A stretch of DNA of 59,540 nt, from assembly GCA_964522175.1 (NCBI GenBank), contig CAZFVC010000001.1:1-59540 (forward strand). Reading direction: 5' to 3'. The position numbers and the translations under genes are program-made. The notes under the pieces are model-generated. The model did not search any database and was not told the DNA's origin. It saw nothing but the letters and a program-made list of their open reading frames with translations. How positions within the stretch are numbered: position 1 is the first letter of the stretch; the number at the start of each line of letters is the position of its first letter. Shown in pieces: positions 1-59,540 of this stretch. This DNA comes from an uncultured Desulfurococcaceae archaeon. GTDB lineage: Archaea > Thermoproteota > Thermoprotei_A > Sulfolobales > NBVN01.

Positions 1-3000
1 ACTCTAGAATTATCCTCATCATCTTAACTGTCTTGCCGGGCGGGCAGTAGGCGTCCACTGGATGGAAGGCGTTCTGCTGCAGGAAGTCCTCCCTAATCAT
101 TCTGGCGACGTCGAGAAGAAGCTTGTCCTCCTCTGGCAGGGCGTCAGGGCCTACTAGCCTGACGATCTCCATAAGCTCAGACTCTCTCTGAAGGATTTTC
201 AGAGCCTCATTCCTTATGTCAAGCCATTCAGGGAAGTCCTTCTTCCACCACTCCTCAACAGTCTCGACATAGAGGGAGTAGCTCATCAGCCAGCTTATCG
301 CCGGGAAGTGTCTCCTGTTCGCAAGCGATATGTCCAGAGCGACTAAGGTCCCTATATATCTTAAGGTGTTCTGGGTGACGGGCTCGCTGAAGTCCGCTCC
401 AGGTGGGGATACTGCCCCAACAATTGTTAGTGAACCGCTTCTTTCAGGAATCCCTGAGCACACGACCCTGCCTGACCTTTCATAGAACTCGGCCAGCCTC
501 GAACCTAGGTATGCGGGATAACCCTCCTCTCCAGGCATTTCCTCCAGTCTCGCACTGATTTCCCTCATTGCCTCAGCCCATCTCGAGGTCGAGTCAGCAA
601 CCATCAGTATGTCATACCCCATATCCCTGAAGTACTCGCCAATGGTTACACCGAGGAAAACACTTGTCTCTCTGGCTGCGACAGGCATGTTGGACGTGTT
701 GGCAATGAATACGGCTTTCTCGGACAGAGGTCTCCCTGACTTCGGGTCCTTCAGCTTAAGGAAACTGTGGAGAGCGTCAGCCATCTCATTACCTCTCTCG
801 CCGCATCCTACATATATATTCAGCTGTGTCCTCGCCCATTTAGTCAGTGTTTGAAGTAGCACAGTGTTATGGAATATTACAGGAGTATAGCCTCCGACGA
901 AGTTGCGCGTTTGAGGAACCACTAAGTCATAAACAATTGTCTTCTCTTCAACTATCTCAACGTTCTCAATCCTATCTAGGGTCACGTATTCAAGCATGCT
1001 CAGTATGTTTCTAAGATATTTTCTAAGAACCCTGGCCTTGACTGACTGCATAGCTTTACTCCTGGTTACGGCTTCAAGCTTAAGAAGAGACCTCGTAGTG
1101 ATATTCTCGTTTCTATAAATCTGGTTCCCTATGTGTATTCCTTGAGCCTCCAAGGCCCTCTTAGATAAGTAGTCGTAGATTCCCCTCAGAATTCTTGGAT
1201 CGACAGGTATTGCCTCCCTCGACACACGTCCAGCTCTTCCTGTATATGCTACTCTCTCAACTTGAAGAACCTTTTCTGTGCGTACTGCATCCTTAAGCAC
1301 TTTTTCAAAGAATTTCCGAATTTGTTCCTTCCCGGTTATCAGTATTCTGTTCTTTCTAGGCTTGAAGCTTACTGAGTAAAGAATTCCGAGCCTAGTTAGC
1401 AGATAGGTTAATCCTTTAGCAAGCTCCTTTGAAGCGGTAGATAATTCCAGCTGTGTCTTCCCTGCATAACCGTCTCCTAGGAAGAAGCCCTTAAGGAAAG
1501 CGGAAATCACATCATCGCTTGCAGTGAGTATTTCTTGAGGAACTTTACATGTGTTTGCCTTATTCTCTACAGGAATACCTAGGGCTTTGAGAATTCTTAC
1601 CACTAAGGATGAATGAATCTCTAATCCTCCAACAGTTCTGAATGTTTTACGGACTCCCTTAACATCGAATATCTTCGTCATCAGTTCCTCAAATCTATCT
1701 ATTAATCTAGCGTCATTATTGAAGAACCTCACATGGGTGGCTGCAATCATGCCGTCAGATATTATTAGTCCGAGAAGCTCTGCAAGATCCTCATCCAACG
1801 TGTTGGGTATTCTAACAACTTTAGAGCTTCTCCTAACCCGCAGTGTCTTAGGTAGCCAGATTTCTGCTTCAGTTAATTTCCTGAGATTCACAATAACCTT
1901 TAGCGGCACTGTTCTGTCTTTGTGATATATTATTTGTTTAAGCGTATCAGTTTTCAGTTCTGAGAGATCAGCAAGCTTCTCAAAGAGCTTGGGATCATTT
2001 CTTAGAATCTCCTTCAACTTATCCCTAACTAGATCATTGACTTCCTTATCGTCGCTTGCAATGTCTCCATATATGCTTAGTTTCTCAAGTAGCTTTTCAG
2101 CTAGAGGTATTTGTTTATCCTCCAGCTTTATGTGTTTAGGAACTATGAGAAACATTCCCTTCTCAATACTTTCCGCCTTAAGCTCCTTCACTTCCCCTTC
2201 AGGGAAGTAGATAGGGAGTTTATGCTGGGGAGTTACCTCAATAATCCTTCCGCTCGAAGTCTTTATTCTGACTATCCTGTCAGTATATCCTCTATAGACC
2301 TGTGTTGCGTGGACTTTCCTGAGCTTCCGGCCGTCGAAACCTATAAGCTCTATCGGCTCTTTAAGCTCATATATCTCTTCAGGTAGTGTTGGGTCAGGTT
2401 CACCCCCCTTCGCTTCCTTAAAGATTTCATCAATAATTCTCAGCGACCCATCACTAAGCATTACCGGTGTGCCTGGAACCACACATTTCCCGCTGCCGAA
2501 CCCTCCGGGAACTGCGGCCTTACCTCCTTTAGCTATTGGGAAAAGCATGTCGAGAACTCTCTGCCCAGTGATCAGAGGTTCCACAGGCTCCAACCTCTTT
2601 AGGTAGGGTCTCGGTTTCCTCACAGGCCATTTCTGAAGCATTGGGAGCTCTTTAACCTCTCCTCCTCCAATGTCTATGACAGCTATTGTTTCCTCTATGG
2701 TGTAGTCGCCGTCGGGAGCCACTTCGTTTAATATGCCCTTAATGCCGGGAGGCACCATTATTTTATGTTCCAAGATAGGCGTCTCCGGCACTACACCGAG
2801 AACAACTCCGGGCTCGACCTTGTCTCCTGGCTTAACTTCAGGGTTTCTATGGAATTCCCACTTCTTCTCCCTTGAGAGGGGAGGGACCTTAATACCTTTC
2901 TCGATGAAGGGGCCTATCATACTGCCGAGAACGGATAAGGGTCTCTGCAGTCCGTCATACACGGCACCAACAATTCCCGGCCCCAGCTCAGCAGAAAGCA

Positions 3001-3208
3001 GATCGCCTGTGCCTTCAACAGGTTCCCCGACTTTAAGGCCTGAAGTGTCCTCATACACCTGAATGAAGGCCCTATCTCCCTGCAGACCGATTATTTCACC
3101 GATTAGTCTCTCCTCACCAACCTGAACAACTTCGTAAACCATTGATCCTTTCATTTCCTCAGCAACTATGAGTGGTCCAGCCACCCTCCTTATTTTACCT
3201 ACTACCAT
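1..3208 (-). CDS. atpA: A-type ATP synthase catalytic subunit A precursor. It contains an intein and its 3' end is cut by the window edge.
   Basis: I translated the minus strand by hand from the ATG at 3208. It reads [21 protein letters not shown]...[29 protein letters not shown], then a 540-codon insert, then [32 protein letters not shown]...[41 protein letters not shown]... with no stop before position 1. It lies 4 nt downstream of the atpF stop. The ORF track omits it because it runs off the window. Confidence 0.93.
866..2485 (-). mobile_element. Intein (540 codons) with a LAGLIDADG homing-endonuclease domain, inserted in the atpA Walker A loop
   Basis: It starts with Cys ([13 protein letters not shown]) directly after GGFGSGK. 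Block B reads EVTPQHKL. Two LAGLIDADG motifs are present: [14 protein letters not shown] and [14 protein letters not shown]. It ends [23 protein letters not shown] and is followed by +1 Thr. Joining the flanks restores GSGK-T. Length is 1620 nt, in frame. Confidence 0.9.
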
Positions 3209-3212
3209 TTGC

Positions 3213-3560
3213 TCACACCTCCAGACTTATGCCTAAGTAAGTACGTATGAGGGAGGAATAATACTCCTTTACGTCCATTTCATGTGCCGTCCTCCCGCTC
3301 GGCATGTAAATAATTAGGGGATACATGGTGGTTCTTTTCAGTGACTCAACCACATTCTTAAGTCTGTCCTGAACAATCACCACCCCCACATCACCTCTCT
3401 CATATATGCTGGTCAACACCTGCTTCACTTTCTCCACGTTACCTCCGTTACCAAGATTTTCAACTATGTAACTCACCTTTGCTCCTCCTAGACGGAAGCC
3501 GGTGACGAAGACTTCGTCACCGACGACAGCTATTTTGCCTTTACTTACTGGTGAGCTCAT
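3213..3560 (-). CDS. atpF: A-type ATP synthase subunit F
   Basis: 115 aa. It sits between atpC and atpA. The [19 protein letters not shown]-terminus is typical of A/V-type subunit F. Confidence 0.85.
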
Positions 3561-4521
3561 AAAGCCATAACCACCTCTCTAAGCTCTGCTTCAGGTATTC
3601 AGGGGAGTACCCCATGCTTAATGCGTAGATTGTGTGTGTAACGAAAAAAGTTTCCCAGTCCTTTAGTATTAGGTACTGGAGAAGGGTTTCAATACCCAGG
3701 GGGGAGAGATGTATCTCGTTTAAGCAACGGAAGAGTTCTCCGAAGATTAGGAATGATTCCAGCCTCCCGTAGTCTTCAGCTGTCGCCTTAAGTATCTCCT
3801 GTTCCTTAGGATCGAAAAACTGTAGCACTTTAGAGATGTCGTGCTCAGTTAGCTCAGCCTTCCTCACTTCATGAATAAGTGGAATAACTTTCCTCACCCT
3901 ATTCATGCACCTTGTGAGGGCTTCCCCTCCACCAGCCTTCCTCACCTCATCAGCAACCATAGACCAGAACGTTTTCCTAGCCTTAAGGATGAAGTCGTAG
4001 GGATCTACCTCACGTATCTCGTAGTCCCTGTAGTTCTGAAGAATTTCTATGACGGGTTTGAGGTCTTCCCTACTCTTCTTCTTTAGGGACTCGATTAGGT
4101 CGGCGAAGGTTTTCGCTTCCTTAACCACTAAGAAAATGTCTTGATTTAGAGGATATGGGAGATCAACTGTTTTGTTACCTGCTATTCCATAAATAACTGC
4201 CATGAGAGGGTATCTTCCTATGTATGTGTTTACAACACTCGTCAACTTTCTTCCGGGCCCGATCTTGGTCATGAGTTCCTTGAGGTTGCTTGTCCAGCAG
4301 GACAGGAGCTTCGCATATATTACGTCGGATTGCGGTATTTCACTGATCTTTATTTCTTTCTGTAGGCACAGTGATACATCTGTTCCTGCAGCGGCGGTGA
4401 TGAAGTCTGAAGGTGTCTTAATGCTTACACCCACCAGCCTGTTTAGGTAGGTGGGTGTTATGGTCTTGTTTAGCTTCAGTTTAAGGACGCTGAGAAACTT
4501 TAGGTCGCTGGTTGTCCACAT
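3541..4521 (-). CDS. atpC: A-type ATP synthase subunit C
   Basis: 326 aa, helical. It lies between atpE and atpF in the H-I-K-E-C-F-A order and overlaps atpF by 20 nt. The call rests mainly on position and size. Confidence 0.75.
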   Translation of the reverse strand: MWTTSDLKFLSVLKLKLNKTITPTYLNRLVGVSIKTPSDFITAAAGTDVSLCLQKEIKISEIPQSDVIYAKLLSCWTSNLKELMTKIGPGRKLTSVVNTYIGRYPLMAVIYGIAGNKTVDLPYPLNQDIFLVVKEAKTFADLIESLKKKSREDLKPVIEILQNYRDYEIREVDPYDFILKARKTFWSMVADEVRKAGGGEALTRCMNRVRKVIPLIHEVRKAELTEHDISKVLQFFDPKEQEILKATAEDYGRLESFLIFGELFRCLNEIHLSPLGIETLLQYLILKDWETFFVTHTIYALSMGYSPEYLKQSLERWLWLYELTSK

Positions 4522-4525
4522 TGAT

Positions 4526-5122
4526 TTATCCCTTGAATATCTCCTTATTCAGCTCCCCCAATATTATTCTGATTGCTCTCTCCAACCTAGTTCTGTAGGT
4601 GTTGTCTATTGCCACGCTGGAGTCCTCGTTCTCAATAATCAGCCCCCCTAGATATTCCTCAGGAATTATTTCTGCGGCGATGAGGTCTTTCTGGAGTCCC
4701 AACTCCTTAACAGCCTCCTTAACTAGTTTGAGGTCGTGCTCAATTACCTTGACCCTGAAGCTCCCGCCTATGATTCCGCTGTCGAGGGAGTCTTTAAGTA
4801 ATCTCTTAATAGATTCCTTCCTCTCCGTCTTCGAGAGGTTCTTGATTCTCTCCGTAGCTTCCTTAACTATGTCCTCGATGAGTTCCCTCTTCAGTTTAAG
4901 GAGTTCAGCATTTAGCTCGCTTATCCTGGCAGTATATTTCCTGCTCTCTTCCTCCCTTACCTGTGTGATTATTTCTTCCTTCCTCTGCCTAAGTCTCTCC
5001 ATATATTCTCTCTTAGCTGACTCCACCAGTTCCTCCGCCTGTTTCCTAGCGTTCTCCAGAATTTTCTCTGCCTTCAGCCGCGCCTTCTTGATCACACTCT
5101 TCCTCAGTTCCTCTAGACTCAC
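4526..5122 (-). CDS. atpE: A-type ATP synthase subunit E
   Basis: 198 aa. A long charged N-terminal helix (LEELRKSVIKKARLKAEKILENARKQAEEL) is followed by a globular C-terminus. The operon position fits. Confidence 0.8.
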   Translation of the reverse strand: MSLEELRKSVIKKARLKAEKILENARKQAEELVESAKREYMERLRQRKEEIITQVREEESRKYTARISELNAELLKLKRELIEDIVKEATERIKNLSKTERKESIKRLLKDSLDSGIIGGSFRVKVIEHDLKLVKEAVKELGLQKDLIAAEIIPEEYLGGLIIENEDSSVAIDNTYRTRLERAIRIILGELNKEIFKG

Positions 5123-5145
5123 TCCCCCAACCTCCTAGGTCTTTA

Positions 5146-5658
5146 CTATATGGGGAGCCCTGCAATTATTGTCACTACTAGGTATCCCAGCACCATGCCG
5201 AGAATTCCGAAAAGCTCCTCGTAGGATGCGAGAATCATTGTAGATGTAGCTATCCTTCCCTTAGTCTTAACTAGCTCGAGAATACCTGACATACATACAG
5301 CTCCTTGGTAGGCTGCAGAGAACAGCTCCGCAAGCATTACCGCTAGGCTGACAGTGAATATCGCTGCGGCCTTGGCGATGGTCAGAGTCTCTGTCACGGA
5401 AGGTAAAACGCTGGTGAATCCTAGGAGTGTGTAGATGAATCCGTAGAACGTCTGAGTCATTGGTAGTGAGGAAAGCAGCATGACCCACTTGAAAGATCCC
5501 GGGTCCTCAGCCAGGACTGAGAGACCTGCATTCGCTGCCCTTAGAATACCTATTGCTGAACCTACAAATCCTCCTATGAAACCTAACGCTATACCTGCAG
5601 CCGCTACAGCGAAGGGGTCTAGGAACGCTGTGACTGGTTCTGTCATATCTCCACCCAA
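5146..5658 (-). CDS. atpK: A-type ATP synthase proteolipid (c/K subunit), duplicated 4-TM form
   Basis: 170 aa with two helical hairpins. Hairpin 1 reads GSAIGILRAANAGLSVLAEDPGSF...LPMTQTFYGF. This is the canonical c-subunit pattern, but with Met where the ion-binding Glu normally sits. Hairpin 2 reads SAAYQGAV...ILASYEELFGILGMV and retains Glu. Confidence 0.85.
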   Translation of the reverse strand: MGGDMTEPVTAFLDPFAVAAAGIALGFIGGFVGSAIGILRAANAGLSVLAEDPGSFKWVMLLSSLPMTQTFYGFIYTLLGFTSVLPSVTETLTIAKAAAIFTVSLAVMLAELFSAAYQGAVCMSGILELVKTKGRIATSTMILASYEELFGILGMVLGYLVVTIIAGLPI

Positions 5659-5719
5659 GAAGATGTTAGTGGGGGGTTATTAAGCCATGCGCAAAATTCT
5701 TAGACGTATGAAAACTTTC

Positions 5720-7738
5720 TCATACCCCTTTACCGACTAGTATATGCTTCCCCAGCTTCGCTGTGAGGGGCTGGAACTCCCTACCATTTCCTTCATACCA
5801 CTTCGGAAGGAACTCTACGAAGCATAGACGGAGGGAATGCACGAACGCCCCTATGACGCCGAACACTATGTTAATCATATTCATTGCCAGCATGATGAAG
5901 GCCGCCGCGACAGCACCAATAACTATTCCTGCCAGCGGTATCATTGAGGAGAAAGCTGTGAATACCTCTAGGGAAAGGCCGTTGAAGCTTTTCGCCATAA
6001 GGTATGTCGCTAATCCAAGCCCGGCAAGCCTGCTATACGACAGTATGTCACCGAGTAGGCCTGTTATGCTGAAGAACCACATAAGCATACCTAAGCCGCC
6101 CATGCTTTTCAGGCTTCCTGCAATAAGCATACCGAGCCCCACCAGGGATGCCCCTAAGAATATTGTGAGCATCTGGTCACTCATCGGGAATATGTCGTAA
6201 TGCATCATGGAGTGAAGGATGTATGGAATACCGAAGATCTGGACAATGAAAATACCTGCCTCCATCATGACGTGCCCGAAGTTTCCCTCCTTAATCCCTT
6301 TAGCTAAGGAGATGCCGTGGGATATGTTGATATGTATTAAACCAACCACCAGCGCGAAGGTTAGGAACCATATCGGGTCCACGAAGTTAAGTATAGAAGG
6401 CACTGCCGCCCCCTGCTCGGGGAGGGTGAATACCCATCCATTCTCTGTGAGGACGAATGAGAACCCGGCGAAGGTGTTGGAGAGGAGGCCGAATACGGTT
6501 GATGATATTGCAAGCATTAGCAGCATCTTCTTAAGGGTTACGTAGCCCTCTGAGTACGGATTGTCTATGAGTCCTGACCTGTCGAGAACGAACTTAATCA
6601 GAATGAATAAAATTATTCCGTAGACAAAGTCAGCGAACATGGCGCCGAAGAAAATCATGAATGAATACATTATTATTGGGGTCGGGTCCCACTCCCTCCT
6701 GTCAGGGACTCCGTAAAGCCTCGTAATGAGTTCGAAGGGCTTTATGGGTTTCCTATTCTTGAGTTTAGTTGGGGGTTCGCGATCCACCTTCTCCACGCGG
6801 GAGATGTAGAATGTGCCGACCTCCTTCTGCAGTGCCCCCGGAACTAGGTGGAATTCCGGCTCCGGCACCCAGCCCTCCACGCCTGCTAGGTAGTCTCCAC
6901 CGAGAGCACTCATCAAAGCGTTTAGTTTAGCCCTGTAAATCTCCGAAACCACTTTTCCGTAGCCGATCTCCGGAGCGTTCGACTCAAGAATCTCTTTCAG
7001 CTTATCCTGAAGCTTCTTGGATTCGTATGCAAGCTCATTTATCCTGGCTTCAAGCCTTCCAAGCTCTTCACTGAGGGTTTTATCCGAAGGTTCAATCGGA
7101 AGTATTTCCACCTTATTCTTCTTAAGCAGCTCGCTCAGGCTGTCCTTACTTATCTTCATTCCAGCAATAACAGCAACATCCTTATCCTCGATTGGTGCCC
7201 TCGCTACTATGAGTGTGTCTTCAGGTATTTCCTTAGCGACATTATTTATGGAGAATCTGCTTCCTAAAACAACCATGGAGTAGATAAGATCTCCTTCCCA
7301 CACAATATTCTTTATAGGGACATCCCCAACCACAGGGAGGAGAGCCTCCAGTGAGGAGTGAATGGTCCTGAGCTTGGAGAACTCTCGCCCCATGTTATCT
7401 ATGCTGTAAATCAGGTTCCCTACCTCGCCTTTCAGCCTTCTTAAAATCTCGAGAGTTTTAGATAGCTGCTCATCCAGAGTCGAGACATCAATGTCTTGGG
7501 TTATCTCCACAATAACGGGTTTTTCGTATGTGCTCTCCAGAGACTCTATAAGTCTCTCCAGCTCCTCAACCTCTCTGGCCTTCTCCTTTAATGCCTTAAC
7601 ATCCTCCTCAGGTATCTTCCCTATAGGCTCTACCTCCATAATCCCGAGTTCCTGAAGAGTGGCTATAACCTTCTCCCTTAAGTCCCTTGTCGTCAGAATT
7701 CTCACGTAAGTGAATCTCTCCGGGAAGGAGACAATCAT
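5720..7738 (-). CDS. atpI: A-type ATP synthase subunit I (stator a-subunit)
   Basis: 672 aa. A soluble coiled-coil N-terminal half is followed by a polytopic membrane C-terminal half. It sits between atpH and atpK. Confidence 0.9.
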   Translation of the reverse strand: MIVSFPERFTYVRILTTRDLREKVIATLQELGIMEVEPIGKIPEEDVKALKEKAREVEELERLIESLESTYEKPVIVEITQDIDVSTLDEQLSKTLEILRRLKGEVGNLIYSIDNMGREFSKLRTIHSSLEALLPVVGDVPIKNIVWEGDLIYSMVVLGSRFSINNVAKEIPEDTLIVARAPIEDKDVAVIAGMKISKDSLSELLKKNKVEILPIEPSDKTLSEELGRLEARINELAYESKKLQDKLKEILESNAPEIGYGKVVSEIYRAKLNALMSALGGDYLAGVEGWVPEPEFHLVPGALQKEVGTFYISRVEKVDREPPTKLKNRKPIKPFELITRLYGVPDRREWDPTPIIMYSFMIFFGAMFADFVYGIILFILIKFVLDRSGLIDNPYSEGYVTLKKMLLMLAISSTVFGLLSNTFAGFSFVLTENGWVFTLPEQGAAVPSILNFVDPIWFLTFALVVGLIHINISHGISLAKGIKEGNFGHVMMEAGIFIVQIFGIPYILHSMMHYDIFPMSDQMLTIFLGASLVGLGMLIAGSLKSMGGLGMLMWFFSITGLLGDILSYSRLAGLGLATYLMAKSFNGLSLEVFTAFSSMIPLAGIVIGAVAAAFIMLAMNMINIVFGVIGAFVHSLRLCFVEFLPKWYEGNGREFQPLTAKLGKHILVGKGV

Positions 7739-7739
7739 C

Positions 7740-8042
7740 TTAATCTCCCGTCAAGGCGGTTAGGTTCACGATACGCTCAATAAATAAATTCTTCTTCTTC
7801 TCGAAGGCCTTACGGATCTCAGTTTTTCTCTTCTCGAAGTTTTCCTCAGCATCCTTAAGCCTGGAAGAATATTCGGCCTTAATGGCCTCAAGCTCATCCT
7901 CCCTGACAGGATTCTCTATCGGCATGTCGTGCCATTTCTCAGCCTCAGCCTTCGCCTCGCTAAGGATACGCTCGGCCTCCTTCTCCGCCTCCTCAATAAT
8001 TCTCCGGGCCTCGGCCTCGATCTCCTCAATCGACACTTCCAA
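7740..8042 (-). CDS. atpH: A-type ATP synthase subunit H
   Basis: 100 aa, highly charged and helical (IEEIEAEARRIIEEAEKEAERILSEAKAEAE). It is the first gene of the operon and ends 1 nt before atpI. Confidence 0.7.
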   Translation of the reverse strand: MEVSIEEIEAEARRIIEEAEKEAERILSEAKAEAEKWHDMPIENPVREDELEAIKAEYSSRLKDAEENFEKRKTEIRKAFEKKKNLFIERIVNLTALTGD

Positions 8043-8160
8043 CCCCCCAAAAGAAGGGATAGGGTTAGTTAAAAAGCATTGGTGATGATGAGTTTAGCAA
8101 CCTACTGCTGCTTCTAGACCAGTTAAAACTAATTTAGAAAAGGAAACTAGGTAAGAAAAG

Positions 8161-8493
8161 ATGCAAGTAGTTAAAAGATCGGTAGCTATCGGTCCTGTTC
8201 TGGACCGCGTAATTAGGGGGACGTGGGAAGGATTAGTTGATGCAGGGTATGACGTATCATACTCAACAGTCCTGAACTTCCTGCTCACCCTCGCCGTGCT
8301 TCAGACAGCTAAGCACGGAATAGATGAAGACATAGCTCAAACACTGAAGGAGCTTCTGGAGACGTCTCCCACGGTGCTGGAGCTTGACATAGTGGATGCT
8401 GAACTAAAGCTTAAGGATCTCGCGGTGAAGGCACTTCTTCAGTCCGCGGAAGAGGAAGCTGAGGAGCAATCCACAGAGAAAACCAGTAATTAA
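8161..8493 (+). CDS. Hypothetical protein (110 aa), acidic C-terminus
   Basis: The ORF has protein-like composition. The N-terminal VKRSVAIGPVLDRVIR could be the strand-helix of a ribbon-helix-helix fold, but this is a guess. An oligo-T run follows the stop. Confidence 0.5.
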   Translation: MQVVKRSVAIGPVLDRVIRGTWEGLVDAGYDVSYSTVLNFLLTLAVLQTAKHGIDEDIAQTLKELLETSPTVLELDIVDAELKLKDLAVKALLQSAEEEAEEQSTEKTSN

Positions 8494-8570
8494 ACCTCTT
8501 TTTCATTAAGGTACATGAATTAATGCATTAAGTAATAGACTTAGGCAACGATAAACAGTTGCCTCAAGTG

Positions 8571-8625
8571 TCAGACCTCACACGGTTCTTCATTGATTAC
8601 TCAGATCCGGAGTGTTCTTCATCAC
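8571..8625 (-). ncRNA. Candidate C/D box sRNA (about 55 nt)
   Basis: The minus strand reads GTGATGA (C) - AGAACACTCCGGAT - CTGA (D') - GTAATCA - ATGAAGA (C', one mismatch) - ACCGTGTGAGGT (12 nt) - CTGA (D). A palindromic TATA element lies about 25-30 nt upstream on the same strand. A GGCAAC/GTTGCC hairpin lies just downstream (8544-8563). Confidence 0.55.
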
Positions 8626-8648
8626 GCGTTATCAATGTTTTTTAGAGA

Positions 8649-8660
8649 TTAATATATTAA
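8649..8660. promoter_or_regulatory. Palindromic TATA-like element TTAATATATTAA, possibly bidirectional
   Basis: Its centre is about 24 nt upstream of the PCNA ATG (8679, plus strand). It is also about 29 nt upstream of the C box of the candidate sRNA (8625, minus strand). Confidence 0.45.
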
Positions 8661-8678
8661 CTTCCCAGAGGGAGAGTT

Positions 8679-9425
8679 ATGAGCGAGGACTTCCCGGTCT
8701 ACCTAGAATACGCCAGCGCTAAGTCATTCATCACGGTTCTTAAGGCTTTAGGGAACCTGGTTGATGAGGCCCTATTTAATTTCACGAGTGAGGGGTTGAA
8801 GGTTAAGGCTATTGACCCCGCACAGATTGCTTTAATCAGCATAAGCCTCCCCTCAGATTCCTTCCTTGAGTACAGGGTTGATAGGGAGGTGGGTGTAGGG
8901 GTAAACGTTAATAATCTGCTTAAAACCCTTCCCGCACCTAAGAAAGGCGATAAGCTGATTATGCGTGCGGGGGAGGAGTTCTACGAGGTCATTCTGGAAG
9001 GTGTCACAACAAAGAGGTATAAGTACAGATCCATTGAGGTCTCAGCGACAGAGATCCCGGAGATAGAGCTTGACTTCAAGGTCCGTGCCCTAGTTATGGC
9101 CAAGTCCTACACTACGGCGATTAAGGATCTTAAGGGTGCAGGAACACTGATTTTCGAGGTTAATGATGACCAGTACTTCCATATTAAGGCGCCTGAACTT
9201 AATGCGGAAGCTAAACTCTCGCGGCTTGGAGGCTCAATAATCGATATGGAGGTTAAGGAGGCTTCCAGAACAGGGTATGATGAGGACTATCTTGCGAGAG
9301 TGCTCAACATAGGTAATGTCGCTGAAACACTTGAAATTAAATTCGGTAATGAAATACCTGCGTATTTGTCTTTCAGTCTCGTTGAAGGGGGTTCTGTTGA
9401 ATATCTATTAGCTCCCAAGGCCTGA
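8679..9425 (+). CDS. pcn: DNA polymerase sliding clamp (PCNA paralog)
   Basis: 248 aa. The N-terminus FITVLKALGNLVDEALFNFTSEGLKVKAIDPAQIALISISL is a typical PCNA pattern, and the length fits. Confidence 0.9.
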   Translation: MSEDFPVYLEYASAKSFITVLKALGNLVDEALFNFTSEGLKVKAIDPAQIALISISLPSDSFLEYRVDREVGVGVNVNNLLKTLPAPKKGDKLIMRAGEEFYEVILEGVTTKRYKYRSIEVSATEIPEIELDFKVRALVMAKSYTTAIKDLKGAGTLIFEVNDDQYFHIKAPELNAEAKLSRLGGSIIDMEVKEASRTGYDEDYLARVLNIGNVAETLEIKFGNEIPAYLSFSLVEGGSVEYLLAPKA

Positions 9426-9476
9426 CAGGAAAATTTTTAATCATCATCGAATAAATATTTAACAGGGTGTGTTATA

Positions 9477-9935
9477 TTGGTTATTCTAGATTTAGATGAT
9501 ATTGATAAGAAACTTATAAATATTCTTCAGGAAAACGCTGATTTAACATATGCCGAGCTGGGACGTAAGTTAGGTATTAGCCCATCCACAGTGTATATGA
9601 GGGTGAGGAGGCTTAAGGAGAGGGGAATAATTAAGAGGGTTGTGGCTGAAGTCGCTCCCGAGATACTTGGCTATAACCTGAGGTCTTTGATATTTCTTGC
9701 TGTAGACATTAAGAAGTATAATAACATAGTTAAGGAGCTTCTGAAGATGCCTCAGATAAAGGTCATTTACGACATTACTGGGGAATGGAGTTTCGCGCTC
9801 GAGGTACTTGTGAAGGATCACAAGGAGCTTTCGGAACTGCTTGATAAGGTCGGCACTATTGATGGTGTGCAGCATACCTCAACAGCCGTCGTATTAAGAG
9901 TGATTAAGGAGGAGAGGAAGATATCACCGGACTAA
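9477..9935 (+). CDS. Lrp/AsnC family transcriptional regulator
   Basis: 152 aa. It has LDDIDKKLINILQENADLTYAELGRKLGISPSTVYMRVRRLKERGII (HTH) followed by a RAM-type C-terminal domain. Confidence 0.9.
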   Translation: MVILDLDDIDKKLINILQENADLTYAELGRKLGISPSTVYMRVRRLKERGIIKRVVAEVAPEILGYNLRSLIFLAVDIKKYNNIVKELLKMPQIKVIYDITGEWSFALEVLVKDHKELSELLDKVGTIDGVQHTSTAVVLRVIKEERKISPD

Positions 9936-9955
9936 TCCCTGTCTACGGCCACGGA

Positions 9956-10477
9956 TTGTTCACTGTGTGCCTGACGGGGGACATAATCGAGCAAATAATT
10001 TTTGAGTATATTGATGAGGAAGGGATTTATGAAGAGATTCTGTCTGACGAGGACCTTAGGCAGGAGGAGCTGAAGAAGATTAGGAGAAACATGCAGGCGT
10101 TCCTCGATGAGGAGATTGTGAAGATAAACGGGGTCGAGGTAAGGCCCATGGTTTTCCATGTGGATATAGGTTTGGCAGGATCCATAAACAGACCTTTCAT
10201 CAAGTATCTCATCAGATTCGCCGGTGATTTCAAGGAGGGCCTCAACATATATGAGAACATCTACGAACCTGAGGAGGCGGAGTATAATTACTCAGTTATA
10301 TGGGTTTTTCCTGAAGGTGCGCGCATAGTTGATGTAGATGTTGGAGTGACCTACTTTGTAGGTCCTTCAAACATTCTAAGGTTCTATGTGAGGAAAGGCT
10401 TCAAGACTTCTGGGGTTGAGAGGATTTCCTTCGTTCTTTCCGGAGTTCCCTCCAGTAGTACTGGAGAGGTGTCTTAG
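9956..10477 (+). CDS. Hypothetical protein (173 aa)
   Basis: TTG start and globular-looking composition. The last 77 nt overlap the 3' end of priL on the opposite strand. No family was recognised. Confidence 0.55.
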   Translation: MFTVCLTGDIIEQIIFEYIDEEGIYEEILSDEDLRQEELKKIRRNMQAFLDEEIVKINGVEVRPMVFHVDIGLAGSINRPFIKYLIRFAGDFKEGLNIYENIYEPEEAEYNYSVIWVFPEGARIVDVDVGVTYFVGPSNILRFYVRKGFKTSGVERISFVLSGVPSSSTGEVS

Positions 10478-11513
10478 TGCCGCAGTCAGCCACACACATA
10501 CCTAAAGTCTTCATTTTCTCGCAGCTATAGGTCATGTACTTCTTCCTGCTTCCCCTCAGCCCCGCAAGATGCTCTATCTGATACCTAGCTATCCTCTCAT
10601 TGAAGTCGGGGCTGTGCCTCATGAGGTCCAGAATGTAGTCGACGGAAGCACCTATGTTAACTAGGAAGGTAGCTGCTGCGAATCTCTGGTGGTGTGTGAG
10701 GTGCTCTCCTCGGAGCAGTGTTGAGAGAATTTCCTTTATGCAGGGCGGAAACACGTCCTCCCTTATCTCACCCATTAACTCCTCCTTAAACTTTTCAGAT
10801 TCCTGAGTAGTGAAACCCCTGACCTTCCTAACAAGTTCCCTGATGTTTTGAGCGGCCTCCACGAATTTCTCGTTAGTTATCTCCTCCACATACAGCCTCA
10901 TTTCATTTATGTATGCCTTCACAGCCTCCTCAAGAAGCCTAACCACCTCACGCCTACCTAGATACACGTAACCCTTCCTCAGAACGAGGTTGGTGAGCTT
11001 CCATTTAGGGTCGGTCCTAAGCTTTTCGGAAAGCTTCAAATATACAGGTATAGGCATCCTGAAGGGGTAGCACTCAATAACGGTTCTTCCGCTTCTAGGA
11101 TCCTCACCAACTACTGCTTCAAACCCACATCTATTAGTGTCAGTGGCCAAAAGCTCCATCTTTACGCCTAACCTCCTCCCAACAGCCTGAATAACTTCAT
11201 CCTTCTCTGAACGGAGGTACTCATTAGCCCTCTTCCCTTCATAATCCGCCAGCTTCCTCAAAGCCCATATATCGGCTAGAGCAGCAATCACTAAGGCAAG
11301 GTGAAACACAGCGACCTCCCTACCCTCATCTAGGGAAGGTCTGTAGGGTCGGTTAGTTATTGCTAACTCAACCCTCCTTAAGGCACCTTCGTAGTAGTCA
11401 GGAATGTCGATAAGGTCGTTTAGATCCACGGGGTAACTATAGAAGTGGCTGAAGTATTCCTTAACATCGATCAGGAAAGGATACTTCACGTATGTCGGCA
11501 GATCCTCCCTCAA
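10401..11513 (-). CDS. priL: DNA primase large subunit PriL
   Basis: 370 aa. It contains FPPCIKEILSTLLRGEHLTHHQRFAAATFLVNIG and C-terminal cysteines (YSCEKMKTLGMCVADCG), typical of the PriL Fe-S domain. Confidence 0.88.
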   Translation of the reverse strand: MREDLPTYVKYPFLIDVKEYFSHFYSYPVDLNDLIDIPDYYEGALRRVELAITNRPYRPSLDEGREVAVFHLALVIAALADIWALRKLADYEGKRANEYLRSEKDEVIQAVGRRLGVKMELLATDTNRCGFEAVVGEDPRSGRTVIECYPFRMPIPVYLKLSEKLRTDPKWKLTNLVLRKGYVYLGRREVVRLLEEAVKAYINEMRLYVEEITNEKFVEAAQNIRELVRKVRGFTTQESEKFKEELMGEIREDVFPPCIKEILSTLLRGEHLTHHQRFAAATFLVNIGASVDYILDLMRHSPDFNERIARYQIEHLAGLRGSRKKYMTYSCEKMKTLGMCVADCGTKTPLQYYWRELRKERRKSSQPQKS

Positions 11514-11594
11514 TTAATCACCTTTCCCACTAACAAGCAGTTATATACTTAATAACTTACTTCCGCAATTTTTCTGCTAGAGGAGGGGGATCAG

Positions 11595-13325
11595 TTGGGT
11601 AAGTGGGTAGTAACGTCGGCATGGCCCTACATAAACACAGTGCCTCACCTAGGCAACCTGGTCGGAAGTATACTGTCAGCAGATGTGTTCGCAAGGTTCC
11701 TCAGGATGATGGGTCATGAAGTAGTTTTCGTGAGCGGAAGCGACGAGCACGGGACACCGATAGAGATTGAAGCCATTAAGAAAGGTATAAGCCCTAAGGA
11801 CCTGACGGATCAGGCTCACGAATACGTTAAGAAAATGTGGGAGCTGTGGGACATATCCTTCGACAATTACACAAGGACTGAGACAGAGATTCATAAAGAG
11901 TTCGTTCAGGGAATAATGAAGGACATTCACGACAGAGGCTACTTCACCGTTAAGCCCCAGATAGTTCCATACTGCCCGAAGGAAGGGATATACCTACCGG
12001 ACAGGTTTGTTCAGGGCATCTGCCCTTTCTGCGGCTTCGAAGAGGCTAGGGGGGATCAGTGCGACGGATGTGGCAGACTCCTAGACCCTCAAGACCTGAT
12101 AGACCCTAGATGCGTTTTCTGCGGGACACGCCCCCACTTCAAGAAAAGGGATCACTGGTTCTTCAGACTTGATCTCCTAGAGAACGAAATTATTGAATGG
12201 ATCAGCAAGAATGAGAAGCTTGATCAGAACGTGCGTAACTTCACCGTATCATGGATCAGGTCAACCGGACTCACCCCTAGGGCAGTGACTAGGGATAACA
12301 GGTGGGGGATCCCTGCACCGTTCCCTGGAGCCTCAGATAAAACGATTTACGTATGGTTCGATGCCTTAATGGGTTACGTCTCAGCAACCATTGAGTACTT
12401 CCGTAATATTGGAGAGCCTGAGAAGTGGAGGGAGTTCTGGATCAATCCTCATGCGTCAACATCCTACTTCATAGGTAAGGACAACATCCCCTTCCATGCT
12501 GTAATCCTTCCCGCAATGTTCATGGCTAGCGGAAGGGGGTACAATCTACCCACCCTAATCTCCGCGACCGAGTACCTGATGTATGAAGGAAGTAAGTTCA
12601 CTAAAAGGAAGAGAATAGGTATTTGGGTGGATGAGGCCCTGAAGATAGTTGATGATGTGGATTACTGGAGGTACGCCCTCATTAGGATGAGGCCTGAGGA
12701 CAAGGACACGAATTTCAAGTGGTCCGAGTTCGTTAGGTTTGTGAATAATGAGCTCAATGACCACATAGGTAACTACATACACCGCGTGCTTACTCTTATC
12801 TTCAAGTACTTCCATGGCGAGGTTCCTGAACCTGAAGCCTTTAACGATGACGACTTGGAATTCGCCTCAGCCATTAAGAATCGCTGGAGAAGATATGTAG
12901 AGCTTATGTATAAGGCGAGGCTTAAGGCAGCGTCCGAGCACATAGTGGCTTTGGCTGAGGAGGGGAACAGATACCTGAATAGGAGGGCGCCATGGAAGGC
13001 TGTTAAGGAGAATCGTGGTGAGGCCGCCGCCATACTGTTCAATGCGTTCCGATGCGCCGCAGCCTTAGTATATATGCTTAAACCGTTAACTCCAAGATCC
13101 TCTCAGAGATTCGCTGAGATAATGGGCATTAAGAATGTGGAGTTCTCGGATGATGAACCTCCAAAAATAGATTCAGGTATAAGGATCTCTAAGCCCTCTC
13201 TCGTATTCCGCAAGCTACCTAAAGAGCTAGTGGAGAGTATGCTGGATGAAGGAAAGAGGGAGAAGCTGCTGGCTCAGGTCAAGGAGGAGGTATCTAAGGG
13301 CAGACCAGAATTCCTGAGGTTCTGA
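11595..13325 (+). CDS. metG: Methionyl-tRNA synthetase
   Basis: 576 aa. It has a HIGH-type motif (PYINTVPHLGNLVGS), a Cys-rich knuckle (CPFCG...CDGCG...CVFCG) and a KMSKS-like SKFTKRK. TTG start preceded by GGAGGGGGA. Confidence 0.93.
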   Translation: MGKWVVTSAWPYINTVPHLGNLVGSILSADVFARFLRMMGHEVVFVSGSDEHGTPIEIEAIKKGISPKDLTDQAHEYVKKMWELWDISFDNYTRTETEIHKEFVQGIMKDIHDRGYFTVKPQIVPYCPKEGIYLPDRFVQGICPFCGFEEARGDQCDGCGRLLDPQDLIDPRCVFCGTRPHFKKRDHWFFRLDLLENEIIEWISKNEKLDQNVRNFTVSWIRSTGLTPRAVTRDNRWGIPAPFPGASDKTIYVWFDALMGYVSATIEYFRNIGEPEKWREFWINPHASTSYFIGKDNIPFHAVILPAMFMASGRGYNLPTLISATEYLMYEGSKFTKRKRIGIWVDEALKIVDDVDYWRYALIRMRPEDKDTNFKWSEFVRFVNNELNDHIGNYIHRVLTLIFKYFHGEVPEPEAFNDDDLEFASAIKNRWRRYVELMYKARLKAASEHIVALAEEGNRYLNRRAPWKAVKENRGEAAAILFNAFRCAAALVYMLKPLTPRSSQRFAEIMGIKNVEFSDDEPPKIDSGIRISKPSLVFRKLPKELVESMLDEGKREKLLAQVKEEVSKGRPEFLRF

Positions 13326-13326
13326 C

Positions 13327-13752
13327 CTACTCGAAAAGGTTTTCCCCCAGAATAGCCATCGAGATCTTCACTAACGCTTCGAAAGTGTTTTCATCGACGA
13401 AGATATCCTTCCCTTCCACAATTATGGCCAATCCCTCGAGAGGATTAAGAGGTGGGTCGGGGAGGGCCGGGTCCGGCTTCTCCCTACCAACATAAATCCA
13501 TTTAAGCCTCGACCTCCTCCCTTCCTCATCCGCCGGGACCTTATATATTCTGTACCAGTAACGCCCGAAATACACGTATTTAACTTTCCTGCTCCCGAAC
13601 CGTTTATACACTAGGTGGAGAGGCTTCAGATAATAACCCGATTCTCTTATCTGGGTGTTATAGTCATATATCCTCAGCCTGTAGGGAGAGAACAGCTCCA
13701 TCACTAAGTCATAGCCGCCACTTATCTTTACGCTCTTAGGTGTCTTGACCAT
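13327..13752 (-). CDS. Hypothetical protein (141 aa)
   Basis: Aromatic and basic beta-rich core (KVKYVYFGRYWYRIYKV...LKWIYVGREKP). No family was recognised. Confidence 0.6.
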   Translation of the reverse strand: MVKTPKSVKISGGYDLVMELFSPYRLRIYDYNTQIRESGYYLKPLHLVYKRFGSRKVKYVYFGRYWYRIYKVPADEEGRRSRLKWIYVGREKPDPALPDPPLNPLEGLAIIVEGKDIFVDENTFEALVKISMAILGENLFE

Positions 13753-13772
13753 GGTCTCCGAAACATATCGTC

Positions 13773-14246
13773 TTAATGCAAAATATTAAGGTTTCTGCAT
13801 TCCGAATCATTTCTCCGCAGTCTCAGCCTGCGGACCTGCGAATACACCTCCTCCTTATATGCCTCCAGCTCCTCTGGAGGCACACCTTTCTCTGAAGCTA
13901 TCTTCTTTATCTCTTCCAGTACCAGGTCATACTTCTTGAACTTCTCGTTCAGCTCCTTCCACGGAATGCCCTTCAACGCCTTACCTATTCTCTCATCGTA
14001 TGTCAGAACCCCCTTCAGCATAAGTAGCGAGAGTATCGGGTAGCCAACGTAACCCCTGTAGACGGTGCCGTTATCTGTGCTGCATGCCTCCCTCTTCTCC
14101 GGATCCACATAAACCACGTAAGTTCTTTCACCTGTTGAGGAAGTGATTAATGCGTGATTATCGTCGATTAGTTTAATTCTTTCGTCAGCTATGGCCCCTG
14201 CCGCCTCCAGGACCTTTATTTTAGGTGGCCATCTGAGGTACTGCAA
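13773..14246 (-). CDS. Hypothetical protein (157 aa)
   Basis: TTG start and protein-like composition. It lies 20 nt upstream of the 141-aa ORF on the same strand. Confidence 0.6.
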   Translation of the reverse strand: MQYLRWPPKIKVLEAAGAIADERIKLIDDNHALITSSTGERTYVVYVDPEKREACSTDNGTVYRGYVGYPILSLLMLKGVLTYDERIGKALKGIPWKELNEKFKKYDLVLEEIKKIASEKGVPPEELEAYKEEVYSQVRRLRLRRNDSECRNLNILH

Positions 14247-14285
14247 CTAATACCCTTTAAACAGTTTCTCTATTTAAATAAAAAA

Positions 14286-14714
14286 TCAGCTCTCTTCCGA
14301 ACGTATCTTCTCTGCGTAGGCTTCAGGTGTCAGAAGCTTTGAGGTGTCGGGTGTTTCCTCAACCCTTATCTTGACTACCCATCCATCCCCGTAGGGATCC
14401 TTATTGATTAGGTCAGGTGTGTCGATGAGTGCTTCATTCACTTCAGCAACCTCGCCTGAGATGGGGGAGTATACGTCCTCAACTGACTTAACTGACTCTA
14501 GGGTCGCTACCGAGTCACCCTCATTAATTTTCGTGCCCGGCTCAGGAAGCTCAACACTGACAACATACCTAAGCTTCTTCTGCGCATAGTCCGTGATGCC
14601 TAGAGTAGCGATATCGCCCTCTATCTTGACCCACTCATCAGACTTTGTGTAGTGGAGCCCTTCCTTAACTAGGTACTCGCCAAGCTTAGTCTTCACGGTT
14701 ATGTCTGGCGCCAT
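14286..14714 (-). CDS. gcvH: Glycine cleavage system H protein
   Basis: 142 aa. The lipoyl-lysine motif is in VATLESVKSVEDVYSPISGEV. Confidence 0.92.
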   Translation of the reverse strand: MAPDITVKTKLGEYLVKEGLHYTKSDEWVKIEGDIATLGITDYAQKKLRYVVSVELPEPGTKINEGDSVATLESVKSVEDVYSPISGEVAEVNEALIDTPDLINKDPYGDGWVVKIRVEETPDTSKLLTPEAYAEKIRSEES

Positions 14715-14725
14715 TTTTTACCACC

Positions 14726-15835
14726 TTAAATTAATGGGAAGTCAAGTATTTTAGCTTCATGCATCACTCCCCTTATCTCGATGTCGAGTCTATACCCTAT
14801 ATAGGCATGGGAAGCCTTCACGTAACCCATACCTATCGAGCGCTTAAGCACAGGTGAGTAGGCCCCGCTAGTGACGTAACCCACCTCCTTACCGTCCACG
14901 AATATTTTATGTCCATGTCTCGCTATCGCCCTATCCTTCTTCTTAAGTGTGAACCCGATTCTGAACTTCTGTGCCCCCTTCACATAGTGCTCGTTCACCT
15001 TGTCGCAGCCTACGCATCCCTCCTTCCCTCTCGTTAGGGGGAGCCAGTACCTCGCCTCGATTGGGTTTGTTGATTCATCCATGTCCCCACCTATCAGGAG
15101 ATACCCCATCTCCAGCCTTAGGCTATCCCTCGCTATCAGACCTGCAGGCTTAGCTCCGAGCTCTAAAGCCTTCTCAAACACTTTTCTCCCATGATCTATA
15201 GTTGTCCAAATCTCGAATCCGTAGGAACGGACTTCCTCCCCAGTCCATCCTGACCTACTGACTAGCTTGACCTCTTCACCTAGAATCTCTGCGTTAGGCA
15301 CGAATTGAAGGATGCTCAGCTTCTTAGCTTCTGCGAAACCCATCTCCTCAAGAATGTCCGCAGATTTCGGACCCTGAATAGCGATTAATGCAGTCTTAAG
15401 GGTGACGTCCTCGATGAATACGTCGCTTTCTCTGTAGCCGAACCTCTCTCTAAGGCTCTCCAGCCATTCCTTATCCTTCTCAACGTTCGGTGCATTAACA
15501 ACAGCAAGCCATTCGTCGTCCGAGAGATAGTAAAGCATAATGTCGTCCTTTATCCCTCCTTCATCGTTAAGGAGGAGCACAGGTCCGCTCATGAATCCCT
15601 GCCTGAATTTCTTAAGGTCTTTACTGACGGCTTTCTGGAAGAACTCGAAGAGTTTACTTCCCCTTATCACATACCTGCCCATGTGGGAGACGTCGAAAGC
15701 TGTAGCTTCATTCCTAGTGGCGAGGTGTTCCTCCATAGGGTTCCCGTAATCCATCGCGGTCAGCCATCCCGCGAACTCACCTAAAGAAGCTCCATGTTTA
15801 CGTAAAGTGTCCAACAGAGGTACTTCCCTAACCAT
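14726..15835 (-). CDS. gcvT: Glycine cleavage system T protein (aminomethyltransferase)
   Basis: 369 aa. It has the GcvT-like pattern (HLATRNEATAFDVSHMGRYVIRG, ARDSLRLEMGY) and is adjacent to gcvH. Confidence 0.92.
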   Translation of the reverse strand: MVREVPLLDTLRKHGASLGEFAGWLTAMDYGNPMEEHLATRNEATAFDVSHMGRYVIRGSKLFEFFQKAVSKDLKKFRQGFMSGPVLLLNDEGGIKDDIMLYYLSDDEWLAVVNAPNVEKDKEWLESLRERFGYRESDVFIEDVTLKTALIAIQGPKSADILEEMGFAEAKKLSILQFVPNAEILGEEVKLVSRSGWTGEEVRSYGFEIWTTIDHGRKVFEKALELGAKPAGLIARDSLRLEMGYLLIGGDMDESTNPIEARYWLPLTRGKEGCVGCDKVNEHYVKGAQKFRIGFTLKKKDRAIARHGHKIFVDGKEVGYVTSGAYSPVLKRSIGMGYVKASHAYIGYRLDIEIRGVMHEAKILDFPLI

Positions 15836-15954
15836 TCAAATCACCGTGATAATTAGTTGCCGAACCGATAAATACTTAGGTAGGCGGATTACCTCACTTA
15901 CGTCAATAAACAGTTTTTACTGAGCCTTAATTTACACATCTGGCGATTAAAGAA

Positions 15955-17352
15955 ATGCCGCATGCATGGATACCTAATTCCTCACCCTCCATAAAGGAGC
16001 GGATGCTGCGGGAGATCGGGGTTCGCGACATTATGGAGTTGTTTAATGATGTCCCCCAACACCTAATACTCAGCAAAACCCCCGATGTAGGATTCGCTAG
16101 GCCGCTCACAGAAATAGAGGTCCGTAGGAAGTACAGAGAATTAATGGGGAAGAATATTCTTCCAGACCCATCGAAAACGTTTTTGGGCGGAGGTGTATGC
16201 ATTCACTACATCCCCGCGGCAGTGAAGTCCATTGTGTCTCGGTCAGAGTTCTTAACGGCCTACACACCTTACCAGGCCGAGATAGCTCAAGGCCTTCTAC
16301 AGGCTTTCTTCGAGTATCAAAGCCTTCTATCCGAGCTCTACGGGGTAGACATAGTTAACGCCTCCCTCTATAATGGAAGTACTGCCGCAGCTGAAGCCGT
16401 TAGGATGGTGAGGAGGGTTAGGAGAGGCCGGAGAAAGGTTCTTGTTGCAGGAAGTATTCATCCTGAGACGCTGGAAGTAATTAAGACATGGGTTATGGGG
16501 ACCGATGTTGATGTTAAGGTAGTTCCATTCGATCGTGAGAGAAGTGTAGTGACTCAGGAGAGTTTCGAGAAGGAGTTAAGCAGTGATGTGGCTGGCGTGT
16601 ACTTAGAGTCGCCTAATTTCTTCGGGGCGGTTGAGGAGGACATGCCCGCCATTATTGAGGCTACCCATAAGCACGGAGGTCTCGCGATTGTGGGTTCAAC
16701 ACCGATATCTCTAGGGGTGCTGGAGCCTCCGGGAGAGCTCGGGGCGGACATAGTTGTGGGGGATGCCCAGCCTCTAGGACTTGGCCTCAATTACGGCGGG
16801 CCCTCAGCAGGAATTTTCGGGATTAAGGATGAGAAGGAGTTGGTTAGGCAGCTTCCGGGGAGGTTGATAGGGGCAACCATCACGGCTGACGGGAGTGATT
16901 TAGGCTTCATGATGATTCTCCAGACTAGGGAGCAGCATATCCGCAGGGAGAGGGCAACATCCAACATAACTACGAACTCAGGTCTTGAGGCCATAGCCGC
17001 GGCTGTTTATCTTTCACTGCTGGGCTCCGAGGGCATCACTAATCTTGGGAAGGAAATCCTTGCAAGAACATACTATCTTATGAGAAGGCTACAGGAAACG
17101 GACGGTGTTGAAGCACCTGCCTTCACATATGAGGCATACTTCAGGGAAATACCTATCTCATTTAGCGGCCGAAACGCTAAGGAAGTTCTCAATGGATTGA
17201 AGAGACAGGGAATTTATGCAGGTCCACCACTCAGCAGGTTCTTCAAAGGAATGGCCGATAAATGCTTGGTGTGTGTGACGGAGGTTCACACAAGGAGGGA
17301 TATAGACGAGCTTGCGGAAGCTATAGCTAAGTCTGTAGGAGGTGGTAAGTAA
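15955..17352 (+). CDS. gcvPA: Glycine dehydrogenase (decarboxylating) subunit 1
   Basis: 465 aa. It contains TAYTPYQAEIAQGLLQAFFEYQ, typical of the P-protein alpha subunit. It is divergent from gcvT. Confidence 0.93.
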   Translation: MPHAWIPNSSPSIKERMLREIGVRDIMELFNDVPQHLILSKTPDVGFARPLTEIEVRRKYRELMGKNILPDPSKTFLGGGVCIHYIPAAVKSIVSRSEFLTAYTPYQAEIAQGLLQAFFEYQSLLSELYGVDIVNASLYNGSTAAAEAVRMVRRVRRGRRKVLVAGSIHPETLEVIKTWVMGTDVDVKVVPFDRERSVVTQESFEKELSSDVAGVYLESPNFFGAVEEDMPAIIEATHKHGGLAIVGSTPISLGVLEPPGELGADIVVGDAQPLGLGLNYGGPSAGIFGIKDEKELVRQLPGRLIGATITADGSDLGFMMILQTREQHIRRERATSNITTNSGLEAIAAAVYLSLLGSEGITNLGKEILARTYYLMRRLQETDGVEAPAFTYEAYFREIPISFSGRNAKEVLNGLKRQGIYAGPPLSRFFKGMADKCLVCVTEVHTRRDIDELAEAIAKSVGGGK

Positions 17353-18875
17353 TGTTCAGGCAGGCGAAATGGAGTGAGCCCCTACTATTCGAGATAGGCA
17401 AGGAGAGTAAAGAAACCTTCAGTATTGGTAAGGAGTTTGAAGAATACTACAGGGAAGCAGCATCTAAGATCCCTGAACCCCTCTTAAGGAAATCCAGGCC
17501 CAACATACCTAATCTCAGCGAGATTGAGGTTGTGAGACACTACACACGCCTCTCCCAGATGGCTTACGGAGTGGATCAAGGCCCGGTCCCGTTAGGCTCC
17601 TGCACAATGAAATACAACCCCAAAATCAATGAGGAGCTGGCCTCCCGCGACGAACTTGTGAACCTCCACCCATATCTTGAGGAAGAAGATGTGCAGGGCC
17701 TCCTCGAGATAATGTATCTTCTCCAGGAATGGCTTGCCCGCCTCACCGGAACTGATGCATGTTCTCTCCAACCTCCCGCAGGAGCTGCTGGAGAGCTCGT
17801 TGGTGCGTTAATCATAAAGAAATACTTGCAGGAGACAGGCTACGGAAATAAGAATGAGATGATTGTTCCTGAAAGTGCTCACGGAACAAACCCGGCAAGC
17901 GCAGTGATGGCCGGGTTTAAGGTAGTTCGAATACCTACTGATAAGGATGGGAACACAGATCTCGAAGCGATTAAGACAGTCGTGGGGGACTCGACTGCAG
18001 GCATAATGCTGACTAACCCGAGCACTCTAGGGCTCTTCGAGTCGAGGATAGTGGAGATTGCGGAACTTATTCACAAAGCTAACGGCCTGCTTTACTATGA
18101 CGGAGCAAATCTGAACGGAATTCTAGGTATTGTTAGACCAGGTGACATGGGTTTCGACATAGTGCATCTCAACCTCCATAAAACCTTCTCAACACCCCAC
18201 GGCGGTGGAGGGCCTGGCGGTGGTGCCGTATGTGTAAAGAAGCATATACTCAACTACCTGCCCGTACCCATAGTTGTGAAGGAGAACGGGAAATATCGCT
18301 TCAAGTATGACCTCCCAAACAGCATAGGTAGGATTAGCTGGTTCTATGGCAATATAATACCGATAGTTAAGGCCTTCCTCTACATAGCCACATTAGGTCC
18401 AAACATAAGGGAGGTCGCCGAGATCTCTGTTCTCAATACTAATTACTTCATGAAGAAGGTGTCGAGCCTGAGGGGAGTGTCACTCCAATATGGAGAGGGA
18501 AGGTGGAGGAAGCATGAGGTCGTGCTCAGCTTCGACAGACTCCATAAAGAGACAGGTGTGAGCGCAGAGGATGTGGCTAAGGCATTACTTGACAGAGGAT
18601 TCCACGCACCCACAATTTACTTCCCCCTCATAGTCAGTGAGGCTCACATGGTGGAGCTAACTGAGACAGAGAGTAAGGAGAATATAGATGCCATGATTAA
18701 CGCCTACACGGAAATTGTTAAGCAAGCCTACGAAGACCCTGAGAAAGTGAAGAAAACACCCGTAAATACTTCCGTACATAGACTTGATGTCTTGGTAGGT
18801 AATCACCCGAAAACCTATACTCCGACCTATAAGTATCTGGAGAGGGTCAGATCGTTACTTAAGAATAAGAAATAG
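17352..18875 (+). CDS. gcvPB: Glycine dehydrogenase (decarboxylating) subunit 2
   Basis: 507 aa. It has the PLP-lysine motif HLNLHKTFSTPHGGGGPG. Its start overlaps the gcvPA stop (TAATG). Confidence 0.93.
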   Translation: MFRQAKWSEPLLFEIGKESKETFSIGKEFEEYYREAASKIPEPLLRKSRPNIPNLSEIEVVRHYTRLSQMAYGVDQGPVPLGSCTMKYNPKINEELASRDELVNLHPYLEEEDVQGLLEIMYLLQEWLARLTGTDACSLQPPAGAAGELVGALIIKKYLQETGYGNKNEMIVPESAHGTNPASAVMAGFKVVRIPTDKDGNTDLEAIKTVVGDSTAGIMLTNPSTLGLFESRIVEIAELIHKANGLLYYDGANLNGILGIVRPGDMGFDIVHLNLHKTFSTPHGGGGPGGGAVCVKKHILNYLPVPIVVKENGKYRFKYDLPNSIGRISWFYGNIIPIVKAFLYIATLGPNIREVAEISVLNTNYFMKKVSSLRGVSLQYGEGRWRKHEVVLSFDRLHKETGVSAEDVAKALLDRGFHAPTIYFPLIVSEAHMVELTETESKENIDAMINAYTEIVKQAYEDPEKVKKTPVNTSVHRLDVLVGNHPKTYTPTYKYLERVRSLLKNKK

Positions 18876-18888
18876 TTTTTACATTATC

Positions 18889-19677
18889 TTAGTGTTCTCT
18901 AAGAAGCCGAATTACATGATCAATTAGTTGATGCGTAGCTTCAGAGGCTTTCTTAGGAATAACTATATCTGCAGCCCCTTTAGCGTAATCATCTGCATCA
19001 AGCGGTGCAACACCAATTCCAGCAACTTTTAGCATTGAGGAATCCACGGAGCTATCTCCTACCGCAATGACATCATCGGATCCAAGTCCAAGTCTTGTAA
19101 TTATTTCTTGTAGTGCGCTACCTTTATCACATTCCTCAGGGACTACATGCATAGCGTATCCTGAGTAAACTAGTTTAAATCCAGGATAATTTCTCGCAAC
19201 ATATTCTCGTATCCTCTGAATCCCTTTCTCCACTTCCTTAAGGGGGAGGTTACGAGGAAATGTGAGTGCAATATCATGGTGTCTATAACGGTTTTGCCAG
19301 CTTGTCTCAAGACCGAATGATTTTGCTAATTCGACACCTATGCTTTTCGCTTCCTTCTCTGTAAGGTGGATAACTTCTCCATTCACGTTTATGATACACC
19401 CACCTTCCGCAATCAAGATCTTATCTAAGTCAAGATATCTCACCAAAGTCATAACAACAGGGTATGAATTAGCTGATGCAAGGCACGTAAGAACACCCAT
19501 CTCTCTAAGATGCCGGAATTTCTTCATAAGATCCAAATCAAGTAGAAAATTACCTCTAGTCACCGTAAGAACACCGTCTATGTCGGAACATATGAGTTTA
19601 GGTGGCTTCTTAATGATTTCTCTCAAACTCTTCCCTAAATCTTCAGCTCCACTCATAATCCCACCGGTTATTAGCAA
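18889..19677 (-). CDS. HAD-superfamily hydrolase (Cof/phosphoglycolate phosphatase-like)
   Basis: 262 aa. It has DxD motif I (ICSDIDGVLT) and a late GDSxxD motif (AVGDSSVDSSM). Confidence 0.8.
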   Translation of the reverse strand: MLITGGIMSGAEDLGKSLREIIKKPPKLICSDIDGVLTVTRGNFLLDLDLMKKFRHLREMGVLTCLASANSYPVVMTLVRYLDLDKILIAEGGCIINVNGEVIHLTEKEAKSIGVELAKSFGLETSWQNRYRHHDIALTFPRNLPLKEVEKGIQRIREYVARNYPGFKLVYSGYAMHVVPEECDKGSALQEIITRLGLGSDDVIAVGDSSVDSSMLKVAGIGVAPLDADDYAKGAADIVIPKKASEATHQLIDHVIRLLREH

Positions 19678-19755
19678 AAGATATTGTAATATATGTTGAT
19701 GGATTGTTTTCCTAACCTATAAAAGAGCTTAAACATCCCTTGAGTAAGGGAAAAC

Positions 19756-21291
19756 ATGAACGAGATTCTCAACATCCAAGACCCGATTTTTAGAGACATA
19801 TACAGTGTTGAAGAGGGAAACATATATAGATTCAAGGCATACGCTTGCGGACATTGGATTGATTCAGATGTTTATATGCCTGTGAAGAGTCCTATAAATA
19901 ATGAGATTATTGCTAAGGTTCCCAAGCTTACTCAAAGTGATATAGAGGAGATGTTTAAGAAAATCTTTGAAGTTGGAAGATGGAGGATTAGAGATTTACC
20001 TGGATCAAAGAGGCTTGATTTGATGAAGATTATCGCAGATCTCCTCAAGAGACACTCAGACGACTTCGTGGAGGCCTTAGTAACGAATGCTGGAAAAACC
20101 TATGCCCAGGCTAGGGGAGAGGTTAATGCAAGTATCGATAGACTTATGAGGGCAGAGCTCGACGCCCGAAAGATTTTCGGAGAATATGTTCCGGGAGATT
20201 GGGATAAAACAACACTGGAAACGGAGGCAGTAATACGTAAGGAACCGTTCGGGGTTGTGTTAGCAATAATTCCCTTCAACTATCCGCTCTTCGACACAGT
20301 TTCCAAATTCGTTTACAGTACTATTGCAGGTAACGCAGTGGTCGTGAAGCCCCCTTCAACAGACCCACTTCCAGTACTCCTTTTCGCTAAAATTGTTGAG
20401 GAAAGCGGCTTCCCGAAGGACTCATTTGCTGTTCTCACTCTTCCGGGTAAAGAGAGTGATACCCTAGTTAAGGATCCTAGGATACATGTAATAAGTCTGA
20501 CTGGAAGCAGTCAGACAGGGCGCCATGTTCTGAGGGTTGCAGGGATTAAACAATTCATTATGGAACTTGGAGGGGGAGATCCTGCTATAGTGATGAAGGA
20601 CGCTGATTTAGAATTAGCAGCCGACAGAATAGCCAAAGGGATATATAGCTATGCAGGTCAAAGATGTGACGCAATCAAGCTTGTGATTGTAGAGAAGGAT
20701 GTATATGATATGTTTAAGGAAAAACTATCGAGCATTATCCGAAAGGTCAAGGTGGGTGACCCTAGGGATCCAAGCACTGAAGTTGGCCCTCTAATAAGTG
20801 CTGAATCTGCAGACAAGATGATGGAAGCTGTTCAGGAAGCTCTCGATAATGGAGGAAGGCTTCTTGCTGGAGGCAGAAGATTAGGAAAGACATACGTGGA
20901 ACCAACACTAATTGAGGTCAAGGACAAAGATCTTCTTAAGGAACTCACCTTATACAGAAAGGAGATCTTCGCCCCCGTAGCCATAATAACAGACTACGTA
21001 ACCCCTGAAGAGGCTATAAAACTTGCAAACGGGCGGGAGTATGGTCTTGACGCTGCAGTTTTTGGTGAAGATATAACAACAATTCGTAGGTTCCTCAGAT
21101 TCTTAGAGGTTGGAGCGATCTACATAAACGATATGCCTAGGCATGGTGTGGGGTACTATCCATTCGGCGGGAGGAAAAATTCAGGTATAGGGAGGGAAGG
21201 AATAGGTTACTCTGTTGAGTATGTATGTGCATTAAAGACAATAGTCTATAACTATAGGGGTAAGGGTGTGTGGAAATACTTGACTAAGTGA
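19756..21291 (+). CDS. Aldehyde dehydrogenase family protein, resembling non-phosphorylating GAPN
   Basis: 511 aa. It has a catalytic Glu context (MELGGGDP), a catalytic Cys context (AGQRCDAIK) and a C-terminal PFGGRKNSGIGREG. Subfamily assignment is tentative. Confidence 0.85.
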   Translation: MNEILNIQDPIFRDIYSVEEGNIYRFKAYACGHWIDSDVYMPVKSPINNEIIAKVPKLTQSDIEEMFKKIFEVGRWRIRDLPGSKRLDLMKIIADLLKRHSDDFVEALVTNAGKTYAQARGEVNASIDRLMRAELDARKIFGEYVPGDWDKTTLETEAVIRKEPFGVVLAIIPFNYPLFDTVSKFVYSTIAGNAVVVKPPSTDPLPVLLFAKIVEESGFPKDSFAVLTLPGKESDTLVKDPRIHVISLTGSSQTGRHVLRVAGIKQFIMELGGGDPAIVMKDADLELAADRIAKGIYSYAGQRCDAIKLVIVEKDVYDMFKEKLSSIIRKVKVGDPRDPSTEVGPLISAESADKMMEAVQEALDNGGRLLAGGRRLGKTYVEPTLIEVKDKDLLKELTLYRKEIFAPVAIITDYVTPEEAIKLANGREYGLDAAVFGEDITTIRRFLRFLEVGAIYINDMPRHGVGYYPFGGRKNSGIGREGIGYSVEYVCALKTIVYNYRGKGVWKYLTK

Positions 21292-21301
21292 ACTTACTTT
21301 G

Positions 21302-22528
21302 TCACCCTAATCTTTCAGGACAGCATGATGGGATAACCTTCATAACCGTTTCTTCCCTGTAACCCGTAATTACCTTAATATAGCCCGATAGCTTGAGGTC
21401 AAGCTCGGGATCTCCTGTATCCACAATGAGGTGCTTTAGTCTCGATATTTTTCCAGGTGTCGCCAGAACGAATATGTTTTCCTTCCCAACCCTTCTGAGA
21501 ACATCTGAGGTGAACTGTTGGTTCCCCCTCCCAAAGACGAATCCTTGACCACCAATAACCGTTACAACAATCTTGGCGTTTCCGTATTTCTCTATTAGGT
21601 TCAGTATATCTCTCTCACCGAGATCCTTCCCAACTATCTTACCATTATGCAGCGCGTCAACACCCAGCAATGTCTTGGGAAGGTTGAGGAGATCCGTTAC
21701 TGCCTTAATAGTGGTGCCCGGACCTAGGAAGTAGAGTGTTTCATTATCCAAGTATTCCTCAATGAAGTACTGTGCGATACTCTTCTTCACCTCCGGGCCT
21801 TCAGCAATTGAGGGATCCTTCTTAGGCACTACTAGGGATGTGACAACAGGGGTTTTTGCAAGCCCGTAAACCTTAATGTCTACAATGCCTTTCCTAATAG
21901 CGTCTTCGTTAGCGTCTGCAATTTCCGCAACCTCTATATCTGCGGCTCCCTTACTAAACATTGCAACAAGTTCCGCACATGCTTCGGGGGATATACAGAA
22001 CACGCCTGAATACATCTTGACGCCGCAGGGTATTCCTATTATAGGGACTTCTCTTCCGGAAGCCCGCACACCGTCAAGCACATCCCTCGCCGTGCCGTCG
22101 CCTCCCGCAAAAACTATTAGGTCACATCCCCTCCTCACAGTATCCTTAACAGCCTTAATAGTGTCCTCACGGGAGGTTTCCCTATTAGGGTCTTCGGGTA
22201 TAGGTAGGCATTCGTGATTAAGGTTGGTGTCCTTAAGGTAGTCGCATCCCATTGAGTGATTGGCAGACAGAATTAATCCGTGGAACCCTAAGGAGTTGAG
22301 CTTCTTCGCGAATCTTGACGCTCGCGAAGGCGCTACTGGTTTGGCTCCAAGTGAAATAGCCTGCCTGAAGAGCCCTCCATCTGTTCCCTTTAGCCCTACC
22401 GCCCCGCCCATCCCGGCTATGGGATTAACGACAAAACCTACTTTCATACCTACCCACAACCTATTAGGTCCCCTCATTAAATATATGAAACTTTCACCCT
22501 TCTCACACACCGGGTGGATACCCAACAT
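21302..22528 (-). CDS. ATP-NAD kinase-like domain protein (COG3199-type)
   Basis: It has a GGDGT motif (VFAGGDGTARDV) and an N-terminal VVNPIAGMGG. The real start is probably the ATG at 22447 (MKVGFVVNP). A TATA-like AAATATAT element lies about 30 nt upstream of that codon on this strand. Confidence 0.8.
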   Translation of the reverse strand: MLGIHPVCEKGESFIYLMRGPNRLWVGMKVGFVVNPIAGMGGAVGLKGTDGGLFRQAISLGAKPVAPSRASRFAKKLNSLGFHGLILSANHSMGCDYLKDTNLNHECLPIPEDPNRETSREDTIKAVKDTVRRGCDLIVFAGGDGTARDVLDGVRASGREVPIIGIPCGVKMYSGVFCISPEACAELVAMFSKGAADIEVAEIADANEDAIRKGIVDIKVYGLAKTPVVTSLVVPKKDPSIAEGPEVKKSIAQYFIEEYLDNETLYFLGPGTTIKAVTDLLNLPKTLLGVDALHNGKIVGKDLGERDILNLIEKYGNAKIVVTVIGGQGFVFGRGNQQFTSDVLRRVGKENIFVLATPGKISRLKHLIVDTGDPELDLKLSGYIKVITGYREETVMKVIPSCCPERLG

Positions 22529-22577
22529 TCTGAAACCTTCTTGTGGTATTACCCTCGACTTGAAGCCGGTGATTTAG

Positions 22578-23180
22578 ACGAGGTGTCCTAACTGTGGATG
22601 GGAAGATCTTGTGTGGGACTATGAGAGAGGGGATATTATCTGCCCAAAATGCGGAACTGTTGTGGAGAGAATTTATGTACCGCCAATTACCAGCAGAGAA
22701 GAGGATATTGAATTATTGAAACCATTTCGCCGGCCCCAGCCGAAGCTATCTAGGCTTTCTCGAGAGTATCTGCGCATACTTCACGAGATAAAGAGTAATA
22801 GGAGGCTGTCCTCGCGTGCTTACATAGATAGTGCGAAACTAATGGAGTTCGTTAAGGCCTCATCAAATAGGGTTAAGGTTATCAGGGTGGATCTTCCGAA
22901 ACCGGAGCTTTTGAAGGACCCTAAGATCAAAGCAGTGCTGAAGATTGTGGCTAAGTATCCTTCACTCCACTCCAGAACAGATAGGGCTAAAGTAGCTATT
23001 GCGCTGATCATGTCTTCACTGATTGAGAAGGGCCGAGTTAATGTGGGTGAGGTCTCACGCTCCACCGGATTAAGCAGGATGCATGTGAGGAGGCTTATAA
23101 GGCTTGTTAGTAGGGAAGCTTCCTTCCTTAAAGAGGCTGAGTATGTGCTGGCTAAGCCAGCACCTCTGGAGGGACCTTAA
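22578..23180 (+). CDS. Truncated TFB-like protein with a TFIIB-type zinc ribbon. The start codon is uncertain: ACG at 22578, or GTG at 22611.
   Basis: The in-frame sequence TRCPNCGWEDLVWDYERGDIICPKCGTVV matches the TFB ribbon pattern (CPxCG-x15-CxxCG). The track start (GTG at 22611) removes the first CxxC. A TAG stop sits at 22575, so only ACG and AGG precede the first Cys. A GGTGAT motif lies at 22568-22573. The C-terminus (VAIALIMSSLIEKGRVNVGEVSRSTGLSRMHVRRLIRL) looks like a single degenerate cyclin/HTH repeat. Confidence 0.6.
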   Translation, partial: TRCPNCGWEDLVWDYERGDIICPKCGTVVERIYVPPITSREEDIELLKPFRRPQPKLSRLSREYLRILHEIKSNRRLSSRAYIDSAKLMEFVKASSNRVKVIRVDLPKPELLKDPKIKAVLKIVAKYPSLHSRTDRAKVAIALIMSSLIEKGRVNVGEVSRSTGLSRMHVRRLIRLVSREASFLKEAEYVLAKPAPLEGP

Positions 23181-24114
23181 ATATGTATACCTTCCCTTGA
23201 ATTGTTTTGACGTCCTTGATCTTCTTAAGGGCTTCCTTCCCATTAATTGTTCCTTCATCAGGATGATCTAGCCTAACACCGATAACATCCTTTCCTTTGA
23301 TAAGGAACTTCATATTCAGCTTGTCCTTGGTTCTTACGTTAATGTAAAGAATTCCTTTATCCTTATGCTCGGTCCAGACTGCTTCAAGAAGCTTCTCAAA
23401 CTCCTTCCCAGAGCACTTATGGTCCTTAATATCGATCATCTCTGACTTAAGTAGAATCATTCCCAACGTAACCTCATCTGATAGGGCCTCAGGATTCTCA
23501 GGAATGGTTAGGCCTTCATGCTTCTTCTTAGGCTTCTTAGGCTTCTCCTCCTTCACTTCCTTCTTAGGTGTAGGTGCAGGCGCTGGGGCTTCATGCTTCT
23601 TAGGAGGCTTAACTTCCTCAGCCTTAGCTGCCTCAGCAGCTTTCGGGGCTGCTGGCGGGGTAACCATTTCTTTAACGGCCTTCCTCCTCTTCAGAGCCTC
23701 CACAATGGAGGGTATTTGGAACATGATTTTGTTCTTGAGATCATCTATGAAGGTAGCTACTCCTGAAGAAAGAACACGCTCACGGAAGAAACCTCCCTTA
23801 ACTGTGACGAAGCCTGTTACTAGGCTTCCCGTACCACGTTTCTCTATTGTGAGTTTAAGGTGGAAATAAATCTGTCCCTGACCCTCAATACTCACGGTCT
23901 TGGAGGCTTTCCCCTCAACAGTAGTCATCTTTATCTTCAGTTTATATATTGCACCAGCTATCCTTACCGTGACTTCGGCCTCGTTCTCACTGATCTGATT
24001 CATTGACTCGTAAATAGACCAGAGGGGGATGTGCATGTCTAGACGGCCAAGAATCTCGAATACGTCATCAGGTGGGATAGCAGTGATGACCTCAAATGAC
24101 CTTTCTATTGTCAT
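23152..24114 (-). CDS. Hypothetical two-domain protein with a Pro/Ala/Lys-rich linker
   Basis: 320 aa. The N-terminal ~150 aa may form an SRPBCC-like fold. The low-complexity linker reads PPAAPKAAEAAKAEEVKPPKKHEAPAPAPTPKKEVKEEKPKKPKKK. A C-terminal beta-rich domain follows. Its 3' end overlaps the TFB-like ORF by 29 nt. Confidence 0.7.
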   Translation of the reverse strand: MTIERSFEVITAIPPDDVFEILGRLDMHIPLWSIYESMNQISENEAEVTVRIAGAIYKLKIKMTTVEGKASKTVSIEGQGQIYFHLKLTIEKRGTGSLVTGFVTVKGGFFRERVLSSGVATFIDDLKNKIMFQIPSIVEALKRRKAVKEMVTPPAAPKAAEAAKAEEVKPPKKHEAPAPAPTPKKEVKEEKPKKPKKKHEGLTIPENPEALSDEVTLGMILLKSEMIDIKDHKCSGKEFEKLLEAVWTEHKDKGILYINVRTKDKLNMKFLIKGKDVIGVRLDHPDEGTINGKEALKKIKDVKTIQGKVYIFKVPPEVLA

Positions 24115-24211
24115 CAGGTATCACTATCATATATATTTAATCGGGTTTCTTATAAAAATCTAGATACTAATTATTTATTCTTCGGTAATAATTTTACGAA
24201 ACAATATTTCT

Positions 24212-26122
24212 TTACTTCTTCTTTATTAAGGAATTTATTTCATTCTTCACAACCTGAGCAACCTTCCTTCCGTCTGCCCTCCCCCTAACGACCTGCATTA
24301 CCTTACCCATGATTAGGCTGAAGGCCTTATCCCCTTTTCTGGCCACTTCATCGCTGTATTTTGCGACAACCTCCTTAACTATTCTGCGAAGTTCCTCGTC
24401 GCTAAGCCCTTCATACTTTCTCACAAGCTCATCAATTCTTCCTTCACTTCTAAGGTACTTCTCAAGTATTTCAGGAACTGCTTCCTTAGCTATTCCTCCT
24501 TCATCCACCGCCTTAAGCAAGTGGGAAAGCTCCTCAACCCCTACCTTGGTTATATCGAGGCCTTCAGATCTGAGTCCTTTGAGATGAATGAGCAGTGTTG
24601 TCGCCGCTAGGTGAGGGCTTATTCCATAGTCCTCGACAAGGTCGAGATAGGTCGGTAGCGAGGGGTCTCTAAGCAACTGCTCAGCCATATTCCTCCGTAA
24701 CCCGTGCTCCTCCGTAAGAGTTCTAAGCATTTCCTCAGGCGTCTTAGGCTTAATTCCTTCCGCTTCCTTGAGAAGTGTCTCATCAATTTTTACAGGAGGG
24801 ACGTCAGTCTCCGGATACATTCTTGCCGACCCCGGCTGCGGCCTCAGATACTTAGTTGTGCCGTCAGGGTTCGCACCCCTAGTCTCCTTAGGTATACCTC
24901 TGAAGGCTTCCTTCACCCTATCGATAACGGCCCTCAACGCCCTGAAGGCTTCCTCTCGGTCAGCAATAACGAATAGGTAGGCGTCTTTCTCCTCATCCAG
25001 GCCCAGGATCTGGTAGAGCTTTCTCTTATCCTCGTCACTTATTCCGTATGCAGGAAGTTCGTCGCTGTGGATAATTCCTGTAACACCTCCCCAAGCCTTA
25101 GCGTAGTCAGAGAGCTCTGTCCCGAACCTCCGGCCAGGCATAAGCCCCCAGCCCAGAATTCCTCTGAACCCGGGAAGCCTAACAGCGTAAACCTTTAGCC
25201 CCTTCTTTAAGGATCTCTGAATAAGCATGCTTCCGCTGTCTTTCAGAGCGTTGGTCACATCAATAATTTCCTCCTCCACCTTTTCAGGAGACAGTCCCCT
25301 CCTAGAAAGCTCCTCCCTTATCTTCAGGAGGTTGAGTTGACGCATCGCCTCATACTTAACAACCTTAGGAATAAGCTCAAGCTTCCCTACACCCTTAACC
25401 TCGATCTTTTCCCCTCCCTTAATCGATATGTTGAGGTCTTGACGAATCGTTCCGAGGCCTCTCTTAACCTTACCCGTCAGCCTGAGAAGGAGGCCTATTT
25501 TTAAAGCCACCCTCATAGCCTGCTCAGGACTCCTTATGTCGGGCCCAGTAGCTATCTCAACTAACGGAATACCTAGCCTGTCAAGGTTATATTTAATGAA
25601 GCCCGGGCCCTCACCCACCTTCCTAGCGGCGTCTTCCTCGAGACACACCGTCTGTATACTTATCTTCCCTTCCTCGTCCTCCAGGTAACCCCCGACACCA
25701 ACGATTGCAGTTCTCTGGAAGCCTGTGGTGTTCGACCCGTCAATAACGATCTTCCTCATGACTTGGATCTCGTCCAGTATTTCGGAGTTGAGGGCCTTAG
25801 CTATGGCTAAAGCAATAGTTAGAGCCTCCCTGTTAAGTTCGTGGGGAGGTTCCTCATCCATCTCAACTAAGCATGCGTGGCCTTCCGGAGCCTCATAAAT
25901 AATTTTCCTCCCTTTCCTCATCTCGTAGAGGGCCGCAGGATCAATCTCCCCCACCTCGCTCTTCACAACTCTTAGATATCTGCTGAACTCGCGCCTCGGT
26001 GTGGAATCGTCTGCAAGCCGTGTTGGGCAGGAGCAGAAGAGCTTATGCTTAGAGTTAAGCTGCTGATGAATCTCAAGCCCTACCTTTAGCCCCAACTCTT
26101 CGTAGTCCAGTTCCTCACCCAT
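24212..26122 (-). CDS. gatE: Glutamyl-tRNA(Gln) amidotransferase subunit E
   Basis: 636 aa. The N-terminus reads GLKVGLEIHQQLNSKHKLFCSCP. It overlaps gatD by 8 nt. Confidence 0.95.
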   Translation of the reverse strand: MGEELDYEELGLKVGLEIHQQLNSKHKLFCSCPTRLADDSTPRREFSRYLRVVKSEVGEIDPAALYEMRKGRKIIYEAPEGHACLVEMDEEPPHELNREALTIALAIAKALNSEILDEIQVMRKIVIDGSNTTGFQRTAIVGVGGYLEDEEGKISIQTVCLEEDAARKVGEGPGFIKYNLDRLGIPLVEIATGPDIRSPEQAMRVALKIGLLLRLTGKVKRGLGTIRQDLNISIKGGEKIEVKGVGKLELIPKVVKYEAMRQLNLLKIREELSRRGLSPEKVEEEIIDVTNALKDSGSMLIQRSLKKGLKVYAVRLPGFRGILGWGLMPGRRFGTELSDYAKAWGGVTGIIHSDELPAYGISDEDKRKLYQILGLDEEKDAYLFVIADREEAFRALRAVIDRVKEAFRGIPKETRGANPDGTTKYLRPQPGSARMYPETDVPPVKIDETLLKEAEGIKPKTPEEMLRTLTEEHGLRRNMAEQLLRDPSLPTYLDLVEDYGISPHLAATTLLIHLKGLRSEGLDITKVGVEELSHLLKAVDEGGIAKEAVPEILEKYLRSEGRIDELVRKYEGLSDEELRRIVKEVVAKYSDEVARKGDKAFSLIMGKVMQVVRGRADGRKVAQVVKNEINSLIKKK

Positions 26123-27428
26123 GGTACCACCCCGGATAGTGGTTCATGTCTAGGGAGGGATTCATCTCATTCACCATGTTAGTTGTGTATAGGGAGGCGA
26201 TCTCTGAAGGATCCTTGTCGGGGTAGGTTCCTATGAGCCAGGAAAGCTTCACGAAGGCCGTCTCCGGAAGCATATCCGATGACGGTATCGCACCGGCCTC
26301 AATGAGTTTACGCCCGTTCGTGTAGACATTCATGTTAACTCGGCCGAAAAGGGTTTGGGAAGTTACCGCTACCACCACATCCTCCTCAGTAGCTCTCTTC
26401 ACTGACTCTACACATGAGCCTCTTATGTGTCCAAGGCCTGTTCCCTCAATAACTATTCCTTTAAACCCCTTATCTACGAGGTAATCGATGATGCCGCACT
26501 CCATGCTTGGAAAGAACTTTAGTAGGAATACCTTATCGCTGAACCTTCCCACCTTCCTGAACTCTTCCCTTCTTCTCCTCGGGAGGTACCTCCTATTTAT
26601 TAGGTGGAATTCCTTATCTGGGAAAGTAACTTTGGCTAGGGGGACATCATTTATTGATTGGAAGGCGTCCCTCCTACTCGTATGCATTTTCCTTACCTTC
26701 ACACCTCTATGGGCAAGGACGTAGGTGTCTGAGGTGTCTCCATGCATCACCACGCAGACTTCTCCGAAGGGGGCGTGTCTGGCTATGGAGGTCGTTGCCT
26801 TAAGGTTGATGACGGAGTCCGTGCTTGGGCGGTCGCTGCTCCGCTGAGCACCCACAATCATTACAGGGATCGGGAGGTTTCTGAGGGTGAACGCCAGAGC
26901 TGAGGCGGTGTAGCCCATTGTGTCGGTGCCGTGGGCAATTATGACGGCGTCGTATCCTTCTTCCACCCTTTTAGCTACTTCCTCACCTATTCTCTCCCAG
27001 TGTTTAGGTGTTAGGTCCTCGCTGAGAAGTCTGTATAGCTCAACAACCTCAATCTCGGAGGCCTCATCCCGGAAGTCCGGAACCATACCGATGAGTTCCT
27101 CGGCCGTGATGGCTGGCTTGACGGCACCTGTCTCGTACTCGACCTTACTCACTATTGTGCCTCCAGTGCTGAGGAATGAAAGCCTTAAGTCTCCTTCCCC
27201 AGAGACCTTACTTTTTGCTAGGGACGGTGACTCCCCTACAGCGACAGCGCCTCTCTCAACAAGCTCTACCTCAGCCTTCTCCAGATCTATGCCGACGTTG
27301 TAGCCGTTAGGTAACTTGATGATGAGGGTTGAGGGAGAGCTGAACTCTGTCTTAGGCATCACTATGCCTTCCAGAACGTTCTCCCTTAACCTAACCCTAA
27401 CTCTATCCCCTGGCTTGAAACCAGCCAC
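26115..27428 (-). CDS. gatD: Glutamyl-tRNA(Gln) amidotransferase subunit D
   Basis: 437 aa. It has asparaginase-type motifs (FLSTGGTI, AHGTDTMGYTASALAF). Confidence 0.95.
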   Translation of the reverse strand: MAGFKPGDRVRVRLRENVLEGIVMPKTEFSSPSTLIIKLPNGYNVGIDLEKAEVELVERGAVAVGESPSLAKSKVSGEGDLRLSFLSTGGTIVSKVEYETGAVKPAITAEELIGMVPDFRDEASEIEVVELYRLLSEDLTPKHWERIGEEVAKRVEEGYDAVIIAHGTDTMGYTASALAFTLRNLPIPVMIVGAQRSSDRPSTDSVINLKATTSIARHAPFGEVCVVMHGDTSDTYVLAHRGVKVRKMHTSRRDAFQSINDVPLAKVTFPDKEFHLINRRYLPRRRREEFRKVGRFSDKVFLLKFFPSMECGIIDYLVDKGFKGIVIEGTGLGHIRGSCVESVKRATEEDVVVAVTSQTLFGRVNMNVYTNGRKLIEAGAIPSSDMLPETAFVKLSWLIGTYPDKDPSEIASLYTTNMVNEMNPSLDMNHYPGWYHG

Positions 27429-27490
27429 TACTTAACTCCCGTGAAGATAATTAATCAAGAATTAAGAAGGTATGTGGTTGCTTTAGCTCA

Positions 27491-27700
27491 CTAACTTGAC
27501 TTCCTGGGGACTGAGGACGGTGGGACCACGGTCGGGACAGGTAGTCCTGCCTCCTTCCTCTTCCTTATCCAGTACTCCCTCCTATTCCTTATTCTTGGAG
27601 GGAGGTTCCTCTTTGGCCTCTTCTCAATCTTCGGCGTCTGATTCCTCACCTTCCCAGCCTTAGTCATGGATCCGTGCGTAGGCATCTTTACTCCCTGCAA
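27491..27700 (-). CDS. rps30e: 30S ribosomal protein S30e
   Basis: It contains [25 protein letters not shown]. The real start is likely the ATG at 27685. It carries a Pro-rich C-terminal tail. Confidence 0.85.
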
Positions 27701-27735
27701 TCATGTGTTAGGGGAATAAAAAGCTATTCGGAGGA

Positions 27736-29037
27736 ATGGAACTGAACTACTTATATATGTTTCACGCCCTTTTTGTTTTGGGTGTAGTATTGAAGCTCGT
27801 ATTAATTGATACGGTTATCGGAGCTTTCGCAGGCGATGAAGAAGGGAATGTGCTGCTGAAGAAATTCACCGGGAAAGATATTAACGACCTCGTTCAGAGG
27901 GCTCTCCAGCTTGAGGAAGGTAAGCCTTCCCAGGAGTTCGGTGCTGCGGCGGAGGAGGCCGCATCCTCCTACGGCGGCGACGTAGTGTTCATAGTTGAGG
28001 ACGAGCAGCATGCTAAATTCCTCAGAAACAAGGGTTTCGACTTCGAAATATCTGCAGGGTATGGGGGAGTTCTGGGTTTAAGGGCTAAGCTTCCTGAGCT
28101 CGCTGTTGAGGCAGGATTCATTAAAACTGTGGATGAATGGACCACGTTCCTTAATAACTTAACTCTCCAGATGACGCGGATGAAGCTGAGGAAAGTGGCT
28201 GAGAAGAGGGATCTCCTAGCTATTCAAGCTATTAGAGCGATAGACGACATAGATAAGACAATTAACCTGTTCGCGGCGAGGCTGAGGGAGTGGTACAGCA
28301 TACATTTCCCTGAGCTCGATGATTTGGTTGCTGACCACCTGAATTACGCAAGGGTTGTTGCTGAGTTAGGGAGCAGGGAGAGGATAACGAAGGATGCTTT
28401 AATGAAGCTGGGCTTCGGTGAAACTAAAGCTGAGAGGATTGAGAAGGCTGGGAAGAAGAGCATGGGTGCTGAGCTCTCAGATTTCGACATAGCGCAGATA
28501 CAGACGCTGGCAGATATAATGCTTAAGATGTATAGGCTGAGGGAGTCTCTAACGGACTACATAAGTAAGGTCATGAGGGAGGTCGCCCCCAACATCACCG
28601 AGCTTGTGGGCCCGCTGCTGGGCGCAAGGCTTCTGTCGCTGGCTGGAAGCCTAGAGAACCTTGCTAAGGCCCCTGCAAGCACTATCCAGGTGCTGGGTGC
28701 TGAGAAGGCGCTCTTCCGTGCCTTAAGAACTGGTGGGAGGCCGCCGAAGCATGGAATAATCTTCCAGTATCCGGAGATCCATACGTCGCCTAAGTGGCAG
28801 AGAGGCAAGATCGCTAGGGCTCTTGCAACTAAGCTGGCTATAGCTGCTAAGGCAGACTTCTTCACAGGTAGGTACATAGCTGATAGGTTGAAGAAGGAAC
28901 TTCTGGAGAGGATTGACGAGGTTAAGAGGCTGTACGCTAAGCCTCCGCAGAGGCCTCAGAGGGAGGAAGCTAGGAGGAAGCCTCCGAGGAAGGGTAAGAA
29001 GGGCCGCAGAAGGTTTAAGGATAAGAGGAAGAAATAA
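27736..29037 (+). CDS. nop5: C/D box snoRNP protein Nop5 (Nop56/58)
   Basis: It contains AEKALFRALRTGGRPPKHGIIFQYPEI and a Lys/Arg-rich tail. The hydrophobic N-terminal extension in the track ORF is probably not translated. TTG at 27778 or 27790, downstream of TTATATAT at 27751-27758, is a more plausible start. Confidence 0.92.
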   Translation: MELNYLYMFHALFVLGVVLKLVLIDTVIGAFAGDEEGNVLLKKFTGKDINDLVQRALQLEEGKPSQEFGAAAEEAASSYGGDVVFIVEDEQHAKFLRNKGFDFEISAGYGGVLGLRAKLPELAVEAGFIKTVDEWTTFLNNLTLQMTRMKLRKVAEKRDLLAIQAIRAIDDIDKTINLFAARLREWYSIHFPELDDLVADHLNYARVVAELGSRERITKDALMKLGFGETKAERIEKAGKKSMGAELSDFDIAQIQTLADIMLKMYRLRESLTDYISKVMREVAPNITELVGPLLGARLLSLAGSLENLAKAPASTIQVLGAEKALFRALRTGGRPPKHGIIFQYPEIHTSPKWQRGKIARALATKLAIAAKADFFTGRYIADRLKKELLERIDEVKRLYAKPPQRPQREEARRKPPRKGKKGRRRFKDKRKK

Positions 29038-29072
29038 TGCCTCCAGTACAGAATTAAGGGTGGTGTGAAAAG

Positions 29073-29777
29073 ATGGCCGAAGTTGTGAAGATTGAGGAAC
29101 ACCCTAAGTACAGGGGCGTTTACGTGGTCGAGCTTGAGGACGGGAGCACAAGGCTCGCAACGAGGAACCTGACTCCCGGGAGGAAGGTTTACGGTGAGTG
29201 GTTATTCAGGGTCGGCGAGGAGGAGTACAGGGAGTGGAACTCCTACAGAAGTAAGCTCTCGGCAGCCCTCCTTAAAGGGATTAAGGATCTGGCAGTGAAG
29301 GAGGGGAGTAAGGTCCTCTACCTTGGTGCAGGCTCCGGCACTACCCCCAGCCACATATCCGATCTTGTCGGCTGGAAGGGTGTGGTCTACGGGGTGGAGT
29401 TCGCTCCGAGGGTTGTTAGGGAGCTTATCTCGGTCGCGGAGGACAGGAGAAACATTGTTCCGATCCTCGGTGATGCAAGGTTTCCTTCAAGATATGCGCA
29501 TGTAGTTGACTACGCCGATGTCCTCTACGCTGATGTTGCGCAGCCTGAGCAGGCATCCATAGTTAACGTTAACGCTAAGCACTTCCTTATCGATGGAGGT
29601 TACCTTTACCTAGCGATAAAGGCGAGAAGTATTGACGTCACTAAGGAGCCTGACGAGATCTATAGGAGGGAGATAGAGACTTTGAAGAGCGGGGGCTTCG
29701 AAATACTGGACGTTGTTCACCTAGACCCCTACGACAAGGACCATGCGATGGTTTTCGCCCAGTACAGGAAGAAGTGA
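29073..29777 (+). CDS. flpA: Fibrillarin-like rRNA/tRNA 2'-O-methyltransferase
   Basis: 234 aa. It has the SAM motif [18 protein letters not shown] and is adjacent to nop5. Confidence 0.95.
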
Positions 29778-29826
29778 ACTCAGCATTTCTTTTTAGCTCA
29801 TTATCATTAATATAGTATAGAGAGTC

Positions 29827-30792
29827 ATGTCTGTGTACAGTAGAGGTAGCGCTAGGGAGGAGGCTAGGAGGATATTTAAGAGGATAGTCAGTACTCTTGA
29901 GAGAATAGGTAAGAAGTACGCACTCCTTCAATTCCCGACAAGTTATAGGGAGAGGTCCATAGATCTAGTTACTATTGGGGGGTCAGGTAGCGACGCGGTT
30001 ATCAGGATTAAGGTTGGGCATAAGGTGAGCAGGGATGAGGCCGGCGATCTTTCAAGGGCTTCCCTAGCGCTTGACTCGGTACCGGTAGTTGTTTCAGATG
30101 ATCCTTCCCTCTACGACAATATTGTGTATGAGAAGGAAGGAGTGTTCCTAATGAATGAGAGGACTCTAGAGAACATGTATCTAAGGCCTAACGAGATAAT
30201 AGCGTTTTACAGGAAGGGCAGCATCTATTTCGTGGCGGATAAGGAAGCCATACGTGAGAGCAGGGCTAAGAGGAACATGAGCTTAGGGGATGTGGCATAC
30301 CTAACAAACCTCACCCGAAAAACTATCTATATGTATGAGAGGGAGGGAGGTATAGTTTCGGTCGAGACTGCTGAGAAGCTTGTCGATGTTTTAGGGTCTG
30401 AAACCGTTAAGTCAATAACTCTAAACGTCCTTAAGAACGAGTTCCTGAGGAAGGCAAGCAAGTCTGTTAGGAGCGTTGATTCAGGTAAAGTGCTTGAGGT
30501 CCTAGAGTCCTCTGGGGACGTGTACCTGATAAAGAAGTCTGCACCCGACTACATAGTTAGGGGTGAGGAGATAGTTACGGTTATTGATGCATCATCTAAG
30601 GACAGGTTCTACCTCCCTAAAACCGCTAAGAAGGTTGAGGAGTGTGTTAAGCTCAGCGAGCTTGTGGATGGTGAGGTGAAGGTTCTGGTGACTCCTGAAA
30701 GGAAGAAGTTTCTTGAAGATGAGCTGTCTACAAAGATAGATCTCAATAAAATAATTCTTCAGAAGGTTAAGGGAGGAACGCATCCCGAATGA
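29827..30792 (+). CDS. Putative HTH-type (XRE-like) transcriptional regulator, conserved archaeal ~320-aa type
   Basis: It has a central HTH (RNMSLGDVAYLTNLTRKTIYMYEREGG). Size and architecture resemble the COG1395 family. Confidence 0.8.
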   Translation: MSVYSRGSAREEARRIFKRIVSTLERIGKKYALLQFPTSYRERSIDLVTIGGSGSDAVIRIKVGHKVSRDEAGDLSRASLALDSVPVVVSDDPSLYDNIVYEKEGVFLMNERTLENMYLRPNEIIAFYRKGSIYFVADKEAIRESRAKRNMSLGDVAYLTNLTRKTIYMYEREGGIVSVETAEKLVDVLGSETVKSITLNVLKNEFLRKASKSVRSVDSGKVLEVLESSGDVYLIKKSAPDYIVRGEEIVTVIDASSKDRFYLPKTAKKVEECVKLSELVDGEVKVLVTPERKKFLEDELSTKIDLNKIILQKVKGGTHPE

Positions 30793-31322
30793 TTAAGGTT
30801 CTTGTCACGGGACGTCCAGGAATAGGTAAGACCACGGTAGTTATGAGCGTCGCCGATAGAGTGAGAGCACAGGGCCTTGTTGTGGGAGGAATTATCTGTC
30901 CGGAGGTCAGGGCAGGAGGGAGGAGAATAGGTTTCGATATCATCGATATTATGGACGGTAGAAGAGGTATACTATCACGTGTATGTTCAGCAGATTTCAC
31001 GGGCCCGCGCGTGGGGAAGTACTGTGTGAGCGTTAGTGATGCTGAATCGGTCGGTGTTGCGGCGATAGAGAACGCTCTCAGAAGGGCAGACCTAGTGATT
31101 ATGGATGAAATAGGTCCGATGGAGCTTAAGGTTCCCGCCCTTAAGCAAGCCATGTTTAAGGCGCTGCGTTCTAGAAAACCTGTTGTTGCAGTGGTTCATG
31201 TGAGGTCGGTTGATTATGTCTCGAGGCATGTTAAAGGCAACCGAGTTATTTATAGAGTGGATGAGGCCAACAGGAACTTTCTTCCAGACGAAATATGTTC
31301 AAGGCTTAAAACCCTCTTATGA
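30789..31322 (+). CDS. Nucleoside-triphosphatase (THEP1/COG1618-like)
   Basis: 177 aa. It has Walker A (TGRPGIGKTT) and Walker B (LVIMDEIGPMEL). It overlaps the upstream gene by 4 nt. Confidence 0.85.
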   Translation: MIKVLVTGRPGIGKTTVVMSVADRVRAQGLVVGGIICPEVRAGGRRIGFDIIDIMDGRRGILSRVCSADFTGPRVGKYCVSVSDAESVGVAAIENALRRADLVIMDEIGPMELKVPALKQAMFKALRSRKPVVAVVHVRSVDYVSRHVKGNRVIYRVDEANRNFLPDEICSRLKTLL

Positions 31323-31373
31323 AGTTATATTAGCTTTCAAGCGGTATGATAATCTAGGTAGGGTGTCGCTAGA

Positions 31374-31739
31374 ATGGAGGTGACGACGGAGAAGAGAATC
31401 CTAGAGATCGTTAAGGAAAAGACGAAGAAGGAGGGCGGTGTTGTCCAGAGCCTTCTCTGGAGCATGTTAGGCATTGATAATAGGGAAGGCACTAAGGCAG
31501 TTCTAGCGCTGGTTAGGAAAGGACTGATTAAGCGTGAGCCAGTAGTGTTTAAGGGTAGAAGGACCTATAAACTAATCTACAGCCCGACAAAACTTACGAA
31601 GGTTAAGGTTGTTGTGAAGCTCAACCCGGTGATGGAGATCCCATGCTTCTCCTGTAAGGAGCTTTACAGATGCGGTTCGGGAGGTTACTACAACCCCTTC
31701 AAATGTATTCTTCTTTCTAGATTCCTTGAGGAGGCTTAA
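31374..31739 (+). CDS. Winged-helix protein with a C-terminal 4-Cys motif, possibly TFE-beta/RPC34-like
   Basis: 121 aa. The wH region is VLALVRKGLIKREPVVFKGRRTYKLIY. The C-terminal CFSCKELYRCGSGGYYNPFKC gives the spacing C-x2-C-x5-C-x10-C. The family call is tentative. Confidence 0.6.
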   Translation: MEVTTEKRILEIVKEKTKKEGGVVQSLLWSMLGIDNREGTKAVLALVRKGLIKREPVVFKGRRTYKLIYSPTKLTKVKVVVKLNPVMEIPCFSCKELYRCGSGGYYNPFKCILLSRFLEEA

Positions 31740-32923
31740 CCTTCCACACACTCAAGGAAGTTTCTCCAGTCAGCATCAGTTGATATGCAGTCACTGCATA
31801 AATGGCTCCTCACACCACCCAGACCCTTACTCCTGAGACATTCCGCAATCTTCTCCGCTTTAGGCATGTTTATTCTCAGGTACCTAGCCGCTGTCGAGAC
31901 CCTGTAGGTTTGTGAGTAGTTGGCTTCCTGTGACAGCTTCTGGAGAAGGGATTCAGCTTCATCACGTGTTGGAAGGTAGCTTAGCTTACCCTTAAGAAGC
32001 TGGAGGGATCTATCGATACATTCCTTAGATGAGGACGGTCCGCTCCATAGGGGGCCTATCACCTGAAGACTCCCTCCGCAGATAGGGCATTCCCCACGAA
32101 TCTCTGTAAGCTCAGCTAATTCCCTGAAGCCGCATCTCCGACAGTAAGCCATATATCTGAGGTTCTCTTCCCTCATCCTGCTTGCTTGAGCTGCTCCTCT
32201 ACGCACCCTCAGAATCACCCGGTAGTAATGTTTTGAGGTGAAAGACATTAGGGGTTCGACATATCTGTCCCTGGCGGCAGCCCTCCTAGCAATGAATCCA
32301 ATTAAGAGATTTATGCCTACGTAGTGAGGAACATCAGTCTTCGCAAGGTACACATCATACTTCCTCGACCCCGCAACCCATTTAGTCCCGCTCAGCGGTG
32401 CGGTATCGGTGGCCGTCACGGCGAGGAGCCCTCCATTCCTAACGCTCCACACACCCGCATCAACGTAGGGGGCGGGGCTCCCGTAAGGATCTATATCCAC
32501 TATATGGAATGTCAGCCCCATATACTTCATGAGGAACATCAGAGAATTGGCCTCAGTTCTGAAGACCTTAACCTTGTCCTGCAAAGAATTCATGGACGCA
32601 TTAATTTTTATGAGGCGGTACGCCTCCTCATTAATGTCGTTGGCGTACGCCTCCTGAACCCTCGGAACTTCCTTAAGATACCTCAGTGCCCTAACCCCTG
32701 TCCCTGAGAAGGGGTCTAGGACACGCATATCTTCGTCGCCTAAGCACGCACTGGCTGCGAGAATGGATAGGTCTCTGTTAAGTGTCTGTGCAGGGTTGTA
32801 GAAGACCGGGGCCCATGACGGCTCATAAACCCCGTCCGGCCTGAGGTATCTAGAGAAGTCCGGCACCTTAAGCCTGACCAGACCCTCCTCAATAAGTATG
32901 TATTCCTCCCTATCCATATGCAT
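31736..32923 (-). CDS. trm1: tRNA (guanine(26)-N2)-dimethyltransferase
   Basis: 395 aa. It has FYNPAQTLNRDLSI, DPFSGTGVRALRY and DIDPYGSPAPY, plus a Cys cluster (CRRCG...CPICG). Confidence 0.9.
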   Translation of the reverse strand: MHMDREEYILIEEGLVRLKVPDFSRYLRPDGVYEPSWAPVFYNPAQTLNRDLSILAASACLGDEDMRVLDPFSGTGVRALRYLKEVPRVQEAYANDINEEAYRLIKINASMNSLQDKVKVFRTEANSLMFLMKYMGLTFHIVDIDPYGSPAPYVDAGVWSVRNGGLLAVTATDTAPLSGTKWVAGSRKYDVYLAKTDVPHYVGINLLIGFIARRAAARDRYVEPLMSFTSKHYYRVILRVRRGAAQASRMREENLRYMAYCRRCGFRELAELTEIRGECPICGGSLQVIGPLWSGPSSSKECIDRSLQLLKGKLSYLPTRDEAESLLQKLSQEANYSQTYRVSTAARYLRINMPKAEKIAECLRSKGLGGVRSHLCSDCISTDADWRNFLECVEG

Positions 32924-32963
32924 GGGCCCAAAAGGTTAGAGGTGAGGGAAGTAATAAGGAATC

Positions 32964-33836
32964 CTACACATCCACGTAAATCACTAAGTTATCTATCAGG
33001 TCCCTATACCTGTTCCTTATCGTCACTTCAGAAACCTTAACGCGGTCAGATACCTCCTTCTGCGTCTTTCTTTCGTCTAGCAGTAGAGCAGCTATGTAGA
33101 GGGCTGCAGCAGCAACTCCTCTAGGCCCTCTACCGGATGTGAGACCGTCCTTCTTCGCCTTAGACACTATCTTTATTGCTAAGGACTTCACCTCGGGAGA
33201 AACTCCCAGCTCGTAAGCCATCTTATCAATGAATTTCAGGGGGTCCAGCGGCTTAACCTTGATGAGTTCCCCGAACCCTGTCCTTATCTTCATCTGGGCC
33301 TTCCAAATATCCGTAGTGGTCACTTCACAGCTGTTCAGAACCACGGACTTATCTATCGGTGTGTCTAGGTTGTTGGCCGCGATAAGTATGGCAGCAGCCA
33401 CTATCGCCCTATAGTTCTTATTCATGATGACTTTCCTTGAGTGAAGCTTCCTTATTATTAATCCGGCTTCATTCTTCAAGAGCTCTGCATTAGGCAGGTC
33501 AAGCCTCCCAATAGTTTCATTCATAAGCCTCAATGCTCTCGCAAGCCTCTTCTCCCGAGCTGACTTGACACGGATCGCCTTTTGCCTCCTCTCCAGTATT
33601 CTGCCTTTTCTTGTCCTGGTATCTATCTCTGTGTGGAATCCTTGATCATGAACCTTATTGGTTATGGGTGTACCCGCCCTAATTCTTGCATCGAAATCGC
33701 CGTAGCCATGGAACCTCCATTCAGGCCCATAGATATATATGTGATCCTCCAGAACCTCCCCAGTCTCTGTACAGATGTACTCACCCCTGTCCTCATCAAA
33801 CACTATTGCGTGGGGAGGGCACTTCACCTCGCTCAT
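32964..33836 (-). CDS. tfb: Transcription initiation factor B (TFB) with a degenerate zinc ribbon
   Basis: 290 aa. It has GPEWRFH (B-reader region) and two cyclin repeats (RAIVAAAILIAANN, GRGPRGVAAAALYIAALLL). The C-terminal HTH reads KTQKEVSDRVKVSEVTIRNRYRDL. The N-terminus has CPPH...CTETG instead of CxxC...CxxC. Confidence 0.9.
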   Translation of the reverse strand: MSEVKCPPHAIVFDEDRGEYICTETGEVLEDHIYIYGPEWRFHGYGDFDARIRAGTPITNKVHDQGFHTEIDTRTRKGRILERRQKAIRVKSAREKRLARALRLMNETIGRLDLPNAELLKNEAGLIIRKLHSRKVIMNKNYRAIVAAAILIAANNLDTPIDKSVVLNSCEVTTTDIWKAQMKIRTGFGELIKVKPLDPLKFIDKMAYELGVSPEVKSLAIKIVSKAKKDGLTSGRGPRGVAAAALYIAALLLDERKTQKEVSDRVKVSEVTIRNRYRDLIDNLVIYVDV

Positions 33837-34084
33837 TTTCTCTCCCTCCTGAAGTATGGCTTTATGTAGAGGTCCTCATAGGTTTTCAGATCTATATCCC
33901 TCCTCACAGGCTTAACGACTGCGTAAGGTGATTTAACGGGGCCTATAACGTCGACAATCTTTCCGACTACACGGCCGCTTGAATTAATCACCCTTACACC
34001 TAACTTAGGCAGTTTCTTCATAGTCATCTTAACGAGCATTTTCTTGGATGGTGTCCAGTGGATGAAATAACCCAGCCTTATCAA
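33833..34084 (-). CDS. gar1: H/ACA RNP protein Gar1
   Basis: It contains GRVVGKIVDVIGPVKSPYAVVKP. The track start is TTG at 34084. Internal ATGs at 34027 and 34021 (MTMKKLPKLG) are alternatives. Its 3' end overlaps the tfb start by 4 nt. Confidence 0.8.
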   Translation of the reverse strand: MIRLGYFIHWTPSKKMLVKMTMKKLPKLGVRVINSSGRVVGKIVDVIGPVKSPYAVVKPVRRDIDLKTYEDLYIKPYFRRERK

Positions 34085-34223
34085 ATCAACACCACTAAGG
34101 AAACTCCTGCAGAAAACTATTTAAGGGGTATATCCCTTAAGATGGTTCAGAACCATAATCATTCAAGGGGCTGCATTAAGTAATATTATCGAATTATTAT
34201 TGCTGTATTACTAACTAATTGAA

Positions 34224-34520
34224 TTATTCGTAAGCGATTCCCAATTTCTCGGCGAAATTTTTAATAAGGATCGATTTAGTAATACCTTCCTCATTAACTC
34301 GTACAATAATTCTGTAACCAAGTGCCTTAAGCGATGCCCTAGGATAGTATTTACCTTCCTCGATCTCGCATTCATAGCCAAGCTCTCTACATATTTTTAG
34401 GAATTGCTGTGGCTCTGGCCTGTGAAGTCCCTGGTCCTTAGGTATTCTCCGGCCTTCCTTTCTGGAGAGTGGCTTCATAAAGTATTCAGGCCAGATAATG
34501 AATTCCTTAGCCTTACCCAC
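34224..34520 (-). CDS. srp19: Signal recognition particle protein SRP19
   Basis: 98 aa. It has IWPEYFMKPLSRKEGRRIPK, typical of SRP19. Confidence 0.9.
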   Translation of the reverse strand: MGKAKEFIIWPEYFMKPLSRKEGRRIPKDQGLHRPEPQQFLKICRELGYECEIEEGKYYPRASLKALGYRIIVRVNEEGITKSILIKNFAEKLGIAYE

Positions 34521-34568
34521 GAGAAACCCTAGTATAAGTAGACAGATTCAGGTAATTAATTGATTGTG

Positions 34569-34967
34569 TTACTCCTCAGCCTTCTTCTCGATAAGTACTG
34601 CATTAACTACGCCGTCCTGGCCGGGGCGTGAAGTGACCTTAGCTAGGCCTAGCTCTGTCTCTATTATTGCTCCCTTAGTGATTATGTTTCTCCTTGCATA
34701 CTCTCTGTTGGCCTGAGTCTCGACAATCCTTATGATCGCAACCTTCTTCGCTGTGTTTGTTTCAGGGTCTATTATGTTGGCGTGCTTCGCCCTCCACAGC
34801 CTGACCTTTATGTTCCCTCCTCTAGTCCTTAAGACTTCCCTCCTCTCCTTCTCGCTCACTGTGGTGAGTGTGGGGAACCTTCCTAACTCATACTTCCTGT
34901 TCTTTCTGTGGGGTCTCCTCCTCCCGCCGCTGATCTTCTTCATATCCTTCCCTTGATATATACCCAT
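34569..34967 (-). CDS. rps8e: 30S ribosomal protein S8e
   Basis: 132 aa. It contains [29 protein letters not shown] and [10 protein letters not shown]. Confidence 0.92.
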
Positions 34968-35041
34968 TCCTTTCAGCCCTACATGGTGTGGTTAGTTTCC
35001 CTTAAAAGCTTTAATAAATAAAGAGGTAGTGAAGGGGAAAC

Positions 35042-35884
35042 ATGCCAGGGAGAACCACGAGGAGTGTTGCGGGGCTGCTGAAGAGTTTCCAGTGGATCGT
35101 TAACGCCATTTCTAAGCCGGCTTATAAGGTCTATGAGGCTTGGTTATGGTCTCAAATATCTGACGGACCCTTCCCGAAGCATGTGGCCATAATCCCTGAC
35201 GGCAATAGGCGGTGGGCCCAGTACGCAGGCAAGGACTATAAGTACGGGCATGAGGTAGGTTACCTCAAGCTTAAAGAGGTGTTGAAGTGGCTGTGGGAGC
35301 TTAACGTTAAGGCAGTCACGATATATGCGATGTCCTACGAGAACTGTACTAAGAGATCGGAGGAGGAGAGGAACCACTTAATGGGTCTGCTCGCTAGAGC
35401 GATCCAGGAAATGATTGAAGATAACGAGATTGAGAAACGTGAGCTTAAAGTGAAGTTCATGGGGAGGCTTGACCTCATAACCCCGGAACTGAGGGAAAGG
35501 ATTAAGGAAATTGAGAAACTCAGCGCGAAGTATGATAAGCACTACCTCAATGTGGCTCTATGCTACGGCGGCCGGCAGGAGATTGTTGAGGCCGTGAGGA
35601 GGCTTGTTAAGGACGCTAAGGAGAACGGTATGGTTCCTGAGGATGTGGATGAGGAGTTCTTCAATAAGTATCTGTTCACATCCCATCTAAGGGAAGACGG
35701 GATAGAGGAGCCTGACCTCGTCATCAGGACTTCAGGCGAGCTGAGGATAAGTAATTTCCTTCTGTGGCAGATAGCGTACAGCGAGCTATACTTCTGTGAG
35801 GCTTACTGGCCTGAGTTCAGAAAGATTGACTTATGGAGGGCTATAAGGTCCTTCCAGAAGCGGGAGAGAAGGTTCGGTAAGTAG
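35042..35884 (+). CDS. uppS: Undecaprenyl (cis-prenyl) diphosphate synthase
   Basis: 280 aa. It has HVAIIPDGNRRWA, IYAMSYENCTKR and IRTSGELRISNFLLWQIAYSELYF. Confidence 0.93.
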   Translation: MPGRTTRSVAGLLKSFQWIVNAISKPAYKVYEAWLWSQISDGPFPKHVAIIPDGNRRWAQYAGKDYKYGHEVGYLKLKEVLKWLWELNVKAVTIYAMSYENCTKRSEEERNHLMGLLARAIQEMIEDNEIEKRELKVKFMGRLDLITPELRERIKEIEKLSAKYDKHYLNVALCYGGRQEIVEAVRRLVKDAKENGMVPEDVDEEFFNKYLFTSHLREDGIEEPDLVIRTSGELRISNFLLWQIAYSELYFCEAYWPEFRKIDLWRAIRSFQKRERRFGK

Positions 35885-35885
35885 G

Positions 35886-37001
35886 TTAAATAACCTCCTT
35901 CTCAATAGCGTAGAACACTACCGACAGAGTCATTAATATAGCTATGTAGAGCGCGAGTGTCTGGAGCAGGTAGTTCTCATTGAAGAGTCTAAGTATTTCC
36001 CCCAAGTCGTCCGTGTCTGCAGCAAGTATTATTTTACTCATATTCATCGAGAACTGGTAGGCCACACCAAGCACTGCGAAAGCTATGAATTCGCGCCACA
36101 CCTTAAACGACTTCTTCAGGAATCTGTACGCCATCTTCCCCGCAATTATAGGTATTATCGCTACTAAGGCATACGGCATTACGTCTCTTATGTAGGTCGC
36201 TACAGATATCACGTCTAGGGAGAACCCCCTGCTGTAGAAGGAGGAGTACAGCATTGTGAGGGTGAGGACTGTGGCGAGAATGCTGAGAGTCAAGGAAACC
36301 TTCGTGATTGGGGATGTGCGCCACCAGGTCGCTATAGTGTCGGTTATTCCGAAGCCTTTCAGCACTAAGGCAAGTCCTAGCAGGGCTAGAGTTATGGACC
36401 ATGCGTACCCGCTGTAGGGACTTATTGATAAGGCAACGTAAGTAATTATGAGGGCTCCGGGCAGGCCGAGAAAGAACCTCGCGAATCTGGGTTCCTCCAG
36501 GGCCTTCCTCAAATACCTCCCGAAGAGGACGTAGGTTTCCTCAACCCCCCTCATCTGCTCCACAACAACCTTCTCCACACCCACTATCTTGATTAATGAG
36601 GCTATCACCGGCGTAACTGCTTCATCCTCAGCACTATCCACAACAAGTATCGCGGATGTGGAGCCTGTGTAGTTAATCACTGTCTCAACCTGTCTCTTAA
36701 GCGCCAGACCGGCCTTAGACCCTCCCTTCTCGTCTCCGGCCACGAACGATATTTCAGCATCTATCCCGTCCTCTTTAAGCTCGCGGTAAATCTTTAGGGC
36801 TGTGAATAAAGTATTTGAGTCAGCATCGGAGGGGAACATTAACGCATACTTCTGCGCTGCCTCCATACAGCTATCATAACCTATTATAGGGGTTGATAAT
36901 CCGGCCTTCTTGAGGTCATTATCATAATCCACTGCAAGCACTAGTGTCCTCTCGGCCGAGGAAGACATTTTATCCTCTCTAGTTAATAATGAGGATTGCA
37001 T
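35886..37001 (-). CDS. Membrane protein with an N-terminal soluble domain (DUF373-like)
   Basis: 371 aa. A soluble N-terminal ~170 aa (LVLAVDYDNDLKKAG...) is followed by about 6 predicted TM helices. The family name is from memory and is tentative. Confidence 0.75.
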   Translation of the reverse strand: MQSSLLTREDKMSSSAERTLVLAVDYDNDLKKAGLSTPIIGYDSCMEAAQKYALMFPSDADSNTLFTALKIYRELKEDGIDAEISFVAGDEKGGSKAGLALKRQVETVINYTGSTSAILVVDSAEDEAVTPVIASLIKIVGVEKVVVEQMRGVEETYVLFGRYLRKALEEPRFARFFLGLPGALIITYVALSISPYSGYAWSITLALLGLALVLKGFGITDTIATWWRTSPITKVSLTLSILATVLTLTMLYSSFYSRGFSLDVISVATYIRDVMPYALVAIIPIIAGKMAYRFLKKSFKVWREFIAFAVLGVAYQFSMNMSKIILAADTDDLGEILRLFNENYLLQTLALYIAILMTLSVVFYAIEKEVI

Positions 37002-37032
37002 GCTAAAAACGTTGAAGCCTTACACACTGATT

Positions 37033-37911
37033 CTACTCCTCCTCTCCCTCGTCCGAGGCGTAGAGGAGTTGAAGATCCTCGAAGGTCAGCCTCTGACCCT
37101 TCCTCAGCTTCTCCTCAACCTTCTGTTTCTTCCGGTTAAGTATTGCTTCCTCAATAGCTTTCTTCCTCCCAAGCCTAATCTCTCTCAGCCTCTTCTGCAG
37201 CTCCCTATACTTCTCGATGAGTTCACCTATCTTTCCTGAAACCTCAGTTAATGTGTTGGCCCTCTCCTGAATCCACTTATTCCTTTCATCAATCTCTGCC
37301 TGTATCTCCGATACTGACTGCTTCAGATTGCCTATCCTCTCCCTGACACCGTTGATTTTCTCGCTTAAGCTCCCTATCTTCCTGCTTAAGTCATTCAGAA
37401 CTATTATCTGTCCCTTAAGCTCGGCCCTCAACTCATTATACTCGTTCTTAAGCTTCTTCACCTCAAGCAATTTTTCCAGAAGCGACTCAAGCCTGGCAAT
37501 CTCCTTAATTATCCTGTTCTCCTCCTCTAGGGGGAGGGACTCCGTGATTATCCTCCACTCCAACCTATCGATTTTTGCCCTAATCTTCCCGGCCGGAATA
37601 CCGTTGATTTTGCCTGCATTATTCATTAGTTCACGCTTCGAGAAGAGCTTCTTCTTAATTTCCCTAATTCTCTTCACAACTTCCTTCCTTTCCTCAATGA
37701 GTGCTGCCCTCTCCTCCTTAAGCTTACTCAGCTCCTCCCTCAGCTTCCTGAGCTCTTCCTTAAGCTCCTTAATTCTGTCTATAAGTTCCCTTCTCTCAGC
37801 CTTCAACGCCCTTATCTCGTCAGCCGCCTGCGCCCTCTCCTCCTTAAGGGACTTTATCTGCTCTCTGAGGGTGTCTATCTCCTTAATAATTACTTCTTCC
37901 TTACTGCTCAA
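37033..37911 (-). CDS. Archaeal coiled-coil protein (COG1340-like)
   Basis: 292 aa. It is almost entirely heptad-like E/K/R/L-rich sequence with an acidic tail. Confidence 0.75.
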   Translation of the reverse strand: MSSKEEVIIKEIDTLREQIKSLKEERAQAADEIRALKAERRELIDRIKELKEELRKLREELSKLKEERAALIEERKEVVKRIREIKKKLFSKRELMNNAGKINGIPAGKIRAKIDRLEWRIITESLPLEEENRIIKEIARLESLLEKLLEVKKLKNEYNELRAELKGQIIVLNDLSRKIGSLSEKINGVRERIGNLKQSVSEIQAEIDERNKWIQERANTLTEVSGKIGELIEKYRELQKRLREIRLGRKKAIEEAILNRKKQKVEEKLRKGQRLTFEDLQLLYASDEGEEE

Positions 37912-37922
37912 ACCGGAACTCC

Positions 37923-38654
37923 CTACAACTTAATCAGTACTCTAGCATCGGCTATGGCTGCCCCCTTACCCTTTTCGAATGCCATGATAGGGTTGAGGTC
38001 GACGTCGGTGACTAGCTCCTGCTCCTCCATGAACTTCGACAGCTTCATTATTATGTCGACTAAGGCATCCTTATCCCTCGGAGGCGTTCCTCTATACCCC
38101 TCCAGAATCTTAGCGGCCTTTATCTCGCCGAGCATTGATTCCGCATCGAACTTAGTTACTGGAGCTATCCTGAAGCTAACGTCCTTAAGAACCTCCACGA
38201 ATATACCGCCCAGGCCGAACAGAAGCACTGGGCCGAAGGTGGGGTCCCTAGTGGCCCCAACTATAACTTCGAGGCCTTCAGGAACCATCTCCTGTATGAG
38301 GACGCCAGCGATCTTCGCGTCTGGAGCCTTATCCTTCACGTTACTCATAATGCTGTTGAAGGCCTCCTTAACCTCCTCAGCGTTCTTCACACCTACCTTA
38401 ACCCCACCAACATCCGATTTATGGACTATGTCGGGACTAACTATCTTCAGGACTAGTGGATAACCAATTTTTTCAGCTATCTCTACAGCCTTCTCCGCTG
38501 ACTTAGCCAGGTCTGCCTTAGGCACAGGCAGACCGTAAGCCCTAAGAGCCTCGTAGGCCTCATGCTCCAGAAGCTTCTTCCGGCCCTCACTCCTCGCTTT
38601 TTCTATCAATTCCCTAACCTTCTCGACCTCGTTCATACTTAACCCCTTAAACAC
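37923..38654 (-). CDS. acdB: Acetyl-CoA synthetase (ADP-forming) beta subunit, ATP-grasp domain protein
   Basis: 243 aa. It contains GYPLVLKIVSPDIVHKSDVGGVKVGV and DLNPIMA. Confidence 0.85.
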   Translation of the reverse strand: MFKGLSMNEVEKVRELIEKARSEGRKKLLEHEAYEALRAYGLPVPKADLAKSAEKAVEIAEKIGYPLVLKIVSPDIVHKSDVGGVKVGVKNAEEVKEAFNSIMSNVKDKAPDAKIAGVLIQEMVPEGLEVIVGATRDPTFGPVLLFGLGGIFVEVLKDVSFRIAPVTKFDAESMLGEIKAAKILEGYRGTPPRDKDALVDIIMKLSKFMEEQELVTDVDLNPIMAFEKGKGAAIADARVLIKL

Positions 38655-38684
38655 TCATCCCCTAATTTAAAAAGTTGATAGGCT

Positions 38685-39500
38685 TCAGTGCTCACTAGCC
38701 TCCTCAGTGAGGAAGTCCTCTCCTCCCGCAAGAGATCTTTGAAGCGAGCCGTAAACCATGTCAAGCCCTACAAGCTCCTTCGCTGAGGCAGGGATTACCT
38801 CCCCGCTTAAAGCCTCCTTAAACACGTTGCAGAGAAGCCGACTTATTTCAGTATCTATAAAAAGCATTGAGTTACCTGCCTCAACACAGCTGTAGTCCTC
38901 ATCAAGGAGGCGAAGCATATATATCTTCTCCTTAAGATCTGGGACTTCAGGCCCGTACATCTCCGTAATAAGGTCTATCTTATTGATCACTACGCTCATA
39001 GGTATCGCCACTCTGTACAGCGTAGACAGCGTTAGGAGGGCTGAAGAGAATGCTGATGGAGGATCCGTGACAAGCCTGACGTCGAGGAGGAAGGCCATTG
39101 TAGCCTTACTACCCTTCACAAGCTCCTTCAGTAGGAGGGGCCCCAGCCTTCGGAAAGCAACTATCTCAAGCTGGCCGGGCAGATCTATTAAGGCGTAGTT
39201 AGCTCTTGTCTCATCAATCTCTTCCCTTATATCCATCACGTAATTAATTAGGTAGTCAACGCTTGCGACTAAGGCTCCGTTAGGCCCCAGGCCTTTCTCA
39301 ATCATTAAGTCCCTCGCATTAATGTATCTCCTCACATCAACATCTGGTGTGTAGGGAAGGACCTCGGCTGCGGGATCGAAATTAACTTTCGCCACGTCAA
39401 GGCCGTTGTCATGCATCCATGAGGCGAGGGCTGATGTGAATGTGGATTTCCCTGACCCAGCAGGGCCGCCGATAAGTACATAGTACAGAATCATCACCAC
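38685..39500 (-). CDS. GPN-loop GTPase
   Basis: 271 aa. It has a P-loop (GGPAGSGKST), a GPN motif (GLGPNGALV), DLPGQLE and NKIDL. Confidence 0.88.
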   Translation of the reverse strand: MVMILYYVLIGGPAGSGKSTFTSALASWMHDNGLDVAKVNFDPAAEVLPYTPDVDVRRYINARDLMIEKGLGPNGALVASVDYLINYVMDIREEIDETRANYALIDLPGQLEIVAFRRLGPLLLKELVKGSKATMAFLLDVRLVTDPPSAFSSALLTLSTLYRVAIPMSVVINKIDLITEMYGPEVPDLKEKIYMLRLLDEDYSCVEAGNSMLFIDTEISRLLCNVFKEALSGEVIPASAKELVGLDMVYGSLQRSLAGGEDFLTEEASEH

Positions 39501-40576
39501 CAGTGAAGAACTTTCCTGCCTTTATATTTCCCAACGATGTTCAGCCTATATCCACAGTAGGGACACCTATTGTCCTCCGTAAGCTTCCACTCAGAAATGT
39601 CGAAGCCGTACCGCCTGATAACGAGTCTCCCGCATTTCGGGCAGTACGTGCTTTCGTACTTATGTCCCGGTATGTTACCCAGATATATGTAGTGGAGGCC
39701 TTCAGACTTAGCTATATCTGCCAGCCCCTCCAGCGTGGATATAGGGGTCGGGGGAAGATCCTGCATCATGAAGTGGGGATAGAACCTGAGGAGGTGGAAA
39801 GGTGTTTCAGGGCCGAGGTTCTCAACAACCCATCTCGCAAGCCTTTTAAGATCCTCAGGTGAGTCACCGTACCTAGGCACCACCAGATTAGTTACCTCGA
39901 TAAATATTCCCTTCCTCTTCATCTCTATTAATGTTCCATAGATAGGTTCGGGGTCATGCACACCCATGAACCTGCGGTAGAACTCCTTATTCCCTGCACC
40001 CTTGAAATCAACGGTCACCGCATCCATATAAGGCGCAAGCTCATCTAAGGCCTCAATAGTCATGTATCCGTTGGTTACCATGGTGTTGAAGAGCCCTTCC
40101 CTCTTAGCGAGCTTTGCCGTGTCAAGCATGAACTCGTAGAATATGGTTGGTTCGTTATAGGTGTAGCTAATTCCGTCAGCCCCATACTTCTTAGCCATCT
40201 CAACAACCTGCTCAGGGGTGAAGAACTCTCCGTAGACATCGCTTCTCCTAGACTGGCTAATGGTCCAGTTCTGGCAGAACTTACACATGAAGTTGCATCC
40301 CGCAGTAGATATTGACATAACGCTTGACCCCGGCATGAAGTGCATGAGAGGCTTCTTCTCTATGGGGTCAACATTAGCTGCTGTGAGCAGTCCGTACACT
40401 AAAGTGTAGAGTGTTCCTTCATGATTGTATCTAACCCCGCACGCCCCATAACCTCCGTTCGCTATTGGGCATCTCTTATAGCAGAGTGTGCACACCACCT
40501 TCTTACCCTTAACTCTTCTCCAGTGCTTAGCTGGACGGACCCAAGGCTTACTTAAATCTATCGGCATCTTCCGCAC
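39494..40576 (-). CDS. amrS: Radical SAM enzyme, AmmeMemoRadiSam-system type (PFL-activase-like)
   Basis: 360 aa. It has a CNFMCKFCQNW cluster motif, an N-terminal Cys pair and a C-terminal CPKCG...CPYCG ribbon. Its 3' end overlaps the start of the GPN GTPase gene by 7 nt. Confidence 0.9.
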   Translation of the reverse strand: MRKMPIDLSKPWVRPAKHWRRVKGKKVVCTLCYKRCPIANGGYGACGVRYNHEGTLYTLVYGLLTAANVDPIEKKPLMHFMPGSSVMSISTAGCNFMCKFCQNWTISQSRRSDVYGEFFTPEQVVEMAKKYGADGISYTYNEPTIFYEFMLDTAKLAKREGLFNTMVTNGYMTIEALDELAPYMDAVTVDFKGAGNKEFYRRFMGVHDPEPIYGTLIEMKRKGIFIEVTNLVVPRYGDSPEDLKRLARWVVENLGPETPFHLLRFYPHFMMQDLPPTPISTLEGLADIAKSEGLHYIYLGNIPGHKYESTYCPKCGRLVIRRYGFDISEWKLTEDNRCPYCGYRLNIVGKYKGRKVLHWW

Positions 40577-40620
40577 CTATCATAAGATGGTTTACTGAAT
40601 TAATTAGCTATGGGTAAAGC

Positions 40621-41544
40621 ATGATTAAGGGGACGGTAATGATTAATGGGGGAAGGGATTTGATAGTTTCTCTTCCAGGGACTGAGGAGCTGGGGTCGAG
40701 GATCAGCAACCTGCTTAGATGCGAACACGTTATCCCTTACACCAAGGTTTTTCCTGACGGGGAAAGCTATCTCAGGCTTGAAGGTGATTTCGAGGGGGAG
40801 GAAGTTACGCTTCTCTCAACAATGTACCCGGAACAGAATAGGAGGCTTGTTGAGTTGGTGTTCGCTTCAAAGACACTCGTCGAGAGAGGGGCCTCCAAGG
40901 TAAGGGGGGTTGTGACCTACTTAGCTTACGCGCGCCAGGACAAAGAGTTCCTGCCTGGTGAGGTCGTCAGCGCTCGAATAGTTATCGACATGCTTAAGTA
41001 TGCTGGGATAGGGGAGCTCTACGTTGTCGATGTGCATAAGCCGGAAATCCTTAACGGTTTCGGAGGTCCTTCAAGAAACATACTTATGGTTGAGACATTC
41101 GCTTCATTCCTCAGGTCCCGAGGGGTGGACAACCCGCTGATTGTCGCGCCTGACTTAGGCGCTTCACATAGGGCGGAAGCCCTGGCTAAGGAGATAGGTG
41201 GTGAGTGTGTAATCATTAGGAAGTTCAGGGATAGGGTCACTGGGGAAATAAGGCATGAACTCCCTGAAGGTTTCCACATTGATGGGAGGACGGCAGTAGT
41301 TATTGATGATATAATAAGTACTGGAGGCACTATGGCAAGCATTGTTTCATTCCTGAAACGCTCAGGAGCGAGAAGGGTGTACGCTCTGGCAAGCCATGGG
41401 GTCTTCGTCGGGAATGCTGTGGAGAGGCTGATTAGTGGAGGGGCTGACGAGGTGGCTGTGCTGGATACACTCTCAAGAAGGGTTGAAGGAGTTACATACC
41501 TAGATATATCTAATGAGCTTTCTAAGCATCTCAGTAACTGTTAG
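40621..41544 (+). CDS. prs: Ribose-phosphate pyrophosphokinase
   Basis: 307 aa. It has YLAYARQDK and the PRPP-binding loop VVIDDIISTGGTM. Confidence 0.92.
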   Translation: MIKGTVMINGGRDLIVSLPGTEELGSRISNLLRCEHVIPYTKVFPDGESYLRLEGDFEGEEVTLLSTMYPEQNRRLVELVFASKTLVERGASKVRGVVTYLAYARQDKEFLPGEVVSARIVIDMLKYAGIGELYVVDVHKPEILNGFGGPSRNILMVETFASFLRSRGVDNPLIVAPDLGASHRAEALAKEIGGECVIIRKFRDRVTGEIRHELPEGFHIDGRTAVVIDDIISTGGTMASIVSFLKRSGARRVYALASHGVFVGNAVERLISGGADEVAVLDTLSRRVEGVTYLDISNELSKHLSNC

Positions 41545-41557
41545 GGTAGGTTAGGTA

Positions 41558-42574
41558 ATGCTTACCTATGTTTTTCTTTCAGGCCTACACAGGACCCTCC
41601 CCTTCGGCGAGTTAAGGGCTCTGGTTGAAGGGGAAGGGCTTCCAGTGAGCTACATACACCTCCTCGACCAGGTTGCCTTACTGGATACTTCCGAAGGGCT
41701 TTTCCGAGTGCTGGAGGGAAGGGCTGTCCTCAGCAAGTATGGAGGTGTTGTTCTCAGCGTTTCCGATGTTGACGAAGGTGTTGAGGGATTGATTAAGGTT
41801 CTGAAGGATTCGGATATCTGCAGACTCGGCGGATTCTCACACGTGTCGTTCAGGAGGGTTAAGAGGTATGGTGAGGCCTTAAGGTATAGTGATGTGGTTG
41901 GGGAAGTCGTTGGTAGGGGGAAGGAGTTGTGCAGGCGTATGGATGCACCTCTTCTCGACATCATCATTACTGAAGGCTTGGTAATAGCGGGTTTAAGGAT
42001 GTTTGAGAGGGATCTAAGTAGGCTTAGGGAGAGGGATCCTCAGAGGAGACCTGTCTACAGACCGGGCACGATGATTCCTGAATGGTGCAGGCTGTTCGTT
42101 AACTTAAGTAGAGCCAGCCCCATCAGGAACCCTGTATTCATAGATCCGTTCGCAGGTGTCGGAGGTCTCCTTATCGAGGCCTGCGATATGGGTATGAAGG
42201 CTGCGGGTTCTGACCTTAACCCTGAATTCGTTTCTGGCGCTTCCAAGAATCTGCGTCACTATGGATGTGTAGATATGGTTTCTGTTGCCGATGCTTGCAG
42301 AATGCCTTTTGTGAGGGCGGATGCAGTGGCGACAGACATGCCTTACGGGAGGTTGACTAGGTCGGAAGGGAGAGGTATTAAGGATCTTGTGGGGTGCTTC
42401 CTTAAGGAGGTTGCATCCGTAATCAAGCCGGGAGGTTATGTAGTGTTCGCTCAGAAAGCTGATGTAGAGGTGGAGGATCTTGTTAGGGGTGCAGGCCTAG
42501 AGGTGGTTGAGAGATATATTAACTGGGTTCACGGGGCTTTAACACGGGATATTTTCGTGGTGAGGAAGAAGTGA
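41558..42574 (+). CDS. tRNA (guanine(10)-N2)-dimethyltransferase (THUMP plus methyltransferase, Trm-G10/Trm11 type)
   Basis: 338 aa. It has DPFAGVGGLLIEA (SAM motif I) and ATDMPYG (motif IV), with an N-terminal THUMP-sized domain. Confidence 0.85.
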   Translation: MLTYVFLSGLHRTLPFGELRALVEGEGLPVSYIHLLDQVALLDTSEGLFRVLEGRAVLSKYGGVVLSVSDVDEGVEGLIKVLKDSDICRLGGFSHVSFRRVKRYGEALRYSDVVGEVVGRGKELCRRMDAPLLDIIITEGLVIAGLRMFERDLSRLRERDPQRRPVYRPGTMIPEWCRLFVNLSRASPIRNPVFIDPFAGVGGLLIEACDMGMKAAGSDLNPEFVSGASKNLRHYGCVDMVSVADACRMPFVRADAVATDMPYGRLTRSEGRGIKDLVGCFLKEVASVIKPGGYVVFAQKADVEVEDLVRGAGLEVVERYINWVHGALTRDIFVVRKK

Positions 42575-43329
42575 ATCCAGTAGTGCTCACTTTTCTAGGG
42601 GCTTCAGGCCCTTACGGAGGGAGTGACGACCTACCCAGCGTCTTGGTCTCTTGGGGGAGGAAACATATACTTATCGATGCTGGGGAAGGTGTGCAGCACA
42701 GGCTACATGAGGCAGGGAGAAGTGTTTCCTCCTTAACACATGTGCTTATCAGCCACCTCCACGGCGATCACGTCTTAGGGCTTATCCCCCTCCTCCAGTC
42801 CAGATCTCTTGCAGGGTCAGAGGATGAGTTGATTGTGGTCGGGCCTCCAGGAATCACTAATTATCTTCGGGAAAGTTTCAGGTTCCTCCATTTCGCGCCC
42901 TCATTCCCTCTCAGAGTTGCTGAGGTTGAGGAAGGGGAGCTTGATCTGGGTTCATTCACTCTCCGTGTTGGAAAGGGGATTCATTCGGTGACTGTGCTGG
43001 CCTTCAGAATAGCTCTCGGCCCTGTATCCATATGTTACGTTACTGACACAAGGCCTTTTCCGGAGGAGGTAAGGCTGTGTGAAGGGGTGGATGTGCTTAT
43101 TCATGACGCAGCCTTTCATTCAAGGGATAGGGAATTGGCGGAGGAATATCTTCATTCAACGGCTAGGGAGGCTGCGCAAGTTGCTGACGCTTGTGGCGCA
43201 GGTATGTTGATCCTTTACCACAGATCCCCCAGATATAAGGATGTTGGGGTTCTTCTCGAGGATGCTAAGTCGGTTTTCCGGAACTCCGTAGTAGCTTCAA
43301 GATATATGAAGATCTACGTAAGGAAATAG
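42571..43329 (+). CDS. Metallo-beta-lactamase fold hydrolase, RNase Z-like
   Basis: 252 aa. It has the HxHxDH motif (ISHLHGDHVLG) and is adjacent to tRNA-modification genes. It is shorter than typical RNase Z. Confidence 0.75.
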   Translation: MNPVVLTFLGASGPYGGSDDLPSVLVSWGRKHILIDAGEGVQHRLHEAGRSVSSLTHVLISHLHGDHVLGLIPLLQSRSLAGSEDELIVVGPPGITNYLRESFRFLHFAPSFPLRVAEVEEGELDLGSFTLRVGKGIHSVTVLAFRIALGPVSICYVTDTRPFPEEVRLCEGVDVLIHDAAFHSRDRELAEEYLHSTAREAAQVADACGAGMLILYHRSPRYKDVGVLLEDAKSVFRNSVVASRYMKIYVRK

Positions 43330-43331
43330 GC

Positions 43332-43757
43332 CTATACTTCGGGCATGGGTCGGTTCCAAAGAGGCTTACCTTTAGAGGTTTTGGGCGCTAGCCAGTCAAT
43401 AACCTCATCCGGCTTATCTGTGTAGATCCGGACCTCTATCGGTCCTAGAGGCGATTCAGTGTCGAATGTGACGAACGATACCTTACCTGCGTAGGCCCCC
43501 TGCTTATGGATCTTGAACACGATAACACCTTCCCTCCTTCCGGAGGTCATGACCTTTCTGGCGGTGTCAAGTATTCTGCTCTGCCTCAAAAGCTCGTGGA
43601 GCTTGAGCAATGACTTTATGTCTCTGGACTCAGCAACAACTATTTTGTAGGGCTCCTCATCAACAACCCTATATTCCTCGACACCGAACACATTCCTTAT
43701 GGCCTTCAGAATCCTTTCCAAATCCTCTGTGGGCCTTAACTCAGCCCTTATCTCCAT
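43332..43757 (-). CDS. UPF0201-type predicted RNA-binding protein (COG1931-like)
   Basis: 141 aa. It begins EIRAELRPTEDLERILKAIRNVFG and is paired with the P-loop kinase-like gene upstream, overlapping it by 17 nt. The family name is from memory. Confidence 0.7.
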   Translation of the reverse strand: MEIRAELRPTEDLERILKAIRNVFGVEEYRVVDEEPYKIVVAESRDIKSLLKLHELLRQSRILDTARKVMTSGRREGVIVFKIHKQGAYAGKVSFVTFDTESPLGPIEVRIYTDKPDEVIDWLAPKTSKGKPLWNRPMPEV

Positions 43758-44325
43758 CCTGAATATCTTTAATCACCTCCCTTATCCTGCGTGCCGCCTC
43801 CTCCACAAGCTCCTCCACTTCAGCACCTTCATTAACGATCATCACGTCGGCTAAAGCGATCACGTTACCGAGCCCTATCCTAAGCTCCTTCAGATCCCTG
43901 TCCATGAAGGCTTCCCAGGTGCGTGGGTCATCCCTCCTCCCCCTAGCCTTAAGCCTCCTGAATCTCTCACGAGGGGAAGCATGTACGGCAACGACGACTA
44001 CATCCCTCCTCTCCCTAAAGTAATTGATTTCTTCAAGGCTCCTAATCCCGTCAACAACCACCACACCGCTCAAGGACTTAATCCTCCTGTAAACAAGTTC
44101 AGACACCGCAGCAGCCCCGTACTCCTCACGTATCTTCTTAGCGAACCTCATCATGCTCGCCAAGTCAAGGCCTATCCCTCTCCTGCTAGCCTCCTCCCTC
44201 ATAACGTCACCCATACTCACTAAGGGCGCTGAGAAGGACTCAGCAATTCTGCGAGCTATCAATGTCTTACCGGCCCCAGGCATCCCGGTCACGCATATCA
44301 TAACATCCCTAGACATACTCAGCAC
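43741..44325 (-). CDS. P-loop NMP/dephospho-CoA kinase-like protein (UPF0200-type)
   Basis: 194 aa. It has Walker A (TGMPGAGKT) and the size of an adenylate-kinase-like fold. Confidence 0.75.
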   Translation of the reverse strand: MLSMSRDVMICVTGMPGAGKTLIARRIAESFSAPLVSMGDVMREEASRRGIGLDLASMMRFAKKIREEYGAAAVSELVYRRIKSLSGVVVVDGIRSLEEINYFRERRDVVVVAVHASPRERFRRLKARGRRDDPRTWEAFMDRDLKELRIGLGNVIALADVMIVNEGAEVEELVEEAARRIREVIKDIQDGDKG

Positions 44326-44549
44326 CTCTCTAACTAGGGTTCAAGCATTAATTTATTGCTTTCTCCAAAGAGAAGTTAAAACAGTTTTAACTATTATAAA
44401 AAGCTTCGGTATTACATCTAATGAATTTTCTTCCATAATGTTGCGTAATATTGGTTACTCACCATGGTAATACGGTAATACGGAGGCAGTATTTAAGGCT
44501 CACATGTTATGTATCTAAAACGCGTATTTTTATTGTGGTGCTTGTTGTT

Positions 44550-44828
44550 ATGCCCGTAATCTACAGATGTAAGGGTTGCGGCTCAATAATATTCACGTTC
44601 GAAAGAGTTGGTCAGGACTGCTTCGGGGTTCCTTCACCTTCAGAGCTCTCTATGAGGCTTGAGGGGAGATGTCCTCACTGCGGGAGGCCTTTATCGACCC
44701 CGAGGCTGGAGGATGTGAAGGTTCTTGGAAGAATTACGGCCCCGCTTAAGACCTACCTGTCGGAGCCTGAGGTTTTGACAGCACCAAGCCAGGAAGGTGT
44801 CTTAACAACTGCCTCAGTCAGCCACTGA
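44550..44828 (+). CDS. Small zinc-ribbon protein (92 aa from the internal ATG)
   Basis: It reads MPVIYRCKGCGS...CPHCGRPL (CxxC...CxxC). TATTTTTATT lies about 20 nt upstream of the ATG at 44550. The track ORF starts at 44451 with an implausible N-terminus. The last 76 nt overlap the cca 3' end on the opposite strand. Confidence 0.55.
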   Translation: MPVIYRCKGCGSIIFTFERVGQDCFGVPSPSELSMRLEGRCPHCGRPLSTPRLEDVKVLGRITAPLKTYLSEPEVLTAPSQEGVLTTASVSH

Positions 44829-46177
44829 AGAATTTTTCCCTTATCCTTAACACCTACTCTGCTGAGGAACTCCTCCAGATTATCGGTTACCTCAATAACT
44901 TCAAGATCTGGGGTGGAGAGCTTTTTCCCTAAGTCCTTAAGTGCCTCCACCGGGTTCCTCCTCCTTCTCGCTAGAAGAACTTTAGGGATACCTTCTTGGC
45001 TGATCCACGGCCCCAGAGTGTTCTCCCTGTTCAGGTACTTGGAGATGAAGCTTACTACAGGCTGCCCAATAATTTTCGGGCCGTCCCTAACTTCATATTC
45101 TCTCTCAACGCTTTCCTCATCAATATCTATGGCTGTGGCCGCAAGGTCTTCATCATTACTCCACACACTCCAATCAATAACTTCATAGCCCTGTCCCTTA
45201 AGCATGTTCAGGAACTTTCTCGAGACCTTCCTTAGTTCCCCCCACGAGACGTCTGGAGGGGTTCCAGGCCTCATGCCGTATAGTAGTAGGAGCAATCTTC
45301 TGCGTGACCTCCTAAGAGTTTCCTCTAGAGCTTCGGGGGTAAGGGTCTCGGGTTCGGGGAAGAAGAATTTTCGGGTTGGGGATCTCAGGAAGAATGTTGA
45401 TGCCGCTATAGCTACGGCTAGGGACCTCCGCGATACTGCAGCGGCGGCATTCCTCCTAGGGTCTACGGGGTCGGGAATTACTAGTGGGTGGTCTCTGAAG
45501 AGAAGGCGAAGGGTTTTCGGGTCCTCATCCACGTAACCTACTGTAACGACCTGCCTAAGCCTCCACCTCCCTATATTTCTGAGGGTGTTGAGGAAGTTCC
45601 CGTACTTCACTATCAGTAGCTCGCTTAGGTAGCCTGAGAATCCCTGCACTCTTATCTCGGCGCCGTATATACCGACACCCTTAAAGAACTTCTTCAGAAG
45701 CCTGGCCTCATCCCTCTGGCTTTCTGTTAGGGATTTCTTAATGTATCTCGTGTGGAATGGTGTTCTATCCACAGCTGTCTTTATTTCTTCCACGGTGTCG
45801 GCCCAGTACGCGGGAACTATGTCGGCCTCCACGCCTGGGGAAAGTACCCGTATATACGGGTGTGAAGCATATCTTAACTGGGTTCTGTACCTGCTGGAGA
45901 GTGCTTTGACTAAGGGGTTCACGACATGCTTAATTATCCACTCCTTCCCCATCTCTGGGTATTTAATGAGTAGGAATATGTCGAGGTCAAGCTCCCCGCT
46001 TAAAGCAGTTCCTTTAGCTAAAGAACCCTCAAGCTCAATCTTGAAGGGATAGGGGACATTTATCTCTTTAAGCACGGCCTCCTTAATGTCTTCATAAATA
46101 CTGAGCGCTTTCTCTATTTCCTCCTTAGTGGGACGTATCTCCTTAAGCACCTCATCCAGCAGTTCCTGAATCATCAA
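44753..46177 (-). CDS. cca: CCA-adding enzyme (class I tRNA nucleotidyltransferase)
   Basis: 474 aa. It has the pol-beta-type motif EGSLAKGTALSGELDLDIFLL and RTPFHTRYI. Confidence 0.92.
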   Translation of the reverse strand: MMIQELLDEVLKEIRPTKEEIEKALSIYEDIKEAVLKEINVPYPFKIELEGSLAKGTALSGELDLDIFLLIKYPEMGKEWIIKHVVNPLVKALSSRYRTQLRYASHPYIRVLSPGVEADIVPAYWADTVEEIKTAVDRTPFHTRYIKKSLTESQRDEARLLKKFFKGVGIYGAEIRVQGFSGYLSELLIVKYGNFLNTLRNIGRWRLRQVVTVGYVDEDPKTLRLLFRDHPLVIPDPVDPRRNAAAAVSRRSLAVAIAASTFFLRSPTRKFFFPEPETLTPEALEETLRRSRRRLLLLLYGMRPGTPPDVSWGELRKVSRKFLNMLKGQGYEVIDWSVWSNDEDLAATAIDIDEESVEREYEVRDGPKIIGQPVVSFISKYLNRENTLGPWISQEGIPKVLLARRRRNPVEALKDLGKKLSTPDLEVIEVTDNLEEFLSRVGVKDKGKILQWLTEAVVKTPSWLGAVKTSGSDR

Positions 46178-46182
46178 AACCC

Positions 46183-46749
46183 TCAGCCTTCAAGAGTAAT
46201 GACTGCGAGATCCGTATATATAGGGCCCTCAGGCCTTAACACGCTTTTCTTGAGCTTGATTGAGGATACCTCGCTTGTCCCAAATACGTGGTCTCCGTAG
46301 CTGCTGAAAACGTTCGCTAGGCAGGCCCTGTCGTAGCTTCCCTTAACTCTCGCAATAGTTATGTGGGGAACGAACCTGTTCCGGTCAGGCTTACCGAACC
46401 TTCTCAGACAGGGCTCCAGAGCATTCCTTAAAGTCCTAAGCTCCTCGGCACCTTCATCAACCCCTACCCAGATAACCCTGGGCCTCGCGTTAGATGGGAA
46501 CGCGCCTAGGCCCGCAATGCGCATGCTGAACTTCGTGAAGCTGGAGGCGGGCTTAAGACACCCCCCCACGTCCAGAACAAGCTGTTCCGGCACCTCTCCT
46601 AGGAAACGGAGAGTTAGGTGAACGTTCTCATCCTCAACAACCTTTATTCCCCTTCCCCTGCTGCAGGAAGCCACCTCGGCCTTAACCTTCAGGACCTCGT
46701 TAAGAACCTGGGGGTTCTCGATCTCCACAGCCACAAATAACCTGACCAC
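46183..46749 (-). CDS. thpR: RNA 2',3'-cyclic phosphodiesterase (2H family, LigT/ThpR)
   Basis: 188 aa. It has two HxT/S motifs (VHLTLRFLG and PHITIARV). Confidence 0.88.
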   Translation of the reverse strand: MVRLFVAVEIENPQVLNEVLKVKAEVASCSRGRGIKVVEDENVHLTLRFLGEVPEQLVLDVGGCLKPASSFTKFSMRIAGLGAFPSNARPRVIWVGVDEGAEELRTLRNALEPCLRRFGKPDRNRFVPHITIARVKGSYDRACLANVFSSYGDHVFGTSEVSSIKLKKSVLRPEGPIYTDLAVITLEG

Positions 46750-46772
46750 GGAATCAACCCTAAATACACCCT

Positions 46773-46791
46773 CAAATTAAACACTTAAAAG
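46773..46791 (+). promoter_or_regulatory. AT-rich TATA-like region upstream of tRNA-Pro
   Basis: CAAATTAAACACTTAAAAG lies about 30-45 nt upstream of the mature tRNA 5' end. Confidence 0.35.
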
Positions 46792-46821
46792 TAAAGCGAT
46801 AGTGTTACCTATGGAGCACGT

Positions 46822-46921
46822 GGGGCCGTCGTCTAGCTTGGCTAGGATGCCAGCCTGGGGTGACAACCCCGAGGTCCCGGTGCGCTGGTGGTCCCGGGTT
46901 CAAATCCCGGCGGCCCCACCA
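46822..46921 (+). tRNA. tRNA-Pro (anticodon GGG) with a 22-nt intron at 37/38 and an encoded CCA
   Basis: Folded by hand. Acceptor stem GGGGCCG/CGGCCCC, D arm GTCT..GGAT, anticodon stem CCAGC/GCTGG. The loop is C-T-GGG-G, then the intron, then C. Variable loop TGGTC, T arm CCGGG-TTCAAAT-CCCGG, discriminator A, CCA. It is an isolated GC-rich island. Confidence 0.85.
46861..46882 (+). other. tRNA-Pro intron (22 nt, canonical 37/38 position)
   Basis: The sequence TGACAACCCCGAGGTCCCGGTG interrupts the anticodon loop. Its CCCC can pair with GGGG (positions 34-37), as expected for a bulge-helix-bulge substrate. Confidence 0.75.
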
Positions 46922-47109
46922 GCTTTCCTGATTAGGCCTAAATTATTCGCAATCTCAGCAGCCTTCTCAGCAGCCTCATTAGGTGATGAGGCAGTCACGT
47001 TGAGAACAATGTTCGTTCCCTTAACCCTTATCCTGAACCTCTTCCTGCCCTCAATTTCATACTCCTCAACTATCTCAAGCTCTGTACCGCCACCCATCGC
47101 TTCCCACAC
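46900..47109 (-). CDS. Small hypothetical protein (69 aa)
   Basis: The core is globular-looking (TELEIVEEYEIEGRKRFRIRVKGTNIVLNVTASSPNEAAEKAAEIANNLG). It starts at GTG 47109 or ATG 47097. The last 22 nt, including the stop, are antisense to the tRNA-Pro T-arm and acceptor end. Confidence 0.4.
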   Translation of the reverse strand: MWEAMGGGTELEIVEEYEIEGRKRFRIRVKGTNIVLNVTASSPNEAAEKAAEIANNLGLIRKAGGAAGI

Positions 47110-47242
47110 ACTTAACTTCCTTCCAGAGTATTAATGAGTAAGTTCCTTCAGATATGCGCAGATCCGTTCATGATCAATGATTTTTCAGCTTTTAGGAAAA
47201 GTTTTTCACTCTTCTGCACAAATTATTAAATGGTGTTAAGGG

Positions 47243-48625
47243 TTGACGTACTATTATGAGAAATACCCTCCTAATGAAGTCCCTAAAATAGTGGTTGAGC
47301 CTCCGGGCCCTAAAGCCAAGGAAATAATGGGCAAGGATCAGTCCTTAGTGATGCAGTCGTTTGTTAGGTGGTACCCCCTAGTCGCTAAGACCGGTTTAGG
47401 CGCGGTTGTCGAGGACGTTGACGGCAATATCTACATAGATATGAATGCAGGCATAGCCGTAATGAATGTGGGGCATTCACATCCTAGAGTGGTGAAAACT
47501 ATTAGAGAGAAGGCCGGGAAGCTCCTCCACTACTCCCTCACAGACTTCTATTATGAGGAGGTTGTGGAGTATTCTGAGGAGCTCGCCGCTGTCGTCCCTA
47601 TAGATGGGGGCAAGAAGTTCTTCTTCGGTAACAGCGGTGCGGAAGCTAATGAGGCCGCCCTCAAGATAGTTAAGGGAATTAATGAGGGGAGGAGGCCATA
47701 CATAATATCCTTCATAGGGTCCTTCCACGGGAGAACAACCGGAGCCATGTCGATAACTGCGAGCAAGCCTATCCATAGGAAAGGGTTCCAGCCCCTGCTC
47801 CCTGCAATAATACATGTTCCGTACCCCTACCCCTACAGATGTGCCTTCAATGTGGAGCCTGAGGAGTGCGGGGACGCCGTTATAGGTTTCCTCGAGGAGT
47901 GGATCTTTAAGAGGGTTGTTGATCCCTCGGAGGTCGCTGCCATCTTCGCCGAACCTATTCAGGGTGAGGGAGGCTACGTAGTGCCTCCAGACGACTTCTT
48001 CCCCAAGCTCCGTAAGCTAACGGAAGCTAACGGCATCCTACTGGTTGATGATGAGGTTCAGGCAGGTATGGGGAGGACAGGCCGGTGGTTTGCGATTGAG
48101 CATTGGGGAGTTAAGCCCGACCTAATAACTATGGCTAAGGCTGTCGCTTCAGGACTCCCGCTAGGTGTAGTCGCTGGCAGGGAGGAAATAATGAGGCTCC
48201 CGCCGGGCTCACACGCCAGTACCTTCGGAGGTAACCCAATATCTCTCGCCGTGGGTAGGGAAGTGATACGGATAATTAAGGATGAGGACCTCCTAGGCAA
48301 CGCGAGGAGGGTAGGAGACGCAATATTGAGGAGGGCTAGGGAATGGCTAGACAGCTTCGAAATCGTCGGTGATGTGCGTGGTAAGGGACTCATGATAGGT
48401 GTCGAGCTCGTGAAGGACAGGCGCACAAAGGAGTATGCGAAGAAGGAGCTTGCTAAGGTGCTTAACGAGGCGTTCAAGAGAGGTGTCGCAGTAATAGGCT
48501 CAGGCTTCTCAACAGTAAGGTTCTCCCCGCCGCTAGTGATTACTGAAGAACTCGCTATGAAGGCAATGGATGTGCTTGAAGACATAATTAAGGATGTGGA
48601 CAGGGAGGTTCATGGAGGAGCTTAA
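47243..48625 (+). CDS. Class III aminotransferase (GABA/acetylornithine/ornithine aminotransferase family)
   Basis: 460 aa, TTG start. It has GNSGAEANEAALK, DEVQAGMGRTGRWFA and the PLP-lysine context TMAKAVASGLPLG. Confidence 0.9.
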   Translation: MTYYYEKYPPNEVPKIVVEPPGPKAKEIMGKDQSLVMQSFVRWYPLVAKTGLGAVVEDVDGNIYIDMNAGIAVMNVGHSHPRVVKTIREKAGKLLHYSLTDFYYEEVVEYSEELAAVVPIDGGKKFFFGNSGAEANEAALKIVKGINEGRRPYIISFIGSFHGRTTGAMSITASKPIHRKGFQPLLPAIIHVPYPYPYRCAFNVEPEECGDAVIGFLEEWIFKRVVDPSEVAAIFAEPIQGEGGYVVPPDDFFPKLRKLTEANGILLVDDEVQAGMGRTGRWFAIEHWGVKPDLITMAKAVASGLPLGVVAGREEIMRLPPGSHASTFGGNPISLAVGREVIRIIKDEDLLGNARRVGDAILRRAREWLDSFEIVGDVRGKGLMIGVELVKDRRTKEYAKKELAKVLNEAFKRGVAVIGSGFSTVRFSPPLVITEELAMKAMDVLEDIIKDVDREVHGGA

Positions 48626-48818
48626 GGAATTCATTCTGAAGGCCCTTCAATGGAGTTCAGGCCTCACTACCGAGGAAGTGGTTAAGGAGGTCGAGGCGGA
48701 GGCCCCTGAAGCAACACCCGCCGAGATTAGGGAAGCCCTACTACAGCTGCTGAAGGATGGGAAGATAGAGAAAGTTCCTGAACCTTCGAAGATGAAGTTC
48801 GTTTTTCGGATCAAATAA
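48612..48818 (+). CDS. Small winged-helix-like protein (68 aa from the internal ATG)
   Basis: It reads MEELKEFILKALQWSSGLTTEEVVKEV...LLQLLKDGKIEKV. It overlaps the aminotransferase stop by 14 nt. The track start at 48594 is less plausible. Confidence 0.5.
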   Translation: MEELKEFILKALQWSSGLTTEEVVKEVEAEAPEATPAEIREALLQLLKDGKIEKVPEPSKMKFVFRIK

Positions 48819-49574
48819 TTATGCCGCCCTGGGAGCCACCCACACCGTTATTTTCGAGCCGTCATCACTGGTGACAAGCAGCTTCATGGGGAGCCCTGCC
48901 CCGAACTCAACGGTTACCACATCACCTATGTCTAGGGAGGGGGCTACTGACTTAAGGAGGTCGATGTCGTACATGCTTGTCACGGCAGATTCCTTAGACT
49001 CCAGGCTTAGGAGAGGCTTATCAAGCTTCAGGACCTCCCTAAACTCCTTCCCCTCAGACCTTGAGGAGACCGTTACCTCACCCTCCTTATAGGAGATCTC
49101 GAGCTCTTCACCCACAAGCTTTGCGTCACTTATTATCTTCCTGAATTCCTCGGGCTCCATCTGCATCTTCACAGGCAGGTCGAGCTCAAGCGACTGAATA
49201 AGTTCCTGGCCGAACCCTATGACCCTGACCTGGTACGTTCTTTCGCTTCCTGTCTTGGTGTTTATGAGGCCCAGAATCATTGTCTCAGAGCCGTCCTCAT
49301 ACCTCAGCACGACAGTGTCTCTCTTAGTTCCCCTACGCACAGCCTTAAGGAACTCGTCCCTGTCCGCAACAACTTTAGTCTCGCCGGAAACATCATAGGT
49401 CTCGAAAGCCATGCTCGGTATGTAGACCTCAACCATAATGTTTTTGTCGGGGCTCAGCCCCCTAATGAGGAAGGAGTTCTCATCCGCCTTAATCGGCGCC
49501 TCACTCAAAGGCTTAAGCGATCCTTGAAGCATCTTCTTCAGTAATGAGCCGTCCGGGTACTTAACATTGAACAT
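48819..49574 (-). CDS. pcn: DNA polymerase sliding clamp (second PCNA paralog)
   Basis: 251 aa. It is PCNA-sized with a two-domain beta-rich pattern (LKKMLQGSLKPLSEAPIKADENSFLIRGLSPDKNIMVEVYIP ... MKLLVTSDDGSKITVWVAPR). Confidence 0.88.
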   Translation of the reverse strand: MFNVKYPDGSLLKKMLQGSLKPLSEAPIKADENSFLIRGLSPDKNIMVEVYIPSMAFETYDVSGETKVVADRDEFLKAVRRGTKRDTVVLRYEDGSETMILGLINTKTGSERTYQVRVIGFGQELIQSLELDLPVKMQMEPEEFRKIISDAKLVGEELEISYKEGEVTVSSRSEGKEFREVLKLDKPLLSLESKESAVTSMYDIDLLKSVAPSLDIGDVVTVEFGAGLPMKLLVTSDDGSKITVWVAPRAA

Positions 49575-49667
49575 TCAACCACCCTCTACAATTAACTTGC
49601 AGGGAAGTTTAAGTGATTTGTTGAACTACCTTATTAAAGCGTCCTCACTATACTTCTGGGAGCGGGC

Positions 49668-50036
49668 ATGGCCAGGCTTGTCAAATCCTTCTTCGGATAT
49701 ATCTATCTCGAAGGCAGTGTTGAGGAGGCGGTTAAGGTTCTGGAGGCTATGAAGGAGCTTGGTAGGGAAACCGGGGATGTGGAGGATTCCTTAAGGATTC
49801 TCAGGAACTTCGACGCCTTCCAAGAGATGCTGCGGAAGAGGTTTAAGGAATTCATAGCTCCGAGGAAGAGTGAGCGGGACCTGATAATGGGTAGGGTGTC
49901 GGTGGATAAGCTGAGGCTCATTCGGAATGGTGGGGAGAGGAAGGTGGTTATTGTTTTCGATAAGAGGGTTCCTGAGGACGATGTTGTGGAGGCTTTAGAG
50001 AAGGCTGGAGTGGAATTTGAGCGGGCCGAAGAGTAA
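49668..50036 (+). CDS. Hypothetical protein (122 aa)
   Basis: Protein-like composition. Its stop codon directly abuts the stop of the convergent 141-aa gene (TAATTA). No family was recognised. Confidence 0.6.
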   Translation: MARLVKSFFGYIYLEGSVEEAVKVLEAMKELGRETGDVEDSLRILRNFDAFQEMLRKRFKEFIAPRKSERDLIMGRVSVDKLRLIRNGGERKVVIVFDKRVPEDDVVEALEKAGVEFERAEE

Positions 50037-50462
50037 TTATTTCTTCTTCTTGGCGCGTGTCTTCCCTTTACTCTTCCTAGATTTCTTGCTTGACTTGCTT
50101 GATTTAGCCTTCTTTTGAGCAGTCTTTTTCTTGCTTGCCTTCATCTCAGACCTCTTCTTAGATATGAAGCTCCTTCTAAGCTTCTTGATGTCGGCAATGA
50201 GTTTCTGAAGGCTCACATCCCGCCTTAAGGCCTGGGATAAAACATCGCTTATGTCAAGCATGGATTCTATGGCGTCAATATCTATGGCTCCCGGAACGAA
50301 CTTTATTTCGAGGTCCTCCTCAGCGGCGTAGTCTTCGGGGGCTTCCTCGGGAGGGACCTGTTCCTCACCTTCCTCAAGAAGCTTCACCATCTTCTCGGCT
50401 TTTTCCTCTTCTTCCTCCTCTTCGGCCTCAGGTATGGGTGTTTCTCTCTCTTCCTCTGTCAC
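50037..50462 (-). CDS. Hypothetical protein with an acidic N-terminus and a Lys/Ser-rich basic tail (141 aa)
   Basis: GTG start. The N-terminus is EEERETPIPEAEEEEEEEKAEK and the C-terminus is SKKRSEMKASKKKTAQKKAKSSKSSKKSRKSKGKTRAKKKK. An ATATAAA element lies about 35 nt upstream on this strand. It is 57 nt downstream of the HerA-like ATPase gene. Confidence 0.65.
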   Translation of the reverse strand: MTEEERETPIPEAEEEEEEEKAEKMVKLLEEGEEQVPPEEAPEDYAAEEDLEIKFVPGAIDIDAIESMLDISDVLSQALRRDVSLQKLIADIKKLRRSFISKKRSEMKASKKKTAQKKAKSSKSSKKSRKSKGKTRAKKKK

Positions 50463-50519
50463 TTAATCCCCTCTTTAAGGAGTAGTTATGACCCAGTAAT
50501 AAGTTTATATTTCTCTTCC

Positions 50520-52163
50520 TCAATAATTTTGTGTCTCGATAAGGGCTAGAAAGCCGTCCTCCCCCAGAATGAAGGCCTCACCCACACGCAGCGTGGGGAG
50601 TTTTCTCCTAACCTCCTTTTCCTTACCGGAAGGCCCTCCAAGCACCCTCGATATGTAGTTCAGCGAAGACTCCTCGAGAACCTTGAAGACCATGATTAGG
50701 GACGCGTTATTTAGGAGGGAGGGATTCACGGCTCCAGGGTCCTGATATATTGCTATGGCAGATATCCCGAGCTTCCTTCCCTCCCTGAAAAGCTTCCCCA
50801 TTATGTCTATACCTGAGCCTGAGGCTGTGAGCCTCTGCGCTTCCTCAATAACCACAAGCGTTGTTCTGGGAGCTGCCTTCCTTACGTAGAAAACCGCGTC
50901 AAGTACCGTGCGCATGATGAGTGTCTGGAGGGGAGGGCTCTCGACGTGTGATAGGTCGAAGAGGAATGACCCGTCACTTAACTCGCCGGGATCCATCCAC
51001 CTAACTAGGCTGGATCCCGCAATACTTGAGAGGTAGGGAAGGAGTGAGGAAATAACTTCCTTTCCGTAGGGGATATCACCGTAATCCCCTGACTTAACTA
51101 GTTCGAGGAGTGTTGATGGGTTCACTTCAGGCAGTTCCCTATATGCCTTAAGTAGTATCGCGTTTAGGGCGGCTCTCTGAACCCCTCCAAGCCTGTAGGC
51201 GTGCGTGACCTCTGAAGAAACCTCTTCGGCCCTAACCCCCGGTTCCTTGCCGAGTAAGGCGAAGGGATTTACCCTCTCAACAGACCCGTCCACTCTCCTA
51301 AACCCGTTTATGTCTCCGTACTCCCCATGTATATCAATAATTATGACAGGTATCCCGAATCCTTTAGCCTGCCTAGAGATCGCTTTAGCCGCCCGGGTTT
51401 TACCGGACCCTGAGGAGCCTATGAGGATCACATGGCTGTTCATGCCCAACCTAGGTCTGTAGCAGTAGATGCTTTTTCTGGAGGGCCCTGCATAAACCTT
51501 CCTAACCTTACCCACTATTATGCAGTCTTCGCCGATCAGGACAGCTTTGGTTTGCGGCGGTATGAGGGATGCTGAGAGCGGGAGAATAATGAATGAGAGG
51601 AGCGCTGACAAACCCCCAATAATAACTGTTTTGAGGTAGGGCTGGTTACCCCTTCCGTACACAGCCAGCGATGCAGCAAGAAGGCCTCCGGCAACATATG
51701 TTGCTCGTCCCAGCATTGACGCATGGGCCGGCGGGATCAGTGGAGACGCTTCAGTTAGGCCGCGGAGCAGAGAATATGAAACCAGGAAGATACCTGTCGA
51801 AGCCAGTAAGGCAGGTATGTATTCCTTGGGCTGGGTGGGTGGTAGCTTGGTTTTCTCGGCTTGTCTCCCTAGGGCAGATCCCCACAGGAATCCTCCGGCA
51901 TAGAGAACCGTTACTGCCGCAGCGTTCTGAATTATGTAGTTCGCAGATGCCCAGGGGGCCGTGTTGAGGGAGATCAACAGTAAAGCAATATACTCCAGAA
52001 GCCCTATGAGTAGGTCACGCCCCCTACCAGCTACATACCCCGATGCCGCCACAGCAACCCAAACAATTATGGGGGACGGGAGGCCCTGGCTGTAGGATAT
52101 GTAGTATATTGCAGCGTTCAGCATCATGAGCAGTGCCGATAATGTTACGCGTTCCCTTCGCAA
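50520..52163 (-). CDS. Membrane-anchored HerA/FtsK-superfamily (DUF87-like) P-loop ATPase
   Basis: 547 aa, TTG start. About 7 hydrophobic helices occupy residues 1-205. Then come Walker A (ILIGSSGSGKT, around residue 250), IIIDIHGEYG and Walker B (TTLVVIEEAQRL). No HAS-barrel-like N-terminus is present. Confidence 0.85.
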   Translation of the reverse strand: MRRERVTLSALLMMLNAAIYYISYSQGLPSPIIVWVAVAASGYVAGRGRDLLIGLLEYIALLLISLNTAPWASANYIIQNAAAVTVLYAGGFLWGSALGRQAEKTKLPPTQPKEYIPALLASTGIFLVSYSLLRGLTEASPLIPPAHASMLGRATYVAGGLLAASLAVYGRGNQPYLKTVIIGGLSALLSFIILPLSASLIPPQTKAVLIGEDCIIVGKVRKVYAGPSRKSIYCYRPRLGMNSHVILIGSSGSGKTRAAKAISRQAKGFGIPVIIIDIHGEYGDINGFRRVDGSVERVNPFALLGKEPGVRAEEVSSEVTHAYRLGGVQRAALNAILLKAYRELPEVNPSTLLELVKSGDYGDIPYGKEVISSLLPYLSSIAGSSLVRWMDPGELSDGSFLFDLSHVESPPLQTLIMRTVLDAVFYVRKAAPRTTLVVIEEAQRLTASGSGIDIMGKLFREGRKLGISAIAIYQDPGAVNPSLLNNASLIMVFKVLEESSLNYISRVLGGPSGKEKEVRRKLPTLRVGEAFILGEDGFLALIETQNY

Positions 52164-52237
52164 GGCGCTCTCACATCAGCATACTCATCAAGAGTATTAA
52201 GCCTTCTAAGAAGAAGATTTAGTGGTTCGGTCTAGAG

Positions 52238-55012
52238 ATGCTTAACGACAGGCTGAAGAAGGTTATGGAGGATGTGGGTATCCGGGAGCTGACCCCTGTC
52301 CAGTCGGTTGCGATACCTAAGGTACTCAGCGGCAGGCATGTCCTCATAATTGCGCCTACGGGAAGCGGGAAGACGGAAGCGGCCCTCCTCCCCATAATGT
52401 CTAGGATGCTTGATGTGGGACTTAAGTACAGGCCTGTCTGCGCCCTGTACATCACTCCCCTCAGAGCGCTTAACAGGGACATGTTCCTTAGGATTAGGAG
52501 GATTGGGAAACACCTAGGTGTGTCTGTCGCTATAAGGCATGGGGACACATCCAGCAGTGCTAGGAGGGCCATAGCCCTTAACCCTCCCCACATACTGATA
52601 ACTACGCCGGAAACCTTCACCTACCTCCTCGTGAATGAGGGGATGAGGAAGCACCTCACTAACGTTAGGTGGGTAGTTATTGATGAGTTTCATGAGTTAC
52701 TCGCCAGCAAGAGAGGGGCACACCTCCTAGCCGATTTAGAGAGGTTGAGGAGGATAGCAGGCCCGTTCCAGAGGATAGCCCTCTCAGCCTCGATAGGTGA
52801 CCCGCGGAAGGCTGCGGAGGCACTGGCTCCAGGAAAGTTTGTGGATATTGCTGAAGTCCCGGGGGTTAGGGAGGCCGACATAGGTGTTTACGCGCCCGGG
52901 GATTACGGCGGTGAAGTGAAGGATAAGGTGGATCTGATAGCTGAGCTTGTGAGGAAGTTTGGGAAAACCCTGATCTTCACCAACACCAGGGATGAGGCGG
53001 AGTGGCTTGGCAGGAAACTGACTGATAGAGGGCTTGATGTCAGGGTTCACCACGGCTCCCTCTCCAAGGCGTTGAGGGAGGAGGTTGAGGAGCTGCTTAG
53101 GGAAGGTGGGATACAGGCCGTTGTCTCGACCTCAAGCCTCGAGCTAGGTATCGACATAGGTCATGTCTCGGCAGTTATTCAGTCATCATCCCCTAGGCAG
53201 GCCAGTAAATTCCTTCAGAGGATCGGCAGATCCCTCCATAGGGTGGGGCTTAGGGCGAGAGGCTTCATAGTGACGGACCTGAACGGGAACGACATGCTTG
53301 AGTCTGTAGTTATAGCTAGGCGGACGAGGGACGGAGATATTGAGGAGGTGAGGCCCTACCTAATGCCTATCGATGTCCTTTCACATGTGCTCGTCGGTAT
53401 GGGGATGGAGGGCGAGGGATTCACCCCTAGGGAAGCCTTAGAAATCCTTAAGGCTTCCTACCCCTTCCTACACCTAGATATGGATATTCTTACAGGCGTT
53501 ATCGAGTTCCTAACCTCATTAAGGTACCTCAGGTTCGTTAACGGGAAATTCAGAACATCCATGAAGGGCAAGATCTACTACTACAGAACCACCATGATTG
53601 TGGACACAGTCCAGTTCCGGGTTATCGACGTGTTGAGTAATAGGGTAATTGGGTCGCTGGACGGAGACTTCGTCTCCATAAACCTTACTGAGGGTTCATC
53701 AATAGTTCTTTCCGGCAGGATGTGGAGGGTTGTCGGGATAGATGATGACAATAAGAAGGTTTTCGTTGAGCAATTCCCTGCGGAGGAGGCGTCCATACCT
53801 ACCTGGGTGGGGGAGAATATTCCTGTCGATTATAAGGTTTCTAGGGAGGCCTGCGGCCTGCGGAGGCTTATCGCTTTAGGCTACATACCTCAACACTACA
53901 GGGAGATTGCCTCACCTCAGCTGATTGAGTATGTTAGGAAGCTTATTGGTAGGCATGCAGGGAAGGGGTTCCCGATACCGTCCGATAGGGAGGTTGTTGT
54001 GGAGATTGTTTCAGGTAGGCAGACACTTATAGTGATTCATGCGTGTCTAGGTAGCCGCGGCAATAGAGGGCTTTCCTACGCAGTATCCACACCGCTTATC
54101 AAGTACCTCGGGGTTGAACCCAGGATCAAGATCGATCCCTACGCAATATATCTGGAGCTCCCTTACCAGGTTACTGCAGCGATAGTTAGGAAGCTGGTTG
54201 AGGAGGCACTTACGTCCAGGGATCCTGAATCCCTTATCAGGGAAGGGATATCTAGGTCATCCCTCATGAAGGCCGTTGCCTTCAAGGTTCTTTCAAGGCT
54301 TGGAGTTATCCCTAGGGAGGCCCCTCCACAGGTCGTTAAGGTGCTTGTGAATAGGTATGTTGAACACCCCCTAGTAAGGGAAGAGGTTTTCAGGGAGGTG
54401 TTCACTAGGTATGCTAATCCGGACCCAGTGATCGCCACCGTTGAAGGGATTCGTGAGGGGAAGGTTAGGCTTCGATTCATTGAGGTGAGTTCACCCTCAC
54501 CCATAGCTGAGGAGGGTATTAGGATAAGCGCGGGGTTCGACCGTGTTAAGGGAGGGAATCTTCCGAGGAACGTGGTTAGCGAGCTTGTGAAGAGGAGGCT
54601 TATGGGGCGTAAGGTGCGTCTCTACTGCATGGTGTGCGGTAATTCATGGGAGGCTGTCGTGGGCGAGCTTCCGGAGAGAATAGTTTGCAGTAAGTGCGGC
54701 TACTCCCTTGTCGCACCCTATTTCGGTAGGGAGGACCTCACACCGCTTGTTAGGAAAGGGCTTAAGGCGGGGAGGAGGTATAAGTTCGTTCTCAGCGGTG
54801 AGGAGAGGAAGAGGTTCGAGGAGTTGATGGAGGCTGCAGACCTTGTCCTAACCTACGGGAGGAGGGCTGTCGTGGCGTTAGCTGCTAGAGGTGTGGGTCC
54901 GAGGAACGCTAGGAGGCTCCTGACCGCTAGGGAGGACTCAGACTTCTATGTCCGTCTGCATGATGCTGAAAGAACATTCCTTAGGACTAGGAGGTACTGG
55001 AAGAATCGTTAA
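52238..55012 (+). CDS. lhr: Lhr-type superfamily 2 DEAD/DEAH-box helicase
   Basis: 924 aa. It has motif I (IAPTGSGKTEAALLP), motif II (VIDEFHEL), a helicase C domain (HHGSLSKALREEVEE, TSSLELGIDIG), a long C-terminal extension and a Zn ribbon (CMVCG...CSKCG). Confidence 0.9.
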   Translation: MLNDRLKKVMEDVGIRELTPVQSVAIPKVLSGRHVLIIAPTGSGKTEAALLPIMSRMLDVGLKYRPVCALYITPLRALNRDMFLRIRRIGKHLGVSVAIRHGDTSSSARRAIALNPPHILITTPETFTYLLVNEGMRKHLTNVRWVVIDEFHELLASKRGAHLLADLERLRRIAGPFQRIALSASIGDPRKAAEALAPGKFVDIAEVPGVREADIGVYAPGDYGGEVKDKVDLIAELVRKFGKTLIFTNTRDEAEWLGRKLTDRGLDVRVHHGSLSKALREEVEELLREGGIQAVVSTSSLELGIDIGHVSAVIQSSSPRQASKFLQRIGRSLHRVGLRARGFIVTDLNGNDMLESVVIARRTRDGDIEEVRPYLMPIDVLSHVLVGMGMEGEGFTPREALEILKASYPFLHLDMDILTGVIEFLTSLRYLRFVNGKFRTSMKGKIYYYRTTMIVDTVQFRVIDVLSNRVIGSLDGDFVSINLTEGSSIVLSGRMWRVVGIDDDNKKVFVEQFPAEEASIPTWVGENIPVDYKVSREACGLRRLIALGYIPQHYREIASPQLIEYVRKLIGRHAGKGFPIPSDREVVVEIVSGRQTLIVIHACLGSRGNRGLSYAVSTPLIKYLGVEPRIKIDPYAIYLELPYQVTAAIVRKLVEEALTSRDPESLIREGISRSSLMKAVAFKVLSRLGVIPREAPPQVVKVLVNRYVEHPLVREEVFREVFTRYANPDPVIATVEGIREGKVRLRFIEVSSPSPIAEEGIRISAGFDRVKGGNLPRNVVSELVKRRLMGRKVRLYCMVCGNSWEAVVGELPERIVCSKCGYSLVAPYFGREDLTPLVRKGLKAGRRYKFVLSGEERKRFEELMEAADLVLTYGRRAVVALAARGVGPRNARRLLTAREDSDFYVRLHDAERTFLRTRRYWKNR

Positions 55013-55048
55013 GGAATTTAAGAGCTTGGACATAACTACTCCTTAGTA

Positions 55049-56434
55049 GTGGTGTGGGACATGCCTTGGTCCATACTTAAGCTGCTTAGGGAGAACCCGG
55101 AGATTATGAGGGAAACCCTCAGGAAGAGGTTCATGGATCCCGGAATGGTTGACAGATTCATTGAGGCGGATAATGAGTGGAGGAAGGTTCAGACAGAGCT
55201 TAATCAGCTGAGGCATCGACACAACAAAATATCTTCAAGGATTGCGAAGATGCCTCCAGAGGAGAGGGGGAAAGCTATTGCTGAAGCTAAGAAACTTCTT
55301 GAAGAGATCGGCAGGCTTGAGGCCAGGCTTAAGGAAGTGTCTGAGCTGAGGAAGAACCTCTTGGACGGAATGCCTAACCCGCTTCATGAGTCAGTCCCCG
55401 TAGGCCCTGACGAATCCCATAACGCAGTTGTGAGGGTTTGGGGGAAGGCGGTTGTTCAGAGGAAGTATCTCGACGCCTTCCTAGCTGAGACTGAGGGTAG
55501 GGGGGTGAGGATGGATTACGAAGTTACTGAGAGGGAATTTGTTGGGCATGCAGACATGTTGGAGAACGTTCTGGGTTTAGGGGACACTCTAAAGGCCGGC
55601 GAGGTCGCGGGGTCGAGATTCTACTACATCTTTCAGGATCTTGTTTGGCTTGATTTCGCCCTACTTACCTACGCCATGGATTACTTAACGAGTAAAGGCT
55701 TCACCCTAGTGATACCTCCATACATAATGAAGGGCAAGTTCATGAGGGCTGTCGAGGAGTTCGAGGCGTTTAAGGACGCACTCTACAAGATTGAGGGTGA
55801 GGACCTATACCTCATAGCCACAGCTGAACATCCGCTCGCCGCCCTTCACGCCGGTGACGTGATCCCTGAGGAGGACCTTCCCCTACTCTACGTGGGTGTG
55901 AGCCCGTGCTTCAGGAAGGAGGCCGGGGCAGCTAACAGGGATATTAAAGGGATTTTCAGGGTTCACCAGTTCCATAAGGTGGAGCAGTTCGCATACACCC
56001 TTCCTGAAGACAGCTGGAAGGTTTTCGACATGCTGATCGGTAATTCGGAGGAGCTTTACAGAGGCCTAGGCATACCGCACAGGGTGGTGAACATTGCTTC
56101 AGGCGAGCTTAACCTTAGGGCAGCGATGAAGTACGATCTGGAGGCTTGGTATCCTGCCCAAGGAAGGTTCAGGGAGCTTGTGAGCTGTAGCAACGTGCTG
56201 GACTGGCAGGCGTATAAACTAAACGTGAAGTACCTGAGGAGGAAAGGGATGGTTAGGGACTTCCTCCACATGCTTAACTCGACAGCCATAGCGAGCACTA
56301 GGACAATTACTGCAATACTGGAGAATTTCCAGAGGGAGGACGGTGTCGTCGAGGTACCTAAGGCCCTGAGGAAGTATCTTGAGCCCTTCTCGAAAGCCCC
56401 GAAGGACTACATATACCCGAGGAAGAAGTCTTAA
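55049..56434 (+). CDS. serS: Seryl-tRNA synthetase
   Basis: It has an N-terminal coiled-coil arm and class II motifs (FRKEAGAANRDIKGIFRVHQFHKVEQF, GELNLRAAMKYDLEAWYP). The real start is probably the ATG at 55061 (MPWSILKLL). Confidence 0.93.
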   Translation: MVWDMPWSILKLLRENPEIMRETLRKRFMDPGMVDRFIEADNEWRKVQTELNQLRHRHNKISSRIAKMPPEERGKAIAEAKKLLEEIGRLEARLKEVSELRKNLLDGMPNPLHESVPVGPDESHNAVVRVWGKAVVQRKYLDAFLAETEGRGVRMDYEVTEREFVGHADMLENVLGLGDTLKAGEVAGSRFYYIFQDLVWLDFALLTYAMDYLTSKGFTLVIPPYIMKGKFMRAVEEFEAFKDALYKIEGEDLYLIATAEHPLAALHAGDVIPEEDLPLLYVGVSPCFRKEAGAANRDIKGIFRVHQFHKVEQFAYTLPEDSWKVFDMLIGNSEELYRGLGIPHRVVNIASGELNLRAAMKYDLEAWYPAQGRFRELVSCSNVLDWQAYKLNVKYLRRKGMVRDFLHMLNSTAIASTRTITAILENFQREDGVVEVPKALRKYLEPFSKAPKDYIYPRKKS

Positions 56435-56721
56435 TCTTCTTCCCCGCCTGCAGGAAGGATTTTCTTAGCGAGCTTCCTTAACACACCCTTCTCAGCTTCA
56501 GGCCTCAGATTAACTGCTTTCCCGTAAAGGAACTGTATCTCCTCATCCGTCGCGTAGTCGAGAGGTATACCTACTCTACCACCCTGCTCCCACCTATCAT
56601 ACAGCTGATCAAGAAGCCCCATAACCTCTGGATCGTCGTAGAAAGCTGCCTTTCGCCAAGGGTTCGTGCTCTCATCAATAAGTCTCGTGAGTTCCTTAAC
56701 CATGCTTTCCCTTGATGGCAT
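56431..56721 (-). CDS. Hypothetical protein (96 aa)
   Basis: Plausible composition. Its 3' end overlaps the serS stop by 4 nt. It is divergent from the wHTH gene. No family was recognised. Confidence 0.55.
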   Translation of the reverse strand: MPSRESMVKELTRLIDESTNPWRKAAFYDDPEVMGLLDQLYDRWEQGGRVGIPLDYATDEEIQFLYGKAVNLRPEAEKGVLRKLAKKILPAGGEED

Positions 56722-56770
56722 GAGCTCACCATCTTTATTAGTTTACAGCCGTATTAATCTATGATGCGGA

Positions 56771-57439
56771 GTGAGCGTTGACAGGAAGGTTCTGGCGTTC
56801 ATTAAGCTCAACCCTGGAGCAACCCCCCGCGAGATAGCTGACGGTTTAGGTCTCCCCTACAACACTGTGAGGGGAGCTATACTCAGGCTTAGGGAGGCCG
56901 GCTACTTAATAAGGTCTTCCAGGGGAGGCTACGTCGTTAGGGTCGGCCTACCCTCCTCGGTTGAGGATGAGTTAACACCTGCCCAGGTAAGCAGGTCGCA
57001 GGCCGAGACACTGGCTGAGCTGAAGACAGTGATTCTTGACTTGAGGGAGGCGGTGGAGGAGCTTACTCGAAGAGTTGACAGGCTTGAGAAGGAGCTTAAC
57101 CTGCTGAAGAAAGGTATTCAACCTAAGCACCCGCCTAGGCCGAGGGAGATGGGTGACCCCCTCCTCAATGAGTTGAGGAGGTCTGGAGTGATTAAGCTCG
57201 GCGACGCTGCGAGGCTTGCTAGGGAACCCCTAGAAAACTACTTCAAGAAAGGGGTGGCTGTCCCTGTAGGCGGGTTAATTGTTTCTGCAGAATTCCTTGA
57301 GAGGTTTAAGAAGAGGTTTCCGTTAAGCATGAGTAAGGTGCAGTCCTTAAGCAAGGAGGAGAAGGAACTGCTTAATGAGATGACTAGGGAGGGCCTCGTA
57401 TACCTCCATGGTGGGAGGGAGTACAGACTTATTGAGTGA
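56771..57439 (+). CDS. Winged-helix (MarR/ArsR-like) DNA-binding protein with a coiled-coil and a second C-terminal wH-like segment
   Basis: 222 aa, GTG start. The N-terminus reads LAFIKLNPGATPREIADGLGLPYNTVRGAILRLREAGYLIR. The central leucine-rich coil is LKTVILDLREAVEELTRRVDRLEKELNLL. Confidence 0.7.
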   Translation: MSVDRKVLAFIKLNPGATPREIADGLGLPYNTVRGAILRLREAGYLIRSSRGGYVVRVGLPSSVEDELTPAQVSRSQAETLAELKTVILDLREAVEELTRRVDRLEKELNLLKKGIQPKHPPRPREMGDPLLNELRRSGVIKLGDAARLAREPLENYFKKGVAVPVGGLIVSAEFLERFKKRFPLSMSKVQSLSKEEKELLNEMTREGLVYLHGGREYRLIE

Positions 57440-58216
57440 TTAGAACCTGCCCTTAATCAGGTCGAGCGCGAGCCCTTTAATCCCCTCAATAATGCATTCC
57501 TTCAGCCTCTCCCCCTTATCCCTTGTTGCGAGGTCAGGACGCCCGAAATGGCCGTCCCCATGCGTGTCGATAGATTCCGGCCTGTAGACATAGGCTTTAG
57601 GCCTCACCCTTAGCTTAAGGCTGTGCCACCTATCACTATACTTCCTGTGGGGCTTACTGCCCCTGCTGGGGGATTCAGCGATTCGCAACCCTAGAGCCAT
57701 AGCGAGGCTTGTCTCGACCTCGTCCGCATGGAAGAAGGGCGTCTCGAATAGGACATCAATAAGGTCTCCACATATTTCCCAGACACTCGCGATAGACACG
57801 GTCCCCTTACCTGCGGCCTCCACAGCATCCCTTGCTGCAATCCTTAACGCGTCGGAGTTCCCTGCATGCCCGTTAACTATGAGGATGTTTGTACAGTCTG
57901 AGGAAATTATGGAGAGGATAACGTCCTTCAGGAGAGATATGTAGGTTTCTGTTCTTAGGGTCACCGTCCCTGGGTAGGCAGCCCACATACTGCTGAGTCC
58001 GTAGGGCAGAGGAGGAAGTTTTAATGCATTAATCCCTTCCTTCTCAAGCCTCTCCACCGCCTCGCTACTCAGCATGTCGGCTATTAGGTAGTCCGTCCCA
58101 AGCGGCAGGTGGGGGCCATGCTGCTCAACACTGCCGACTGGGAGTATAGCTATTGATTCCTTAGTCTTGCAGACTTCATTAATCTCTTTCCAGGTCAGCC
58201 TGTCCCAGGAGGTCAT
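57440..58216 (-). CDS. Creatininase-family amidohydrolase
   Basis: 258 aa. It has [19 protein letters not shown] and VNGHAGN, typical of the creatininase/ArfB family. It overlaps the glyA stop by 4 nt. Confidence 0.88.
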
Positions 58217-59511
58217 AGCAGCATAGGCACCTTAATAATGCTTTCCTTAACCTCTTCGGGTACGTTGAACCCGTACTTAATCTCTATGAACCCCTTCCTG
58301 AACTCAATAACTTTCTTCTTCACTTCTGAAGGATCCTTGCCGTCGATAAGCACCTCCCTCATGAACCTCGCCACTTCCTTGAAGTCGCTTTCCTTCATTC
58401 CGAACCGGGTCATTTCCTGCACACCTATCCTTATCCCGGACGGGTCCTTAACAGCCTCAGGCGGGTCCCACGGGAGCAGGTTCTTATTCAGTATGATGTT
58501 CGCGTCCTCAAGCAGTTTAGCGACCTTAGCACCTCCACCCTGAGGCCTCACATCAACCACGAACGCATGGGACTTCGTGAACCCTAAGTGCTCCGTAGGA
58601 ATCTTAAAGCCCTCCTCCGTTAAAGCCTCCGCGAAAGCCCTAGCGTTCCTAACTATCTGGGACGCATAATCCTTCCCGAACTCCATCATCTCCACAGCCG
58701 TCACGGCCATCGCGGGAAGCCTGTGGAGGTGGTGGTTACTCAGGAACCACGGGAATATAGTCTTCGATATGGGTTTATACACCTCCTTAAGGTTCGTTAA
58801 TATTACACCGCCCTGCGGGCCTGGGAACGTCTTATGGGTTGATGAAGTAACCACATCGGCACCCTCATGCACAGGGTTAGGCCACACCTTCCCGGCTATG
58901 AGACCTAGCACGTGGGCAACGTCATGCATAACCCTAGCCCCAACCTCGTGTGCGGCGTCGGCAATCTCCTTCGTTGGGTGAGGGAAGAGATAGACGCTCG
59001 CACCTAAAGTAACGAACTTGGGCCTAACCTCCCTAATCAGCTTAACCGCCCCGTCAACATCGATATTCCAGTTCTCCTCATCGAAAGGAAGCTCAACCTG
59101 CTGAATACCTAAAGCACCTAAAGTACCGAACTTCGTGTGGGAGACGTGGGCCCCCGCCTGCACTGGAGCGATGAGTGCCTTATCACCTGGCTCTGCGAAA
59201 TTCCTGAAAACAATGGCATTAGCTATAGTACCGCTAATAGGTCTAGGCTCAACATACTCAACCTCGAAAAGCCTCTTCATAAGGTCCATGACAAGGAACT
59301 CGATCTCGTCAGTATATATGTTCCCCTGATAATACCTCTTCCCCGGCTTACCCTCAGCATACCTATGCATCATGTCGGTGAAGTATGCAGCCTCAGCCAG
59401 CGGAGACATAACATTCTCGGAAGCAATCAGATTAATGCATTCAAACCTCCTCCATCTGTTGTGGGCTCTAGTAATCTCAATAATTCTTCTCACATCTTTG
59501 GGGAGAGACAT
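58213..59511 (-). CDS. glyA: Serine hydroxymethyltransferase
   Basis: 432 aa. It has [10 protein letters not shown] and the PLP-lysine motif [16 protein letters not shown]. Confidence 0.95.
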
Positions 59512-59540
59512 TTAATCATCACCATTAAATAAGGTTGTCA

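Follow-up and report, generated by a model that had tools for sequence, protein, structure and literature searches.

A probable full-length VMA-b intein in atpA of a Desulfurococcaceae archaeon, with indications of a history separate from that of its flanking DNA

The interrupted atpA gene and its operon

We analysed a 59,540-nt stretch of DNA from an uncultured Desulfurococcaceae archaeon (hereafter the window; contig CAZFVC010000001.1). Its first 8 kb hold part of an A-type ATP synthase operon on the minus strand, in which the gene for the catalytic subunit A (atpA) is interrupted by a long in-frame insert. Subunits were assigned from Pfam matches, given in brackets, except for subunit C.

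3213..7738, minus strand: A-type ATP synthase operon, genes upstream of atpA (I, c/K, E, C, F)
5720-7738, minus strand: subunit I (V_ATPase_I)
5146-5658, minus strand: subunit c/K (ATP-synt_C)
4526-5122, minus strand: subunit E (vATP-synt_E)
3541-4521, minus strand: subunit C (assignment by position only)
3213-3560, minus strand: subunit F (ATP-synt_F)
2486..3208, minus strand: atpA N-extein, 241 codons, breaking off within the Walker A motif at ...VPGGFGSGK (ATP-synt_ab_N and ATP-synt_ab_Xtn, then the start of ATP-synt_ab)
866..2485, minus strand: probable VMA-b (vma-1b) intein, 540 codons from Cys1 (TGT, 2485-2483) to Asn540 (AAC, 868-866)
2..865, minus strand: atpA C-extein, 288 of 350 codons from Thr+1 (ACT, 865-863), cut by the window edge (ATP-synt_ab and ATP-synt_VA_C)

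The order of the ATP synthase genes is identical in relatives, where it continues A-B-D. Translation of positions 1-3208 gives a minus-strand frame of 1069 codons from the ATG at 3208, with no stop. The open frame, the 241-residue N-extein and the 540-codon insert of a preliminary description made from the sequence are thus exact to the base. The insert is exactly 540 residues long, and its excision leaves contiguous AtpA with the Walker A sequence GSGK|T rebuilt, as had been proposed. The spliced sequence aligns without gaps across GSGK|TVLL to the intein-free AtpA of close relatives, the comparison that the preliminary description had suggested for confirming that the flanks are contiguous. 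The closest relatives are Desulfurococcaceae/Desulfurococcales metagenome-assembled genomes (MAGs), in keeping with the crenarchaeal gene content noted earlier. The N-extein is 98% identical at the amino acid level to that of one related locus, L001. A longer public contig (Ga0072682_106678, locus L089) is 99.5% identical in nucleotide sequence over 13.5 kb and carries the full-length precursor of 1131 residues, where atpA is called as a single product with intein domains.

The gene is missing from the list of open reading frames that accompanied the sequence, as the preliminary description pointed out, because frames running off the end of the source go unlisted. Its absence is therefore a window-edge artefact without biological meaning. 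On the plus strand, the list gives five frames of at least 60 residues between positions 609 and 3062, one more than the four spurious frames reported before. Annotation of this window from the list alone would overlook the catalytic subunit of the ATP synthase along with the element that interrupts it.

The environmental assemblies that are the source of the data, and the truncation of the gene by the window edge, could be taken to suggest a chimeric assembly or a pseudogene into which foreign DNA was inserted. However, the frame is open over 3207 nt in the window and over 1131 codons in L089. Near-identical copies with the same junctions (99.5-99.9% nucleotide identity) are present in at least five public, independent assemblies (JGI, ENA and Logan). 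A second allele type, that of L001, recurs in two further assemblies, so that both types are found in independent assemblies, and dN/dS is far below 1 throughout. These observations rule out a chimera, which the preliminary description had named as a way in which it might be wrong, together with a pseudogene; we give such an artefact a negligible probability.

Domain architecture of the insert

We used domain and structure searches to identify the insert. Pfam detects Intein_splicing (E 1.4e-16) and LAGLIDADG_3 (E 3e-18) within it, the domains whose presence the preliminary description had proposed to check, and an ATP-synt_ab domain split around it. The Intein_splicing score is 61 bits against a cut-off of 35.8, and that of TIGR01445 is 52 bits against 24.5; the NCBIfam matches are PRK14698, a model of intein-bearing AtpA, and intein_Nterm. 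The best matches in a sequence search of the PDB are TliVMA (7qss, E 1.6e-45, and 7qsu), PhoVMA (7qst, E 7.6e-32) and TvoVMA (4o1s, E 3.4e-13), of which the top two, TliVMA and PhoVMA, are established VMA-b inteins. An AlphaFold2 (AF2) model of the intein (pLDDT 79.8, last 15 residues at low confidence) has as its top Foldseek matches 7qss (E 5e-28), 2cw7, 7qst, 1dq3 and PI-SceI.

Numbered as in Pyrococcus horikoshii, VMA site b is the Lys240/Thr241 junction and site a the Gly260/Cys261 junction (PMC2814812). The window intein lies at GSGK|T, and the YVG|C position corresponding to the yeast site a is found 20 residues downstream. The preliminary description, which took K|T for the archaeal site and G|C for the yeast site, thus agrees with the published sites b and a. 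We conclude that the insert is very probably a full-length class-1 (Cys1/Thr+1) VMA-b (vma-1b) intein at the Walker A Lys|Thr junction of atpA in a Desulfurococcaceae archaeon. This is a well-known type of selfish element at a well-known archaeal site, although Desulfurococcaceae are a less documented host group. A tblastn search of the window for further inteins with 45 family members returned nothing below E 0.09.

The intein can be divided into the following parts.

2138..2485, minus strand: HINT-N splicing domain, intein residues 1-116, with block A Cys1 and block B T85-x-x-H88
1871..2104, minus strand: helical accessory domain 1, residues 128-205, between HINT-N and the endonuclease
1295..1792, minus strand: LAGLIDADG homing-endonuclease core, residues 232-397
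1745..1786, minus strand: LAGLIDADG motif 1, residues 234-247, catalytic Asp244
1460..1501, minus strand: LAGLIDADG motif 2, residues 329-342, catalytic Asp338
992..1276, minus strand: helical accessory domain 2, residues 404-498, between the endonuclease and HINT-C
866..985, minus strand: HINT-C splicing domain, residues 501-540, with block F Asp520 and block G His539-Asn540

All of the intein parts listed in the preliminary description (Cys1, the TxxH block EVTPQHKL, two LAGLIDADG motifs, the terminal HN and the +1 Thr) are therefore present. The AF2 model places beta strands at residues 7-116 of HINT-N, an alpha-beta-beta-alpha-beta-beta-alpha pattern that occurs twice in residues 232-397, and helices at residues 404-498. 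Foldseek matches the endonuclease to I-DmoI (target-normalised TM-score 0.69-0.76) and PI-SceI. Accessory domain 2 is aligned to residues 320-400 of 7qss, the region of the accessory domain (ACD) described for TliVMA (PMC8966425).

Accessory domain 1 is modelled as five helices at a pLDDT of about 90 in the context of the intein and is also present in site-b inteins of about 500-540 residues from other phyla. In the sequence alignment to 7qss, residues 92-216 of the window intein correspond to only residues 96-138 of Tli, and the VMA inteins characterised from Thermococcales lack this extra domain. No Pfam family matched residues 128-205. When the domain was modelled alone (AF2 pLDDT 69.6), Foldseek returned no match at E<=0.001, and the weak matches obtained (E 0.6-3) were all to XRE/Cro-type helix-turn-helix proteins. 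Accessory domain 1 may thus be an XRE-like helix-turn-helix, which we offer as a lead only.

The splicing residues C1, T85, H88, D520, H539, N540 and T+1 are invariant in all 45 aligned site-b inteins, and the window intein keeps both D244 and D338. Relative to the L001 intein, which is 97% identical in amino acid sequence, omega is 0.106 for the whole intein. Within the LAGLIDADG core there are nine synonymous changes and one non-synonymous change (omega 0.03): purifying selection on this core is strong, and it peaks here rather than in the HINT domain.

The closest characterized system is TliVMA of Thermococcus litoralis (PDB 7QSS; Beyer & Iwai 2022, PMC8966425), the best match in both sequence and structure. 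The two inteins share the host protein, the VMA-b insertion point, the domain order (HINT-N, LAGLIDADG endonuclease, accessory domain, HINT-C), both catalytic aspartates, the HN|T ends and the central AAAA of the reconstituted site. However, identity over the structural alignment is only about 26%. The window intein exceeds TliVMA in length by 108 residues and has an additional domain of five helices and about 80 residues (128-205) at a point where TliVMA has about 43 residues; its host is a crenarchaeon rather than a euryarchaeon. Cleavage by TliVMA has been demonstrated experimentally, whereas that by the window intein is predicted from its sequence. PhoVMA of P. horikoshii (PDB 7QST) belongs to the same family and occupies the same site, but has lost both catalytic aspartates that the window intein keeps, and its endonuclease is inactive (PMC8966425).

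More distant systems share the general design. PI-SceI (VDE), from Saccharomyces cerevisiae VMA1, is a structural match (E ~1e-9) with the same host protein family, HINT and LAGLIDADG design and homing life cycle. Its insertion point is site a (G|C), 20 residues further downstream (PMC2814812), its +1 residue is Cys where the window intein has Thr, and the two are not allelic relatives. PI-SceI recognises DNA through a region inserted into its HINT domain and not through a separate domain beside the endonuclease (PMC8966425). PI-TkoII (PDB 2CW7) and PI-PfuI (PDB 1DQ3), which match in sequence and structure, are large archaeal inteins with extra domains beside the endonuclease. They reside in other host proteins (DNA polymerase and ribonucleotide reductase, respectively) and at other sites, and no homology can be demonstrated between their extra domains and residues 128-205.

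Occurrence among relatives and base composition

We extended the analysis to related loci, of which 46 of 80 carry an intein at the identical atpA position. Site b is occupied in 15 Desulfurococcales/Thermoprotei MAG species and also in Nitrososphaerota, Thermoplasmatota, Hadarchaeota, Asgard and DPANN lineages and in one Anaerolineales bacterium, amounting to at least eight phylum-level archaeal groups and one bacterium. This host range is broader than that of the published surveys consulted, which list VMA-b hosts among Thermoplasmatales and Thermococcales (2009) and under 'Euryarchaeota, Other Archaea' (2016). An exhaustive search of representative proteins with the intein returned 56 proteins at E<=1e-30 and 756 at E<=1e-10. 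The window intein is not rare. Within its own order, unannotated site-b inteins in the Desulfurococcales MAGs CAYOJG010000003.1 and JAGHCP010000003.1 and the metagenome contigs Ga0072682_106678 and Ga0164318_10011400 have the same architecture of 527-540 residues at the same site, with intein identities from 41% to 97%, and do not differ in kind.

The distribution among close relatives is patchy. The closest other exteins (87, 84 and 84% amino acid identity) are without an intein, one close relative has a 168-residue mini-intein at site b, and another has a 450-residue intein there that is 33% identical. Decay is also evident: a catalytic Asp is replaced by Gly in L006 and by Asn in L008 and L020, and the entire endonuclease is lost in L040. 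A search for an intein-less allele of the same species, including a metagenome scan, found none; the scan added a single close copy, of the L001 type. Neighbour-joining trees of intein and extein were built without support values and used only for the coarse clustering of Desulfurococcales inteins, which form their own clade in this rough tree. The element therefore appears to have been in the order for a long time rather than to have arrived recently from another phylum.

The breadth of this distribution could mean that the intein is kept for the benefit of the host, with conditional splicing of the P-loop (by redox state, temperature or substrate) gating the assembly of active ATP synthase. 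The clustering of inteins in ATPase P-loops has been argued to suggest selective retention (PMC4760082), and both the occupation of the site across phyla and the invariance of the splicing residues would fit such a role. However, the nearest relatives manage without the intein, and mini, degenerate and full-length forms coexist at the site, as they would in a homing cycle. The concentration of selection on the endonuclease core rather than on HINT also speaks against a switch, and we identified no switch-specific sequence feature. We therefore consider a host benefit improbable.

Base composition separates the insert from its host gene. Mean GC is 42.2% in the insert, 50.9% in the N-extein, 52.4% in the C-extein and 48.7% in the window. 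The contrast reported in the preliminary description has the right direction, but its figure of 33-37% for the insert was overstated, as no 200-nt window within the insert falls below 38%. We compared the 44 site-b inteins for which both junctions were in hand, and in every one, across every phylum sampled, the intein has a lower GC content than its own extein. The low GC content had been read as fitting a foreign, mobile origin; we reject it as diagnostic, since the dip is generic to the VMA-b intein family and gives no evidence of recent import.

Divergence around the intein and its possible mobility

The chemistry of the family suggests how the intein would operate. The P-loop is split in the 1131-residue precursor, which would therefore be unable to bind ATP before splicing. 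Splicing would begin with an N-S acyl shift at Cys1, continue with transesterification to Thr+1 and then cyclisation of Asn540, and end with an O-N shift, yielding a normal 591-residue subunit A and a free 540-residue protein. This protein would be a monomeric double-LAGLIDADG endonuclease with a helical accessory domain on either side, and would recognise and cut the uninterrupted sequence ...GGxGGxAAA|ACx... in intein-less atpA alleles. Repair of the cut allele from an intein-bearing copy would then copy the intein in (homing). Both self-splicing and cleavage of the intein-less allele are predicted from the conserved residues; for cleavage, the omega of 0.03 in the endonuclease core and the separate histories of intein and flanks, described below, lend indirect support. 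The putative target is as follows.

836..2515, minus strand: predicted homing site, split by the intein, made up of about 30 nt of N-extein end (2486-2515) and about 30 nt of C-extein start (836-865)

Synonymous divergence from L001 differs sharply along the operon. The intein has a dS of 0.12. For five genes upstream and the first 160 codons of atpA the range is 0.10-0.17, and it is 0.34-0.44 for the 81 codons before the intein and about 500 codons after it (intein versus flanks, Fisher p = 2e-8). By maximum likelihood, this island of low divergence has one edge 6 nt from the 5' junction and the other 60 nt inward of the 3' end, and none of 100 permutations reached the observed gain in likelihood. 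The baseline for these comparisons is only about 3.3 kb of upstream sequence. The low-dS island matching the intein is a new finding, and it indicates that the intein and the extein DNA around it have had separate histories, of which recent homing would most simply be the cause.

In classical homing, donor flanks are co-converted, and similarity is expected to be highest next to the intein. The data show the opposite, with divergence at its greatest there. If homing is the cause, the co-converted tracts must therefore have been shorter than about 8 nt (5') and about 3 nt (3'), or the intein must have been lost and have reinvaded. Divergence downstream is heterogeneous (atpB 0.15-0.44, atpD 0.23, DUF61 1.14), so background recombination is common in the population. 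We compared the window and L001 alleles with nine other Desulfurococcales alleles, and could name no donor of the divergent flanks because all nine comparisons are saturated at synonymous sites (dS >1 or undefined).

The same pattern could arise if the intein splices but is immobile, having descended vertically from a common ancestor while its flanks were replaced by ordinary homologous recombination with more distant relatives. Recombination in the conserved atpA/atpB core would then have happened to halt at the intein, with incoming DNA that had no intein or an unalignable one. The dS of the intein equals the background of the upstream operon, divergence is mosaic in the downstream genes too, Desulfurococcales inteins form one clade in the rough tree, and loss of catalytic residues or of the whole endonuclease is common at this site, all of which this explanation would accommodate. 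However, it requires two separate replacement tracts that each end at an intein junction, the 5' one to within 6 nt, and an intein-less tract spanning the site would have removed the intein. Nor is an omega of 0.03 expected for a dead endonuclease domain, and both D244 and D338 are intact. We consider an immobile intein unlikely.

A tentative reading, which we regard as possible, is that the intein is now moving between diverged atpA alleles with almost no co-conversion of the flanks, and that residues 128-205 aid tolerance of divergent sites. Co-conversion would then extend less than 8 nt on the 5' side and about 3 nt on the 3' side, and the XRE-like domain would let the endonuclease accept sites in which almost all synonymous positions differ. 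If true, this would be a sequence-resolved case of natural archaeal intein homing across about 10% flank divergence in hyperthermophile populations, and accessory domain 1 would be a new DNA-recognition module. The low-divergence island is in any case a clean population-genomic footprint of an intein with a history unlike that of its host gene, and points to an intact endonuclease, predicted to be thermostable, with an unusual domain layout. The present data leave knowledge of intein mechanism unchanged.

The two allele types differ in the sites that such an endonuclease would meet. The predicted homing site of the window type, once joined, reads ...GGCAGCGGGAAA|ACTGTGCTACTT..., its extent being a prediction, with AAAA at the centre, and the central four bases of the Tli VMA homing site are also AAAA (PMC8966425). 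The reconstituted site of the L001 type is GGGTCAGGGAAA|ACAGTGTTGCTC. Over 45 nt on each side of the insertion point, the window and L001 alleles differ at 10 and 8 positions, respectively; all of these differences are synonymous and they include an AGC/TCA serine switch.

The intein in atpA: position, identity and functional state

Read from the ATG at 3208, the minus strand translates as a frame of 1069 codons that is stop-free as far as the window edge. This confirms exactly the 540-codon insert at 866-2485 that the preliminary description had reported as splitting ATP synthase subunit A.

Parts of the partial subunit A precursor (atpA, minus strand)
Residues 1-241, minus: N-extein (host part before the intein), the A subunit of an A/V-type ATP synthase, ending ...VPGGFGSGK
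Residues 242-781 (window 2485..866), minus: intein insert, exactly 540 residues
Residues 782-1069, minus: C-extein (host part after the intein), subunit A resumed, reaching the window edge

The gene is missing from the list of ORFs, as had been pointed out; the reason is that ORFs running off the end of the source go unlisted. In a longer JGI metagenome contig of the same lineage (L089, Ga0072682_106678), which is 99.5% identical to the window in nucleotide sequence across 13.5 kb, this gene is called as a single product of 1131 aa. This contig provides the 62 C-terminal atpA codons missing from the window.

Once the insert is removed, the sequence aligns gap-free with AtpA from close relatives that have no intein, confirming that the flanks are contiguous. 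The intein lies between K and T of GSGK|T, with YVG|C 20 residues further downstream. Swithers et al. 2009 (PMC2814812) place the archaeal site b between Lys240 and Thr241 of Pyrococcus horikoshii subunit A and the yeast site a between Gly260 and Cys261; K|T had been correctly given as the archaeal site, as opposed to the yeast G|C.

Pfam finds the ATP-synt_ab nucleotide-binding domain in two pieces either side of the insert, and both Intein_splicing (E 1.4e-16) and LAGLIDADG_3 (E 3e-18) within it. In NCBIfam the precursor is best matched by PRK14698, a subunit-A model of 1017 positions, of which 373-669 are also matched by the insert alone; the insert further matches intein_Nterm. Its best matches among solved structures are 7qss (E 1.6e-45), 7qsu and 7qst, together with 4o1s, the Thermoplasma volcanium VMA mini-intein. 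The first is the Thermococcus litoralis VMA intein (TliVMA) with an active endonuclease, 7qsu its accessory-domain deletion and 7qst the P. horikoshii VMA intein (PhoVMA) with a dead endonuclease (PMC8966425). An AlphaFold model of the intein (mean pLDDT 79.8, pTM 0.67) is divided as follows.

Domains of the intein in the AlphaFold model (intein residues)
1-116: HINT-N
128-205: five-helix domain
232-397: LAGLIDADG core, two-fold
404-498: second helical domain
501-540: HINT-C

Foldseek ranks 7qss first for this model (E 5e-28), then PI-TkoII, PhoVMA, PI-PfuI and PI-SceI; I-DmoI is matched by the LAGLIDADG core alone. The insert is an intact new member of the known VMA-b intein family. The initial observation of a LAGLIDADG-containing intein in subunit A holds and was read correctly, down to the positions of all the quoted motifs.

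Across 45 aligned site-b inteins there is no variation at C1, T85, H88, D520, H539, N540 or the +1 Thr. The window copy retains both LAGLIDADG aspartates, D244 and D338; several relatives have Gly, Asn, Ser or Ala in place of one of them, or lack the endonuclease altogether. An uncultured Desulfurococcaceae MAG (L001, CAYOJG010000003.1) has the nearest copy in a genome, 97% identical in amino acid sequence and at the identical site. Relative to it, the intein has a dN/dS of 0.106, and the LAGLIDADG core shows 9 synonymous changes and 1 non-synonymous change (dN/dS 0.03). Judged from these substitutions, selection on the endonuclease core has the pattern expected where the activity of the domain still matters. 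The intein is predicted to splice and its endonuclease to cleave DNA.

Distribution and base composition of site-b inteins

An intein at exactly the same position was found in 46 of the 80 loci listed by our genome scan. Fifteen of these loci carry the label Desulfurococcales, Desulfurococcaceae or Thermoprotei and have inteins of 527-540 aa that share 41-54% identity with the window copy (L001, 97%), except for two shorter forms, one a 450-aa intein and one a 168-aa mini-intein. The other 31 belong to Nitrososphaerota, Thermoplasmatota, Hadarchaeota, Thermococci, Asgard, Micrarchaeota, Aenigmatarchaeota, Iainarchaeota, unclassified archaea and one Anaerolineales bacterium. Among 1.84 billion cluster representatives, searched exhaustively, 56 proteins matched at E<=1e-30, and many top matches are ~1085-1138 aa long with the match beginning near residue 240, as expected of a subunit A bearing this intein. 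The closest exteins beyond the L001 type (87, 84 and 84% amino acid identity) are without an intein. Thermoplasmatales and Thermococcales are the only groups for which a 2009 survey recorded site-b inteins (PMC2814812), and Table 2 of Novikova et al. 2016 assigns them to 'Euryarchaeota, Other Archaea' (PMC4760082). As far as we have checked, the VMA-b intein is abundant in public MAGs of the host order and, judging by these two surveys, undescribed there.

Mini-inteins of 168-189 aa without an endonuclease occupy the same site in six loci (L040, at 4001-4504, L045, L053, L055, L061 and L062). One host is a Desulfurococcales MAG, with an extein 78-91% identical to that of the window, and the rest are five Thermoplasmata/Euryarchaeota MAGs. 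The 450-aa form (L020) is without the second LAGLIDADG motif. Mini, 450-aa, full-length and empty alleles represent every stage of the homing cycle inside one order. In Anaerolineales bacterium UBA4826 (L016, DHFK01000051.1, 4001-5590), subunit A of an A/V-type ATPase is interrupted at this same K|T site by a 530-aa intein with 30% identity to the window intein. Its occurrence in a MAG labelled bacterial would fit cross-domain transfer of the site-b intein, of which there is mention in the literature.

The insert has a GC content of 42.2%, compared with 50.9% for the N-extein, 52.4% for the C-extein and 48.7% for the window as a whole. The contrast in the preliminary description therefore holds in direction but not in size, which a hand count had exaggerated. 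That low GC had been taken to fit a foreign, mobile origin. However, GC is lower in the intein than in the extein in all 44 site-b inteins with both junctions in hand (gap 2-16 points), and the Desulfurococcales inteins group together, separate from other phyla, in a rough neighbour-joining tree. The dip is thus a family trait and no sign of recent import into this genome, and we reject it as such a mark. In several site-b inteins third-position GC equals that of the extein although overall GC differs, which points to amino acid composition as the cause.

Divergence of the intein and of its flanks

We compared synonymous divergence between the window lineage (the window and assemblies L089-L093) and the L001 lineage (L001 and a second assembly, L086).

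dS between the window and L001 lineages
Five upstream operon genes: 0.10-0.17
atpA codons 1-160: 0.11
81 extein codons immediately 5' of the intein: 0.34-0.37
Intein: 0.12
C-extein: 0.29-0.44
atpB, first 150 codons: 0.44

The intein differs from its flanks (Fisher p = 2e-8), and the flanks from all else (p = 6e-12). A two-rate model with breakpoints free within the divergent tract places a low-divergence island at L089 11070-12635, against 11076-12695 for the intein, so that one edge misses the 5' junction by 6 nt and the other falls 60 nt short of the 3' end; the likelihood gain was matched in 0 of 100 permutations. In the 45+45 nt that surround the insertion point, 10+8 differences separate the lineages, all synonymous, one being an AGC/TCA serine switch beyond the reach of single synonymous steps. 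Over these flanks the window lineage is about equally different from distant intein-less species. A chimeric assembly is rejected as the cause, because the alleles recur in independent assemblies (five of the window type and two of the L001 type).

On these sequence comparisons, the history of the intein is not that of the flanking DNA, and recent homing would explain this most simply: either a single intein lineage would have invaded two atpA alleles that had already diverged, or the intein would have re-entered an allele after recombination had replaced the catalytic core of that allele. Homing faces the difficulty that donor flanks are normally co-converted, whereas the present case would require tracts of less than ~8 nt (5') and ~3 nt (3'). 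Alternatively, the intein would have been inherited vertically and each flank separately replaced up to the junction. This needs two coincident breakpoints and is the less likely reading, but it keeps some weight, especially as the downstream genes are likewise mosaic and the dS baseline comes from 3.3 kb only. Apart from the extra domain described below, this footprint of decoupled histories is the sole aspect that goes beyond a textbook intein.

Past the window edge, 3' of the ATP synthase operon and atpD, a DUF61 gene (L089 15799-16224) has a dS of 1.14 and a dN of 0.087 between the two lineages, ~10 times the operon background for dS, and their alignment stops there. This looks like recombination or a synteny break between genomes otherwise ~95% identical. 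L001 and L086 differ at 20 of 6559 nt. Seven of the 20 differences fall within 60 nt of the C-extein (window-equivalent 50-109) and four more within 55 nt of the intein (1769-1823), where L086 has the window allele; these clusters look like small gene-conversion patches in the population.

An extra helical domain and neighbouring genes

In the full AlphaFold model, residues 128-205 are confidently predicted as a bundle of five helices. In an alignment, TliVMA has ~43 residues where the window intein has ~125. The region also occurs in 500-540-aa site-b inteins of other phyla and is therefore not unique to this genome. No Pfam family matched residues 128-205, and Foldseek with the isolated model gave weak matches (E 0.6-3), every one of them an XRE/Cro-type helix-turn-helix protein. 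In VMA inteins, recognition of the site is modulated by accessory domains, and a phage 434 repressor domain has been grafted into one such intein (Beyer and Iwai, PMC8966425). As a lead from the model, the bundle may be a natural helix-turn-helix-like accessory domain, which would suit a role in site recognition.

Upstream of atpA the window carries genes for subunits I, c, E, C and F, and in relatives the operon runs on as A-B-D. The gene between those for E and F, a 326-aa ORF at 3541-4521 (minus strand), has no Pfam match at E<=0.01, and none is recorded for its counterparts in relatives; from its position, it is expected to be the A-ATPase C subunit. In the closest intein-less relative, a gene 3' of the operon (L081 8199-8779) has a weak phage-integrase Pfam match, and the examined part of the window has no counterpart of it. 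ARAGORN in bacterial mode reported no tRNA in the whole window. Rfam identifies one at 46822-46918 (plus strand, 50 bits), which probably contains an intron, since it spans 97 nt for a 71-position model; its anticodon region, judged by eye, points to tRNA-Pro(GGG), with CCA encoded in the genome.

Follow-up and report, generated by a model that had tools for sequence, protein, structure and literature searches.

A membrane-embedded HerA-clade ATPase, distinct from HerA, CedB and CedD, in a conserved archaeal gene block next to aLhr1

Results and discussion

The stretch of DNA analyzed here (59,540 nucleotides; the window) encodes a 547-residue protein that combines a polytopic membrane domain of approximately 200 residues, a short linker and a complete HerA-clade ATPase in one polypeptide, and that is a paralog apart from HerA, CedB and CedD. 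Its family (Saci_0815/arCOG00285), from heat-loving crenarchaea, is uncharacterized and turned up in no group other than this class of Thermoproteota. We tentatively interpret the protein as an accessory motor for DNA, ring-shaped and seated in the membrane, with a role linked to Ced-type DNA exchange or repair (probability of about 0.4). The gene and the parts of its product are as follows:

50520..52163, minus strand: ATPase gene, 547 aa, HerA-clade, membrane-embedded (open reading frame and translation; TTG start)
51564..52163, minus strand: N-terminal membrane domain, residues 1-200 (hydropathy, AlphaFold2, conserved columns)
50523..51527, minus strand: cytoplasmic part, residues 213-547 (profile against PDB, Foldseek, NCBIfam)
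51396..51419, minus strand: Walker A GSSGSGKT, residues 249-256 (translation)
50829..50855, minus strand: Walker B region VVIEEAQRL, residues 437-445 (alignment to the corresponding HerA motif)
50766..50786, minus strand: REGRKLG motif, residues 460-466 (matches REGRKFG of Sulfolobus solfataricus HerA)

We re-read the open reading frames, motifs and spacers of the original prediction in the sequence and translations, and all are as it described them.

A membrane domain joined to a HerA-clade ATPase

Hydropathy gives six to seven hydrophobic segments within residues 1-200, and the AlphaFold2 model (pLDDT 87.4) contains seven helices (residues 3-24, 30-48, 51-68, 74-97, 112-139, 150-169 and 176-199), in keeping with the earlier estimate of about seven. 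Four intramembrane residues (N16, G42, E57 and P195) are conserved. The counts of lysine plus arginine in the loops of helices 1-5 agree with an N-in topology; because seven full crossings from such a start would put the ATPase domain outside the cell, helix 6 or 7 is presumably not a full span.

In the cytoplasmic part, a short beta hairpin (residues 215-235) precedes the HerA-clade ATPase, which is of RecA type and carries an inserted helical domain. Pfam matches are DUF87 and TrwB_AAD_bind, and the best NCBIfam matches are CedD (65.6 bits, residues 243-532), HerA and CedB, each far under its cut-off. Profile comparison with PDB ranks S. solfataricus HerA (4d2i; E = 9e-31) first among solved relatives, and the other matches include DptH, antiphage HerAs, VirB4 (1e-7), TrwB (1e-5) and FtsK (3.5e-3). 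Foldseek with the model gives HerA 4d2i (2.3e-13), VirB4 4ag5 (2.8e-10; TM-score of 0.69, normalized to target) and DndH-C (7es4). Pfam, NCBIfam, the PDB profile, AlphaFold2 and Foldseek agree on a polytopic-membrane ATPase of the HerA/FtsK superfamily without a HAS barrel, as originally proposed, and the profile searches place the ATPase domain among the HerA-clade ATPases, with 4d2i best by both profile and fold.

Among 28 orthologs, the Walker A residues G249, G252, G254 and K255, the catalytic Walker B residue E441, and E461, R463 and K464 of the REGRKLG motif are invariant; the residues of GSSGSGKT, DIHGEYG (residues 277-283) and VVIEEAQRL are invariant or nearly so. By analogy with HerA, R463 would be an arginine finger. 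Full-length orthologs are found in 22 of the 24 genomes of the family to which the organism belongs. Purifying selection acts on the gene: dN/dS against a genome of the same genus is 0.155 (0.25 for the membrane part and 0.10 for the ATPase part), as compared with 0.03-0.06 for the Lhr, serS and PCNA genes in the same comparison.

Relation to HerA, CedB, CedD and FtsK

In a paralog tree of five genomes, the window ATPase groups with Sulfolobus acidocaldarius Saci_0815 (record AAY80182.1; support 88/92; core 96/95), of which it is the ortholog, and CedB (94/97), CedD (97/98) and HerA (99/97) form clades of their own. This separate fourth clade is in keeping with one of two alternatives put forward originally, that of an uncharacterized family. 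The other, a CedA-CedB-like fusion, we reject: profile comparison finds no similarity between the membrane domain and CedA-like proteins (hhalign probability 0.13%), the clade is separate from that of CedB, and other contigs of the genome carry cedB-like, cedD-like, cedA1 and cedA-like genes. S. acidocaldarius carries CedB, CedD and Saci_0815 together.

CedD, like the 547-aa protein, is a HerA-clade ATPase bound to the membrane; it is about as long, occurs in the same taxa and is the top NCBIfam match, collinear over the ATPase domain. However, the score of 65.6 bits compares with a cut-off of 600, the clades are separate, and the same genome has its own CedD-like gene (contig C14, 218 bits). 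Sulfolobaceae CedD, moreover, has about two N-terminal membrane helices and then a soluble N-domain where the 547-aa ATPase has a seven-helix bundle, and the two N-termini share no profile similarity (hhalign 0.12%). CedB (Saci_0748; NF041017), the VirB4-like Ced ATPase, is likewise a membrane-anchored HerA/VirB4-type protein, and cedB-like genes lie 2-16 kb from the ATPase gene in several families; yet the 547-aa ATPase reaches only 35 bits where the cut-off is 700, falls in a separate clade, and coexists with a CedB-like gene of the same genome (contig C38, 165 bits).

HerA, the DNA-end-resection translocase of S. solfataricus, is the closest solved structure and shares the Walker A, Walker B, DxHGEY and REGRKFG-type motifs. 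It differs in its clade, in its orthologous group (arCOG00280, rather than the arCOG00285 of the ATPase family) and in its HAS-barrel N-domain, in place of which the 547-aa ATPase has the short beta hairpin and membrane domain. As first noted, no nurA, mre11 or rad50 lies near the ATPase gene, the neighbors being serS, an aminotransferase gene, thpR and cca. FtsK/SpoIIIE and VirD4/TrwB belong to the same superfamily and share the logic of an N-terminal membrane anchor with a ring ATPase, and the helical domain inserted in the ATPase, together with the TrwB_AAD_bind match, recalls the FtsK/TrwB-type pumps. In contrast, the sequence matches to TrwB and FtsK are very weak, the membrane domain is different, and the FtsK linker and gamma domain are absent.

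A conserved gene block

The ATPase gene stands in the following surroundings:

52238..55012, plus strand: aLhr1-type Lhr helicase, 924 aa (Pfam DEAD, Helicase_C, WH_Lhr, DEAD_assoc)
52164..52237, no strand: divergent intergenic region between the ATPase gene and aLhr1, 74 nt (sequence read directly)
50463..50519, minus strand: spacer between the ATPase gene and rpo13, 57 nt (sequence read directly)
50037..50462, minus strand: 141-aa protein, probable divergent Rpo13 (position and profile comparison; GTG start)
49668..50036, plus strand: uncharacterized gene between rpo13 and pcna, 122 aa (position conserved)
48819..49574, minus strand: PCNA sliding-clamp subunit, 251 aa, end of the block (NCBIfam PRK01115.1-1, 215.7 bits; Pfam PCNA_N)

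The Lhr protein shares 34% full-length identity with the product of the S. acidocaldarius gene that sits where Saci_0814 (aLhr1) is located. The order aLhr1, divergent ATPase gene, rpo13, 122-aa gene and pcna is found class-wide, Sulfolobus included: in 17 of 20 loci within the family, in nearly all remaining families of the order (S. acidocaldarius and Stygiolobus among them), and in three families of the class beyond the order. The head-to-head Lhr gene and the small downstream gene are conserved far outside the genus, which supports the original prediction; the "PCNA paralog" that it pointed out, together with many of the other gene adjacencies, is instead part of an old, conserved information-processing block, and the PCNA gene occupies the same slot as the PCNA gene beside rpo13 in Sulfolobaceae. 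The 122-aa gene, on the strand opposite to rpo13 and pcna, is kept in most loci outside Sulfolobaceae, and its product matches nothing in Pfam, NCBIfam or PADLOC. The neighborhood also contains genes unconnected with DNA transfer: rpo13, pcna, serS and a gene for a PAPS-reductase-like (PP-loop) Fe-S enzyme.

The 74-nt divergent region has an AT-rich GAGTATTAAG element at its center and may be a promoter region common to the ATPase gene and aLhr1. Within the 57-nt spacer, a TATA-like box (AAATATAAA), a putative promoter element, lies approximately 44 nt upstream of the rpo13 GTG start, and a GAGGGG motif approximately 8 nt upstream of it.

The downstream gene

The 141-aa, lysine-tailed protein is probably a divergent Rpo13, judging from its position and from profiles. 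Rpo13 is RNA polymerase subunit 13 of Sulfolobales and Desulfurococcales (SSO0396, Saci_0816; PDB 2WAQ, 7OK0; PMC2675907). Saci_0816 holds the matching position in S. acidocaldarius, in the slot between the ATPase gene and pcna, and both proteins have an acidic N-terminus, a helix-turn-helix core and a lysine-rich tail (with serine as well in the window protein). Of 20 loci in the family, 17 have a gene of the same build 3' of the ATPase gene, as do loci of other families and orders. The Pfam Rpo13 model (PF12136) matches 13 of 27 positional homologs, and hhalign of a family-only against a Sulfolobaceae-only profile for this position gives 92.6% (E = 4.7e-7). The window protein, in contrast, is longer (141 residues as compared with about 104) and very divergent, and by itself matches neither PF12136 nor Rpo13 in PDB. 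It is most likely a positional neighbor of the motor and not a subunit of it, rather than the dedicated basic-tail partner initially envisaged.

Distribution and association with Ced genes

Of 72 ATPase-positive genomes, 28 (from seven families) have cedA1 no more than 15 kb from the ATPase gene, and only one lacks a cedA1 match. The block is flanked in five families (f2, f3, f7, f11 and f16) by cedA1, which scores above the NCBIfam cut-off, and by cedA-like and cedB-like genes, and in one genome (G054) the ATPase gene, rpo13, cedA1, cedA and cedB follow one another on one strand. Five genera (g11, g22, g23, g29 and g47) have none of cedA1, CedB, CedD and the ATPase; the genomes of the lineages that lost the ATPase as well as Ced are small, and these losses amount to approximately three independent events only. 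Since cedA1 and CedD occur with no ATPase ortholog in families f4, f8 (12 of 13 genomes) and f9, Ced does not need the ATPase. A connection with Ced is plausible by neighborhood and cross-genome distribution. The ATPase is neither CedB nor CedD nor a CedA-CedB fusion, and a gene order passed down by descent could account for its closeness to the ced genes.

Losses of the ATPase are repeated (g11, g22, f4, f9 and most of f8 and f11); those in g11 and g22 are clean and leave Lhr and rpo13 in place. These losses, the non-essential score in Tn-seq of M164_1755 (arCOG00285; the positional counterpart in Sulfolobus islandicus, according to the Tn-seq supplement), and the dN/dS of 0.155 as compared with 0.03-0.06 point to an accessory, dispensable ATPase.

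Interpretation

In the mechanism that we favor, the ATPase would form a ring, probably a hexamer, at the cytoplasmic face of the membrane, as its relatives do, with R463 supplied by the adjacent subunit; ATP would power the movement of nucleic acid (most probably DNA) at the membrane or across it. The protein would act as an accessory motor within a Ced-type DNA exchange and repair network and might pass DNA to or from the aLhr1 helicase. Substrate, ring state and direction of transport are here those suggested by relatives.

It is possible, albeit somewhat less likely, that the conserved neighborhood is no more than inherited gene order and that the ATPase has a membrane job unrelated to aLhr1, Rpo13, PCNA and Ced, perhaps on a substrate other than DNA; this could be VirB4-like assembly or extraction of membrane or pilus proteins, or EssC/EccC-like protein export. 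The block is indeed made of unrelated housekeeping genes (rpo13, pcna, serS and the PP-loop Fe-S enzyme), collinear class-wide; Lhr and rpo13 remain after the ATPase is lost, Ced-positive f4, f8 and f9 do without it, and VirB4 almost equals HerA as a structural match. Yet an ATPase without cedA1 in just 1 of 72 genomes and the proximity of cedA1 in seven families (in G054 directly adjacent on the same strand) argue against inherited order only, and the nearest sequence relatives (HerA, CedD and DptH) work on DNA. A crenarchaeal counterpart of FtsK/SpoIIIE, a membrane-anchored pump clearing or segregating chromosomal DNA at cell division, would have a similar build and would suit a gene placed among information-processing genes; the NCBIfam matches include no ranked FtsK family. 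We consider this role improbable, given the repeated losses, the non-essential S. islandicus counterpart, the fast evolution, the very weak FtsK match, and a model with no long linker or gamma domain.

That the protein is the CedD or CedB of this organism, or a CedA-CedB fusion, is suggested by the top CedD match along the ATPase domain, but the low score, the separate clades, the better candidates on C14 and C38, the co-occurrence of all three proteins in S. acidocaldarius, the two-helix CedD and a membrane domain unlike CedA-like proteins amount to refutation. We hold it equally far-fetched that the ATPase is part of an antivirus defense system or mobile element, as many HerA-type ATPases are: PADLOC models for mad8 (73 bits) and HerA (69 bits) match the ATPase domain, and DptH/DndH are among the top structural matches, but the matches are limited to the generic ATPase core, the chromosomal site is fixed among core genes class-wide, and no effector partner (Sir2, DUF4297 or nuclease) is adjacent.

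Expression and regulation

Our literature search found no paper naming Saci_0815, SSO0395, SiRe_1604, Msed_0053 or arCOG00285. A speculative link to TFB3 gained no support: the candidate open reading frame at 22611-23180 has only a weak TFIIB zinc-ribbon match, and the list of unstudied UV-TFB3 iModulon genes in PMC11823120 does not contain Saci_0815. In a single RNA library of S. acidocaldarius, the 5' part of Saci_0815 is at approximately one-tenth of the depth of its neighbors, a weak indication based on contig depths.

Coding content of the locus

The four reading frames of the original prediction were recovered on ORF and translation checking, together with the two spacers, read from the sequence as 74 nt (52164-52237) and 57 nt (50463-50519):

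48819-49574 (-), PCNA ORF (pcna), 251 aa
50037-50462 (-), small lysine-tailed ORF, 141 aa
50520-52163 (-), ATPase ORF, 547 aa, TTG start
52238-55012 (+), Lhr ORF, 924 aa

The outer neighbours are serS, an aminotransferase gene, a 2',3'-cyclic phosphodiesterase gene and cca, and annotation of the neighbouring genes revealed no nurA, mre11 or rad50 near the ATPase gene, as had been noted earlier. The translated ATPase carries the motifs already reported for it, namely GSSGSGKT (residues 249-256), DIHGEYG (277-283) and VVIEEAQRL (437-445), and hydropathy places six to seven hydrophobic segments within residues 1-200, in line with the proposed hydrophobic N-terminus. The 74-nt divergent spacer holds one central AT-rich element (GAGTATTAAG), which could serve both directions.

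The ATPase gene is under purifying selection, with a dN/dS of 0.155 against a same-genus genome (0.25 for the membrane part and 0.10 for the ATPase part); Lhr (0.059), serS (0.061) and PCNA (0.031) have values lower by a factor of two and a half to five. Across an alignment of 28 full-length orthologues, the invariant positions are G249, G252, G254, K255, the stretch D277-x-H-G-E-Y282, E441, E461, R463, K464 and Q474, and the intramembrane residues N16, G42, E57 and P195 are also conserved.

A membrane-anchored motor of the HerA clade

Pfam recognizes DUF87 (the HerA central domain) in the 547-aa protein at 38.7 bits (cut-off 23.2), and the top NCBIfam model is CedD (65.6 bits against a cut-off of 600), followed by HerA and CedB, all far under their cut-offs. 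The profile made from the 28-orthologue alignment matches S. solfataricus HerA (4d2i) first in the PDB (E 9e-31), the REGRKFG of which aligns with REGRK in the family, then DptH and antiphage HerAs, and then VirB4 (1e-7), TrwB (1e-5) and FtsK (3.5e-3). An AlphaFold2 monomer model built with the same alignment (pLDDT 87.4) has seven predicted helices (residues 3-24, 30-48, 51-68, 74-97, 112-139, 150-169 and 176-199), which a linker of low confidence (204-212) joins to a beta hairpin (215-235); after the hairpin comes a RecA-type domain, into which a helical domain is inserted. Foldseek ranks HerA 4d2i first (2.3e-13), ahead of DndH-C (7es4), T. kodakarensis HerA, Sir2-HerA complexes and VirB4 (4ag5, 2.8e-10). 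The HAS barrel is absent, as anticipated, its place being taken in the model by the membrane helices and the short beta hairpin. The sequence elements of the FtsK-HerA superfamily are present, with Walker A (K255), the Walker B catalytic Glu (E441), a putative arginine finger (R463) and a sensor residue (Q474) on a RecA-type fold. Because domain matches, invariant residues, profile, model and Foldseek agree, we regard the ATPase half as a complete HerA-clade motor, and the profile search, one of the checks that the original prediction named, places it inside the HerA/FtsK clade. From the conserved arginine finger, which acts across subunits, we infer a ring; rings of this superfamily are usually hexamers with a central pore and move nucleic acid.

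The mean number of loop K+R residues over the 28 sequences is 2.0 for the N-terminus, 0.18 for loop 1-2, 1.0 for loop 2-3, 0.25 for loop 3-4 and 4.0 for loop 4-5, a pattern that fits an N-terminus inside the cell for helices 1-5. With the N-terminus inside, a cytoplasmic ATPase requires the chain to cross the membrane an even number of times, so that one of the last two helices (6 or 7) probably falls short of a full span; the full crossings would number six or seven. A word-indexed homologue search returned only two proteins; ESM Atlas returned DUF87 clusters only when queried with the whole protein, and no useful match when queried with the membrane domain alone.

A fourth paralogue beside CedB, CedD and HerA

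The assembly from which the window derives (1.30 Mb in 150 contigs, 95.5% complete) holds its own candidates for the components of Ced, the crenarchaeal DNA-import system: a CedD-like gene on contig C14 (347 aa, 218 bits, no membrane helices), a CedB-like gene on contig C38 (587 aa, 165 bits), and cedA1 with a cedA-like gene on contig C104. When all DUF87 paralogues of five genomes were compared by their ATPase domains, a maximum-likelihood tree resolved four clades: CedB (94/97), CedD (97/98), HerA (99/97) and a clade (88/92; core 96/95) containing the window ATPase and one gene from each other genome. Its S. acidocaldarius member is Saci_0815 (AAY80182.1, Q4JAJ7), annotated as 'conserved protein', 'ATP-binding protein' or 'DUF87 domain-containing protein', and the CedB and CedD of that organism are encoded away from it. 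Membership of the Saci_0815/M164_1755 family is supported by the tree, by a full-length profile match (the profile of 28 family members gives 245-330 bits to a single gene in each genome across the order) and by the position between aLhr1 and rpo13 (the helicase and small genes discussed below); the arCOG00285 label comes from the S. islandicus row at the same position (M164_1755), equated by position and annotation.

Three known identities could thus be set aside. CedD is rejected on the score against NF053655, the placement outside the CedD clade and the better paralogue on C14; CedB on 34.9 bits against a cut-off of 700 (NF041017), the placement outside the CedB clade and the CedB-like gene on C38; and HerA proper on the missing HAS barrel, the missing nurA, mre11 and rad50 neighbours, the separate clade and NCBIfam HerA models reaching 23-41 bits against cut-offs of 800-970. 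The suggestion that the protein is a CedA-CedB fusion did not hold, given the separate ATPase clade and a membrane domain that does not resemble CedA-like proteins at the profile level (14 membrane domains compared with 8 such proteins by hhalign, probability 0.13%); NCBIfam gave no match of the 547-aa protein to the CedA or CedE families at E <= 1. Sulfolobaceae CedD has an N-terminus with about two membrane helices, in contrast to the seven predicted here, and hhalign of that N-terminus with the membrane domain gave 0.12%. By these sequence comparisons the ATPase appears as a fourth paralogue, distinct from CedB, CedD and HerA, and among membrane-anchored HerA-type ATPases its family stands out as a variant in both architecture and phylogeny. 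The family is already catalogued (DUF87, arCOG00285); in the searchable literature we found no study of it and no paper naming Saci_0815, SSO0395, SiRe_1604, Msed_0053 or arCOG00285.

The small neighbouring gene is most likely a divergent rpo13

A small gene lies 12-58 nt past the ATPase gene in 17 of 20 loci of the window's family; its product has a conserved helical core between an acidic head and a K/R tail. One of the same build follows the ATPase gene in the other families and orders examined. At this position S. acidocaldarius has Saci_0816, which, like SSO0396, has been identified as the RNA polymerase subunit Rpo13 (Korkhin et al. 2009, PMC2675907). The PDB Rpo13 chains are reached by a profile of 27 positional homologues, although Sulfolobaceae sequences are in its alignment, so that the match is in part built in; of the 27, PF12136 recognizes 13. 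The 141-aa protein alone matches neither PF12136 in Pfam nor PDB Rpo13, and a profile restricted to its family has no PDB Rpo13 match; compared with a Sulfolobaceae-only Rpo13 profile, the family-only profile aligns over the HTH core with 92.6% probability (E 4.7e-7). The window protein and its close relatives are too divergent to match Rpo13 models singly. The gene is nevertheless a positional orthologue, and its product shows all three parts of the Rpo13 build, an acidic head, an HTH core and a basic tail. Because of the profile-profile match together with the identical position and build we read the 141-aa gene as most likely a divergent rpo13. The annotation of this lysine-tailed neighbour, missed by standard Pfam and NCBIfam scans, is corrected accordingly.

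Before the GTG start of rpo13, the 57-nt spacer contains a TATA-like box (AAATATAAA) and the motif GAGGGG, consistent with a putative promoter of its own. The notion of the lysine-tailed protein as a dedicated DNA-binding partner of the motor gives way to Rpo13, on position, profile match, this box and the persistence of the gene where the ATPase is lost.

A class-wide block with aLhr1

The 924-aa protein has the Lhr core domains (DEAD, Helicase_C, WH and domain 4 in Pfam) and is an aLhr1 orthologue, paired with the S. acidocaldarius gene adjoining Saci_0815 both as best match and by synteny. The aLhr1 name covers Saci_0814 and SSO0394, and deletion of aLhr1 renders cells sensitive to UV, 4-NQO, cisplatin and H2O2 (PMC10003305). 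In the family the gene order is serS, aLhr1, the ATPase gene head-to-head with it, rpo13, a 122-aa gene on the opposite strand, pcna and the aminotransferase gene; within this block the neighbours are 45-85% identical whereas the ATPase is only 24-37% identical. Across the order nearly every family shows the core (aLhr1 divergent from ATPase and rpo13, then pcna), with S. acidocaldarius (Saci_0814, 0815, 0816, pcna) and Stygiolobus as examples, and the core recurs in three further families of the same class that lie outside the order; the adjacency of ATPase, helicase and small gene, which the original prediction asked to be checked in relatives, is conserved class-wide. A comparison over all archaea that relied on TIGRFAM labels alone (Hajj et al. 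2021) reported no conserved neighbourhood for aLhr1, and we found no description of the class-level aLhr1-ATPase-rpo13-pcna block in the literature.

The 122-aa gene (49668-50036, +) is kept between rpo13 and pcna in most families of the class and is absent from Sulfolobaceae loci; its product has no Pfam, NCBIfam or PADLOC match. In genus g8 of the window's family (L041:8242-9873 and L042:8723-10384) the best ATPase match lies outside the block, without nearby Lhr, rpo13 or pcna, and may be a relocated ATPase or a different paralogue.

Distribution, losses and association with Ced

We searched 121 genomes of the order with the 28-orthologue profile and found one orthologue-grade match in each of 72 (about 165-690 bits, 530-700 aa). 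With this profile no orthologue was found in families f4 and f9 or in 12 of the 13 genomes of family f8, and outside the class about 170 genomes gave no match at E <= 1e-45, apart from one borderline case. Genera g11 (in the window's family) and g22, which are unrelated, have rpo13 head-to-head with Lhr and the ATPase gene missing (L117:8726-9106 and L119:10560-10904), and no cedA1, CedB or CedD was found in either. These losses indicate that the ATPase is dispensable in some lineages and that rpo13 is independent of it.

Co-occurrence of the ATPase gene and cedA1 in 121 genomes of the order
ATPase found: cedA1 found, 71; cedA1 not found, 1 (fragmented genome)
ATPase not found: cedA1 found, 33; cedA1 not found, 16

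The double-negative genomes belong to g11, g22, g23, g29 and g47, plus a few poor assemblies, and CedB and CedD were also not found in these five genera. The block is flanked in families f2, f3, f7, f11 and f16 by matches to CedA1 (122-127 bits, exceeding the cut-off of 100), CedA (125-168 bits) and CedB (72-217 bits). In f2 the ATPase gene is divergent from Lhr, which is followed by cedA1, cedA and a cedB-like gene, and one genome (G054) has ATPase-rpo13-cedA1-cedA-cedB on a single strand. Overall, 28 of the 72 genomes with the ATPase have cedA1 at a distance of 0.4-14.5 kb from its gene, and they come from seven families (f2, 9; f3, 1; f7, 5; f10, 9; f11, 1; f12, 1; f13, 2). The nested pattern fits an accessory part, useless without Ced and not required by it; because it reflects about three independent losses in small genomes, and because the block also holds unrelated genes, the link is suggestive and not proof.

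Transposon sequencing of S. islandicus M.16.4 (PMC6249222, supplement) lists M164_1753 (PCNA) as essential and M164_1754 (Rpo13), M164_1755 ('arCOG00285, COG0433, HerA helicase / ATPase AAA') and M164_1756 (Lhr) as non-essential. In one stranded S. acidocaldarius RNA library the 5' two-thirds of Saci_0815 (L053:8520-9561) has a depth of 3.5-6.8 against about 65 for Lhr and for the contigs spanning the 3' end of the gene, rpo13 and pcna, which is weak evidence because the figures are contig-mean depths (the contigs of the other three of four runs are flat); it hints at low expression of Saci_0815, perhaps with an rpo13 start site inside the ATPase gene.

Candidate role of the ATPase

The analysis shows what the gene is and how its product is built, to which clade it belongs, how far it is conserved and distributed, and that it is dispensable; its function can be considered on that footing. 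We propose that the ATPase would be a ring-shaped motor on the membrane that moves DNA, and that it may assist Ced-type exchange or repair as an accessory factor, perhaps jointly with aLhr1. In its strongest form, to which we give a probability of roughly 0.2, the Saci_0815-family ATPase, perhaps with aLhr1, would be a missing motor of crenarchaeal cell-to-cell chromosomal DNA exchange, encoded beside the ced genes since the class ancestor. It might then have a donor or export-side role, or it might be a third ATPase alongside CedB and CedD, by analogy with bacterial type IV secretion systems, which have three ATPases.

The neighbourhood might instead be merely inherited gene order, the substrate being unrelated or not DNA at all; the unrelated genes in the block favour this reading, the nested co-occurrence with cedA1 suggests a functional tie, and we hold inherited order to be a serious possibility, if still on the doubtful side. 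An FtsK-like division role, essential to the cell, is unlikely, weakened as it is by the repeated losses and the non-essential M164_1755. A defence system or mobile element was rejected: the position in the core genome is fixed, and the PADLOC models match the generic ATPase core only.

Ced/Ups is the best-studied route of archaeal chromosomal gene transfer and community DNA repair, and CedD and CedE were added to Ced only in 2024-25. The proposed motor bears on DNA exit from the donor cell, on DNA processing and on the number of motors that the exchange uses. It is a candidate as a third membrane-anchored HerA-type ATPase, almost confined to Ced-positive genomes and often encoded beside cedA1-cedA-cedB, and because, in nearly every family of the order, its gene stands head-to-head with that of the repair helicase aLhr1. 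Organisms amenable to genetics have members of the family, namely S. acidocaldarius (Saci_0815) and, judged by position, S. islandicus (M164_1755, SiRe_1604), and since M164_1755 is non-essential, knock-outs and mating assays should be straightforward, making the ATPase a concrete candidate, easy to test, for a component that archaeal DNA exchange still lacks.

Further genes of the window and of the Ced clusters

A 189-aa ORF of the window (22611-23180, +), previously called TFB3-like, has a weak TFIIB zinc-ribbon match (E 0.0056, residues 2-21). Regularly placed between the ced cluster and aLhr1 is a gene for a PAPS-reductase/PP-loop protein of about 660 aa with a zinc ribbon and a 4Fe-4S domain (L064:10591-12582, L043:3255-5201 and L112:9303-11276), which on contig C104 of the window's own genome (330-2147) directly adjoins cedA1. 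In another order of the class a CedB-like ATPase gene lies about 10 kb from the block and is followed by one for a conserved protein of about 175 aa (...IPIHAESYFIVERKG...; L112:3331-3864, L113:3191-3715 and L115:16559-17101). On contig C38 (L012:2713-9397) the CedB-like gene (587 aa) closes a row of four genes on one strand; the other three encode a FlaI/VirB11-like ATPase (423 aa) and 490-aa and 739-aa proteins without family matches, and the row may represent a Ced/T4SS-like cluster extended to include an ATPase of the VirB11 type.
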